The notes under the pieces: model-generated
Told to the model about the DNA's origin: nothing
Databases searched by the model: none
What the model saw: only the letters and a program-made list of their open reading frames with translations
Program-made: the position numbers and the translations under genes
NCBI GenBank assembly: GCA_037447605.1
Contig: CM074810.1
Coordinates: 3,894,313-3,958,312, forward strand
Length of the DNA stretch: 64,000 nt
Source: Zygnema circumcarinatum SAG 698-1b
Lineage: Eukaryota > Plantae > Zygnematophyceae
Reading direction: 5' to 3'
Shown: positions 1 to 64,000 of the stretch, in pieces
Numbering within the stretch: position 1 is the stretch's first letter
Layout of the letters: the number at the start of each line of letters is the position of its first letter

Positions 1-589
1 CAGTTTTTTCATAGAAACGCACTTGAGTTTGTCCGTACAAAGCGGTCGCACCCTTCGTCCCGTGAGTTTCCGCAGGAGCGTTCCAAAATGTCGTACGGTA
101 ATTTTGATGTGTTTTTGGCCGACTTTGAAACGTTAAAGAAGGCGGCGGAGGTCGACCTAGAGCACGGCGGATCGCAGTCAGGAGACTCAGGACACGACCG
201 GCCGCGGGCCGCGGGAGAGCAGCGACAAATTCTTGCGGTGGCCCCGCAGCCAATCGCGGGACGTCTACAGATCGCAGTGACGCGGAAGTGGACCCATTCG
301 TACGCCGAATCCGCCTGGCCTCGGGCGGGCAGGAAGGTCTATCGGCCGTCAGCGCGATCTCCGGCCGCCCGCCGCCACTCTGCTCAAGATTTGACAATTT
401 GTCGTTTTAAGGGCAGATCTACCCAGAATACGATACCTCGTGACGCACTTGATGTTATATGACGTCACGTAGGCTAGCTCCTGCCAGGAACCGTACGGTC
501 CAGCCTGCCCGCCGGCCCCTGCATGAAAGGGAGTGAGGGAGGGCGGGAGGGAGCGAGGGAGGGGAGGGAGGGAGGGAGGGCGGGAGGGG

Positions 590-599
590 NNNNNNNNNN
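590..599. other. Assembly gap (10 N) inside a GA-rich tract
   Basis: Run of n at 590-599. Confidence 0.99.
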
Positions 600-681
600 G
601 AGGGAGGGAGGGAGGGAGGGAGGGGAGGGGAGGTGAGGGGAGGTAGGGGAGGGAGGTGTGAAAGATGATGATGCTGCGGGT

Positions 682-758
682 TGTACGGACTGTTGTACGG
701 ACGAATGTACGGAAATGTGTACGGACGAGTGTACGGACACTGTACGGGATGTGTACGG
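682..758. repeat. Seven phased TGTACGG units (reverse complement CCGTACA, an SBP-box-type core)
   Basis: TGTACGG starts at 682, 694, 706, 718, 730, 741, 752 (spacing 12,12,12,12,11,11). Confidence 0.9.
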
Positions 759-829
759 GCGAAAGAGAGACTGCGCGTGTGAGAGAGTTCAGGAAGGTCT
801 GTGCAGGAAGAGAAGTGTCAGGCGGAGGA

Positions 830-861
830 GAAGCGTCAGGCGAAGCGTCAGGCGAAGCGTC
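830..861. repeat. Short tandem repeat GAAGCGTCAGGC, about 2.7 copies
   Basis: gaagcgtcaggc gaagcgtcaggc gaagcgtc read directly. Confidence 0.8.
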
Positions 862-1095
862 GCAAATGTATGGTGCTCAGGAAGGAGGATTCAGAAAGGA
901 GAATTCTGGAAGCTTAGACATTGGGTAGAAAAAGAAGCGCTGCGCAGATTTAGAACACAGGAAGAGAGAAGAGAGGATGAAGTGATTTGTAATGAGGCTT
1001 CAGATGAAATAAAGAAGTGTTTATGAGTTATGTGTTGATCTTGTGTGATCATGTGTTTTGTGCATCAAGCTTGAATGTGTTCTCTTCTTTCACAG

Positions 1096-1635
1096 GAGGG
1101 AGGGGAGGGGAGGGGAGGGAGGGAGGTATGGGAGGAGAGGTGAGGGGAGGGATGGGAGGAAGGGAGGGAGGGAGGGAGGGAGGGAGGGGAGGGATGGAGG
1201 GGAGGAAGGGAGGGAGGGAGGGGTGGAAGGGGTGGGGAGGGGAGTGGAGGGAGGGGAGGGGAGGGAGGGAGGGAGAGAGAGGGAGGGAGGGGAGGGGAGG
1301 GAGGGAGGGAGGGAGGGGAGGGGAGGGACGGGGAGGGGGGAGGGGAGGGACAGGAGGGAGGGGAGAGCGGGGAGGGAATTAGGGAGGGAGGGGAGGGAGG
1401 GGAGGGAGGGGAGGGAGGAGGGAGGGGAGGGAGGGGAGGGAGGGAGGGAGGGAGGGAGGGGAGGGAGGGGAGGGGAGTGGAGGGAGGGAGGGGAGGGGAG
1501 GTGAGTGGAGGGAGGGAGGGAGGGAGGGAGGGGAGGTGAGTGGAGGGAGGAGGGAGGGAGGGAGGGGAGGGAGGGGAGGGAGGGAGGGGAGGGGAGGGAG
1601 GGGAGGGGAGGGAGAGAGGGGTGGGAGGGAGGGAG
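1096..1635. repeat. Polypurine (GGAG/GGGA-rich) low-complexity tract
   Basis: About 540 nt almost only G/A; stop codons in all three plus-strand frames (1141, 1380, 1502). Confidence 0.95.
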
Positions 1636-2226
1636 GTTTGTCCAAGTCACACCATTCATTACATTTTAGAAAAAGAAAGAACTGTTTTTTGCTTTGCAGT
1701 CGCCATTTCCATCTCTTTCTGCAGGCGGGGGGGCGGGCCGACCGCCTGGGCTCTGACAACGTGACGGCAGTCTGCGCTGCGCATTGCTATAAATCCAATG
1801 TGGACGGTACAGTACAGTGCAGTGTCAGCGCTTCGCTGCTGCAGGCTTCCCTGGACCTACCTATCTAACCTACCTACCGACTTCCATTACTCCTACTTCC
1901 CTCATTGACAAGAAATCTTCCGAACTTTAAGGCAAATCAGAGCTCCTTGAGAGCGCCACGGCCGGCCTCGGTGCGCACTTGGTGCTTCTACCGGGCGGGG
2001 CGGGCTGCGGGCACCACTCCCTCACGCGCACATCATTAATGTTGTGTTGTGGCGCGACGCGAAGCAACGACTGCTGCTGCTGCAAGCAGCGTCACGTCAC
2101 GTTCTCACGGGGCTTCGCAGTGGACTTATTTATCGTATGTGCTGATTCATCCCACGTCAAAGCTATAGAAGAAATCCAGATTCGCTGCGTGGTGCGTGTT
2201 CTTGAGCGTCTGCAGCGATCTGATAT

Positions 2227-4982
2227 TCACGACTTCCGAAACAATATTTCAAGGCGATGCTCATGGCCGTTGTAAACTTCGAGCACTTGCACTCCCTTCA
2301 CCTCTGCATGGACGGAAGGCTCAGAACGATCAGCTTGAACCCAAACTGCAATCTAGCAAGAAGTCATGACGTGTTATGCCAATGTTGTGTTTTTAGGGAG
2401 GGACGGAGGAATGGTGGGAGGGAGGGAGGGTGGGGGGGAGAGAGGGCGGAAGGGAGATGAGAGGAAGGAAGGCAGGCAGTGAGTGAGGAGACGGGCGACG
2501 AGGAGATGATTCTATTTAGGGGTTGCGGGTACGAGAGAGAGAGACGAGAATGAGGGAAGGGGGATATGTAGAGGGTAGAAAGGTGCGCCGTGATTGTCTG
2601 CGAGTGTCTGCGCCCTTGCAAGCGAGAGAGCGTGAGAGCGAGAGGTCACCTAAAGGCAGCATGCGCGCCCCTGCAGTAGTGAGCAGCGGCAGGCCCTCCC
2701 CCACTTCCTCCCACACCTTCATCCGCTCGGCCACCGCCATTAAGAGCTCTCCTACCGTCTTCGATCTCCTCCCTCGGCGACGTCCTTTCGTACTTCGCGG
2801 GCACTCCGCCGAGGAGGAAGGGAGCGCCGACCGGAAGGTGCTCGCTATGGGAATGGTCTTCGCGCTTAAAAGAGGCACCACCACAGGGAGCCGCGCCATG
2901 GTTTTGCTGCGTCTCGTCACGGGGGGGAAGATGGGTTCACAAGATCCTTCAAACGCGCGATGTGCAATTACGTCCCTTTCATCGTTACTCGTACTCTCAG
3001 CAGAAAGCAAGCTCTGGGCTTTCGCATATGACGTTTCCAGATACGAGTCCGCGTTTGCACTCGATGTCGGAGGTTCGTCACAGGTCACGTCGATAGTCAA
3101 ATGAGTTCTTAATTTCCGAATGCCCCCCCCTGCTGCTTCTTGTGCTGGCGGCAGGTCCGGAGAGTGGGTGAGCTCTGGGCCATCCTCCTCAAGTTGCTGC
3201 TGCAACCATGGATGTTCTGCGGAAGCAAAGACGAACAGACACCACAGGTTCTACGTGAAGCTCATGTTGCGTGATGGACCTGATTAGCTCTGCGAGTAAA
3301 GTGCGAGCTCGTGGAGGCGACAAGCAAACCCTAAAAAACCCTAAACCCCCCCCCCGCTCACCCTGCGCCTCCTCGGCGGTGATGCGCATGGCGGGGTCGA
3401 AGCAGAGCATGCGGCGCACGAGGTCCTTGGCCTCGTCGGACACGTGGCGCCACGGGCCGGTGGCGAGGTCGAAGACGCCCGCGCGCACCTTCTTGAGCGT
3501 CCCCTCCTCCGTTTTGGCGGCGAAGGGCGGCGTCCCCGACAGCAGCACGTACAGGATCACGCCGAGGCTCCACATGTCGGCCTCGGGGCCGTACGATTTG
3601 TTCAGCACCTCGGGGGCAATGTAGTACCTGCAGGCGCGCTGTTGCGATATGGTGAGCATTCTCCCCCCCGTTCTATGTCGTTTTGACGTTTCCCAGTGTC
3701 CTTCTCTACTTTGTTGGCGGGCAGCCACTCAAACTTTCGAAAGCTGTTTTTCGTTTTCATCCAGAACCCGGCGATGAAGGGGTTCAGTAACGCCCCGCTT
3801 TGATTATGCGCCTACATGTCTCCCTGGACCCACGCAAGAGGGCGCAGAGTGTTGCGGATCGGCTCACAGCGTGCCGACGGTCTGCGTGAGTTTGACGCCG
3901 GGCGTGAAGAAGGCCGCCTGCCCGAAGTCGACGACCTTCACACGTGTGGCCGAGTCCGCCGATTCGAGGAGGATGTTCTCGGGCTTGAGGTCGCGGTGCG
4001 CGATGCCCGCCGCGTGGCAGTACACGACAACGGAGAGCACTGTGCGCACCACCGCCGCCGCCTCGCGCTCGCCGTACGGCCCGCTCTGCCGGATGCTGTC
4101 GAAGAGGTCGCCGCCCTCGCACAGCTCCATGATGATGTGCACGCTCTGAAGGAGAGGGGAGGGACGGGGTGAGAACTAGAGGGATAGGGAGGGAGGGAGG
4201 GAAGGAGAGGGGAAGGTAAAGAAAATACGAGGGGGTAGGAAAATGGTACGGTGAGTGAAGGAGACGGGGAATGATAGGAGTATAAGAGATGGGAGCATAC
4301 ACATTGTGAGGAGGTGGGCAGAGAGGGGCAGTAGAGAGAGCGAGACCTTCTCGTCCTCCACGACGTCGCGGAGAGCAGCCACACCCTTGTGTGCGCTGGC
4401 CTTGCGCAGCGCCCGCACCTCCGTCCTGACGGCGGCCGTCTCGGTGTGCGACGCCATGCGGCTCTTCGGCAGCGTCTTGCATGCCAGCAACTCCCCGCCT
4501 GCCAGCGCCCGGCAGGCACGCGTGACGGCCGTGAGGCCCTGCCCGAGCTCCTCGCCCATCTCGTACTTCTCCTCCACGTCGCTGTAGGGGATCCCCAGCA
4601 CGTACGTCGCCGACTTCTGCGACCCCGCCCGGCGCAGGGGGTGGGCCGACGCGGGGGACGGGCAGGGCGCGCCGCCTCGCGGCAGAGGGAGGGGCGACGG
4701 CGCGCCCGACGGCGAGAACGGGCGGGGCGAGGGGAGCCGGGGGAGCGCGCCGCCGCGTTCGCCGCGGGGCGACTGGGCGTGCGCCGGCGCCTGCGCGTCT
4801 ATGGCGATCAAATGCGACACCATGTCCGGAATCACGCGGGGGGCCGAGGGGGCGGGGCGGGGCGAAGGGAGCCGGTCGAATGCGCCGCCGCGCTCGCCGC
4901 GGGAGGAGAGGGCGTGCGTCTGCGCATGCGACTCTATAGCGATGAGGTGCGACACCATGTCCGGAACCGCGCGCGGGCCCAT
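2227..4982 (-). CDS. Ser/Thr kinase of the CDPK/SnRK superfamily without EF-hands (PEPC-kinase-related kinase, PEPRK-like)
   Basis: Exons 4982-4347, 4145-3868, 3627-3362, 3216-2650, 2345-2227; all GT-AG and phase-consistent. Motifs EELGQG, LACK, MELCEGG, HRDLKPEN, DFG, GTLYYIAPE, DMWSLG, EHPW. No EF-hand in the tail. The last exon (WVQADR...LFRKS*) is inferred from a phase-1 donor at 2649 and an acceptor at 2346 and is less certain than the kinase core. Confidence 0.88.
3326..3345. repeat. Interstitial telomere-like/telo-box motifs (AAACCCTA x2) in kinase intron 3
   Basis: aaaccctaaaaaaccctaaa. Confidence 0.7.
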
Positions 4983-6535
4983 GGGGGCCGGGAGGGGAGG
5001 GGAGGGGAGGGAAGAGGGAGGGGGGGAAGTGGGAGGGGAGGGGAGGGGAGGGGGAGGGGAGGGAAGTGGGAGGGGAGGGGAAGGGAGGGGAGGGGAGAGG
5101 AGGGGAATAAGAGGAAGAGGGAGTGGGAGAGGGAGCGGAACGGAGGGGGGAGGGAGGGAGCCCGCGGCTGGCTCGCTTGCTGTGCGAGGGGCGGCCGGCG
5201 GGCGGAGGGAGGGAGGGAGGGACTGCGCCCGCGCGCCCGCACGCGCGGGCGACCGAGAACGTCTCCCCCGGGCGCCGGGCGGCTGTACGGACGCGGCCCC
5301 GGCCGTTACGGCGCCCGCGCGAGTTCGCAAATGGTCACGGTGCTCGTACGGAGGTTTGTACGAATGTCCTTACACGCCGTCGCCGACAGGGACTGGGAGC
5401 GCCTGGCGGCGGGCGGCGAAAGGGACAGGGTGGCCGTACGGCGCGGCCCCGCCGACTGGCGGCGTCAGCGTGAGGTCGCAAAACGTCAAAACTGGAACCG
5501 AGTGAGCTTGTCGGGCGCGCTGCGACCCCCCTAAAGCGACAAAAATTGAAGATGGCGGCCGGCTTGACGTCAAGGGATTCGGAGGGTGGATTTTGTCAGA
5601 TTCGGAGGACACGCCCGGCGGACCCGCAAACGACAAAACTGAGACCTGCCATGAGGGCGGGCGGCTGAGATGGCCGCGACGTTCACAAAACGACAAAATG
5701 ATTTGTGACAAGCCCCTTTACAGCGCGGGCGGCCCAGCGTTAGGCGGAACCGCCGCGCCCCATGCGGGCGGCAATTTTGGCGGTTAGCGGTGTCGGGTAA
5801 GCGAGGGGGCGATAGGGTAGGGAGTAGGGACTAGGGCTGGCCAACTGTACAAATTTTATTCCTTTTGACTTAAATCAGGGAATAGATGTGACCCTTATAA
5901 TCCGGTTTAATTCTTGGAATTTTCGGAACCACAAACTTTAGTGTACGGTCCCTTCCGGACGGTTCAATTTCCGCGGTGGGTCGCCAACCATTGGCGCAGT
6001 CCAACCAGCCGCGGCACCGCCCTTCAAGTGACGTGACGTGACGTGACGAAACTCTGAAACTTTCGGATATTCGAAGGTTCGAATACTGAAATCTAAAACA
6101 CTGAATACAAGGGAACCTTTCAGAGTTTCGCATCCCTAGTCCGGACACGGGAACCACGAGGAGCGCCTCCGCCAGTCCGTCCGCGGCCCCGACCGGATCG
6201 CACGCGTTTGGCCCAACAAGTAAATGGTTCGCCGCTGCGCGAGGTAGTGATGCGCGGCCGCCAACGGTTGGAAGGCATGTTGGTGGGGGTGGTGGTGGTG
6301 ATGGTAGTGGTGGTGGTGGTCGGTCTTACAGGCAAATGAAGCATTATTACAATGTCAGTGTAAGGAGCAAGCCACTGTGAAGTGAGGAGCTCTAAGGTGA
6401 ACAATGCCATATTGAATAAAAACAATGAAATGCCGTTGAATGTACAGGAAAAGCCGTGCAAGGCGTCAAAACGCCGGGTGCCGAGTCAGTACATGTTCAA
6501 ACGAACAAGGACTGCTTCGGAATTCGATTCATAGA

Positions 6536-9500
6536 TCACAAGAAAGTTGCCGAATAATTTTCCCTCTCGCCTCTCCCTCCCGGTGTCCTCGTACCCTCTC
6601 CTATCGTCCCGCCTCCTCCTTCCTTCCTATGCCGCCCCTCTCTTCGCCGCCTCTGACGATTACTCTTCTCATTTGAGCCGCTTTCTCTATCGGACCTGCG
6701 AACTCGACCAGACCTCCCGCTCCTCTGCTTGCCTGCAGCTCCATATTGCCCCCCCGAGCCCTCCCCTGCCCCCCCCCCCCCATTCCGCTCTGCCCCCCCC
6801 TCTCCATCGCCGACAAAAGCAGGGTTTTCTCCCGCAGGAAACCCTTCGGCATCATCACGTCGTCGCTCAACCACTGCCTCCTCTTCCTCCCCCTCCTCCA
6901 CCTCCCTCCGCTTTGCCAGCTTCCCGCCGCTACGCCCTGCACTCCCCCAAGAAGAGGTAGCCTCCTTCAGTCTGCTCCCCAACGACCCCTCTCGCGCCTT
7001 GTCCCCGCCGCCATCCCTCCCACCGCGCCCTCTTGCTGCAGGGAGGTAGAAAGGGTCGTGCTTCGCCCTGTGTTCGGCAAGCAGCGCAGAGGCAGAAAGA
7101 GCAGCGGAAGCACTGTTCTCCTCCTCCTCCTCCTCCTCCTCCTCCTTCTTCTTCTTCTTCTTCTTCTTCAGCAGCTCTCCACCGTCTCCCACCTCCCCCT
7201 CTGTGCTGCTCCATGGCTCGTTGGCAGCCCCACTCCCCCCCTCTCGTCTTGGGCGGCCAATTCTCTGCAGCTCTTCCAAAGCGCCCTCTAGATGAAGGCC
7301 CTCCGGGACGGGCACCCGCTGCTGGGCTCCTGCTTGAAGCGGTCTCAGCTCTTTTGAGAAGACTTGCCGCAGAGCCAATGCAATGGATGGCACTTTCTCT
7401 CTCTCGGCCACTACCTCCATCAGAGCGAGCACGTTGCAGACTCGTTCCTGAGCCTCCATATGCCCACTTTCTGCTAACCCTTGGACATGATTACCGACAA
7501 GCTTGGCCATGGCTTCTAGACTCCCTCTGTCTGCATGGGTCACTGCCGGCCCATTATCCTGCAGAACTTTTTGGGGATGTCGATACTCACAACCGGAGCT
7601 GCCGCTTGTGCCCACTTCTTGCTGATCTACAACATCACCATGTCTCCCAACCTCTTCCGAGAAAACTGAACCCTTTGCGGAACCTTCGTCCCTACTTCCC
7701 CTGCTTCCACTTTCACTACTGACCACTACCTTCGAAGTAGCCACGGCCGTAATGAACACCTTCAAAACTGCTTGCACATACATGGCCTGCACAGACGGCC
7801 CAAGGAGCTTCACCTTCGGCTGCAGCAGCGCTTCGAGGGCCGCCATGGAGTCTTCTACGTGTGCCGCATATTCCCCTACCACCCACGCAGCTGCTCCGAG
7901 GGGGAGGTCCATGGCGGAATGCCCCCCCCTCCCCACCAGCAGGGGACCCTCCTGCAGCAGCCGCAGAGCCGTACGGACAGCGGCCGCTCTCACTGTTGCC
8001 ACTCTCACGGGGAGGTCAACGAGCTGCCTCGCGACCTCCCGGCCATGGCTGCTTCCCGGCACGCACGCCAAGTGGACGAGCACATCGAGATACCATCCGA
8101 AGTCGCTCACTCGCTCGTAGCGGCCATGGCTGCACATGGAGAGGACAGCCTTCACGAGCTCATCTGTGAAAGGGCTGCTTCCGGCCTGCATGTGCTGCTG
8201 GAGGACAGTGACAGTAGGGACGAGGTTTTCCGGAGAAATCATCTCCAATACCAAATGCAAAGCGCAGCGCTGAATGCCCTGATCTTTGTCATCTAGACAA
8301 GAGAGGATGGAGCCCTTGTGTTCAGATATTGCAGCAGGATGCGTTTCCACAAGAGTCAACATGGTCCTGAGGCTTAAGTAACGCAGGTTTGGGTCCATGT
8401 CATCCACGAGCTCCCCCAGTTTGAGAATGCAGTAAGCCATGCCTGCCTCATGCTGGGACATACTCTCTGTGACGCAGCGAATACACTCAAAGAGAAGGGA
8501 CTTTGCGGGAGTGTTCCGCATAATGTCGCAGAGGGGATCGCCCAATTTCTGCGCAAGGCGGGGCTCAAGAGGAGCCAAAGCTCGGAAAATCTTCACAAGC
8601 TTAATAAGCAGCCAGTTGTTGGAAGAGGTTGTTAGCAGGCGATAAAACTCAGGTGCGAGGTGGAGATAAGATTTCGGATCTCGCAGTGTGAGTTCGCAAA
8701 GCACAGTCACTGCAATCCGCACCACCCCATCGTCCTCATCCTCGAGCCGTTCAGTGAGTCGGCGGAAGACCATTCGCAGCCCATCTGGGTGTTGGCGGAC
8801 CATTCTTAAGAGAGCTAAAGCAGCTTTCCGCCGCATGTATGGGCGGCCGCTGTTCAGAGTGGTGAATACTTCAGGTGTTAACTCGCGTGCCAAATCGGGA
8901 GTGGCAATGCAAGCAAGGCAGTTTAAGGCTAATCCGGCTTCGTACATGACAGGGCTGCCCAAATCTTTCCGCAACAAATTGGGAAGGAGAAGGAGTACTT
9001 CAGTTTCGTTGTTGAAGCTCTGACATGCAGCCAGATAGCCAATTTGCTTATTGCTGAAGATGGGTGTGCTCATCGCTTCCACAGTGGCAAAAGCGGCCCA
9101 AGTCATGTCTGCTCCTTGCAGCATGTGCAGATATGTCAGCTTCTGAAGAGCGACTATCTTGCAATGCAGGTCCATTGACTTCATCTCCCTTCTCACATCA
9201 GCAAGCGCCTGCGCCAAGTACTGTTGTTCACCAATGACCTGCAAAAGCCGGCTATTAGTGAAGAGTTGACAAAGCTTGTGGCCAATGCGAGGGTGCATTG
9301 AAGGGGGTGTGAAAGGCAAGCATGAAAGGGAAGGCGAAGTCGAAGGATTGAAGTCGATTGTGATAAACATTCGATCGCGCCTACGATAAGGTTGCGGTGA
9401 CAATCGAGTTGAAGGTTGTCATGCTGTGATGGAAGTTAAGGTGAAGGTAGGGAGAAGGTTCAAGGTTTCAAGAAAATCTCCGAAAGTTGTGATGAAGATG

Positions 9501-9925
9501 CGGTAAAGGTTAAGAGGAAGTCTTCCTTGAAGGTGAAGTGCTTCTTTAGAGGAAGGCAGTGGATGTTGCAAATAGTGGATAGTGGACGGAGCCAATGGTG
9601 ACAGATTGCAGTTGCTGAATGCATTCTACACGAGCCATTGCTCATTGAGGGTCTTCAAGAGGACCAGAGCTTTTGTAAGGTCTAATTTATTTGATTATTG
9701 AAACCCCATGAATAAATGCATGAATCACTTGCCTTCTGTTAAGAAAGAAACAGCGCTTCGACTAGTTTACAGTTGATTCAATCTAAATTAAGGTGATGCA
9801 CAGAAAAGAAGGATCTGTACCTGTCTCCGCAGGCCCTTCACGAGGTCCGCCAGACTTTTCTGAAAGAGCATCTCCATGGCCATGGCTGCCTTGCTCGGGC
9901 CAGCGGCGCTCCTCCTCATGGCCAT
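6536..9925 (-). CDS. AP3D: AP-3 complex subunit delta (adaptin N-terminal domain plus charged tail)
   Basis: Exons 9925-9821 (M..MLFQKSLADLVKGLRRQ) and 9238-6536 (VIGEQQYLAQALADVRREMKSMDL...KQIGYLAACQSFNN...LRKDL...YMRRKAAL...PLEPRLAQKL). Matches recalled AP-3 delta N-terminal motifs. Start codon could be one of several nearby ATGs. Confidence 0.93.
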
Positions 9926-10558
9926 GCCTATCCCTGCAACACATCCTCCACACGTACTCGCATGCTCAAACTCTTGAAATTCATGTTGATCCTGTACAGT
10001 GCGCAAGCGTGACTTTACTTGCAGCATCTGAAAGCTGCGCATATCTCCCCACTCGAAACCAAGCATAAACGAAACACTGGCAATGGGAACCAGTAAGTGC
10101 AAACGTCCAACCAACCCTAATCATGAATCCTCTCAAATTCCAAACCCAACAAAGCTTCTCTCTCCGCCCTGACGCGCGGTCACTTCCGCGGCTTCTTCAG
10201 ACAGTGCCTTTTCTTTGAGATTCCGACACAAGCCATTTTTCATGTTATCTGTACTCGCTGGAATTATTATTTTCCCCCTCTCCTACCCGATGGCAGAAAG
10301 GTCTCCCTCCGAGGGCGTCTCCTCCACCGCGTGCGCGAGGGCGCGGCCCTTCCTTCCCGCCGTCAGCCCTCCCTTCCCCTCCCCCTCCCTCTCTCTCTCC
10401 CTCTCCCTCTCCCCCTCTCCCTCCCCTTCCCCGCCATGGCCGCGAGCTTCCCCCGGGGAGGAGAAGTTGCGAGGAAGGTACGCCGTTCCGTGCTGTACGG
10501 ATAGATGCGACCGTTGAGACCCTGAACCTTGGCGCTGTCCGTACGGTGCATGCTGGTG

Positions 10559-10574
10559 TGTACGGTTCGTACAG
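10559..10574 (+). promoter_or_regulatory. TGTACGGTTCGTACAG double-GTAC motif upstream of the Der GTPase start
   Basis: Ends 116 nt before ATG 10690; near-identical motifs precede two other plus-strand genes. Confidence 0.55.
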
Positions 10575-10689
10575 AAAACTTCGTCCGGCCCCGTACCGTC
10601 CCGTACTTCACTCTGAGGGAGAGGGTGAGGGAGTGGGAGAGGGAGGGAGAGGGAGAGGGAGAGGGAGCGGGAGAGAGGGAGAGGCCGCC

Positions 10690-13600
10690 ATGGCTCTCCT
10701 TCCGCGGCTCCTCTCGCGCTGCAGGAGAGCGCGCGCAGTCGCCGCGTGGCGAGTGGTAGGGGAGGCGGGTGGCGGTCCGGGCGGACGGGAGCGTGCGGGG
10801 GCCGCCTGGGGAGGGGGAAGGAGGGAGCGCATCGCTACGCTGGGCGAGGCGAGGGAGGGGGAGTTGGATATGGCGGAGGGAGGGCGCGCATTGGAGGCCG
10901 GGTCTGCGGTAAAAATTAGGGTTGAAGGGGAATCAATGGAGCGGGAGACGAGGTATGGCGAAAAGAAGGAGCTTCCTACTGTTTTTGAATGCAGGGATGA
11001 AAGCATGTGTGATGGGGTGGAGGTGAGGCGAGGACTCGGATGTGGATTAATTTTCGGGAAGTCTGGAAACAATTCGATGTGGGCTGGAAATTCGCGGAGT
11101 GGGTTAGTGTTAGGGGGAGGGTTTTTGCAATTTAGGGCGGGAATGGAAGCAAGGTTTAGTACATATGTCAGATGCGATGTAGCTGACGCGGCAGTTCAGG
11201 AGAGATTGGAGGAGCGAATTGACAATGAAGGAGGGAGAGAGGAGGACGACAGCTCGGAAGAGTTTGGAGAAGGGAGAGAGTCAGATATCGACCCGTCGAG
11301 TTCTGTTGAATGGGACGACTTGCTTTCTTGGGGGGAGAAGGGAGGGAGAGGCGATGCCAAGGGGGCGAGGGAGGGTGTGATGAAAGAAGCTGAGATGAGT
11401 AGTTCAGCTCGAACGTCAAAATTACTGAGAAGCAATGACCCTGAAGGATGCGATGGAGCGATGGAGCCTGAAGGAAGCTCTGACAGCAGCAGGAGACGTA
11501 AAAAAAAGGGGAGAGAGAAAAAAAGGAGCAAATATGAGACGCTGGAATTGACGCAGATGGTCACGGCGGTGATGGTCGGGCGGCCGAATGTCGGCAAATC
11601 TGCTCTTTTCAATAGGTAGGGATGATAATGTTAAGGTTTTTATGGCTCTCTCTCTCACTACTCTCTTCGCATCTCTTCCTCTGCTCATTGTCTGCTCTCC
11701 CGCTCTTTTCGCCTGCCTCTTTCTCTGTTGCTCTCCCACCCTTGAGCTGCAAGTGGCCGCGTGGAACGACTGGAGGAGGGTTTCTTCCTGCTTGCAGTGC
11801 AGGCTGACTGGGAGACACGAGGCCTTGGTATACGACACCCCAGATGGTCACGTCACGCGGGATCATAAAGAAGGTGTTGCAAGAGTTGGAGATATTCGCC
11901 TCCGAGTCATCGACACGGCGGGATTGGATCCTTCTGCTACCTCGGAGAGCGTGCTTGGCAGAACCTCTCAGATTACACATAATGTGCTGAAGCGCTGCCA
12001 GTTGGCATTTTTCTTGTTGGATGGAAGGTGAGGTATTTTGCCCCTTATCCGAAATGCGCCATTTTATGTTTTTCACTCGGCCGGAAGTCATTGAGGTATT
12101 GTCTGCTTAGGTTGACTGGCTGGGCTCGGTCACATCTGAGAGAGGGGGAGTGGAGATAAATAGGATGGCGGGAGAAAGGAAGAAGGATAAGACGAGAAGG
12201 CGATAGTATTGGAAGAGAGAGAGATACAGAAGAGAGGAGAAAGGAACAGAGAGACGGGGAGAGAAAAAAGGTGGAGGAGAAAGGTCTCACAATGTTAGAG
12301 CTTCCATGAGAAGGCTTTTCATACGTTTTTCAAAGTGGCAGGGCTGGTCTGCAGCCTCATGATGCTGAAGTCGCCACCTGGCTGCGTCGTGCAGCCCCAC
12401 ATATTCGCGTCGTCCTTTTGGTGAATAAGTGTGAAGGCTTGGACGGCGATCGTGGAGGCCTTCTGCATGCGACTGTGGGGGAGGCGCATGTGCTAGGCCT
12501 GGGGGATCCTATTCCTATTTCTGCGGAGACAGGAGAAGGCCTTTCTGGCCTCTACAACAGGCTGCAGCCACTAATGGAGGCTGTGGAGAAGGAGAGAGGA
12601 GACTTGGAATTTCACGGAAACGTGGGAGGTGAGTCCGAACAGTCCGTTTTCTCGCCTTTGGGCCGCCGTTGCCGCAATGGATGTCAATGTATATGCACAC
12701 GAGTCGAAATTGCTTTGTTACCTTTGTACAACGGGGTCCGTAAAGGCTTACATTAAGGCTAAGCTCCAAAACTGTGCAGTTCGCCTTTCTGTCATTGAAT
12801 GCAAAAATCGCAGTCAGCTGAATTGAGATCCGCTTCAACTTCATCCTTCCAAAGTCATTTCCCATTTCCCATTTTTTTGAGCAGAAGAACTGGTCATTTC
12901 AGACGCATCAGAAGTTGTCTCATCGAGAGTCATCACATTGGAGAGAGGGGACAAAGGCAAAGCTGTGCCTGAAATTCCGCTCCAGCTGGCGATCTGTGGA
13001 AGGCCAAATGTGGGAAAGTCGACGCTTATGAATTCTCTTCTGGGCCAAGAGCGAGCTTTGACTGGGCCTGAACCCGGCCTCACTCGCGATTCCGTCCGAG
13101 AAAAGATTCTGTACAACGGAAAGGAAATTTGGCTGGTAGGCCGCATGGCACTTCACTGCCCTCGATGTGATAGGACGTGGGTCCCTGTTTTTGCAGTCCT
13201 ATGAATGGACAATGCAACCAACATTTGAGTCTGTAGATAGAAATTCTCCACCCAGCAAATCCTGGAAGCCATAGGAACCATAATACTGCTAAATATTTTT
13301 CAGCCTCGAGCTTGTCATTTTATTTGTTTCTCGGCGGGTTAGGAGTGCTGATGATTGGCTGCGGAAGTGTGCAGGTAGACACGGCCGGTTGGATTCAACG
13401 CGCTGAAGTAAAGGGCCGCGGCCCGGGAGCCATGGCTGCACAGGATGCTCGGAAGCGCTTGAAGCGCGCACAGGTCGTGGCACTTGTGCTCGATGCTACG
13501 GAGGTATGGCCTTGAACATTGGATGAGCCGCATCTTCTATACGTATGCCGTGGGGGGAGTGGGATTCTTTCTGAAATGACATCCATGTCGTCATCTATAG

Positions 13601-14542
13601 TTGTTTAGAACAGATTCACGAATGAACAAAACGCCGGGGGCATAGAAAGGATGGTGGCCGGAAAGAATGGAGGAAAGAGCCGCCTAGAGTTAAAAAAAGA
13701 AAGAGGAACGAGATGATTTCGTTGAAGGGGGGGTGGTTCAGATTGCCGGGAACAGAGCAACCTTGAAGCGATCGGAGATGGCCTTAGCGCGGTGGGTGGT
13801 GGAGGAAGGGCGCGCGCTGATCATCGTTATCAACAAAATGGACACTCTAGACGAGTCCCGTCACGACGCCCTGCGGCACCAGCTGGCAAAAGCTGTCCCT
13901 CTGGAAATCAAAGCGGCCCTCCCACAGGTTCGTTCTCTCTCTCATTGTCGTCGTCGCAAGCGGTTGGTTTCTCCCTGTGAAGAGAGAGACCTTCTGTGGA
14001 CTCAAAAGCCTCTGAACCCCTGAAAGCCCTATCCTGACGCGGCACGCGATGCAGATTGGCGAAGTGCCGCTCGTGTTCACCTCTGCCGTCCGGCGGGCGG
14101 CGAGAGAGCAGCTGCTGCCGGTTGTTGAGCGCAGCTTTGAGCGCTGGTGCACTCGCCTGCCGACCTCTGCGCTCAATCGCTGGCTGCAGAAGGTGAGAAA
14201 CTCCCCAGTTTGGCGCCTTTGTGTTGTGGGTATTCTGCAGCTTTCTTCAAACCTTTTTGTTGAGAGAGAAGATAAATTGAGGGAGACAGAAAGTTGAAGT
14301 TTTGTCGCGTTTGAGTGGCGGCGCAGCTGGTGGCGGTAACGCCCCAGAGCAGCGGCGGCGGATCCGTGCGCTACCTGACACAGATCAAGGCGCGGCCGCC
14401 CACGTTTGTGGCGTTCACGTCGGGCACGAAGACTCTCGGGGAAGCAGAGCTGCGCCACTTGGCGGCGTCCCTGCGGGAAGCATTCGACCTGGGGGGCACG
14501 CCCCTCCGCGTTTACGAGAGGCGCAAGCGCAAGCCGTCCTGA
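10690..14542 (+). CDS. engA: Organellar double-GTPase Der/EngA (ribosome biogenesis) with long N-terminal extension
   Basis: Exons 10690-11615, 11803-12027, 12342-12628, 12885-13135, 13375-13503, 13742-13927, 14055-14192, 14327-14542. Two G-domains ([16 protein letters not shown]; [16 protein letters not shown]) and KH-like tail ([13 protein letters not shown]). Start context gccgccATGG. Confidence 0.93.
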
Positions 14543-14875
14543 AGAGGCCTTCTCTCTTCTCTCGCTCTGCAGAGGGACCTGATTCCACTGCACTGCTTGC
14601 CAGGCACCTGTCTGTGCGAGCTGGCGCTTCAGGTGTTCTGTCACACTGTCAAGCTGCTTTGTACGAGAAGCACTGGATGTGAATTTACAACAAAATTGTA
14701 TAACAAGTCACAAAATGTGTCTACCACTGCTGTAGTTACAGTCAATCTCCTGTGCAAAATTTGTTGACTCTATTGACGGGGAACACCTCAACATTAAAAT
14801 ACAAAAAGAGAAAAAAATACATCATCAACTCTTTGAACCGTGACTGAGCTGTACACGCGTAGGCCAGACAGGCGC

Positions 14876-17077
14876 TCAAGTGGGAAGAGGGCCGTAGCCA
14901 TCGTCGGCCGCATCAAATGGGAAGCCAGCAAACAGGCTCGCAAAGAGGAGTCCAAGCGTGACGAAAATTGCGAGGAGGAAGTTGCGCACTTTCTGCCGCA
15001 TCCGAAGGGCGAGGACGCTGCTGAGAGCGGCCAGACCTGCGTCCAGCGCGAGCGCCTCATCCGGGGAGATGGCAGCCATTCTCAGAACCTCCTTGCGGGC
15101 GGCGCTCACAGTCGCGGCTGCCATCTTCACATCCCCCTTGCGGAGAAGGACCCCGAGCCTGCTCAGCTGCAGGCGGGTCGCCGCTTCCCCTTCTACAGGC
15201 GGATAATGACATTTCTTGCCCACCACTTCATTCTGCAGCTGAACAATGGACCGCATGTGAAGCCGTGCACTCTATGCACCCATCAATACTGATAAGCCTT
15301 CCTCGTCAGTTCGAGAACAACATTGAAATCCACGGGATGGAACCGCGATGAAACCATTACTGCCACCTATCACCCAATGTTTTGGAAAACAAAGCAAAAA
15401 AAAAGGACAGTCTCGACTTTTACCGATTCCGTTAGCTCTTGCTTTTTCTAAAATATAAGCATATGATAAGCACATAATAAGCACATGAGCATATGAAGAT
15501 GGCTAACGAAGCGAGCACTTACCTGTCTGACGGCATCTCCACCATCAGAGCTGGACGTTGCCAAATCCAATAGAGGGCTATGCTTTTGGTTCAAAGCCTT
15601 CTCACAAAAGTTCGTGGGAGGCGGTGTCTTGGGTGAATGTTCACTCGAGGCTGTAGCCAGAAGTCCGGCATTTTCCTCCATGGAATTTGATTCATGGGCT
15701 GTCAAGGTTTCTTCAGCAGAGTGACCCCAATAGCCTTCATAAACTTCAAATTTTCCTTGCAAGGCAGACTGGATAGATGGCGAAGCGGAAGCCAAACGAA
15801 AGGTATTTGCTTGAGCACGGGGCGAATCTTGAACAATAGAACCAGAATCGTTTGCACCTTGCAAACATAAACGCAATCCCACATCTTCCTGGCTGCTGCC
15901 AGAAGCTTGAGTTCCAGGATTATCTGATTCTGTCATGGAACTTGACGTTGGAGTGGAAGCGGACGAGCTCTCCTTCGTTCCATCCACATCTCCCGAGAGG
16001 AAGGTTCCAGCGGTCGATTTGGCTGCTGATCCTTTATCCCTGCCAACACTGTCACTTTCACCTGTGACTGTCGCCGATGAAAGGTTGATACTCTGCAGAA
16101 TAAAGCAACAATAAGAACATGGCAAAAGCCAGATTAAACAAAAAATGAGGCGAGTTAATCTCCTCCAGGAAAAAGGGGGAAAGTCTAGCTGTAAAACTTA
16201 ATTAAACTTCTCATGATATCAAAATTAAATGAACATGTTACTATCAGCCATCCTATGTCAACCAAGGATAGCCAAGGCCCTGAAACACTAGCTTCAAGAT
16301 TTTCGGCATGATGCTCCCAAGCTGCATCATCCACGGAAAGATCATGTGTGATGTTCACGAAACACAAATGCACAGGTCAGTACCATCAAATTACACATGA
16401 AAGCACAGTTGCGTCATGTCAAGTGCCGAACGTGTAGTGAATCGGGAGAAAAAAAACACGATGTTTTAAGAAGAAAGTTGCGCATGCCGAACAAACTGAG
16501 TGAAACGTCATGCAGCATTGCATCACCAAAAATGAAAGAAGAAGGATACAAGTACGGCGATATCCAGAATCCCCTTCAATAGTCCAGATAAAGAGGGAAA
16601 ACGAAAAATGACCTCGAGCAGGGAAATGCGCTGTGTATGATGATCAGGGAACTCCAAAACTTTCTGTCCTACCAAACCAAATGCCAAAGATGATTTCATT
16701 CGTCGCATCATGCCGGTCAGCGGAGCAACCTCGGATGATCATTCCCCTCTCGACCATACCTCTACTACTTTCAATAAGAAATCGACGAAGGAAATCAATA
16801 TTATTGTTTCGTTATTTCTTGGAAAGAAGAAAAATTCTATCCTCTACCGGCTGACAGTTTCAGCAAGCTTTCACCGGCATGAACTTACAGTTGCGCCCTT
16901 CACCTTGGCTGTCGCCACAGCGTTCGGTCTCACGATGTTCTTTCCCTTTGAACCAGTGACACGCGAGATGATTTGAGAACCAGAGCTGCCGCTCCCTTCA
17001 CTACTTCTAGTGCGGCCGGACTTTGAAGACTCTGAGTTCTTCGGAACGGGATGAATGTCTCTCGTTCTACTGTTCAT
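14876..17077 (-). CDS. Ser/Thr-rich protein with C-terminal transmembrane tail anchor; unknown function
   Basis: Exons 17077-16889, 16092-15523, 15271-14876, all phase 0 with GT-AG. C-terminus EVLRMAAISPDEALALDAGLAAL...RQKVRNFLLAIFVTLGLLFASLF...GPLPT* resembles a plant-conserved uncharacterised family I cannot name. Extra small exons are possible. Confidence 0.65.
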
Positions 17078-17259
17078 GGCTGAAGCAGCTCAGCGTAGCA
17101 CACAATGCAAAGCCTACAATTCACGAGATCATCGCTATCGAACAAAACACCTTGCAACAACTCCAGGGACCTCTTGCAAGCAGCAAGCGCAGCAGAAGCA
17201 GCCGTGAATGAGGGACCTCTTGAAAGAAAAGAAAAGCGGTCCTTCAACAGCAATTCTTT

Positions 17260-17310
<51 letters not shown>

Positions 17311-18065
17311 CCTCTGTCCCAATTCAATCAATCCCTCCCTCCCGTGCCGCGCACTGCCCGACTGCCTGGCGATGTTGGACGTCCCACGCGTCCTCCGTCC
17401 CCTGCCGCCCGCCCGCACGCCCGCCTCCAGTCGCTGACGTTTGCTTGCCAGCACTATGGCGTCATAGTGCCAATTTCGTGACGTCGCATCGCGTCACGCA
17501 GTGCGGCACAGCTGGCCTCCGTCCCCCGGAGTTGACGTCACATTTTGCACATATTGACGCCATGACCGGGTGCAGTGCAGTCCATCCGAATCCGGCCAAT
17601 CATGTCATGCCACGTGGACGAAGGTTGACGACCGAAAACTAGTTTGTGACGCTTTGTGCGCGCGCGATGGCCGATAGGGCCGCAGGGCCGCGAGGGCGGG
17701 CGGGGGAGAGAGGTTGCTGGCGGCAAACCAAACAAGCACGGTGGGCAGCGTAGAGCTGCATCCCTCCCTCCTGCAAAATGCGCGTGGCGGGTCTGCGGCA
17801 GGCAGCCGGGCGGGCGCGGCCCTCACTGCCCTTACGGGATGTCGCTAAACCAAAACTGGGCATGATATAATGACAACCGCTTCTGGACCGCGTTTCAAGA
17901 CCTCGTTGATCTCGGACAGATTGGGAGGATTAGATCGTGGCTGCTCTGTCCCCTCTCGCCACATCCCTTCCTGCCGCTGCTGAAAAGAGTAACACAGGAA
18001 GGGACGAGAGAGGTGACAAGAAGAGAGAAAGACTGTCTTCGGAGCTGGAAAATCTTCTTGAAAAC

Positions 18066-19128
18066 ATGGATTACAGAATCGGACTCTTCCTGTTTTGGAG
18101 TCTTTTCTGGAGTATGTGCGCTGCAAGCTTGATTGATGTATCGCAAGCCGCAAAGCTCAGCGCGCTGTCTGCAAAATCAATGGGCAGCGTATTGGCAGTT
18201 GTGTGGGCAAGCCAAGTCATGGCAATTTCCTTCATGGAGGCCTGGGTAATACTCTCTCTACAGGGTTTTCCTTTTTCCTTTTAAACATGAAATATTTTTC
18301 AATTCTGACGAGGCCTGGATCGAACTTTAATGCTGCAGGTGTCTCTGAATTCCCTAATTCAAAGAAAGCTTTCCAGGCAATTTACAGTTGAATTGGAACA
18401 TATTCCATGAAAATCAATGACTTCTTGCTATAGTACTCGCCGCGTGCATGCCTTTTCCATATGTTTATGAAGAGCAGTTGATTCCCAGTGACTAGATGGT
18501 TTGATCGCTTGTCATGAGGAAGTCGTCATGTATGGATGTTTGGATGTAAATAATGGATGCAGTTGCATGTTGGAGGTGGTCATGGAATGTCAGTCCGCGA
18601 GCAGACTGCCCAGGCGTCGATTTCAGAGCTGTGAAGGCGGTGGACTACCATCTTTCCCAGCATTATTCAGCCTCCCTTGAGGCTTTATTGGATTTGCAGG
18701 TGAAATTTGGCGCACCGTACCTAACCAGACCTGCGGCGTTAGATGTTGGTCGCCGCATCTTCCGGGCTTTCAACAGCATGGAGCTTGCGCATGCGGTAGC
18801 CCTCACTTTTTTTGCTTCTGTAGCCAACAAGGTGTTCCCTGACAGGAAGGCAGACTACGCCATTGGAGCGTTGGCATTGATATTGTTGACGCAAGTACTC
18901 TGGCTCACACCGCAACTCAGCCTTCTTGCATCGCATTGCATTGCCTCTGCAAGGAAAGACGAGCTTCCAGAGTCATTGCACATTGAGCAAGAAAGGCTCA
19001 AACAAGTGATAGCAGGCAAGAATAAGCCTAGCAAAGCCTTGCACGCTTTGTACATCTTCTTTGAACTGGTCAAGATCGGAGCCCTGCTTCTCCTAGTATC
19101 CATCTGGAAGACCTCTATCGAAGGCTGA
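18066..19128 (+). CDS. Multi-pass membrane protein, bacterial 'AISFMEAWxKFxAP' type (DUF4149/TMEM205-like)
   Basis: Exons 18066-18245 and 18700-19128 join to ...QVMAISFMEAW|VKFGAPYLTRPAALDVGRRIFRAFNSME...LHALYIFFELVK. Four to five hydrophobic segments. Confidence 0.8.
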
Positions 19129-20497
19129 ACCCAGGTTCCCTCTTGGACTTTCTCCTTAAAGAATTGGTTGCCATATTTTTTGAGCTTGTATTTCTTCCTT
19201 TTACTCCTCTTATGGCTGAACGATTGTCAATTTTTAAAAGTACATAGTTTCACCGCATGCTTCTGAAAGTTGGTTGACGGCTCGGAAGTTAAGAGATAAC
19301 GTAGTCCGTGCATAGAAAGTTTCACATGGGCTATGCAAATCAGCTGTTTGCATCATATTTTATTTGTCATCTCATAGTGTAGTTGGCCTTTCAAATTCCA
19401 TTGTTCGCTCAAACTTCTCATATTTGGAGATAACGAAACAATCTTGTATGCTTTAGTCATATATACGAGAGAAGAATCGAATATGAAGCCAACGACGTTT
19501 CTTCAGCCCTTCCAATCTCAGGGCAGGTCGACACTGTGGCTGGACACTCATGACGAGGCTGGAGAGTGTCTCTCGCTTCAGACTCTCGTCCGCATGCGGA
19601 CCATGACTGCCAAAAGGACCTGTGCCAATGTACTCCCATTCCAAAAGAGGGCAACAAAAGGGCTACTGCTGCCGCTGCTCCTGCTGCACTGCAGAGGGCA
19701 CAGCACGGCTAGCCCCCTGCTGTGCAGCCACCTACGCCTTCCCACGCGCAGAAGCAGCAGCAGTGGCTTCCACGCTTTGACTTGCAAGCTCCCTCAAGCA
19801 ATTCACACCGCAACAGCCCCATCCTCTCCAGAACAGGCGACAGTGTCCCCTGGATAGGCTGCTGCCATGGCGTGAAGCTCACCTTGAATCTCATGCTTGC
19901 AGTAGTTTCGGCAGTCAGGCGGCCATGCGTTAGATCGGTTCTCAGAATGGCCAGCACAGTCCAGAAGAAAGGGCCGAGCCAGGCGTGTCGTCCTCTCTTT
20001 CTCTCTCTGCCTCTCCGACTCTGAACGCAACGGCGCTGCGCGCGACGAGCGTGCGGTACGCGGCCCCGCCCCGCCAAAGAGCGGGGGAGAGGGAGGTCAG
20101 GCGGCGGCGCTGGCCTCGGCGCTGGAGCAGGAGCAGGGTCCCTACCGCCATAGGCCCGGGCCCAGTCCCAGTCCTGGCCGCCATGCCGGTGTGCCGCTGA
20201 AGGGCGCCTGCTGCTCCTGCTGCTGCTGCCGTACTGCGTAGCTTCGATTTCGCGGCTTGCGCTCCCGATGGCGATGCAGCACAGCCGGCACGGCTGTGCA
20301 CCACCCCCCTTTTTTTTTTAAAGGGCAACCATGCGTTGCTTCACTCGCCGTGAGGACGATGAGGCGAGCCTAATCTGTGCTCTGTCATCACATCAATACT
20401 TGGAATGTCCTCAGCACTAGACTTAGGTTTAGGGCTAGTGTAAGGGGACGGGAGGACGAGCATTTCTGAAACATTAGCCTCGGGCGAAGTGCCAGAA

Positions 20498-23400
20498 ATG
20501 GCTGTGAACTCGGAGATAGGAGAGCAAACGCCGTCACAATTCCTTTATGATACTCTTGGCCCTGTTCTAAGCCACGAAGGAGTGGGAGAGGGCGAAAGAG
20601 TCGGCGAGCCCTTCCTTTCCAGGCTCCTGCAATCTCCCACATTAGGAGGAGAGATTGCTGTAGTGGTGAAGGAGGAGCCCTTCATAGCGGATGATGGGAA
20701 CTTCATTGCTCTGGAAGATAAGGATGTAGCTTCTGAGGAGGAATGGGACGGTCTGGAAGACGGAGAGCTGCGCTCGAGAGGCGGTGAAGATGCCGCAGAA
20801 GCTCTCCTTTCGAGCCCTCCTCCGTGGCTTGGAGGGGGCCAGCAGGCGCAGGCTCAAAGCCCCTTCCTGCGGCTGCATCAAGGTTTGCTTGCAGGCATTC
20901 ACCTGATAGACTTAGTGTTAACAAGCTGCGATGAATTTACCCGCGCGGTATTTTGAATATGTTGAGGGCAAACGGGGCAGACGAGTGATGCATGAAGGAT
21001 TAGGGCAGAGTCCACTCTGTCCACTTTTTCATGAAAGGTGGCAGAAAGGCAGAAACTTCCTCTTTCACTTTTGGCGACTGAAAGTGGAAGTTGACGACAC
21101 CAACTGGCACACAGTCTGATTTGGGAACACCATGTCTGGGGGCAAGAGCAGAAATTATTAGATTTTGCGATTTTGTAGCGCCCACAGAAGCGGAGCAGCG
21201 CAAGCGTAAGGAGGCTGTGGCGCGTGTCAGTGAAGTCGTTCAATCTGTATGGCCTAACAGCACTGTGAGTTAGTTCTGCCTTTTTTTTGTTGCAGGCTCT
21301 TCTGAAAGCAAGCGAGAGACAGAGAGAGAAAGAGTTTTTGCGAACAAAGCCGCTTTTAGAAACACTGCAGATGTTTTACTTGTTTGCCCTAATCCTCTGC
21401 TTACAATCATGTAGGAAACATCGTCTCTGCAGCAGCATACTCTGAGTGGTTGGTTTTATTATTGGCAGGACAGGTGAAAGTCTTTGGATCTTATGCAACA
21501 GGGCTATACCTTCCAACAAGTGACTGCGATGTACGTTTTTTTCTCACTGATTGAGAAGGATGTACGGAGTAGTGAATCCAACCCTATTTTTTAGCTCTTT
21601 CTTGTCGTAGACAGATTTTGATAACAATCAGAAGGCACTGCAAGCTTAGAACGGATAAAATCCACACCTAGAAAGGCCTAATACATTTTTTTAAAAGCAG
21701 CGAAACTACTCACAATTTTTGAAGTCGATTGGGAGGATAGGTGGTGGTCCTTGGCTCTCAATGCAGCTCTCTACAGCAGGGTTTGCGGGCACTCTCGATC
21801 GCACTCACGCGGCAGGGTGTTGCAAAGAAAATGCAGGTAATCTTAAAACGGAGTTCATGCATTAAGTGGTTTCGCTAGCAGAGGCATTGAGGAACAACTT
21901 CAATCGTTTCGTTGTAAATTATTTAGTTATGTGATGTCTCCCCTGAATTAGAGGTGAACGGGGACAATATTGCTCAAGTTTACCTGGAATCATTTCCGGG
22001 GCTCCCATATTGAAATTGAATAATCAATTGCACGATCGCATTCCCTTTCTGCATGCACGCCTGTTTACCTTAAGCCAATAATTACTAGGGTTTTTAGAAT
22101 AGGGCTCTTTCCAATGGTATAGACATAAGGATGATGGCGGGGTTTCTACAGGTGATTGCACATGCACGGGTTCCCATCATCAAGTTTGTGGACGTAGAAA
22201 CCGACATTGCCTTCGATGTCAGGTTGTTCTTGAAGAAGGCCACTTTCCCTTTCTGTCACCTCTACTTCTGCTTATTTTTTATGGGAGATGTTTTATCTGA
22301 AGAAGGCTCCTATTGGGAGGGGGTAAGCTACTTACATATGCAGCATCTGAATGATGGCTCGGGGATTGTGCAGCTTTAATGTGTCGAACGGCCCTGATGC
22401 AGCAGCCTTCATTCAGGTAACTTCCAACGCGGTTTTTTCCATCTACATGAGCATGTAGGCAGCGTGAATGCATCTATCAACCTTATAACATGTTTGGGAT
22501 TTGCGGCCTAAGCCCCCCATGCCCTTCACATGAAGAGTTTGTCAATTGATGCGGGGTTAGAAAGTGAATGTGTGTCTCCTACCGAGTCATCTACGGTGTT
22601 GGTCCATTGCAGGCAGCCATGCAGGAGCTTCCGCCTCTCAAACCGCTTTCCATGGTGCTGAAGATTTTTTTGCAGCAGCGCGAGCTTAACGAGGTTGGTG
22701 TCGCCATCACTTGCATGAGCAACCAGGAGTGAGGTGGCTTTTACTTCTAGAAGAATAACCAAGAAAGCATTTAAGCCACCTTCTCCTCCATGCAAGCAGT
22801 AATGACGGGCAATGCATCTTGCATTCATCTTCTCGGGTTGTTGCCAGGTCTACACAGGAGGCATCGGATCATATGCTCTTCTCACAATGCTTATGGCACA
22901 CCTTCAGGTGCGATTCTTCCCTCTTTCCTCCTCTGATCCGAGGGATCAGGTGCCGTATTACATGGTACAATGCGATCTGATAACATGCGTGTTATTTGAT
23001 GATGCGCTGGGAAGGTGATGCAATGAGACGTGCCACAAGTCGGTTGATGTGACATGATTGTGTGCTTTACGGTTCGACAGTATTGAGTGCGGACAGTCCT
23101 GACCCGGGGGGAAGGAGGGAGCGGGGGAAGCAGCTGCATCCCAGTTGGCGTCGGGAGAATGGCACGCTGGAGGCCAACCTTGGTGTGCTGCTGGTGGGTC
23201 CATTGAAGATGATAACGTCCTGCTTCCTATTCATATGTCTCCGTATCATCCGTGGGAATGGCTATATTCCAATGAGCGAATCATGGATATGCTGGTTGGA
23301 TTAAGCCCAGCTCTTTTGAGTTGAGGGCGGTCTTCCAGGCAGGCAGAGCCGATAGAGCTCTTGGGTGTGGCTAGGGACTACCTGAATTACAATCCAGAAA

Positions 23401-25062
23401 CGTGAAAAAGTCAAAAACATTCGCTTTATTCAAGGAGGGAAAACATAATGTTTTTAGTTAGTGTGGAATCCTGCTGTCCATTTATACCTCAATTTTCAAT
23501 TAAATCATCTCTGGAAAAGGACACCAGAAGATAGTTAAGAAGAAGGAAAGCTGACGACAGAAGAAAAAGTTTATTGCGGGCACAGGTTGACTTTTTGGAC
23601 CTCTTTGGACGTTCCCTGAATATGCATGACGTTGGCATCTCCTGTCGAAATGGAGGGTCGTTCTATGCCAAGCGCACACATCGGTGCGTACTCTTTCACC
23701 AGAGGCATGTTCAGTTTTGATGAAGAACATTTAGATGTAAAGCACATGCATGTGCAGGCGCATGCTTATGGAGGGATTTTAGGTGGTTCTAGGATCTCAA
23801 TATTTTCAGATTGGTCTTAATATTAACATCATCCTGAGTATAACGGAGAGGGGGGGGGGAGTGGACAGGCCGCCGATGGTGGATCAGCGGAGGCCATACT
23901 TGCTGTCGGTGGAAGATCCACAGGTAGGTCGAGCCTGTAGATGTAAATTCCGCTCTGATGCAAAAGTATGCTAGGAATCTGAATGCGCCATTTCTGCATG
24001 ATTTCTGCATTTTTCGGGATAAGTCAAACGTGCGGAGGGGGATGGGGGAGAGGAACCGGGAAGGAGGGAGGGAGGGCAGCGAGGAGAGTGGGAAGTCGAG
24101 AGGGTAATAAGCATGAATCGCCCAGGTTTTGGTCAGCCAAATTGAGTGCATGAATTTGAGAGGCGGCAGTTTCATGTGTGCATCTTGCAGGCTGCGGATA
24201 ACGATCTTGGCAGAAATTCGTACAACATCAGCAGAGTGAGAAGTTGTGGCTTTTTTTCTGTTCCCAGAAGCAAAAGTATCCATTAAACATATTCATCCAC
24301 ACCCCATCTCCCCTTCTTAGCCTAATCAATGTCCATACTCAGCAGTCGTTGGGTGAAGGGATCAGTGTTACTCTGCAACTAGGCTAAAACGGACCCCTCT
24401 GTCACCCTGCCTTGGAGGGAGGCTGTGTTCAGGTGCGCTCCTCTTTCCGGTTGGCGCATCGCCTGCTGACGACGTACTCTGTAGAGGACGTGCCTGCCGA
24501 GTACGGTCTGCTTGCGCGCATTGTGCGGCTCGATGCCGCGCTAGCCGATCGCGATGTTCCGGTCCCTCCGTCCAGCATTGTAAGAAGGGGAGAGCGCCGC
24601 AGCCAGGCTGCAGCAGGGCAGTTGTGGGACAGGTGGGAGATGGGCGAAGAGGGTGATGATGGGGCCAAGGAGGAGGAGAGGGGACGGGACTGGGAGAGGG
24701 GACGGGACTGGGAGAGGGAGGAGGGGGAGTGGGAGGAGGAGAAGGAGAGTCAGAGGAAGTGGGGTAGGGAGAGGGAGCAAGAGAGGGGAAGAGGGAGAGA
24801 GAGGGAGAGGGATGTGCGGCACCAATCACTGGAGCAGAGGCTAACCGCGGCAAGAGCGTATGCTGAACCGGAGGAGTGGGAGGTGAAGGATTACTCCTAC
24901 ATGGATCCGCAACGGAGTCGCAAGAGAGGGCGCCATCCCGAGGCGGTGGAGGAGGGAGGGCGCCGCAATCGCAGCCGCCCGAGCGGGCCTGCCCCTGCCT
25001 CTTCACCCGGTTGGAGGCCACGTGAGGAGAGTCGGCGCCACAATCAGCATCGACGCTTCTGA
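20498..25062 (+). CDS. TRF4: Non-canonical poly(A) polymerase / terminal nucleotidyltransferase (TRF4/PAPD5-like)
   Basis: 13 exons: 20498-20882, 21152-21264, 21474-21530, 21741-21836, 22152-22222, 22374-22416, 22613-22693, 22848-22907, 23134-23193, 23586-23683, 23869-23923, 24191-24235, 24433-25062. Motifs FGSYATGLYLPTSDCD, ARVPIIKF, KIFLQQRELNEVYTGGIGSY, NLGVLL, SVEDPQ, NDLGRNS. Confidence 0.93.
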
Positions 25063-26242
25063 TGTGCGCCCGCACTTTCTTGTAAACACAAAACTTTGCG
25101 CTTGGCAAAGCGATTGTTGCGAAGGAAAAAAAGCAGCGGAGGGCTTTAAGAGTTAAACACATCGCTTTGCTGTTGCAAACTGGTGCCTTTCCACATGACC
25201 GTTTCTCTCACTGAAAGCTGAAATAATTGTTTCCACTGTTTCATGGGTAAATGAGTTTCTTATCAGCGAATTCACTCTAGACACTCAAAGATGACGGGTG
25301 TGCTGGCTCGAGTATCTTCACGTCGCTTTTTTACTTTGTGTGTCGTGATCTTGCTCCTCCTGCTACTTGAAATAGAGTTGAAAGTAACTGGAAACTAGCA
25401 CATGTTCGATCCTAAAGGGAGGTAGAAGAGCGATGTGGTGTTTCCACGCCCTCGGGGTTGAATGTCCCGATGGTCCTGTAGATTCTTGTACTGCTACGAG
25501 CCCGTCAAACTTTTAGGGTCCTCAGAGTGCATGCCATCAACGCTGCCATCGCGGTGTCCTCTCCGTGCCCTGCTCTCAGGAGAGCACCTCTCCTGAGGAC
25601 ACTCGCGCCTACAAACAGTGCAGCCAAGCTGGTCATAAACACCTGCTGCTACACCGTACGGTAGTGGGGCCCTCTCTGGACCCGGGGCGGAAAGGGGCGT
25701 GCAGGCTCGTCGCTTCACAGACTAACGCCACGGCTTTCGGAGCAGGCATACCAAAGATTCAAACGCAAGCTACGCTGGGTTTTGAAGGGTTTTGTTTTTT
25801 AACGAACCTACGAGTAGCACCTGTAGACACAAAAGCACCCTCACACCACCCATGGCTGTTCTCGCACCGCACTGGTTTATTATTCACTCAAACATTACAA
25901 AAATCTGAACCCTCCCTCCCCCTCGCTCTATCTCAACCAAATGACTAGGGACGATAAAAAAGGGACGGCTCGTCATTCGAAAAAATCAATGTACAAGTTC
26001 TCCGTTGGTCACGCAGCGCCCAGTTCGAGCAGCCCCCCATGGCGTAATGCCACAACGCAAAGGGCAAACATATCTCCGGCCAAAAAGCGTAGACCATCTC
26101 GACGAAGTATCTCCATTGTGGTTCCCATTGAATCGGGTCAAAAAGGCATCGGTACACGGGATTGGCCTAGCTCATTTCTGGACCCCTCCGGCGCCTCACC
26201 CTCTGTTGTGCAAAACTGTGCCAAACTCCGATTGGCGCTCTC

Positions 26243-29200
26243 TCATCCGCGTCGCCGCAGTCCGTCTCCGGAGAGGGAATGTTCAAAACTCCGCAGCTCC
26301 GCCTCTGAGTGCGGCATCTCTCGCTGCCCAACCTCTCTCAGCTGCACCAGAATGTCAGCTGCCCCTCCCTCACAAGTGAGGCTCGCCTCCCGCTGCCACG
26401 CCTTGCTGCTGCTGTCGCTGTCATCGGTCACCTCCTCTATCTCGGTCACTCGCGAGCGGCCCACCTTCTTGCTGTTCGCGCGCTTCAAGGTGTTGCTCAT
26501 TTCAAACGCCGAGCCGTTCACATCCGGGACAAGTTTGCACTCGACAGCGCCGTTCTCATGAGGATCTGAACCATTTGAAACAAAGGAAGGAGAAGTGCCC
26601 GCCAGTCGCTCCGTCCCATTCTCACGCCCCCCCAGCTCGCTGCTTGCTTGGACCGCCCTTGCCTCGCTACTCCTTCCGTCATGCAGTTCAGAGCCATTGG
26701 CAAGGCTGTGCCGCACATCGGACTGGCAGGGCTCCATCTTTCCGTTAGGTTGCCAATTTTCAATCCCATTCCTTCCTGCAGGTCCGCGTGCGGAGTCTGG
26801 CGAATCTTTGTCAAGTGCTGACACGGACGCCACGCGGCAGGTTTGGCCATTAGGAGAGACCGATGTTCGGACAGTCAGTGGGGGAGTCCTCCTGCTTTTG
26901 TGGGCTCCTCCTCCATTGCCTTTTGACGAAGGCAGAGTTAACCGCGCCATGACATAGGCGAGCAGGTCCTGCTGCTGAGCAAATGTGAAGTCAAGGTGGG
27001 CATATTCAAACTCTTTGATAGACGTGGTCCGTCCAGCAGCTTTAAGGATCTGATAGTGCTTCTTCACCATAGAGGACGGAATGAGGTGATCCTTTCGGCC
27101 CATGACGACGTCCACAGGAATGTCAACCAAATGATAGTGCGCGCCGATGTCAATAGGTCGGGGCTGTCCGTACGCGTCCATGTTCGCTCTCGCAGATCCA
27201 TAATCGTACATGATGAAACGCTTTGCTCCCTTCATTTGAGCCAAGTGCTTCATAACGCCATATGATAGGCCCGGCATGTCATGTATGTTATAGTGTGGCT
27301 GCCGTAAGGCACCCACCCAGTCAGAGCTATCGCCCCCGACAAAGAGGGAACTGATCAGCACTTGCACAAGGGCACGCACTGCAGGCAGGTTTTGAAAGTC
27401 CTGAGCAAGTTTATGAAACAGCAGCCGCAGCCCACGTGTCGGAATGTAAAAGCCAGGGATGAAGTATTTCATGAAAGAGTCAATGAAGGGCATCAGCAAG
27501 ACCGCCTTCAGAAAGTCGAACAGTAATGGTGTGGTCTCATGAAATCCTGCCACGACAAAAGGGCCCCAAAGAAACAATCAACGAACGTTTGCATGTCAAG
27601 CTATTATTAACCCTTATCCATCTCGTTCTTCGACATGAGAGAATGCAGTAGTCCTCTAGGCGAATTCAGGTAGGATGCGGACGAGCAAGGATCGGAGCTT
27701 AGGGGTGAAGGTAGAAAGCTGGAGAAGAGCGGAGAAATGAACAGGAGAGAAAACAGGAGATGGGTGGGGAAAAGGAAGCAATATGTACGCAAAGTGTTGT
27801 GGTTTGAAAATAACTGTCAACAGTTCTGTCAACTGTTGCGCTCTGACTGTTCAGGGTGTTAGGAGATAGCTGCATTTCAAACCTTTGGGTCTAGGAGCAT
27901 AAGACACGAAAGAAAATGCTGCATCGTTATAAGATGTGTATCAGAAAAAAATGGAACTGACCTGCTGGTGACAGGAGAATGAGACGTGAGAAGCGATGGG
28001 GTTCCTGCCTCATGCACTGAGTGACAAGATACAGCATGATAGCTGCTCCCCCGAGACTGTGCGCCACCCCTGACAGCACATATGGCTGCTCAGCATCGCT
28101 ACTATGCACATCGGTCTCTGTATCTCGCAATTCTCGCATTTTAGTCTCGTGAATGCATTGCACCATAGCCCGGATATCATACATGCCGTGCTCATTCACT
28201 GAGTAACGCCAGTACCTGCATGAATTGAGGTCCAAGAACAAGAATAACGCTCTTCAATTGCTTGAAAGCATGCTTGCTGCTAAGGCCATGCAAAACCTGG
28301 TCTCTTGAAGGAAAAGCACTAAATGAGAGTACATCCTCGATGCAACTTCTGGTCTCTATTGTCAATGATAACTCAACGGACGGCCCCTTATTCTGAAAGC
28401 TAAGAGGCTGAAACAAAGCCTGAAACGTGGAACTAGCATTAGGATACGATCGTACTCCTGTGCAGAAATGCGCGTATTTACATGTTCCCGAGATGCGTAT
28501 CCACGCATGTTCCCCAACCAAACGTCAAAGCCTGCACAAGTATTCAAACAATGCAGCTTCACACCTGCAGCTGAATGAAAAACCTCAATAAAAAATCTTT
28601 ACACTAGTAATTCAGCAAGCCTTTCGCAGGATGCCGGCCATGGTCATTATTCATATCATCCCTCCACAAAAACTCTATCGCTCCCACAACAATTTCCCAG
28701 TAGCAGTGCATAAATGTGCTGTGATCAACAACGAAGTTTTACCCTGATCGTATGCGGCAAAGGCCTGCGATCCCACCACTCCGTTGGAAACCCACCTGCA
28801 GCAAGCAAGACAAAGAAACGCATCGGAACGGCAAATCTTCTGAAAGGGACTTTCAAAGGATCAGCGGAACAAGGGTTGAGACACTGTAACAAGGCGGTGA
28901 CTTTAAAGTTTCTTTACAGAGAGAGATTTACGAAAAAATCTTCTTTACGAAAAAAGATGAGAAAGGTTCATGGAAAGGCGAACACACCCAAGGGAGCTGT
29001 CAAGCAGCCCATGCTGCAGTAGTACCACCTTCCTCGAATCACGCCTGCCGCATCCACCGCGACTACCATTATCATCATTAAATATCTAAATAGTTATTAC
29101 TATTATCATATTAACAGCCCTGAACGATTCCTTGCCTCCTAAAATGAAGACCGCAATGGGAGACCTTTGCAAAGATGATAGATTTGGGTTACTGTGCATA

Positions 29201-31479
29201 CATTAAGTCGGTCTGCCCATCTACACCTCCATGCAATCCAGAGGAGGTCTGGATGCAGAGGTCAAGAAAAAAAAACAAGGGAGATGTACCGTGGAATGCG
29301 TTCAAGGGTGAGAACGTAGCCATCCTTCGTGGTCACCTTGATTGCCTCAAATGGATACCTAAAAACATTCCATCAGATAACTTCCCAAAAGATCAGAATT
29401 TCCAAACCCAAGCAAGTAAAATGATTATCATGAACACAATTGTTAAACCAAAATGCGCCTTCTCTTACCCTGCATCAGAAACAATATCTTCACAGGTACG
29501 CGCATCTGTATTCAACGCCTCGGACAAGCGCATTACACGCTGCTGCTGAGGCTGCGCTTTGCTGTCGCCAAGAGTGGTAGTTTCCACAGTTCCGCCCTGG
29601 ATGGGCGCTTGTCTCCTCCGCCCGAAAAGGGTGTCAAAAAGTGCACTCACAGCATCAAATGGCGCGTGCAGTATGCTTCGTACAGTCTCGAATACTCGAT
29701 CAATAGCCAGCTCCATGAGGAGCTGCAAGTCCTGCAGCCACAACAGCAGAATTCCAAGCCAAGGCTAAACTACGAGAAACAAAAAAACAGTTCACGAATG
29801 GTGTGGGCTGTTCAATGCGCTGTCCAGCAAGGACCACTCAAAAAATTTGACAGCCAACAAGCCAGCTTTCCTCTGTCAAGAAGCGTGTCCACACACTAGC
29901 TGAGACAATTCTGACCTACAACAACGTATTTCTTCACATGTGCATGGTCGGTTATCCACTAGATGCTCTATCTGTCACATGCACGCAGTGATTCCACGAT
30001 AATATTGTCCCTTTTGTCCGAAGGTCTGATGCAAACACACTTTCTTCAATTTTTACTGCTGCCTACAGAAATTTACTTTCGTTTGTCCACAGCCTGCCTG
30101 CTGGATAAAAATTGCATAAAGGTATTGCTCGCAGTCCAGACAAAAGTAGGTCCTCCGACACGCGCGCGTTTGAAGCCAGTCTGCCTTCAAAAGAGGCCAA
30201 GAATCTCTAAGCTGAAATTATTAAGAGTGCTTAAAGAGTTTCTCTGGCTGATTCAAGCCCTCCCCACCGCCCCCCTTCCTGGTTGCTTGTGTTCTATTTA
30301 TCGCTTCTTCTCCACAACTGGTAAACACATGGCCCTCCTATGCCAGTCTCCCTCGCTTTTGTCATAAGGATGAGGCAAGCAAGCTCACCTCAATAATTCC
30401 CCTCCTTCTGTTATCATTCAGATGCGTCACATATTCCATGACGTCGTTCAGCCGCTTGCCAAGCTCATGGCTGGCGATAGAGAAGTGGCGAGTCAGGCTG
30501 CTGTTGCTGCTCGAGCGACTCACCGGCCGATCATGCACAGGGAAAGACTCCGTTGACAAACCGACACTGCTCGAGTGGGAGAATTCCTCCACCAGACGTC
30601 TTCTGTGGGGCCGTCTCCGCGGAAAAAGGAATGCCAACGGCCAAAAGATGAGCCAAAGCAAACGGCGCAGAACTTGCAGCCAAGTTCTCGAACGCTGACG
30701 GGGCCGCGACCCTCCGCTGCCGCGCAACGTGTGGCCGCCGCTCGAGTGGAAGGACCCGCTCGAGGAGGAGGGGGAGGAGGGCAGCGAGAGCTCGTCCTCT
30801 CTGCCAGACTCGTACTCGGAGAGGGAATCGCCGTCAGAGTCAGACTCGTCGTATATAAAATTCAACGAAGAAACGCCACTGCGATTCAGACGACAGAAGA
30901 CACATCAACGGGCTGCTGCTGCTTGTGCTTCCTCCGCCATCATCTCGGGCGAGCGAGCGCGGTCTTGAATCGGCGGTTTGCAGCAATGGCATATTTCTCA
31001 CCCGCTACGGGTCTACAAAAGACAAAGCTTCAAATAGCAACTATTTGCTTGCTGAAACTCTTGCCATTTTTCCCTTCTTGACGTCCACAAAAAACGAGAA
31101 GAATGAAGGGCGGGGGGCGGGAAGGCGAGAAGCTGACTCTTCCATCCAGCGCGGCAGGCGAGGCGCCTTGAAGGTCGGGCGGAGCTCCCATCCCCTCAGG
31201 CCCTCCACGAAGCCGGCGCGGCCCGGCACCAGCGCCAGCGCAAAGGCAGACGCGCCGTTCACCGCGTTGATCACATTGTTGAACGCTTCTCTGGTGACTG
31301 TCTTCACGGACCTGCCCCACCCCAGCGCGCATATACAAGTCACGAACTCCCCACAACATTCAATAAAGAACAGCAATTCGCATTAATATTGAGAATCTGT
31401 CGCTGTATATAGCAGGAGAAGAAAGAAAGATCGCATACTCTTTGGCCACCCCGACGGCGCTGTCCAGGAGCCGCTGCAT
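26243..31479 (-). CDS. Alpha/beta-hydrolase lipase with plant-type N-terminal extension
   Basis: 10 exons: 31479-31439, 31311-31138, 30878-30389, 29731-29469, 29358-29290, 29044-28988, 28795-28743, 28531-28456, 28215-27962, 27546-26243; phase-consistent. Motifs GYPFEAIKVTTKDGYVL, LQHGLLDSS, DVWLGNMRG, AHSLGGA (nucleophile elbow), YAHLDF. Confidence 0.93.
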
Positions 31480-31899
31480 GGCGCCTCCTCTCTCACGGTG
31501 GCGAGCAGCTACGAGTCATGGCCATGGCTACCTCCCGCCAGCTGTACCGTAACCCTAATTTTCGCCTCGCCTCGTCCCCGCGAGAGAGCCGCGGACGGAC
31601 GGTCGGACGGACGGACGGACGGAGCCGCCGTGGACGGACGACCGCCCACAGGTGCGCGCCGTCCGATCTGGCACATCGGACGGTCCGCTGCGCTCGCCCG
31701 ATCGGCGGAGCTCGCCACGTCACGTCGCGCCGCATGGTCCGGCCTGCGCCTGCCACGTGTCCACGCGCGTGCCACGTGGCGGCCGCGGAACACGCGGTGC
31801 GCGCACACGCTGGCCACGCGGCCCGCTTCCGAGGCGGCCCTCGCCCGGCCGCGTGGTGTGTTGCCAGACGCGAATCGCCCGAACGAGAACGGAACAAAA

Positions 31900-32057
31900 C
31901 GGCTGCTTCTAGGGCTGCGTTGTTTGCGCATAGGCGTAGTTTTACGCTCCTAGCTTCTTCTATTGTGCTTAGGTCCTTTGCGACCAATCCTTTCCACATA
32001 ATGCTTTTGTCCATGTACATTTGATGGCCTCGCCATCGTGAGTTCAATGCCATTTCC
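31900..32057 (-). repeat. Dispersed ~160-bp non-coding element, copy 1
   Basis: Reverse complement aligns by eye with 40297-40461 (GGCATTGAACTC..GAGGCCATCAAATGTACATGGACAAAAGCA...GAAGCTAGGAGCG..AAACTACGCCTA...CAACGCAGCCCTAGAAGCAGCCG). Confidence 0.9.
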
Positions 32058-32475
32058 GAACAGAACAGGTTTGTGCTCGCTCGCACCCTCAGAGAGAGGG
32101 GATGGGACCGCGATCCTGGCTTGCCCGAGTCAGGCCGTACAGTAGATTTAGGTCGCACCGACACGGGCTACAATAGAAATCTGGTTTTTCTCATTTAAAA
32201 AAAGGAGGGTAAGACAAATTTCATACATGCCTCGTCCCTGCAATAACCGTCAAATGAGCGCTTTGACCAGCACCAGTAGCAGCACTACCGGAGACCGTGC
32301 AACAACTTCCAGCTGCATCGGCTGGATCGGTCCCCTTTATTGGGCCAACTCATAACCGAGAGTTACGACTGCCGTGCCTTTGTAGGGCCCATCGCCGTGG
32401 ACCGGCCGACCTGCGGCAGCCCTAGAACGCCTCTCTTTGCGCCGGACGGATCCCCTCCTCTGCTGCGCTGCGCTG

Positions 32476-32560
32476 GTCTGTCTATCTGTCTATCTGTCTG
32501 TCTATCTGTCTGTCTGCCTGTCTGTCTGTCTGTCTGTCTATCTGTCTGTCTGTCTGTCTG
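32476..32560. repeat. (CTGT/CTAT)n microsatellite
   Basis: gtctgtctatctgtc... read directly. Confidence 0.9.
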
Positions 32561-32599
32561 GTTCGAATCATGGTCCCTTCCCCTCGCGTGCCCTCCGCC

Positions 32600-35442
32600 T
32601 CAGAGAGCGAGCGTGGATCGCAGCATGAGTGCGTGGTAGGAAGACTTCCCGCTTGCAGCCATCACTATTCCCGGCTGCAAGCTGAGGCCCCTTCCGCAAC
32701 GCAGCCGCACAAACCCCTCCATCTGCAAGGGTGGCGAGGCGCCCGAGTGGCTCCCTGCATATCCTTGTGAGAACGCTTCAGGCAGTCCGGAGCCCAGACT
32801 GAGCCCCCAGCCCACTGCCCCTCGCCCCTTGGTGGGTGTATGGGCGAGCGAGAGCGCCCACAGCATGCGGTGCCGCTCGTCCTCCGCGAGCCAGTCCGCC
32901 TGGTCCGCCTGCGCCCACGCGGCCAGGGTGGTGCTGGGACCCAGCCCCAGGGCGCCGGAGACGGATAGCGACTGCAGGGCCATTCCGATAGAAGGGCGTG
33001 GAGGCTCCCACAGCGCAGACTCGCTTAGAGGGGGGCTCGCGTTGGTGGCTGCTGGCCTGCTCCCCTTACTTTCACCTAGGAACTGCTTTGGCCGCCACTG
33101 CAGCTTCGGCAGAACCAGAGGACCCATTTCACTCCAGTGCAGCCCCCCGCTGGAGGGCGCGGGCGGGGCCGGCCACATGCGGTTCAGCACGGAGAAGGAG
33201 AGCAGCAGGCGATCGTGCGGCTGCAGGGCGATCTGGGCCAGAGTGGCTGCACAGAGCCCGCTGTCGTCGGAATCGGGCAGAATGCGCGGGAGCGGTTGAA
33301 CTGACGCGCCCCAACCACTGAGGAACTGAGCGCATGTGAGAGTGGCGATGCTGCCTTTCAGAGAAACGCCAACTGCTGATCCCTTGGCATTGCCGTGAAG
33401 GGGCGCTCCTTCGCTAGCAAAGCGTGTCAGTGCCCGCCCCTGATACAAAAAGGAAAAGCATCAATCAGACCGAGCAAGGATGCCACCTTTTCAAAACCCC
33501 CTGCCCAAGATCATCTACTCCGATGGAAGGTACACAGGTATTGAGAACCTTATAGCAGTCAGGTTTCCTATAAATCGTACCAGCTACATCTCCCTCCCCC
33601 ACCCCCCATCCTTTTCCTCCTCCCCACCATTTCCTTCATTATGACGGATGTTTTAGTCAGCATTACCCCCACTGACGTTGAAGTAACAAGAAAAAATTGT
33701 ATAGAACGCTGCCTAGAATGGGAATATGGCGACAATATAATATATATATTATATTATATATATAATATTCGTTCTTTCTGAGCGAAGAGTAGAGCACCTG
33801 TAGAGGATTAAGTGTTTCCGCCATGTCCCAACCATGCGCCCCCAAGGGCGCAAACCGTAGTAGCAGCCCCGGCTGAATGTGCGCTGTGTAGAGCACCTTA
33901 TGCAGGGTGATCGGGCCTCCAAGCATGATGGGACTGGTGGCTTCACCCAACCCTGCCGTGCATTCGGTCAACAGCACATCAGCTTCGCGGCATGGGGTTT
34001 CAAACCGGAACTTCACTCCCAAACCGGACCTCATGCCTGCTCTCTCCAGAAGAGTTCGCGCCTCCTGGCTCTGCTCTTCTTCCGCAGGAAGGAATGCAGC
34101 GCCGGCATTCACCTCCCCTGTAAGGCGTGTCCGCACTCCGCCCCCTTCTGAGGCTGCAGACGGCCCTGAACCCAGGCGCCTCAGCCCTGTATGAAGTTCC
34201 AATTTATCGACACGTTCCCGCACATTCAGCAAATCTGAGAATGCCTCTCGAACGAGGCGCCGAAGAGCGCTCACCTGAACCCCCCAAGAAACAGGGAATT
34301 TCTTAAGACTTGTTCTCATTAATTTTGCCTCATATGCTCATTTACATGCATTGGCAAGTTCCCAGGACACTGGGAACGTACAAATGCTGTGAAAGAGTAT
34401 GCTTGACCAGCAATAATAAACGGAGTAATAAGGCCGGCCAAATCAGAATTCAACCCTTTCAGTGCATGCATCAAACACATTTGCCAAGCCACAGCTCAGA
34501 TCATACAGAGAGTGACTCCTCTCTTCCCACCTCTGAACGGCGCGCGAACGCCTGCTCATTCGGGCGACGGTCGAGCAACTGTATGGCGAGGAGAGCCACC
34601 TCGTCAATAAGATTTTGGCGTTCCAACTGTGCGTCCACTTCCTTTTTCTTCTCAGGTGTCATAGCAGCAGTGTTCCCACGCCGCTGCCCTGTAATGGCGT
34701 ACATCATCCCTGCCAAAGCGCCAAGAACGTGGTCCACCGGCAGCTTCCTGGGATCGTCACCTGCGTCATTTCTGCTTGACCCGAACTCCATTTCTCGTTC
34801 GAATGTAGAAGAAGGAGACGCGTCACCCTCGACTTCCTCCTCATTCTTCCCCCCTTCAAGACTCCTTGCCTTCATGACTGACCTCCCCTTCGGCGACATT
34901 GACGCGCTGCCGGGAAAGTCGACAGTCACAGTCGGTACACTTTCGTCCGGTGCTTCCCCTTCCTTTTCATTTTCACCCTTTGCTATCAGCGCCTTCTCTC
35001 TCCCTCCGCCCTCCTGCCCTCCACCCCCTCCGCTGCTGCCTCCCCAATCATTTCCACCGTCGCCAGACCCGCCGCCATTTTTCCCATCTCCACCAGTAGC
35101 TCCGCCTCCCTCTCCTTTCCCTCCTCCCGCTGAATCTCCATCGAGACTGCTCCCGGATTTGGAAGGAGTCGATTTTGAGGTTTTCGACCCCTTTGAGGGC
35201 GGCGAGCCCCCTTTACGGTTCGCCCGAGGAGCTCTCGGTCTGCGGCTGCCGCCTTCAGCGAGATCTGCTGTCACCAAGGCGCGGTGGCGAGAGGCGGCAC
35301 TGCCTCGGCGGCCATGGATGCAAGGGAGCTGGAGCTTGAAACCATCGTTAGGGTTAGGGCTATTGGAGTTTGGATTGTGAACAGCCTGCTGCAGCGGAAG
35401 GGACGAGAGCCATCGCTGCTGAAATGAAGAATACAGCGCCAT
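32600..35442 (-). CDS. Putative plastid outer-envelope beta-barrel protein related to cyanobacterial SLH-OprB porins
   Basis: Exons 35442-34531, 34274-33798, 33439-32600, all phase 0. Ser/Arg-rich transit-peptide-like N-terminus, Gly-rich linker, coiled coil ALRRLVREAFSDLLNVRERVDKLE, TRLTGEV, C-terminal LQMEGFVRLRCGRGLSLQPGIVM...ALMLRSTLAL*. The gene model is solid; the family assignment is by recalled similarity. Confidence 0.8.
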
Positions 35443-35710
35443 GGTTCTGTGGGGCCGCGGATGCGTTACACACGGGAAGAGTATTAAGGGAGGAAGGATG
35501 GCGGCATTGCGAGGAGAGTGGGAGGCAGACGTGGGAAGCGACACCTCCGGGGCCAAGGGATCAGCGAGGAGGCGGAGCAGGAGGGAAGGGGAGGACGCGA
35601 AGGAAAGGAAAGGAGGGAAGGAGGGAAACCGCGCCCGCGCCAGGCGTCACCGTCGGTCACCGCCTCGACCGCTACTGCCGCGGAGCCGCGGAGGCGGAGC
35701 GCGGTGAGCC

Positions 35711-38700
35711 ATGGCCATGGCGGCCATGGCGGCTGCGGCGGCGCTCGGGGGTGGGAGCGGGGGCGGGGGCACTGCGCTGGAGGAGGCGACGCCGCGCGGG
35801 GGGCGGGACTACGTCTTCATCATCAACCCCGCCAGTGCGCCCGCCTGCCATGGCGCCCACTCTTTTATGGCTCTTCGGGTCATGAACTAGGCATTTCTCC
35901 ATAGCTGTGTGTCAAAAGCTAGCCGTATTTACATTGACGCATACTGTAATTATTTATCAATGCAATGTATTGTCTCTTACCTTAGAAACTTTGTTGTTGG
36001 TTTGTGCTGAGCAATGAGCCACGTTGTAAAGCTCGTTTTTTTTTTGTTTTACTGGAGAGGTTGATAGCGAAGGATGGCATGTTTACACGCTGTATTTTTC
36101 TGTTCAATATTTTTAGATTCTTTTGTCGACATATTTTCACATCTGGCATAAATCAATGCACGCTTCCGGATATTGAAAAAGTTGTCCTACTTCGCATCTG
36201 CGTATGTTGCTGTTGCGGTTATACCTCCCCCCGCACTCTCTCCCTCTCTCTCGTTCTCACTCGTTCTCTCTCCCTCGACAGGTGCGAATGGTCGGGCTGC
36301 ACGCCAGTGGAAAAAGATTGTTCCATTGCTGAAGAAGGCTCTGGGAAACGACTGCAATGTGAGATACTGTTATTTCCCCCTCGCCGATTGCTCGCTCTGG
36401 TTCGTCGTTGTTGTTGTTGTTGACCTTAAAAATCCTCTCTTTACATCCCTGTTTTCGTGATCTTTAGGGATTCCTACTGATGGGAAACCACCGTCAGTGT
36501 TTTGCTTTGGCTAAATTATCAACAGTGATCTTGAGTGCATTTGGAAAATAGAAAACCTGTGAAGCATACATTATATTCAAGACGCACCGTCAGCTTTCGG
36601 AGATGCGCAGGTGGTGGAGCAGTTCACTCGGCACGAAAAGGATGCAACGGAAATGGCGCGGAAGGTGAGCTTCGGTAATCGCACAATATGTGAACCCTAG
36701 CAAGTACCAAATGTTAGGATTGGGGAGTTCTCCAAACCAATTTTTGTTGTGAGCACTTTTGCAGAGATTCTGTTTCGATTTAGTGCTAAATACCTGCCAC
36801 TCTTACGAATGCTTGTTTGCACCCATAAGCATCTGAATTCACGCTCATGTTTTGTCAGTTAGAGATTTTTTAGCAATTGTTGAATTCTCCTGCTAGCAGC
36901 TATTGGTGTGGTTTTTACTTGTTGATGGGAAGCCTGCCTCATATTGCAGGCGGTGATGGACCGAGCGCATGCAGTTGTGGCGGTTGGAGGAGACGGGACC
37001 CTAAATCAGGTGCACTGAAGAGCTTGATTGAAGAAAAACATTTCCTGCTTTGTACCTTGAATTTGAGTTTGTATGAAGTTAGCATTGCCTTTGCTAGAGA
37101 GAGTGGCTTGCATGAGCATTGTAAGCCAGCTACACCATGAGAATCTAACGTTCTGGATTAGTTTGGGTTTCCTGCAGATTGTAAACGGCTTTTTTTTGGA
37201 TGGCGAGCCTGTGGCGCCTTCTGGGGGCGAAGGAGATGGTGTACGCACGGCCTGTGGGGTGAGCTTCTAGGAGGCCCGCCAAAAAAAAAAAAAAAAAAAA
37301 AAAAAATGGAGAATTTCCCAGTTCTGCTCTCTCATCCTCTTCGGTAATGCTTTCAAACATTGCCATGCAGTTATGCTGCGATTGTTTGCCTGTTATTACG
37401 TCTGAACGGTAGTGCTATGCAAAGTCTGATAAGGCAGTCCAGTGTCAGGCTACTGTGCGAGAGTGCATTCAGTATGCTAACATTCCCTTTTTTCTGGGGG
37501 CATTGTGGCAGCTCATTCCATTGGGGACCGGCTGCGACTTTCCTCGAACCTTCGGCTGGTGAGTACATTTGTTTGTTAGAGTCTGCGGTTTCAAAATCTT
37601 TTGGAATTTGGAAGCTAAAGGTGTTTTTGACTCTGGCAGAGAACAAACTTTGGCATGGATGTTTACTAACCTGAGTATGTTTATAGTCCAGTTTTCTATT
37701 TCTGTGGATAGAACCTTATGTTACTTTGCACTCCCAACCCCAGCTGTTTGCGCATGCCTCACTGGAAGATTGTGATGTCCCTTCCATGTTTTGCTCTGGA
37801 AATCAGCGGTGGCTTGTGAACTCTGATGTTGCCCATTCTTCAGGTGCTGGCCAGCATGCCAACAATGAGCAATGAGCAGAACATCCTCCGACGTGGACTG
37901 CCATGGTGTGCAGGAAGAGTAACGACATCAAGGGCGCTGTGGAACGCATCAGCAGAGGTCTGCTGCCTCACTCGAAAGCCAAACTCTCACGTTCGTGTTA
38001 CTGTAATCTGAGAATGCTGACGATTATTGCTGACTTTTGACAGCATCATAGGCCTAACCTGTGGTGTATCGATTTTACAAAGGTTATGGGAACTGCCGCA
38101 GGAACGGGGGGTGAGCAACCGTTCTTGTCGAGGTTTACAGTTCTTGAGCCGTTTTGGATGAACAGGTTGTATCCCTCTCTGGTCATGGAACTGCAGGAAA
38201 GACGAAGCGACTGGACGTGGGAAGGGCTCGTTGCGCTGGCCTGAATGCGGCTCGCATGTTTGTCAACGTACTGGACATGCACCTGTGAGCATCACACCAC
38301 CCAGACATAGGTTCCCTTACTTTTTCCTTCTAGCGTGGGGCGATAGGCATTGGGATGTGTGGTAGGAGACCAAGACCGGGCTTCTTCATGACAAGGGGAG
38401 CCGAATGTATGTCTACATAATTGCACGTCTCTGTAGTTACGAGTGGAGGACGATCTTTTGGAGTTTGCAGGAGTGCGCGCACTGGCCAGGTGGCCAGTAA
38501 GTTCAAATTCCTTGGTCCTCTGTGCTACGTCGTGGGCGCGGTGTTGGCGTTCCTGCAGCACGTCAACCGTGACGTCATTCTAAGGGTGCGCTGCCTGCTG
38601 CTCTGTTAGCGTTGGTTGCGGGCGAGCCCTCCGCCATGGCTGCCGTTGTGACAGCTCTTGTGGCTGCGCTGGGCTGCAGGTGGATGGGGAGCAGGGGGTC

Positions 38701-39600
38701 CTTGTGAAGGCCATGTCAGCCCTTGTGGTCGCAAACGGTGCCTACTTTGGAGGTGGCATGAAAATTGCCCCTACTGCAGATCCCTTTTCCGGGAAACTGG
38801 ATGTGAGGTTCTACATGCCTAGCCGATTCTTGGGCATCATTTGAGGCAAAATCCCCTTTCAAGGAGTCATTTCCAAAAACAAGCCCCTTCTAACTAGAGC
38901 AAGCTAGAGTAGACGACAACTGGATCTGGAAGGGAAGGGTGAAGGGAAGGCGATTGATGAATGCCTCGATGTGGCGGACACCCTTCATTTTCAGTTTACA
39001 AAACTCGTATGCATGCAGTAGGCCCCCGCTTTGACTGCTTCATCGCATGCACCGATGCAGATAGTGACCCTCATCGGATTCAAACTCCTCGACTTCATCC
39101 TCAAGGGATGGCACCTTTTCGCGGGGAGCCATTATAACCTCAAGGGCGTAACTCACAGAAGGTTGGCTCCTTCTGCACTATCGTCCCGTCGGTCCTGCAA
39201 CTGGCAGGGGCCTCCATGGCCATGCATTCGCTTGCTCGAGAGCCTCTGGCCTGCACCATGGTCGTTGCGGGATGCATAGCAGGAGGTTTACAGCTCGGGA
39301 GAGGAAAGGGGGGTTGGGGCTGGGGGACCGAGTAGTGGTCTGAGGATGTGCAAGATTGCACATCCTCAGACCACTACTCGGTTCAGGGGAACATAACCAT
39401 GTCCGTCACATTCGGTTCCATGCCCTGCTCACGAGATCCATATTTGGCGATTGCTTTGCCGTGGCAGAGTGGCGAGGTTGGAGGTGGGAGACCCATCTAT
39501 GGGGCCATCCACGATAGAGGTGGAGGCCGATGGGGAGTTTTTGGGCCACTTGCCCCTGGCCGTGGACGTTCTGCCGGGGGCCGTCGACTTTCTGTGCTAG
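35711..39600 (+). CDS. LCBK2: Diacylglycerol-kinase-family (YegS-like) lipid kinase, similar to plant sphingoid long-chain base kinase 2
   Basis: 12 exons: 35711-35834, 36282-36358, 36611-36664, 36950-37009, 37178-37258, 37512-37558, 37914-37957, 38197-38284, 38471-38585, 38680-38802, 39061-39161, 39468-39600. Motifs FIINPASANG, VGGDGTL, IPLGTGCDF, NGAYFGGGMKIAP, EADGEFLG. Confidence 0.9.
39327..39382. repeat. Perfect 27-bp inverted repeat with 2-nt spacer in LCBK2 intron 11
   Basis: ACCGAGTAGTGGTCTGAGGATGTGCAA-GA-TTGCACATCCTCAGACCACTACTCGGT. Confidence 0.97.
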
Positions 39601-40296
39601 CCCACTGACAGTAGCGTTAGACTTAGGGAGTTTTTACTGTAAAGCTGGAGCCTAAGGGCGGAAGTTGGTAGATTTGTGACTTGTTGTTGGTTTGTTCAAC
39701 TAGCAGCACCTATTGCTCTTATTGTTGGTGTTTGTGGAACACGGCTGTGGAGGCGTGGCTGATGATCTGGGCCGCAAGGACGAGTTGCTGCCAGTTTTCT
39801 AGTCGGTGGTAGCGGCACTCCTTTCTGCCCTCTGCGACGCGTGCAGAAAACAATAAATGAAAAGAACTAGTCGTTGTTTCGGTGCTTCTGTGTCTTGGGT
39901 GTATGGTTGTGGTCTTTTGCATGTGTCATTGGGTCTCTGCGACAATGCGTCTGTTTGTCTTTGGGTCTTTGTGTATGGCAGATCCGAGATGCACTGCCGC
40001 ACTGAAGAAATGCCGCACTGCCGCAGGCGTCCTTTCATTCCTTTGGCGATGGACGCCCTGCTCAGTACGGCACTGTGTGCGCACGTCACGTCACGACTGC
40101 ATCCCGTTCGCGTTCAATCTGACTCGCCGCGCGCTATGGCCGTGGCCGTGGCCGGCTTCCCTTGCTCTCGACCGGCACGGCTTGCGCCCGGCCATAACCC
40201 ACCCGCCTTCCTTCGCAGACCTTCCTCCGCGAGTGTCTCTCAGTCCCTGGCTTCCTTGTTTTCATGCCGATTGTAGTTCGGACTGCTTCTACTAAC

Positions 40297-40461
40297 GGAA
40301 ACTTTCATTGAACTCGCGATGGTGAGGCCATCAAATGTACATGGACAAAAGCAAAATGTGGAACCACGAAGGACTGGTCACAAAGGACCGAAACACAATA
40401 ACACGAAGCTAGGAGCGGAAAACTACGCCTAGGCACAACAACGCAGCCCTAGAAGCAGCCG
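40297..40461 (+). repeat. Dispersed ~160-bp non-coding element, copy 2
   Basis: See copy 1; differs by scattered substitutions and small indels. Confidence 0.9.
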
Positions 40462-40690
40462 CGAAGGTCACCGATGTGAGGCACATCGCGAGCAGGGAGC
40501 GGCGGAAGTCCACCAACACGATCACCAACAACCGCAGCACGCCGAAGAAGCGTAGAAGCGAGGCAACGCTGAAGGGCGACGGAAATGCGCTGTCGATAAA
40601 AGGTAGCCAAGATCGCCGGAGGAGGGCGATTCCTTCTACTGCTTTAGTTTTCACTCCGTTTAGTTTCATGGACCTCCTTTGGTTCAATGC

Positions 40691-40960
40691 AGTCAGTCAG
40701 TCAATCAGCCAGTCAATCAATCAGTCAGTCAATCAGTAAGCCAGTCAGTCAGTCAGTCTGGTCCAGCTCGCTCAGTACCGCGTTGTGGTTCCTTTCTGCT
40801 CGCGCCCTCTCCCTACTCCCTAGCACCCACCGACCCCTGCTGCTGCTACTGCCGCCGCCGCCACCGCCGCCGCCAGTCTGTCTGTCTGTCTGTCTGTCTA
40901 TTTGTTTTTCTGTCTGTCCATCGGTCGGTCTGTCTGTCCGTCCGTCCGTTCGTCCGTCCG
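40691..40960. repeat. Microsatellite cluster: (CAGT/CAAT)n, (CTGT)n, (CCGT)n
   Basis: Read directly, upstream of the TIGR01589 gene. Confidence 0.85.
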
Positions 40961-41084
40961 AGCGAGAGGGCTGTCTGCGCCCGCCCGCCCTCGCCGGCCG
41001 CCGCGTGGCGCCGTACAGCGCAGTCGACCGTACGAGGGCGTTATCTGCGTGGGATATTTGCACGTACGGAGTGTGCCGTATATA

Positions 41085-41101
41085 TGTACGGTTTCGTACA
41101 G
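41085..41101 (+). promoter_or_regulatory. TGTACGGTTTCGTACAG double-GTAC motif
   Basis: Ends 101 nt before ATG 41202; several other CGTAC cores lie at 41010-41070. Confidence 0.55.
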
Positions 41102-41201
41102 TCGGGCGGTCCCTCCCTCTCCTAGTCGCCCTCGCGCTCGCCCGAGGGAAGGAAGGAGGCTTCTCAGCACGCGAGCTCGCACGTGCGCAGATCCCCCGGC
41201 C

Positions 41202-43925
41202 ATGGCGCAGGCACACAAGGCGGGCCCGCAGGTCGCACTGCCGCAGGGGAAAGCGGGCACCTCTTCGGGCGTGCCGGAGGGGCCGGAGAAAGGGAGGAAT
41301 GGGACTTCTCCCACGCCTCCCCGGCAGGTGAGCACCTTGGAGGAACCCTAAACACTTAGACAAGATATTACAAACCGAAGCTCTTCTTGCTGGAATCACA
41401 TCAGCAATGCCATAATTTCAGCATCTCTGTGGTATCCTTCTTCCGCATGCGTTCAGGGAGTTGTGAGGAGCTTCAGGCCGCTACGGGAAACGAAAAATCT
41501 CTTAATTTTTTTTTGAAAATGAATTGCTATCACTGGTTGCCTTCCATCACGCCGTGTGCATCCACATCTGCGTGCGCTAGAAGGTTATGTATCACTATCG
41601 CATGAGCTAGGCTACCGTTGCTCGAACGGTAGCCTTGGAAACGTTCAAAGCATGGGTAAACCAAGATATGAATTCTCAATGCTGGAGAAGACTTTCGCAA
41701 CAGGCTGCTCAGGCTGTCTCTTACTGCAAGCGGCGTGGGGGAGGGCATGCGTGGACTGCGTGGATGTGTGCGTCAGGCGGCAAGCTCCGGCGCGGGGTCA
41801 AGCGGGGGGCAACGGTCGGGGTCCATGGGCGCATCTCAGGGCCTCTCGGCAGCGCCAACCGGGAAGCAATCTTCAGCTGCGATGTCGCCAGCTAACGCCG
41901 CATCACCGCCATCAACGACTGCAGGGAGCCCTCCGGCGGGAGGCACAGGGGCGGCTGGAGCCTCGAGTCCGACAGCCTCAGCTCCGGCCAGCAGCGCAGC
42001 AGCTCCTGGAGAGAGTCGGAAGATTTCGTGTGAAGATATACAATTGGTAGGTTCCGAAACGCTCCTATGGAAAGCATAGAGCTTCCGTAATATGTCGCAG
42101 CTGGACTAGGTCACCGGTATTTGTAGTTTATCCAACTGTCTCCATTTTCGGTTGTTTCTTTTTTTAGGTTTTTTATCTGATATGCGCAAGGTTGTAATCG
42201 GGTGGGAAAAGACAAGCGCCTGTATTTTGTGAAACTTGAGCGCTCTGATGCATTGTGTACAGTGGCAATAAGCCCGGCCGAATGATTGAGGTTTCATAAT
42301 CCTCCCTATAGTGCTAACGTCACTTCGGAGGACGTTGACCACACTCTCCTTTTGTCCTCTGAAGCATGGCATCTAAATCTAAAAAAAATTGGTGAAACGA
42401 AAAGGACTATCCCAGATATTTACGCAGAGTTCGTGTAGTGCTGCTTTCAGCCGCTAATGTTGTTGCGGAGAGGAGGGGAGTGCATCTGTCAACAGGTGCA
42501 AAATCTGATTGAGCGGTGTCTCCAGCTGTACATGAACCAGCGTGAGGTTATGACCACACTGCAGCAGCAGGCACGCATAGAGCCCGGCTTCACAGGCCTT
42601 GGTAGGCTGTTTTCTTCCCAATCGTGTGGCTTGTTTAAGGTGAACTCTTGTTTAAGATAGGCCCGGGTCTTGGAGCTTAAGTTTGTGCAACGGTATCTCG
42701 TTTGGGTCATTTTTGCTGTTGCCTTTTGCCTTCTTTGTCTTTGTTCTCTGGAAGTGCTTTGCCTTCTGCTAGTGATGTATGCTCGCCGTTTTGCATTGCA
42801 GTTTGGCAAAAGCTGGAGGAGCAAAACCCCGAATTCTTCAGAGCATACTACACACGCTTAAAAGTGAAGGAACAGATGCTGCAGTTCAACCACTTACTGG
42901 AACAGCATTCCCAGCTCTTGCAGAAGCTCCGCATGGCTCCACCTCCGGGCGGAGGGTCGCAGAAGATGATGGCGCCGGCCCCCGGCCTGCCCTCTGCCAT
43001 GCCTCCACCCGTCCATGGGGCCCCGCTCGGCTACCCCATCCACCGCCCTGCAGGACTCGGCTGCCCGCCCATGCCCGCCCATGGGGGCATGGGCCGTCAC
43101 GCGGGGGGCATGACCATGCCTCCCCCACATGGGCCCATGCCATCTCCATATGCGCCGCATGGAGGAGGTAGAACACGGCCGTAAGTACACTTCACAGCTT
43201 CACATTTCATGCGAAATTGAGTTTGGAAGGAGTATGAGATGTACATTGTAGTACATGGAGCTATTCTGGGTTTGTGAATCATACAATTGGGATGGAGGCA
43301 AGTAGGAAATGAGTTCACGAAGGTAGAGCAAGGAGCTTAGTGATCTGGAAACTACGCCTCGGGAACTTAATCCACGGTTTTCCTGCAATTCTCCAAGTAA
43401 CTTCCCTCCTTATGATGTTGCTCGGCATCGCAGTGGGCTTATGGACATGCCTGCGATCGGGGTGCCTTCCACTGGGCTTCCTGCCCACTCTCTTCCGCCG
43501 CACTCCCACCCCTCCGCCAACGTCCATGGCAGCCCATCAGAGAACGGCCACCACATGGGCGGAGAAGCCGCGGGCATGGACGGCGGCGCAGACGAGGCGG
43601 GCAGCAGGGGGGGCGGCGGAGGGTCGGGCGGGGAGCTGGGGGGGGGCGGCAGCGCCTTCCCCTTTGCGAATACGGAGCTCGGGCTCGGACTGGGCCTGGG
43701 CCTGCCCTTGGCGCTGGAGGGGCCCCCCTTTGGCGGGGGAGGGGGGGGCGCCATGGGGGGCCTCGGCCATGAGGCGGACGTGGGCCTCCCCCCGGCAGCT
43801 TCCCGGGAGAGTCTGGGCGGGCTCGGGCAGCTTCCACGCAACTTCAGTCTGTCTGATCTCGCGGCGGAGTTTCCGTCAGGGATTGCCTCTGATGGTGGGC
43901 CGCATGCCATTCTCATTGACCTTGT

Positions 43926-43959
<34 letters not shown>

Positions 43960-44623
43960 TAGGAGATCGCAGGAAGAGCAGAATGGAGGGTTAGCGGATG
44001 AAAGAAACGGCATACTCATATTGTGATGGGTTTCGGTTTGTTGGTTTTTCAAATGTGAAGGGTGAATCTGTTAGTTGGTGCTTGAATCACCATAGTTGAG
44101 ATCTGATAACATGCCCCACACATTCTATTTTCTTGAGAAACGAAAGCTTTTTTAGTGTTAATCTGATAGCTACAGAATTCATCGAAAAACCTGTCATCGC
44201 GCATTCATCTTCTTGATTCGATGATTGGAATGAGCCTGCTTTCGTACCTCTCGCGCATCTCGTCGTTTTGTTGCATCCATATATCTCAAACTGTTGAAGG
44301 GCGTAGTGAGACCTCTGCGGCGATGAGCCTGCCATTGAAAGTGACTGGTGTGTGGGCGGTGCAGGGGGCATGATGAGCGCATTAGGGAGCTCCCCGCCGT
44401 ACATCCCCGGGTACACTGAGGCTTATCTGCGATCTCCAGACAAGGATGGTACGCTGACTTCTGCACTTCTCAGTTGTGGGCTTCATAGCAGGTTGCTGCT
44501 TGGACTTCGTGAAGTCTCTCAAGCTGAGTGAAGGGAGCTAAAGGGAGAACCTGGTGTTGACTTGCAGAGGACGAAAAGCTGCTGGATCCCATGAACGAGA
44601 TTGATTTCAGTGACCTTAAATGA
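41202..44623 (+). CDS. Plant-specific TIGR01589 (A_thal_3526) domain protein
   Basis: Exons 41202-41327, 41777-42046, 42496-42601, 42802-43180, 43434-43894, 44365-44448, 44568-44623; phase-consistent. Motifs RKISCEDIQLVQNLIERCLQLYMNQREV, EPGFTGLVWQKLEEQNPEFFRAYYTRLKVKEQ, GQLPRNFSLSDL. The last two exons are inferred from phase and are less certain. Confidence 0.88.
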
Positions 44624-45038
44624 AGATGTTGGGCGTCTGGAAATACTCTGCCGACCTCCCAATGCGTGCCAACTGTTGGTGCCCTCCTTTGCGGCTGCAG
44701 AGCCCTTGAGCCCTTGCCTTTCGGAAGCCCTCAATCGGCAAGGCAGCAGCTTCGTTAAGCCGTCCCTGCCTCCTAGCCCCGGGCTGCTGCTGGAGGACGG
44801 GAACGTGGGAAGATAAGAGTCGGGGCTACAAGCGGCAAGAGCTACGGGCGAGGATGAGGGTCTGGCCCTTGCAGGCGCTATTCGGCTGCTTGCCGAGGCG
44901 GGGCATTGGAGGCAGGTCGTCTCCATGGTCGCAGCCGCTGCTGCTCAGCACAGAGCGAGCGCACGCCCTTCTGCCCTCACTTTCCAAGGCGGCACCTCAG
45001 CCCCGCGGGCGGGCGAGGGGAGTGGCAACAAAGGACGG

Positions 45039-45138
45039 NNNNNNNNNNNNNNNNNNNNNNNNNNNNNNNNNNNNNNNNNNNNNNNNNNNNNNNNNNNNNN
45101 NNNNNNNNNNNNNNNNNNNNNNNNNNNNNNNNNNNNNN
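45039..45138. other. Scaffold gap (100 N, true size unknown)
   Basis: Run of n. Confidence 0.99.
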
Positions 45139-45375
45139 AAAGGGCCACAAGGGCCACAAAGAGGCCACAAGAGGCCACAAGGGCCACAAAGAGGCCACAA
45201 GGGCCTGAGGCCACAAGGGCCTGAGGCCACAAAGAGGCCACAAGGCCTAAAGAGGCCACAAAGAGGCCACAAGGGCCTGAGGCCACAAGGGCCTGAGGCC
45301 ACAAGGGCCTGAGGCCACAAGAGGCCACAAGGGCCTGAGGCCACAAGAGGCCACAAGGGCCACAAAGAGGCCACA
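45139..45375. repeat. Minisatellite of variant units ending in GGCCAC (AAGGGCCAC, AAGAGGCCAC, AAAGAGGCCAC, AAGGGCCTGAGGCCAC) abutting the gap
   Basis: Read directly; about 20 units. Confidence 0.92.
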
Positions 45376-45682
45376 AAGGACCAAGTATGGTTAACCGTCT
45401 GATTAGGACTGTATTATTTAACTGTTTTTAAGGTGATTGGCTGGGAAAGCAAATCTGAAATGGAGGGAAGGTGTGTCTCATCCAGCACAGAGGCAGCTTT
45501 GTTCAAATGCAAGGGGAAAGAAATGTGTCCACGCATTTAAACTGATAATTCTATCTCAAACAATTGACCACAAAATACTCTCATTCGTTCATTGTCAGCT
45601 AGTTTACAAAATACATACAATCGCGTGTTCTTAGAACCACTATACATGCAGCCCCACAGAATAGTTACATTGACGTTGCTGC

Positions 45683-47848
45683 TCACGAGACCGACATGAG
45701 GTGAGCCAAAGCCCGTTCTCTATCGTTGTCATACATGGCCAGTGCGGTTGTGATCGCATCCGAGGGGAAGCCCATCTCCTGGAGCAAGTCGTATGAAGAA
45801 CAGAACTCCACTACCTGAAAGACAAAGATGACATCCTTGTCTCAGCACAATCAAAACTTCCCTCACGTGGAGGAGTTCCAAAAAGCACTCATTCCTTCCT
45901 TGCTGAACCGTCGCAATGAACTGAACGGAAGCTCGACTCCAATACCTTTGGCTGCACATCGCCGTAGGTCGCCACCGCCGTGGCCACCGCATCACGCTGC
46001 ATGCCCATTTTGGTGTACTTTGCGACTACTGAATCCTCTGCGGAATGTGGAAAGCCTTCCTGAGCAACACATACTGCGGCCTTTGTCAATATTTTAAGCA
46101 CTTCAAGGCTTAATCCCACACAAAACAGCAAACGAACTCCTCCAATGGAAATGGTGTGCTTTTAAAGACCGTTGACGGGCAATCATTAGCGTCAAGGTTA
46201 TCATACCGCTGCATCTGTCAGATATGTTGAGGGCTCGCCCCTCCTGAGAGCACTTTGGCTCGCCATCTCCCAGTTTTGCTCGTCAGCTTCTTCCAAGATT
46301 TTACGCTCCAAATCAAAGTCAAACTGAAAATTGGTGTGAGGTATCTCACCATTTTGAGGTGATAATTGTACCTGCATGTACCCATGAAAAATAGATTAAA
46401 TGCTTACAAGACGCAGGTCTGCTTCTTCTGCCCAAACGAGCTCTAAAGAAGACTGGAAGAAGAATCTGCTTAAGGGTTTTAGGGGTTTTTAGATATTAGG
46501 TTCAGCAGAAGCAGCTTCCCAGCAGGTAAACGGATTCGGGAGCCATCACTGTCGGGTTTTGTGGAAAGTCACATTGGACTTTGGACAACGAGTGAAATTG
46601 ATTCAACCCATGGCGGTGCCATCACAGTGCAGGAGGGGGAATGCAATACAAGACCAAACTCGTCAAACCAGCTATACCAAAAGCGAAACAATGGTAACAT
46701 AGAAATATGGCATTCCATAACATAATACACAAAAACGGCTGAAATTGTTTTGAATGTGACGTTAACCAAAGTATCAGTGTTTTTAGACATAGACAGGCAG
46801 AAACAAAAAAAACGCCATGTCTGTTCAGTGGAGGTACATAGCAAATCTGTCTGATTTTCGACCGTGTTCTGCTCAACATGGCCAAAAAAACAACTGCAGG
46901 ACAGACCTCGACCTTGTATCGACCTGGATGGCAAACAGAGCACGACGAGGCATAAGGAATGCATCTTCATCAGATTGAGGGACCTGTCATGAAGGAGCAC
47001 TACGACCTGATCAAAGTCATGAAGGAACTCCTCGGGAAATGGATAAACAACAATCGAGTACAATCGCAAACAAATAACTCTTTGAGGCAACCTAAGGCTG
47101 CAACGATTCCAAAACCCAGAAAAGCAAAACAGGATAATAAAATGAGCATCATCCAAGGAAAATAGACATGAAAGGAATACTCACTGGGGGGGCAATGCGA
47201 TAGGAAGGCCGAATTCTAACTCTTATCCCCACAGGCCCACCTGTCAATGCCTCACTCCAAGATATGAAAGGCCCACATAGCCTTTAGTCCCGCATCAACT
47301 TTTGCGTTGTTTGGACAGCCTTTACAAGGTTAGCACTATTCATTCTGGAAATTGATAAAGCCCAGCTTCCTTTTGACATGCAAAACAGGCCATGTGACAA
47401 CCATTCTCGTGACTTAGGCTGACAAAGAAGGTAACCCTCTGATATGCAACCTCAGTACTTCCATGATTCCCCATGCCAGCCCACCCATCTGCTAAGGAAA
47501 GATCTAACACTAGGACGGTAAAAGAGAAAGGAAAGATGGTATCTGGGCAAATGTTTTCAGGGTTTTCCAGCATCTGCAACTTCATCAGCTTTGCTCGCAA
47601 CGAGATTTCAGAGGCTTAGAATTCCTAGAGCTTCCAGGGGCCGGTGGATAGCAATACATACCATGTGAAGCCGGAGCAGGAGCAGAAAGAGGTGCGGGAG
47701 GGCGCAAGGGCCCCCTCACGGGCTGTGCCACCTGAGGGTACATGCCCGTGGCGGAGGGCGCAGAGGAATAGCCTCCTCCTGCGGGCTGCGCGCCCACCTG
47801 TGGGTATTCCACCCTTTGAGTGCCATCTCGCCTCCAATACTCCGCCAT
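45683..47848 (-). CDS. UBA-domain protein of the plant 'ubiquitin-associated/EF1B-like' family (UBAP1-like layout)
   Basis: Exons 47848-47662, 47240-47185, 46371-46207, 46059-45946, 45814-45683. Motifs GIRVRIRPSYRIAPP, FQFDFDLERKILEEA, VVAKYTKMGMQRDAV, LQEMGFPSDAITTALAMYDNDRERALAHL. Confidence 0.88.
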
Positions 47849-49045
47849 CCAAGCAGGGAGGCGGAACGCCCTACTGCCACCGAAACGCTGTCGAGTCAAT
47901 TCACGACTTCCAAGGTTGAAGTGTACCAGTATTCAGCCGTGCTGGACGAAGAACTGCAGACATAGAACGTCTCAGCAAAGGCTGGAAAAACTTGGTCATG
48001 GCGCTGACAGCAGCAGAATGCGATGCCTCCATAGCGTGATCCAAGTAGAAATCATGCGTCCTTGGTGTACAGGACGAGGAGTGCATGAACGGAGGTAGAA
48101 CGAAAGGGGCGAAAGAGGGAGCTGGCGAAGGAGCTAGATAGAGAGAGCGCGAGGAAGAAATGCAAGAGAAATGAACAGATAGCTGCTGGCAAGAAATAAC
48201 GGTCGAACAGTTTCTAAATGATCAGGGACGAGAATAAAGATGGGCTACAGATTGTGAAGGGCCAGTAGAGAAGGAATTACAAACTGCGATGCGGAAGGGA
48301 GGTAAACGAAAAGGAAAAAAATCATGAAAAGTAGAATCCTCGAGCAGAAAATGGGAGAAACGAAGACGAGAGAAACAGCCTACCTTGGATTCCCCTTGGC
48401 GCCTTGTCCCCTGCGAGCGGCAGCCGCAGCGAGAAGAAATACAGATTCCACAAACCTGCAAACCCAACATACACTACGGTAATCCTGAAAAGCTTCTGAA
48501 AGTCATAACCCTCGGCCGAAGGGTACAAGTACTGCCAAGAACATACGGCAACCCACCGGAGTGCAGATCTTCGCAAAAATCCCTCCTAACGAGCGAACCG
48601 CGAGCAAGCGAGAGGCGAGGCGACGCGAGGCGGAACGATCGCCCTCCCCCCCCCCGGCCCCGGGCCGATCCACAGCGCACACTTTCGTGCCGGGCCGTGC
48701 CGTGCCGTGCCGTGTCGTTTTTATTGTTTCAGTCAGAACTTCGCTTTTGTATTTTAGGTCTTATGTGGGCTCTGTAAATTCTTTCTTGCGCACATCAACT
48801 GCAGGTTTTCCCTTTCTTGGCTCCGCCATTTCATAGGTTTCACGTATGCGCTGTTTGGGTGCAGCTTGCCGTTTGCCTGGACCTTCCATCCATGATGTAT
48901 TTATGTGCTGCACACTGTTCCCACATAGCTCATTTGCAACTTCCTTACCATATCTGATAAGTAGAGACATAGAATCAAAAGGGTTTTTGGATGTATGCAG
49001 GAAAGTGGCATGTGGCGACGTAGTGTAAACGACTGCATGTAATGG

Positions 49046-50191
49046 ATGAGGATGGGAACGAGCAAACGGAGGTGTAAAGTCAACGGTTTGCAACTCGTTC
49101 TCGTTTTTTCAATAGCCCTGATCTATTTCCGAATATACCTGGCCATCTTGTCACCCAAGCATTCATCTGGAGAATGCAGAGAAGCAGAGGCAGAGTTAAG
49201 AGCCCTGCAAAGCTCCCTTGTCGGGTGCTCTGCAGAGCTATTTCAGCGAGGGAAGCTTTCTGCAACAGTGGCAGCAGCGGCTGATCCAAACGAGAGAGTT
49301 GACGATGGGGCTTTCACCGTGGCCGACTGGAGGGCGTCTTTGGGGGAGTGCACGGCATCGGATGCTGATTTGAAGCAGTTCGTGAAGTATGATTCACACT
49401 CTGAGTGCCCGGATGACTGGCCGACGGTAGAAGCACTGATCTGGAAAGAGAATTGTCAAAGCCTGCCGCGGCGGAAGTGCTTTGCTGCTATGCCTGAGAT
49501 ATACCCCGAACCGTACCCTTTCCCTGACGCATTATGGAGAACTCCGAGCAAAGATAGTGTCCGATGGGACCATTATGAGTGCAAAGGTTTTGACTGTCTT
49601 GCCTCCTATGATGGCGGCGTCTTCCAGCTAGAGAAGGAGAGAGCGAGATGGCATGTCAAGAGGCAAGTGAACAATGAACTTGTCCTTGATGTCTCAGCTG
49701 TTCTGGCCCTTAAAAAGGGGAGCATTAGAGTCGGGCTTGATATTGGTGGGCGCATTGGATGCTTTGCTGCACAGATGGCTGTGTATAATGTGACTATTAT
49801 CACAACAAGTGCGAATGAAGGTGTTCCTTTCTTAGAGACCTTGGCTTTGAGGGGCCTCATTGGTCTTCAGCTGTCTCCAAAAGGGAGGCTTCCTTTTTTT
49901 GACAACAGCATGGACATTGTCCACAACAAGAGAAGCATAAATTCACTGTCGCCCGATGAATTTGAGTCGGTGCTTCTGGACTGGGACAGAGTCCTTAGGC
50001 CTGGAGGGGTTCTCTGGATAGAGGAGTTTCGGCAGCCAAAGGACATAGTCGAAGATTATTTGAGCAAGCTACACTTGTTGCAATACAATGTACATCAATG
50101 GATCATGGAGTTTCTAAAGGAGAAGAGGCATGTAAGTCAGCTCACCGTGGTCCTTGAGAAACCTCTTCGGGAGGAGTTGGAGTCGATTTGA
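49046..50191 (+). CDS. Intronless type II membrane SAM-dependent methyltransferase (plant Golgi-type, At1g29790-like)
   Basis: 381-aa ORF with N-terminal TM (LQLVLVFSIALIYFRIYLAIL), CPDDW, CQSLPRRKC, IRVGLDIGGRIGCFAAQM, RLPFFDNSMDIVH, DWDRVLRPGGVLWI. Confidence 0.9.
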   Translation: MRMGTSKRRCKVNGLQLVLVFSIALIYFRIYLAILSPKHSSGECREAEAELRALQSSLVGCSAELFQRGKLSATVAAAADPNERVDDGAFTVADWRASLGECTASDADLKQFVKYDSHSECPDDWPTVEALIWKENCQSLPRRKCFAAMPEIYPEPYPFPDALWRTPSKDSVRWDHYECKGFDCLASYDGGVFQLEKERARWHVKRQVNNELVLDVSAVLALKKGSIRVGLDIGGRIGCFAAQMAVYNVTIITTSANEGVPFLETLALRGLIGLQLSPKGRLPFFDNSMDIVHNKRSINSLSPDEFESVLLDWDRVLRPGGVLWIEEFRQPKDIVEDYLSKLHLLQYNVHQWIMEFLKEKRHVSQLTVVLEKPLREELESI

Positions 50192-50957
50192 AGTTCGATT
50201 CGAAGGCCATCTAAGTGGAGCCAGTTCTGCATATCGTTATTATTTCATTCATCGGAAGCGCAGGCATGGATAGAAGAAAATGTCAGCCGCCATGGTTTTT
50301 ACTGAAAGCTTTTGGTTTTGGAATAATGATGTTTGTTGCCAGGTGCGCGGATGTCTGCGCACGTTGAAATTGGCAGAAACGTACGGTCGTGTTTCAGGGT
50401 TCTCTCGATTCTTTCGTTTTGTCTTACGGCTGGATAGGACGTTATTGAATCCCAGTTGTATCTTATGTCTTATTTTCTTTGTTTTATTCTATGAAGGGTT
50501 GCCAACTTTTCCGATGGTTGCGAACCACTGGTAAACTCTATTTCGAAATGTAATTTCCAATTCCGTACGAAACACCGTTATGAAGCGTTACCTACAGCAA
50601 AGCAAAGCAAAATCCCTAAACCCTCGCATCCCGCACGCATCACACTTCATTCTTGGAGGCGTTGTGCGCCATAGTCTGAAAGACAGGCATTCCTTTCAGG
50701 ACAACATCACGCGGCTAAAACGAACATCCGAGGAGGAACCGCACTTGTTTTGGCCATTCCTTATTCTACAAATCATCAATTAAGATTGTCACATAATTAG
50801 TCATCGACCATCTTGACGGTCGCTGGCAGGCATCTTATCGTCCATAACCGGACTTGAAGTAACATCTACAGCTGAATTGCTGACAAACACAGAAATAGAA
50901 CAATTTCGCCTGCAGAACAAGTTCGCCTCATCCCCTAAATGGGTGCCGGTAAGTCCG

Positions 50958-53709
50958 TTACGACTCCTTCAGTTTCTTCCAATCCCGCTTGTCCTTTGAC
51001 TGCCTTAGTTGATGCTGCTTGAGGAAGCGCGCCCAGCGCACGGGCTGGACCCAGCCCTGCGGGATGACGTAGGAGCCCTTCTTGTTGCGCACGTGCCCCA
51101 TGCAGTTGAAGTGCACTATGCGCCAACACGTGCCGTTCGCCTCCTTGCCGCGCGCATTCAGGCCCAAAAACGGTACCGGCTTCGAGCAGCCGCTCACATT
51201 CCACATGCGCGGGAGGATCCGGCAGATGCGCTTGTACTGCTTGCAGATCCACATGAAGAGCCACTGGTCCCCGTCCTCCACATACTCCTTCAAGGACTTC
51301 GGAGCGCGCCCCTTCAGTGCCGTGACAAGGAGCTGAGCCAAAAGAATGTTTGTACAATCAGGAGAAACAAAGAGAAAGGGAGTGAGATCAGCTGGCGTTG
51401 ACCTGTTGAGTCATGTTGGGCCTAGAAGGAAGCTTCAGGAGAAAAGCGATGTTCAAGCGATTAAGTAATTAAGGATTAGTCATGTTTCTGGCACAAGAGG
51501 TCCAGATACCGGTTCCTGGTTGTAAAGCTTTGCTGGAAATGTGTATCGAACAATTCTTTGGCATGTGCGGAAATACAGCAGGCGTGCAGGACTTCACCTT
51601 TGTGAGGTTTGCTTTCCGTATCCGGTCCAGGTCAAGCACAAGCTGACAGCTGCAGTATGGTCTGAGAAAGCGTCTCTTGTTATGACCCTCCGGGTGATTG
51701 TTGCCCATCCAGTATAGCAACTGGTGATCTCGAGTCATCTCTCCAAAATACTCCCACAAGTCTTGGATGTCTCCTGCGAAAAGCATGTCCACATCGAGGT
51801 ACACGGCCCGCTTCACTTGCCACAGAATGTCTGCCACGAAAAACTTGCACATTCCCGGCACCCCCGCGTGATGCGCCAAAGGGAAGAGGCTGAGTTCTTG
51901 AGCGCGCTGCACCACCCACTCCGTCGGAATCATATGTAGACTGTACAGGACGGCCGCATCGCCGGGGGTGCTGGCATTCGCATAGCCGCGGTAGTTACTG
52001 GAGGGGCGAGAGGAGAGGGTGAAGGGAGCAGGGTTGGGAAGCATCATCCATGCACCAATTGCCTCCATCATCGCTGGAATGGCGGTGATCTCAGGAGCTC
52101 CCGCGACTAGAAAATGGATCCATAGTTTACACCTCGTTTGGGAAATGATGGATTTCAGCATGTTTCTTGTCTCCTCCTGCGGGAAAAGGAACGAAAAATG
52201 ACAGTGTTACAGCAAAGGACTTCACAAGATATAAAAATTCAACCTTGCATGAGTCCCACTAGCCCCTTCCACACAGCATCTGCTCGCATAGGGGATCTAC
52301 CGCCTAAATTGTGATCCAACGTCACACCATCACCAAGCGTTCACATATGCAGGGGATGGACAGGGTGAGAGGCAGAAACAAGTCAGTACAGTTGTGAAAA
52401 AAAAAGGTGAGGGGCAGATAGTACGAGACAAAAGAGGAGAAGTGCACAGGAGAAGGAGTGGGGCATACGGGAACTGCTTATACTACATAGCCTGTAACCC
52501 ATCCCATGCCCCGCTCACTCCTTGATGCCCTCCCACCTGTGTGAAGGGCTCCCTGTACCACATGGCCGACACAAACACGACATGAATGCGCTCGCGCAGC
52601 TTGAGCTTGCAGGCCCCCGACTTCCGGGGCACTCCGCACTCTTCCGCCTCCGCCACCTCAATGATCGACTTCTTTGCAGCAGGAGGGTCTCCTCGGGGCT
52701 TTTCCTCACTTCCTCCATCCTCTCCGCCTCCCATGTCCAAGACAGGCAGCTCCGAATCATTCTCCCATGCATTGTCCTCCAGATGAAGGTCAGCAGGGAG
52801 CCCTGATTCTGCAATTCTGTTACCATTGCGGAACAACTCTGTGAGAGGTAAACCGAAGCCAATCACTGAGAGTGTTATTGTGCAGGCCTGTTGTTCCACT
52901 CTACTATAACATGAACCTGATCTGACATCCGCTAGGGTATACCCTACAACCTTATGCCCAGCGAAGTCATAATGGCAACCTTTCATCTCAAATATATAAG
53001 AAAATCGAACTATTGTCCTACTGTCATCCATTCTTGCCCCTAGCAAATCTCACTCAATCCTTGCCGTCGTCCTAGCCCTGAATCTCGATGAGATTCCATC
53101 AGAAAGGTCCCAGCGGAAACTCAGCAAGATTTAAATAAAGAACATACGCCACCTGGCACAAACTGAACCGGGTTGCACCCACATCATGGCCTAGATCCGA
53201 CAATCCAGAGTCAAAACTCTACAGTATTGGCTTCAAACACTTCAAAACTAAACACTAAATACCCAAATTATTACTATTAAGTTAGAAATATACAATTTAG
53301 CGTATCTGGTGATTATAAACCCTAGAGTTCTAATCAGGGTTTCCACAGAGAGATGCAAGGATCACATTTAAAGGGAAAAATGCTTTGATCATAAACTTTT
53401 TCTATTTTTCTGCAACTTTGCCTCGAGAACAGCTTCCTTATAACTACCAAGCAGACGTCAACCAATTGAGCTTGATTTAAATGCTTTTCGCAGAAGACCC
53501 TCCACAGTATAAGTTAAAACAGGAAATGATCAAATTCCCAAGCTCGCCGTATTTTTCAGAGGTAAAGGGCACATTGGAGTGCTGAGCAAGCTCTACCTGT
53601 CACGGCATTTGAAAATTACCACGCCGCCCATGATTAGCAGGACCCCCAGAGAAAGCAGCGCGCGGAGGCGCCCTAGCATGGACATGCGCTGCCTTGGTCG
53701 AACAGCCAT
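50958..53709 (-). CDS. Type II membrane glycosyltransferase family 8, LARGE/xylosyltransferase-like
   Basis: Exons 53709-53597 (TM anchor ALLSLGVLLIMGGVVIF), an exon ending at 52537 whose acceptor is unresolved (about 52800-52920), 52176-51598, 51332-50958. Motifs IHVVFVS, HHAGVPGMCK, AVYLDVD (DxD), GDIQDLWEYF, GDQ, LPRMWN, IVHFNC. Confidence 0.82.
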
Positions 53710-54339
53710 AGCGGGGGAGGAGTCACATGCCAATACTGCACGCATTCCTTCTTTCTCCCTTTCCGTCCTTCCTCCCCTCTTCTTCTCTTCTTCTCGCCTC
53801 CTTCCAATCGCTTTCTTCTTTCCGTGTACTTTTCCCTTTGTTCCTCCCCTCCTCCTCTGCTTCCTCGCGATGGACCTTCCTCACTTACACAGAGATATCT
53901 CCCATCCACTTGGTTAAGCTGCCGTTGAACCTTCGCCACAATCTAATTCCTCCGTTGTTTCTCCCCGCTTACTTCGCTCGCCGCCGACACGCCCTCCCGC
54001 CGCCCTCACAACGAAGTGAGCGTCCATGAGTCGAGTTCAGGCAGCGGTGCGTCCTCTGCCCTGCCCAGCGCCGAGCCGGCCTCTCGCTTCTACCGTAGCT
54101 CCTCCCTAGACAGGCACAGACACAGGCCCACACAGACACAGACAGGCCAAGACAGAGACACAGGGAGGACCAGACACAGGCACAGACATAGGCATAGAGA
54201 GGCACAGACAGGGCAGACACAGACACAGACGCAGGCCCAGACAGGCCCAGGGCCGCCCGCAGCCGGGTACAGGCGTCCGCTCGCTCCCTCCCTCCCTCCG
54301 CCCACGCCGCGGTTGGCGGTTCACTGGTCCGTACGACCA

Positions 54340-54356
54340 TGTACGGTTTCATACGG
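54340..54356 (+). promoter_or_regulatory. TGTACGGTTTCATACGG double-GTAC-like motif
   Basis: Ends 212 nt before CSP41a ATG; preceded by CCGTACGA at 54329. Confidence 0.5.
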
Positions 54357-54567
54357 CTTCATCTCGCTCCATGCGCGCAACGGAGCTGCGAGCATGAAAC
54401 GGAGCGCGCGCCCGCGCGCCCCCGCGCAGCCACACAGTCCGCCGCCACGTGGCATTATGCCGCCTTCCTCCCGCCCTCCGGCCTCTATCCCTCCCTCCCT
54501 CCCTACTCTCTCCCTCCCGCCCTCCCTCCCTCGTCCGCACCGGAAGCAGCAGCGACCTTAGGCCGCC

Positions 54568-58432
<3,865 letters not shown>

Positions 58433-58888
58433 GCTTGACGTGGGGGCGGGACCCCGGCATGCAGTTGTTGATCATTAGTCAAAGTGAAAGATCTTGAGTA
58501 GCGTCATCCCTTGCAGCTTAGCGGCTATTAATAGCTTGAGCATTACCACAATAAGCAGAGCAGCGCTGAAATCAGCGGAGAGAATTCATGACGGCATTGG
58601 TAGGCAAGCACAGCTTCAGGCTGAAGCGGCCGGTCCTTAGTGACGAGGAGTGCGTAGAGTTTAGTTGTCGCAGAAACAGTCCTCGCGGGCGGCCTGGCCT
58701 GCCGCCTTAGGGCGCGGGCGCGGGCATCGGAGTAGCCGGCGAGCCCGCGGGAGCCCTTCTGTAGTTAATCACCATTTTTCCCGGCTTTAACTTATTCTGC
58801 TTCTCCCGCGCTCGTTCGCCCTCTCCCTCCCGCCGCCGCTCGCGAGTCTCCGCCCGCCCGCTGGCCGCGGCGGTCGGTCTGTCAGCGC

Positions 58889-58917
58889 CGGTCCGGTCCG
58901 GTCCGGTCCGGTCCGGT
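58889..58917. repeat. (CCGGT)n pentamer repeat in a GC-rich promoter-like segment
   Basis: ccggtccggtccggtccggtccggtccggt. Confidence 0.85.
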
Positions 58918-59005
58918 CGCTGCCCGCCCGCAGGCAGTCAGGCACTCGCGGATCTTCAACGAGCACTGTGCCGTGCGCCTGTGCGTGGTAAGTGGCTACG
59001 ACAAC

Positions 59006-60235
<1,230 letters not shown>

Positions 60236-60239
60236 GGAA

Positions 60240-60279
60240 GGAAAATGGCATTGAATTCACGATGGCGAGGCCATCAAAT
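60240..60279 (+). repeat. Truncated copy (left ~40 bp) of the dispersed element
   Basis: GGAAAATGGCATTGAATTCACGATGGCGAGGCCATCAAAT, nearly identical to the left end of copy 1. Confidence 0.88.
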
Positions 60280-61487
60280 ATATGTATATGTATATGCATA
60301 TGAGCTGCTAGTGACCTTGTCCGGCATAGTCGGCATGTCGGACAATGACATAAGAAAGAACGTCAAATGTACCTTCACTACATGATAGTGACAGAGTGGT
60401 GGCAAGTATTGAACTAATAAATGCTACTAGTGTACACTAGCAGGACGCGTTATCTACGCATAAATTCCAAACGAGTGAACCTCCGCCAATACCTGGTGGT
60501 TCCCTACGTTGAATTTGCTTGCTACAGTGCAGGGTCAAATTTCGTTGCACGCAAATTCGGATACCATAGCGGGAAGCGAAGTCCTTCTCCCCCTGCTAGG
60601 GATTCGGAAAAATTGTTGGTCAACAGTTTGTAGTTCGAAGACAGATCGGACTGCAGGCGGCATCGGCCAGATGCTGGGCACAACGCTGATGCCTCGAGGA
60701 GGGTCTGACTGTAATGGGGCGTAGCGGAGGCAGACTACCCGCGTCACGTCATCCTGCGAGCTAACGAGACAGACAGCTCTTCACGCAGGTTTACTCACTC
60801 ATGCTAGAAGCCATTTAGCCGGTCTTGCCGAGGTATTCTAATGGCCATGTTCCCATTCAATTGGCTTTGGCGAAATGTTCGACAGGAGGCTGACTTTGGT
60901 GCAAGCGGACGCTGAGCTGCTGGGCCTTGTGCACTTAGAACGGAAGCCACCGAAGGTCCCGGTCTGCTCATTAGACACATCACATCTACAGATCGAGAGA
61001 GAACCCGAGCGAGAACCCTTCCCCGCCCCCACCCACCCCCCCCCACCCCCCCCCTTCCCCCCTCATGCGACAGGAAACCATCCAGAGAAAGGGATATTGC
61101 GGTTTGCCAGCCATCCATATTCAACAAAGACCGCAAAGCCAAAAATCCTTTGGCTGCTCTCAGTCCCTACACTCAGACAGCCATCTATAACTTAAACAAA
61201 ATCAGGGGACCTGCCTACACACCGAGTCACTGAGTCCAATTGAGTCTCCACAGTCGGGACGACGCTGCTCCGCAATTTCAATAAGTGCGCAACCCTGGGA
61301 CGGAAAAGGAAAAGCGTGGGAGTATACAAAAGTGTACGGTCGCTGCAAGCAAAGCAAGCGTGCCCACTGTGACCTGCACACCGGGCAGTGGATTGTTGAC
61401 TTTCACCTTGACTACGAAATGACCAAATTTTCCTACATACAGTTGTGGGCCCCTCACTCCCTTCGATTGCGCTTGGTGATCGCAGTT

Positions 61488-63190
61488 TCAGTCGTCTTGT
61501 AAGATCCCAAGGACGATGGAGGCCGTGAAGGTGCCCAGGCCGGCGACTCCCAGCAGCGTCGCAATGGTGTACTGGTCGACCAAGAGACCGTGCTATCGTC
61601 CGGCACAATGATGTAAGTGAGAATTGCCCTGAGCACGAGGGGCAAAGAGAGGGAGGCCAGGGCGGTTGGGGAGTGACGCTGTGCAAGTTCTCCACTAGGG
61701 ACAGAACTCCAAGAGACTCCAGCTCTTTGAAAGCAGCTGCTTCGGATCTCGACAGGGAAAACCCAAACGACCTACAGCTTCGAAAGTAGTCCAGCCGCCT
61801 TCGATATTGGTAAGCAGCTTCTTCTTCTCTAAGCTCTTCACCAAGTTTACCTGGCTAACCTCACTGTTCTCGGCAAAAATGCCATATGAAAAGAACTTCT
61901 TCGTCCACTCATCATCGTATGCATTGACCTGCACGTAAAAACATCGTTAGAACGCCAACTAAAGATGTGTTCGTCACAATAGCACCAGTAGGGCATGCAA
62001 ACAACAGTGCGTCCAGCTACTCTGACCATCAAATCCATCCCCTAGCAAACTGCACGTCTTGAAGCTCTTTCTTTTCTGAAATGGGGTACTTTCGGGCCTT
62101 TCAGCAAACTTCCAAACTGAGCCAATTCGCATTAGCTTCCCAATTGGCACTGATGCTTCGACACATGTAGACGTCATTCATGAGATCTTTTCAACATCAG
62201 TTATACTGGCGCGTCCTGGATACAGAAACGCAAGAACTGTACTGATAACGAGAGAGCACTTTTCAGTGCGAACGTGAAACTCATGAGAGATTGGCACTAC
62301 CTGTACAGTACTTTACGTTTAAGCTAACGCGATAACTTCTGATTATCCTACGAGTTCTGTAGATCTCAGCATATCGGTGCTGATGCCATCATTCATTCGA
62401 TCGATATAGTGGGTAACACAAGTCACTGGCCTTCCAAGTTCCAGGTTCATGACCATCCTCGAGTAAGCCGGGACATGGCAAGGCCGACTCTCTACACTTG
62501 GATCACCGAGACATCTGAAGTGAGCGCAGGTGACGATACTACGTTGAGCTCAGTTCATGTATTGAATCCCCACACTTGAACATGACGAAGATATAGTCCG
62601 CCCCGCAGTCGCATGAACTTTGGCCTTTCTCACTTTAAAGGTGATCTGACAGCAATCGCCGACTTAATCGCACCCATGCTTTTGTACTCCCTATTGAGAA
62701 ACTTAGTGCGGGCCCACAGTGCCAACATAAACGACTGAAGCAAAACATATGGAAGGGCCTGCAATAAACCTACGTGACTCAGCCCTCACGGAGACAAAAT
62801 GCGAATACATGGAAGTACCTGCATTACCCCTATGACATAAATCGATCAACAACGTAGAACCGCATCATGAAAGAGTCCGAATAGAACCTAAAATGAAAAT
62901 GAAAATGATGTAAGTGGATGCTAAACAAGGAAACGAGGTGTGATGCTGCTCGTCAGCACGCAGTCCTTCAAAATGCAATACAAAACAGAACATGCAACAC
63001 ACAAGCCGCCACCTTCCTGACCTTCTTCTTGACCGCCATGGCTACAACGAGAGGCCGCGGTGCAGACGCCTTGCTAGAGCGGCTACGCGGCGCAGAGGCA
63101 AGAGTAGGGCAGCCGCGGGCGACAGAAGAGCCATAGAGCGGAGGGCACGCCGGCCACAGCCTGCGCCTGCGACAGCATGGAAGCCGCCAT
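61488..63190 (-). pseudogene. RIQ2: RIQ2-like (DUF1118) thylakoid protein gene with multiple frameshifts: pseudogene or sequencing errors
   Basis: Exons 63190-63022 and 61928-61488. Pieces VVAMAVKKK|VNAYDDEWTKKFFSYGIFAENSE..LEKKKLLTNIE, AGLLSKL, ESLGVLSLVENL, ALASLSLP..IIVPDDST, LVDQYTIATLLG..IVLGILQDD* follow the recalled RIQ2 order but switch frame at least five times. Confidence 0.75.
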
Positions 63191-64000
63191 GGCCGCGCTC
63201 CTGCAGGGAGAGAGGGAGGGAGGGAGGGAGGGAGCGATGGAGGGAGGGAGCGAGGGTGGGAGCGAGGGTGGGGCGGAGGGCGGACGAGGCGAGGCGAGGC
63301 GAGGCGAGGCGGCGCTGCGGAGTGAGGGAGCAGGCGGGCGGCGTGTGCGGCGCTGCGACGGCCACGTGGCGTCGCGGCACGGGCCGGGGTGCGGCGGACC
63401 CTTTGCCCGCGCGGTACGGCTGGGCTGTCGCTAACTACAGTATAGCTCCGTATTATAGAGGATTGCCGCGCCTTCTGGACCTGTGAGTAGGGAAGAGAAC
63501 GCAGTATTACCACTATATTAATGGGAAAATATAATGGTCTTCATATTGGCGTCTTCATTTTCGTGAAAATACTTTTTGGCTACTTCTCTCGGGACGGGAG
63601 ATCTACGCGCCGCCGGGCAAGGGATTCGGGACATCAGGTATCGAGCGCAGGCCAGCACGCTGGGGCGCTCTGCGCAGTTTTACGCAGCCACTGAAATTTC
63701 AAGTCGAATACGCTGCGTTTTTCGCTGGCTGTAGCCTCGGCCACGGGTCCCCATGCCGCATAAATGACCCCCATAATAAGTTCTCGACTCAGAAGCTAAG
63801 GCCCCAAGAAATTGCCCGATTTTGCCGAAAACCACCTTTTTGTACCGGTAACTCAATGTTATCGCGACAGGGTGTTAACCTAACCCCACCTATTCTCCAA
63901 GACAAAATCGCTAATCTAAACGATTTCAAACACGGTCACGCTTTCACTGCATCTGCAGTTAATTTAATGTGTCTCTGGTCGCATTCGGTGATACATTTTA

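Follow-up and report, generated by a model that had tools for sequence, protein, structure and literature searches.

A three-exon nuclear gene from a streptophyte alga encodes an orthologue of Arabidopsis UP1 and a probable descendant of cyanobacterial outer-membrane porins

By following up a preliminary description of the window, i.e. the whole stretch of 64,000 nucleotides from Zygnema circumcarinatum SAG 698-1b, we found that positions 32600..35442 on the minus strand hold a real nuclear gene of this streptophyte alga, spliced from three exons. As judged from its sequence, the gene encodes an orthologue of Arabidopsis UP1 (At1g11320). Taken as a whole, the best explanation, which we hold to be quite probable, is that the family goes back to the major outer-membrane porins of cyanobacteria (SomA/SomB/Slr1841), has kept the coiled coil and the barrel, has lost the SLH domain and serves as a plastid channel.

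The limits given in the preliminary description were exact, and the strand proved to be the minus one, on which all features of the gene given below are situated. Exon 1 (34531-35442), exon 2 (33798-34274) and exon 3 (32600-33439, with the stop codon at 32600-32602) are joined over intron 1 (34275-34530) and intron 2 (33440-33797) into a reading frame of 742 aa. Both introns are canonical GT-AG introns in phase 0, with the junctions GAG/gtggga...ttcag/GTG and CAG/gtgctc...atcag/GGG, respectively. An intron-less Logan contig of 2845 nt (L121), from a related alga, encodes a protein of 743 aa (P0001) that is 77-84% identical to the window protein. When aligned to the window, this contig breaks into three blocks at just the predicted exon borders, with the blocks adjoining each other in the contig itself; the splice model is thereby independently supported, confirming the three-exon reading frame proposed at the outset. 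The closest contig came from sequencing run SRR8128905. An antisense reading frame opposite exon 1 (34310-35380, plus strand) was rejected as a gene, as it results from the Gly-rich coding sequence (GGN/NCC) on the other strand.

All strings quoted in the preliminary description are present in the spliced product, namely PVDHVLGAL (aa 235-243), LLDRRPNEQAFARRSEVSALRRLVREAFSDLLNVRERVDKLELHT (aa 289-333, spanning the exon 1/2 junction), TRLTGEV (aa 353-359) and the C-terminal LQMEGFVRLRCGRGLSLQPGIVM...LMLRSTLAL. The protein begins with a presequence (~aa 1-60; 35263..35442) that starts with MA, is Ser/Thr-rich and has one acidic residue in its first 50, and that seems to resemble a transit peptide. 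Further on comes a glycine-rich tract (~aa 100-150; 34993..35145) with 24 G in the 40 residues from aa 106 and GGGGG as its longest run; the Gly-rich linker noted beforehand and an acid-poor N-terminus are thus both there. A pre-coil helical region (aa 233-300; 34543..34746; PVDHVLGAL...AAMTPEK...EVALLAIQLLDRR) occupies the position of the SLH domain in cyanobacterial porins. It leads into a coiled-coil stalk helix (aa ~297-335, FARRSEVSALRRLVREAFSDLLNVRERVDKLELHT; 34182..34545, interrupted by intron 1) and a predicted 16-stranded OprB-type beta-barrel (aa ~352-742; 32603..34133, interrupted by intron 2).

The evidence for descent comes mainly from profile comparisons. A profile of 39 family members was set against one of 28 cyanobacterial SLH+OprB porins, which had been fetched with the back-translated pattern PTDWA[FY]QAL from loci almost all labelled as cyanobacteria. 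The consensus of these porins runs ...PTDWAFQAL...ACLDRV..., then the linker KEDLxTLQRLQEEFxAELAxLRGRVDxLEART, then ...TTKLxGE...HxEAFYxxxLxDNISITPG...RTTFxF, so that the cyanobacterial motifs given beforehand turned out to be accurate. With hhalign, the alignment of the two profiles extended from the coiled coil up to the C-terminal residue, at a probability of 99.6% and an E-value of 4.1e-24 over 400 columns (1.4e-23 with the window protein as first row), with 17-19% identity over the aligned columns. The stalk helix aligns to the cyanobacterial linker, the window's ALRRLVREAFSDLLNVRERVDKLE being matched with high per-column confidence to the signature LQRLQEEF..EL..LRGRVD.LE. This coiled-coil motif is kept in 39 out of 39 aligned members, in which R93, L94, E97 and F99 are invariant.

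A purpose-built HMM of the 28 cyanobacterial porins gave 62.7 bits for P0031, 61.3 for P0007, 49.3 for Mesostigma and 23.3 for the window protein, the last corresponding to an E-value of 2.4 at Z = 1.84e9, or ~1e-9 as a single planned test. Since this score is among the weakest in the family, the assignment of the window protein rests on its family rather than on its own score. Among the 18,950 models of NCBIfam, por_somb (NF033921) was the sole credible match for seven out of seven full-length members (E 1.7e-12 to 0.035), the other match being just a weak 23-residue signal-peptide motif. Window exon 2 gave a faint por_somb match (E 0.35) that includes the coiled-coil part. All por_somb scores (9-47 bits, best 46.8) lie below the 100-bit cut-off, and by curated-model cut-offs the family is, on sequence grounds, a distant relative of por_somb and not a member. 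The general Pfam OprB model (PF04966), on the other hand, had no match in the three window exon pieces (E <= 10) or in 14 homologues; as it is blind to the family and por_somb is not, the likeness points to the cyanobacterial branch specifically. The single-sequence Pfam searches for OprB and SLH that had been put forward as a check consequently failed on both the exon pieces and the homologues. Nor did phmmer with exons 2 and 3 find anything in the PDB, where the family profile hit only a spurious kinetochore coiled coil (E 1.1). The homology is visible only to profile-profile comparison, to the purpose-built cyanobacterial HMM and to por_somb. It was previously seen for At1g11320 in 2011, when HHomp gave cyanobacterial SomB at 100% (PMC3045335). 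Altogether, homology of the window product to porins of the SomA/SomB/Slr1841 type is supported at the level of sequence profiles, over the coiled-coil linker and all of the barrel.

The predicted fold agrees with this. An AlphaFold model of P0001:220-743, based on the 39-sequence alignment, had a mean pLDDT of 74.3 (214 residues >= 90) and shows one single helix of 37 residues along with 16 strands, most of them above pLDDT 90, while the helices of the pre-coil region are of low confidence. The best Foldseek match was OmpM1 of Veillonella, an SLH/coiled-coil/16-strand attachment porin (E 8e-9; TM 0.65 on the target), followed by OmpC, OmpF and OprB, with OprB 4GEY at rank 20. The 50 matches listed are all porins or related channels, with no Omp85, TamA or FhaC among them. 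The prediction hence yields the beta-barrel that the preliminary description expected of it, a porin barrel of 16 strands preceded by a long helix. A loop with short helices between strands 5 and 6 (aa ~452-485; 33374..33833), interrupted by intron 2 between GWDMAETLNPLQ and GRALTRFASEGAPLH, is modeled at pLDDT 92-97 in P0001. This loop belongs to the most strongly conserved parts of the family (consensus ...NxxQxxGLTxFSSxGPPL, where T251 hardly varies), aligns in hhalign with cyanobacterial NPY....GALSxF...NPIY and, by analogy with classical porins, is probably the pore-constricting loop L3. In the last strand and C-terminus (YHALMLRSTLAL; 32603..32638), PALMLRSSWSL of the family stands against G..RTTFxF of the cyanobacterial porins. 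The window protein ends in ...LMLRSTLAL, i.e. with a terminal Leu where bacterial porins have Phe, and thus lacks the aromatic C-terminal residue of its cyanobacterial relatives. The family consensus likewise ends in ...LRSSWSL and a few members end in F, as compared to 93 out of 95 extracted cyanobacterial motif-bearing reading frames that end in F or Y, the two exceptions being short non-porin reading frames.

Compared part by part with the cyanobacterial porins (SomA, SomB, Slr1841; NF033921; TCDB 1.B.23), the window family has the same order of parts after the SLH domain: the linker L.RLQ.E.F..L...R.R.D.LE, a first strand with T.L.GE, the 16-stranded barrel with the conserved motifs NP...G[LA][TS].F (in the loop) and.EAF......PG, and a C-terminal strand that is hydrophobic. 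It differs in that the window protein has no detectable SLH domain, a terminal Leu instead of Phe, a presequence and Gly-rich tract in place of the Sec signal peptide, and a gene that is nuclear and spliced. In OmpM1 (Veillonella parvula, PDB 8BYT/8BYM/8BYS), too, a porin barrel of 16 strands comes after a helical stalk, and both OmpM1 and SlpA (Deinococcus radiodurans, 7ZGX) have the SLH and coiled-coil part in common with the cyanobacterial porins at the sequence level. The profile of the plant family, however, has no sequence-level match to either in the PDB, and the function of OmpM1 and SlpA depends on an intact cell-wall-binding SLH domain, which the plant family lacks.

The SLH domain is also where the preliminary description and our results part. 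Pfam SLH (PF00395) had no match in the window pieces (E <= 10) or the homologues (E <= 1). The N-terminal profile-profile comparison with cyanobacterial SLH gave an E-value of 0.79 and a probability of 0.05%, with 70 out of 100 column shuffles scoring as high, and an SLH-only HMM gave ~0 bits on family members, none of which survives correction for 18 tests. The residues that are invariant in the SLH domain of the cyanobacterial porins (P62 T63 D64 W65, G82 P84 and R96 E98) have no conserved counterparts in the plant and algal family, the window protein having H in place of W. With the family profile no SLH protein was found in the PDB; with the cyanobacterial one, by contrast, the SLH domains of OmpM1 and SlpA come up at 1e-21 to 1e-17. 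All of this counts against the idea that the pre-coil region is a degenerate but working SLH domain by which algae and mosses anchor their outer envelope to plastid peptidoglycan, an idea that we regard as distinctly unlikely. Moss is where plastid peptidoglycan is best documented, yet the annotated Physcomitrium and Riccia proteins lack the pre-coil region (the Physcomitrium models being visibly incomplete at the C-terminus). What speaks for a working domain is the place of the region directly upstream of the coiled coil, as in cyanobacteria, a DW[LM].G[LA] motif at the pre-coil spot in many algal and fern forms, the few members that come within the 1-5% tail of their own shuffles against the SLH-only HMM, and a greedy hhalign extension. 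The latter pairs LPVDHV--LGALAGMMYAITG with SDVqPTDWAfQALqsLVERYG and RGNTAAMT with RGNRAmT, i.e. collinearly at the PTDWA- and RGNRAmT-equivalent positions, and so reproduces the register proposed at the outset, but shuffled columns reproduce it too. The degenerate SLH domain of the preliminary description is accordingly at chance in Pfam, in the shuffled profile comparison and with the SLH-only HMM, and its peptidoglycan tether is unsupported, as there is no SLH signal to carry it. Out of the SLH/coiled-coil/OprB architecture said to be retained, the coiled-coil linker and the whole OprB-type barrel stand and the SLH domain does not. In the same manner, among the four collinear blocks, the coiled coil, the first strand and the C-terminal strands lie inside the significant profile alignment, while the pairing of PVDHVLGAL with PTDWAFQAL is not above chance. 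The SLH domain appears to be lost beyond detection in the family, and SLH ancestry of the pre-coil region is not demonstrable from its sequence.

Two further alternatives concern what the barrel does and where it came from. That it is no solute channel at all, and rather a structural or lipid-related envelope component or an Omp85-like insertase, is unlikely in our judgment. Omp85 barrels are likewise 16-stranded, and OmpM1, the best fold match, has a role in outer-membrane attachment besides that of a porin (PDB title); against this, the 50 Foldseek matches listed are free of Omp85-type proteins, the homologous bacterial family consists of porins, and the strand 5/6 loop has been conserved from cyanobacteria to plants, in keeping with a pore that is maintained. 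The names "GDSL esterase/lipase" and "Bacterial surface antigen (D15) domain-containing protein" are attached to the Arabidopsis, Salix, Cardamine, Cinnamomum and other members, and At1g11320 was handled as a lipase in a cold-acclimation study (bioRxiv 10.1101/813725). Neither identity is borne out by Pfam, as Lipase_GDSL and Bac_surface_Ag (PF01103) had no match (E <= 1 or <= 10) in the 14 members scanned, none of which bears the lipase name. The Arabidopsis protein, which does bear it and was scanned against NCBIfam only, has one weak match there, to por_somb, and the lipase name looks like an annotation error. An identity with OEP40, which we take to be At3g57990, was ruled out as well, that being a different gene with 12 predicted strands.

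As for origin, the family was found only in Streptophyta, a patchiness that is unexpected for a gene from the primary endosymbiont, and SLH/coiled-coil/barrel architectures occur also in Negativicutes and Deinococcus-Thermus, so that a later horizontal transfer from another bacterium into an early streptophyte, or convergence of the barrel, could be invoked instead of the plastid ancestor. We consider this very improbable. Convergence is excluded by an end-to-end alignment of 400 columns at E 4e-24, and a donor other than a cyanobacterium fits poorly with a cyanobacterial linker (KEDLxTLQRLQEEFxAEL) that is nearly intact in Mesostigma (KEDDLKTLRRLQREVFQEL), with por_somb as the sole credible curated-model match, and with a cyanobacterial profile that itself barely detects Pseudomonas OprB (E 0.087). 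Diverged chlorophyte or red-algal copies could, moreover, easily be missed by a single-sequence search. A tblastn search of plasmids with a cyanobacterial porin gave only cyanobacterial porins and SLH-only matches (Thermus, Allomeiothermus and Sporomusa). Judged from sequence profiles, the endosymbiont is a more probable source of the family than another bacterial donor.

Exon 3 alone retrieves the family, which amounts to just 37 cluster representatives among 1.84 billion proteins. Those traceable to an organism are all streptophyte, except for one spurious Ig-domain match, and this single-sequence search gave no chlorophyte, red-algal or glaucophyte member among the traceable matches. Members occur in Mesostigma, Spirogloea, Mesotaenium, Closterium, Riccia, Physcomitrium, Selaginella, ferns, gymnosperms and angiosperms. 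In the family tree, the window protein is placed among zygnematophyte sequences, grouped with Closterium and Mesotaenium with strong support. The land-plant relatives had rightly been described as carrying uncharacterised labels, going by the database names of members. The Arabidopsis member (P0222, NP_172599, Q9SXB7) is At1g11320, which an earlier study proposed to be a beta-barrel of chloroplasts with kinship to SomB of cyanobacteria (PMC3045335). It was placed in the chloroplast envelope in 2019 (PMC6601204), as UP1-GFP and UP1-FAST label this envelope (PMC6601204; PMC13263057), with an enrichment factor of 8.0 in envelope proteomics (PMC6601204, PMC13263057). By analogy, we infer a plastid-envelope location for the window protein as well, although UP1 itself lacks the N-terminal extension. 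UP1 and its land-plant orthologues form one family with the window protein in every search and in the tree; the orthology covers the coiled-coil helix and the entire barrel, and the seed-plant short forms are 25-38% identical to it over ~420 residues. The window protein, with 742 aa against ~420, has ~300 extra N-terminal residues (presequence, Gly-rich tract and pre-coil region), which are found also in other algae, ferns and Selaginella, and are absent in seed plants. Because the SomB link (PMC3045335) and the envelope location (PMC6601204) had already been published for At1g11320, the gain over the literature is moderate. What appears to be new, from the sequences compared, is the span of the family over Streptophyta, from Mesostigma to angiosperms, and the long N-terminal extension in algae and ferns with a transit-like presequence followed by a glycine-rich tract. 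The family may be BUL16 of a 2026 survey, a 16-stranded plant barrel outside the named OEP classes; its N-terminal region is variable and of low confidence, and its representative is from Aquilegia coerulea (COB database preprint, bioRxiv 10.64898/2026.07.15.738633). Compared by description only, both have an Aquilegia member (P0089 in our family), but BUL16 is reported as restricted to Magnoliopsida and of a location not known, whereas the window family spans Streptophyta and has its Arabidopsis member in the envelope.

The transit-like character of the presequence is seen in the long forms of algae and Selaginella, is less clear in ferns and is absent from the seed-plant short forms. The Gly tract (10-26 G per 40 residues, with runs up to 9) is common to all of the long forms from Mesostigma to ferns, whereas no seed plant has it. 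A precedent is Toc75, likewise the precursor of an outer-envelope beta-barrel, in which a transit-peptide-like segment is followed by a glycine-rich or polyglycine stretch, as described in PMC5147994. The resemblance of the targeting signals is purely compositional, the barrels are unrelated (Omp85 vs porin) and the window family lacks POTRA domains. The long extension of algae and ferns would most likely be a Toc75-like bipartite targeting signal, one that would carry the N-terminal part to the intermembrane space ahead of barrel insertion. The barrel would sit in the plastid outer envelope, like Arabidopsis UP1, with the N-terminal helix reaching into the intermembrane space, which corresponds to the periplasm, and probably forming a trimeric stalk as in OmpM1 and SlpA. 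Like its cyanobacterial relatives (labelled "iron uptake porin" at NCBI), it is a putative channel for small solutes or inorganic ions. A more speculative and rather improbable extension is that the long form of streptophyte algae, Selaginella and ferns is ancestral, a wall-tethering porin of cyanobacteria being brought to the intermembrane space by a Toc75-like bipartite signal (transit peptide and polyglycine "stop"), and that seed plants later discarded module and signal alike. If so, the pre-coil module would still bind residual plastid peptidoglycan or an inner-envelope partner in that space, and the protein would be both a pore and a tether between the outer and the inner envelope.

Only a very small number of proteins in the plastid outer envelope are known to go back to the outer membrane of cyanobacteria, and the solute channels OEP21, OEP24 and OEP37 are not known to have a clear bacterial ancestor. 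The usual cyanobacterial-derived examples are Omp85 proteins (Toc75 and OEP80) and LptD-like lipid transporters. If descended as proposed here, the family shows survival of the most abundant type of cyanobacterial porin, at least in the streptophyte line. Its Arabidopsis member UP1 ("unknown protein 1") serves as an envelope marker, and databases mislabel the family as a lipase or an Omp85 protein. The apparent Toc75-like signal in the algal and fern N-terminal extension would be of interest for import biology. Lastly, the annotation of the bacterial relatives as iron-uptake porins would point, by analogy, to a possible role in metal or ion homeostasis.

The gene occupies window positions 32600-35442 on the minus strand and is divided into three exons, at 35442-34531, 34274-33798 and 33439-32600 (all -). 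Spliced translation across the canonical GT-AG, phase 0 junctions gives a product of 742 aa, in which all the strings quoted in the preliminary description were found (aa 235-243, 289-333, 353-359 and 702-742). A Logan contig of 2845 nt from run SRR8128905 (L121), encoding a homolog of 743 aa (P0001), matches the window over three separate blocks, 34669-34529, 34276-33798 and 33429-32599. As these are contiguous in the contig and end at the predicted exon borders, the splice model is independently confirmed, and both the gene and its splicing are established. Intron 2 contains an AT-only low-complexity stretch at 33735-33769 (ATATAATATATATAAT-like, about 2 copies), while the remainder of the gene has 58% G+C.

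Elsewhere in the window, an apparently intron-less ORF of 955 aa at 6536-9403 (-) has a full Adaptin_N domain (E 2e-96), and an ORF at 49046-50191 (+) has a plant-type Methyltransf_29 domain. Both are consistent with a streptophyte nuclear genome; the window is eukaryotic nuclear DNA. Approximately 40 nt past the porin stop codon, about 21 copies of GTCT form a microsatellite (32476-32560), probably within the 3' UTR. ORF translations at around 40687-41331 reveal a repeat of this type as well (SVCLSVCL...), so that the tetranucleotide is found at scattered sites in the window. A short ORF at 35711-35890 (+) (MAMAAMAAAA...GRDYVFIINPAS), starting 270 nt upstream of the porin ATG on the opposite strand, could represent exon 1 of a divergently transcribed neighbor with a common promoter region. 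The Pro/Ser-rich open frame of 356 aa antisense to exon 1, at 34310-35380 (+), reflects the Gly-rich sequence opposite, whose GGN codons appear as NCC in the antisense direction, and almost certainly does not represent a gene.

The single-sequence searches proposed in the preliminary description came out negative, with no Pfam match to OprB or SLH for the exon pieces or for 14 homologs; sequence-level searches of the PDB with the exon pieces and the family profile also gave nothing. To collect cyanobacterial porins, the pattern PTDWA[FY]QAL was back-translated and used to scan bacterial genomes; nearly all of its matches were in cyanobacteria. From these loci 95 complete ORFs were extracted, 28 of which were aligned (A2), and Pfam confirmed SLH and OprB in four of the extracted ORFs. 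Four loci (L007, L074, L092 and L097) have two or three tandem SLH-OprB porin genes on the same strand, which shows that local duplication comes readily to the bacterial family.

Profile-profile comparison of A2 with an alignment of 39 plant family members (A1) gave a probability of 99.6% and an E-value of 4.1e-24 over 400 aligned columns, beginning just ahead of the coiled coil and ending at the final residue of both families. With only long forms aligned, i.e. those with an N-terminal extension, and the spliced window protein as first row, the E-value against the cyanobacterial profile was 1.4e-23. Single members were also detected by the A2 HMM, with E-values scaled to a library of 1.84 billion: Welwitschia at 62.7 bits (2.7e-12), the family protein P0007 at 61.3, Mesostigma at 49.3 and Ginkgo at 49.0 bits; the window protein scored 23.3 bits, equivalent to about 1e-9 if taken as one planned test. 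Among 18,950 NCBIfam models, NF033921 ("por_somb, iron uptake porin") was the sole credible match, found for all seven full-length members tested (1.7e-12 to 0.035) at scores far under its 100-bit cut-off. The blocks previously matched by eye (coiled coil, T.L.GEV,.EAF......PG and last strand) are paired identically in the profile alignment, and the Mesostigma linker is still KEDDLKTLRRLQREVFQEL, next to KEDLxTLQRLQEEFxAEL as the cyanobacterial consensus. These profile results show that the family and the por_somb porins of cyanobacteria are homologous along both the coil and the barrel.

An AlphaFold2 run on A1, with residues 220-743 of P0001 rather than the window protein as first row, gave a mean pLDDT of 74.3; 214 residues reached values of at least 90. 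The model comprises two low-confidence helices, one helix of 37 residues corresponding to the coiled-coil segment, and 16 beta-strands, i.e. a predicted 16-strand porin fold. Strands 5 and 6 are joined by a segment, interrupted by intron 2, in which short helices reach pLDDT 92-97. Few parts of the family are as well conserved as this segment, which aligns with a loop conserved in the cyanobacterial porins; if classical porins are a guide, it would be the constriction loop L3. The top Foldseek match in the PDB was OmpM1 of Veillonella parvula (E 8e-9), an "outer membrane attachment porin" of SLH, coiled coil and 16 strands, followed by OmpC, OmpF and OmpU, with Pseudomonas OprB at rank 20 and no Omp85-type barrel among the matches listed.

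The preliminary description had further suggested a degenerate SLH domain upstream of the coil, and some resemblance can be found. The best local match pairs plant.DW..L..L with cyanobacterial TDWAFQALQSLVE, and forced extension places PVDHV..LGAL on PTDWAFQAL and RGNTAAMT on RGNRAMT in collinear order, at a column confidence near zero. Nevertheless, all tests remained at chance level: the pre-coil region of 16 long forms gave an E-value of 0.79 and a probability of 0.05% against the SLH region of A2, a match equaled or exceeded by 70 of 100 column-shuffled controls, and an SLH-only HMM scored each of the 18 N-terminal segments at about 0 bits, a few lying in the 1-5% tail of the scores from shuffled versions of the same segment, none surviving multiple testing. 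Searched against the PDB, the cyanobacterial profile readily recovers OmpM1 and SlpA through their SLH domains (1e-21 to 1e-17), the plant-family profile no SLH protein; none of the residues that are invariant in the porin SLH domain is matched by a conserved plant residue. The pre-coil region is missing from the annotated bryophyte proteins, some of these models being incomplete. From these comparisons we conclude that SLH ancestry of the region is by now beyond demonstration; a functional SLH domain is not supported, and with it the proposed tethering to peptidoglycan becomes speculation. The original observation is confirmed and its interpretation partly supported, i.e. for porin homology over coil and barrel.

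A search with exon 3 alone against 1.84 billion cluster representatives matched only 37 proteins, one of them spurious (an immunoglobulin-domain protein). All named members belong to Streptophyta, namely algae (Mesostigma, Spirogloea, Mesotaenium and several Closterium), bryophytes and lycophytes (Riccia, Physcomitrium and Selaginella), ferns (Adiantum and Ceratopteris), gymnosperms (Ginkgo, Cryptomeria and Welwitschia) and hundreds of angiosperms. The family thus reaches beyond flowering plants to the base of Streptophyta (Mesostigma), which is new here. In the maximum-likelihood tree, the window protein adjoins P0001 (84% identity) within a well-supported group including Closterium and Mesotaenium, which points to a zygnematophyte alga as the probable source. 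Seed-plant members are about 420 aa long and mostly labeled "uncharacterized". Seven proteins (P0222, i.e. Arabidopsis At1g11320, P0098, P0121, P0157, P0061, P0185 and P0210) bear the UniProt/NCBI names "GDSL esterase/lipase" or "Bacterial surface antigen (D15) domain-containing protein", and no such domain was found in any member scanned (Pfam on 14 homologs; NCBIfam). In the entries P0024 (1331 aa), P0176 (1139), P0230 (1205) and P0242 (1293), a member is joined to unrelated parts, among them reverse-transcriptase RNase H domains in P0024 and long extensions in Riccia and Selaginella, and P0230 is named as a lectin receptor kinase. Such entries probably result from the merging of gene models and not from true fusions.

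The Arabidopsis member (NP_172599/Q9SXB7) was picked out by Imai et al. 2011 as a possible new beta-barrel protein, for which HHomp found cyanobacterial SomB as homolog at 100% probability, and a chloroplast location was favored on that ground (PMC3045335). The name UP1 was given by Bouchnak et al. 2019, who reported 8-fold enrichment in envelope fractions and UP1-GFP in the chloroplast envelope (PMC6601204), and the protein later served as an envelope marker (PMC13263057). A cold-acclimation study read its "GDSL lipase" label literally (bioRxiv 10.1101/813725), and in a 2016 TCDB survey neither OprB nor the family of cyanobacterial porins includes any plants (PMC4827864). "BUL16", according to a 2026 preprint a plant barrel with 16 strands, a variable N-terminus and no known location, reportedly from flowering plants only (bioRxiv 10.64898/2026.07.15.738633), may be the same family. 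Our literature search found no functional study of these proteins. With the window gene, this known but uncharacterized family, whose cyanobacterial link was previously published, gains a new member from an alga.

Another new observation is the N-terminal extension of 180-500 residues in algae, Selaginella and ferns, which seed plants lack. It consists of an acid-poor, hydroxylated presequence starting with MA (most evident in the forms from algae and Selaginella), a tract rich in glycine with 10-26 G per 40 residues (24 in the window protein) and runs of up to 9 G, and the helical pre-coil region. Toc75 is the best-known outer-envelope barrel with a cleavable N-terminal signal. Its bipartite signal is a transit peptide followed by polyglycine (PMC5147994), the same layout of presequence and Gly-rich tract as in the long forms, which by analogy may be routed as Toc75 is. 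In the proposed working model, the algal protein would be placed in the plastid outer envelope, with its helical stalk in the intermembrane space, where it may form trimers whose barrels would conduct small solutes or ions.
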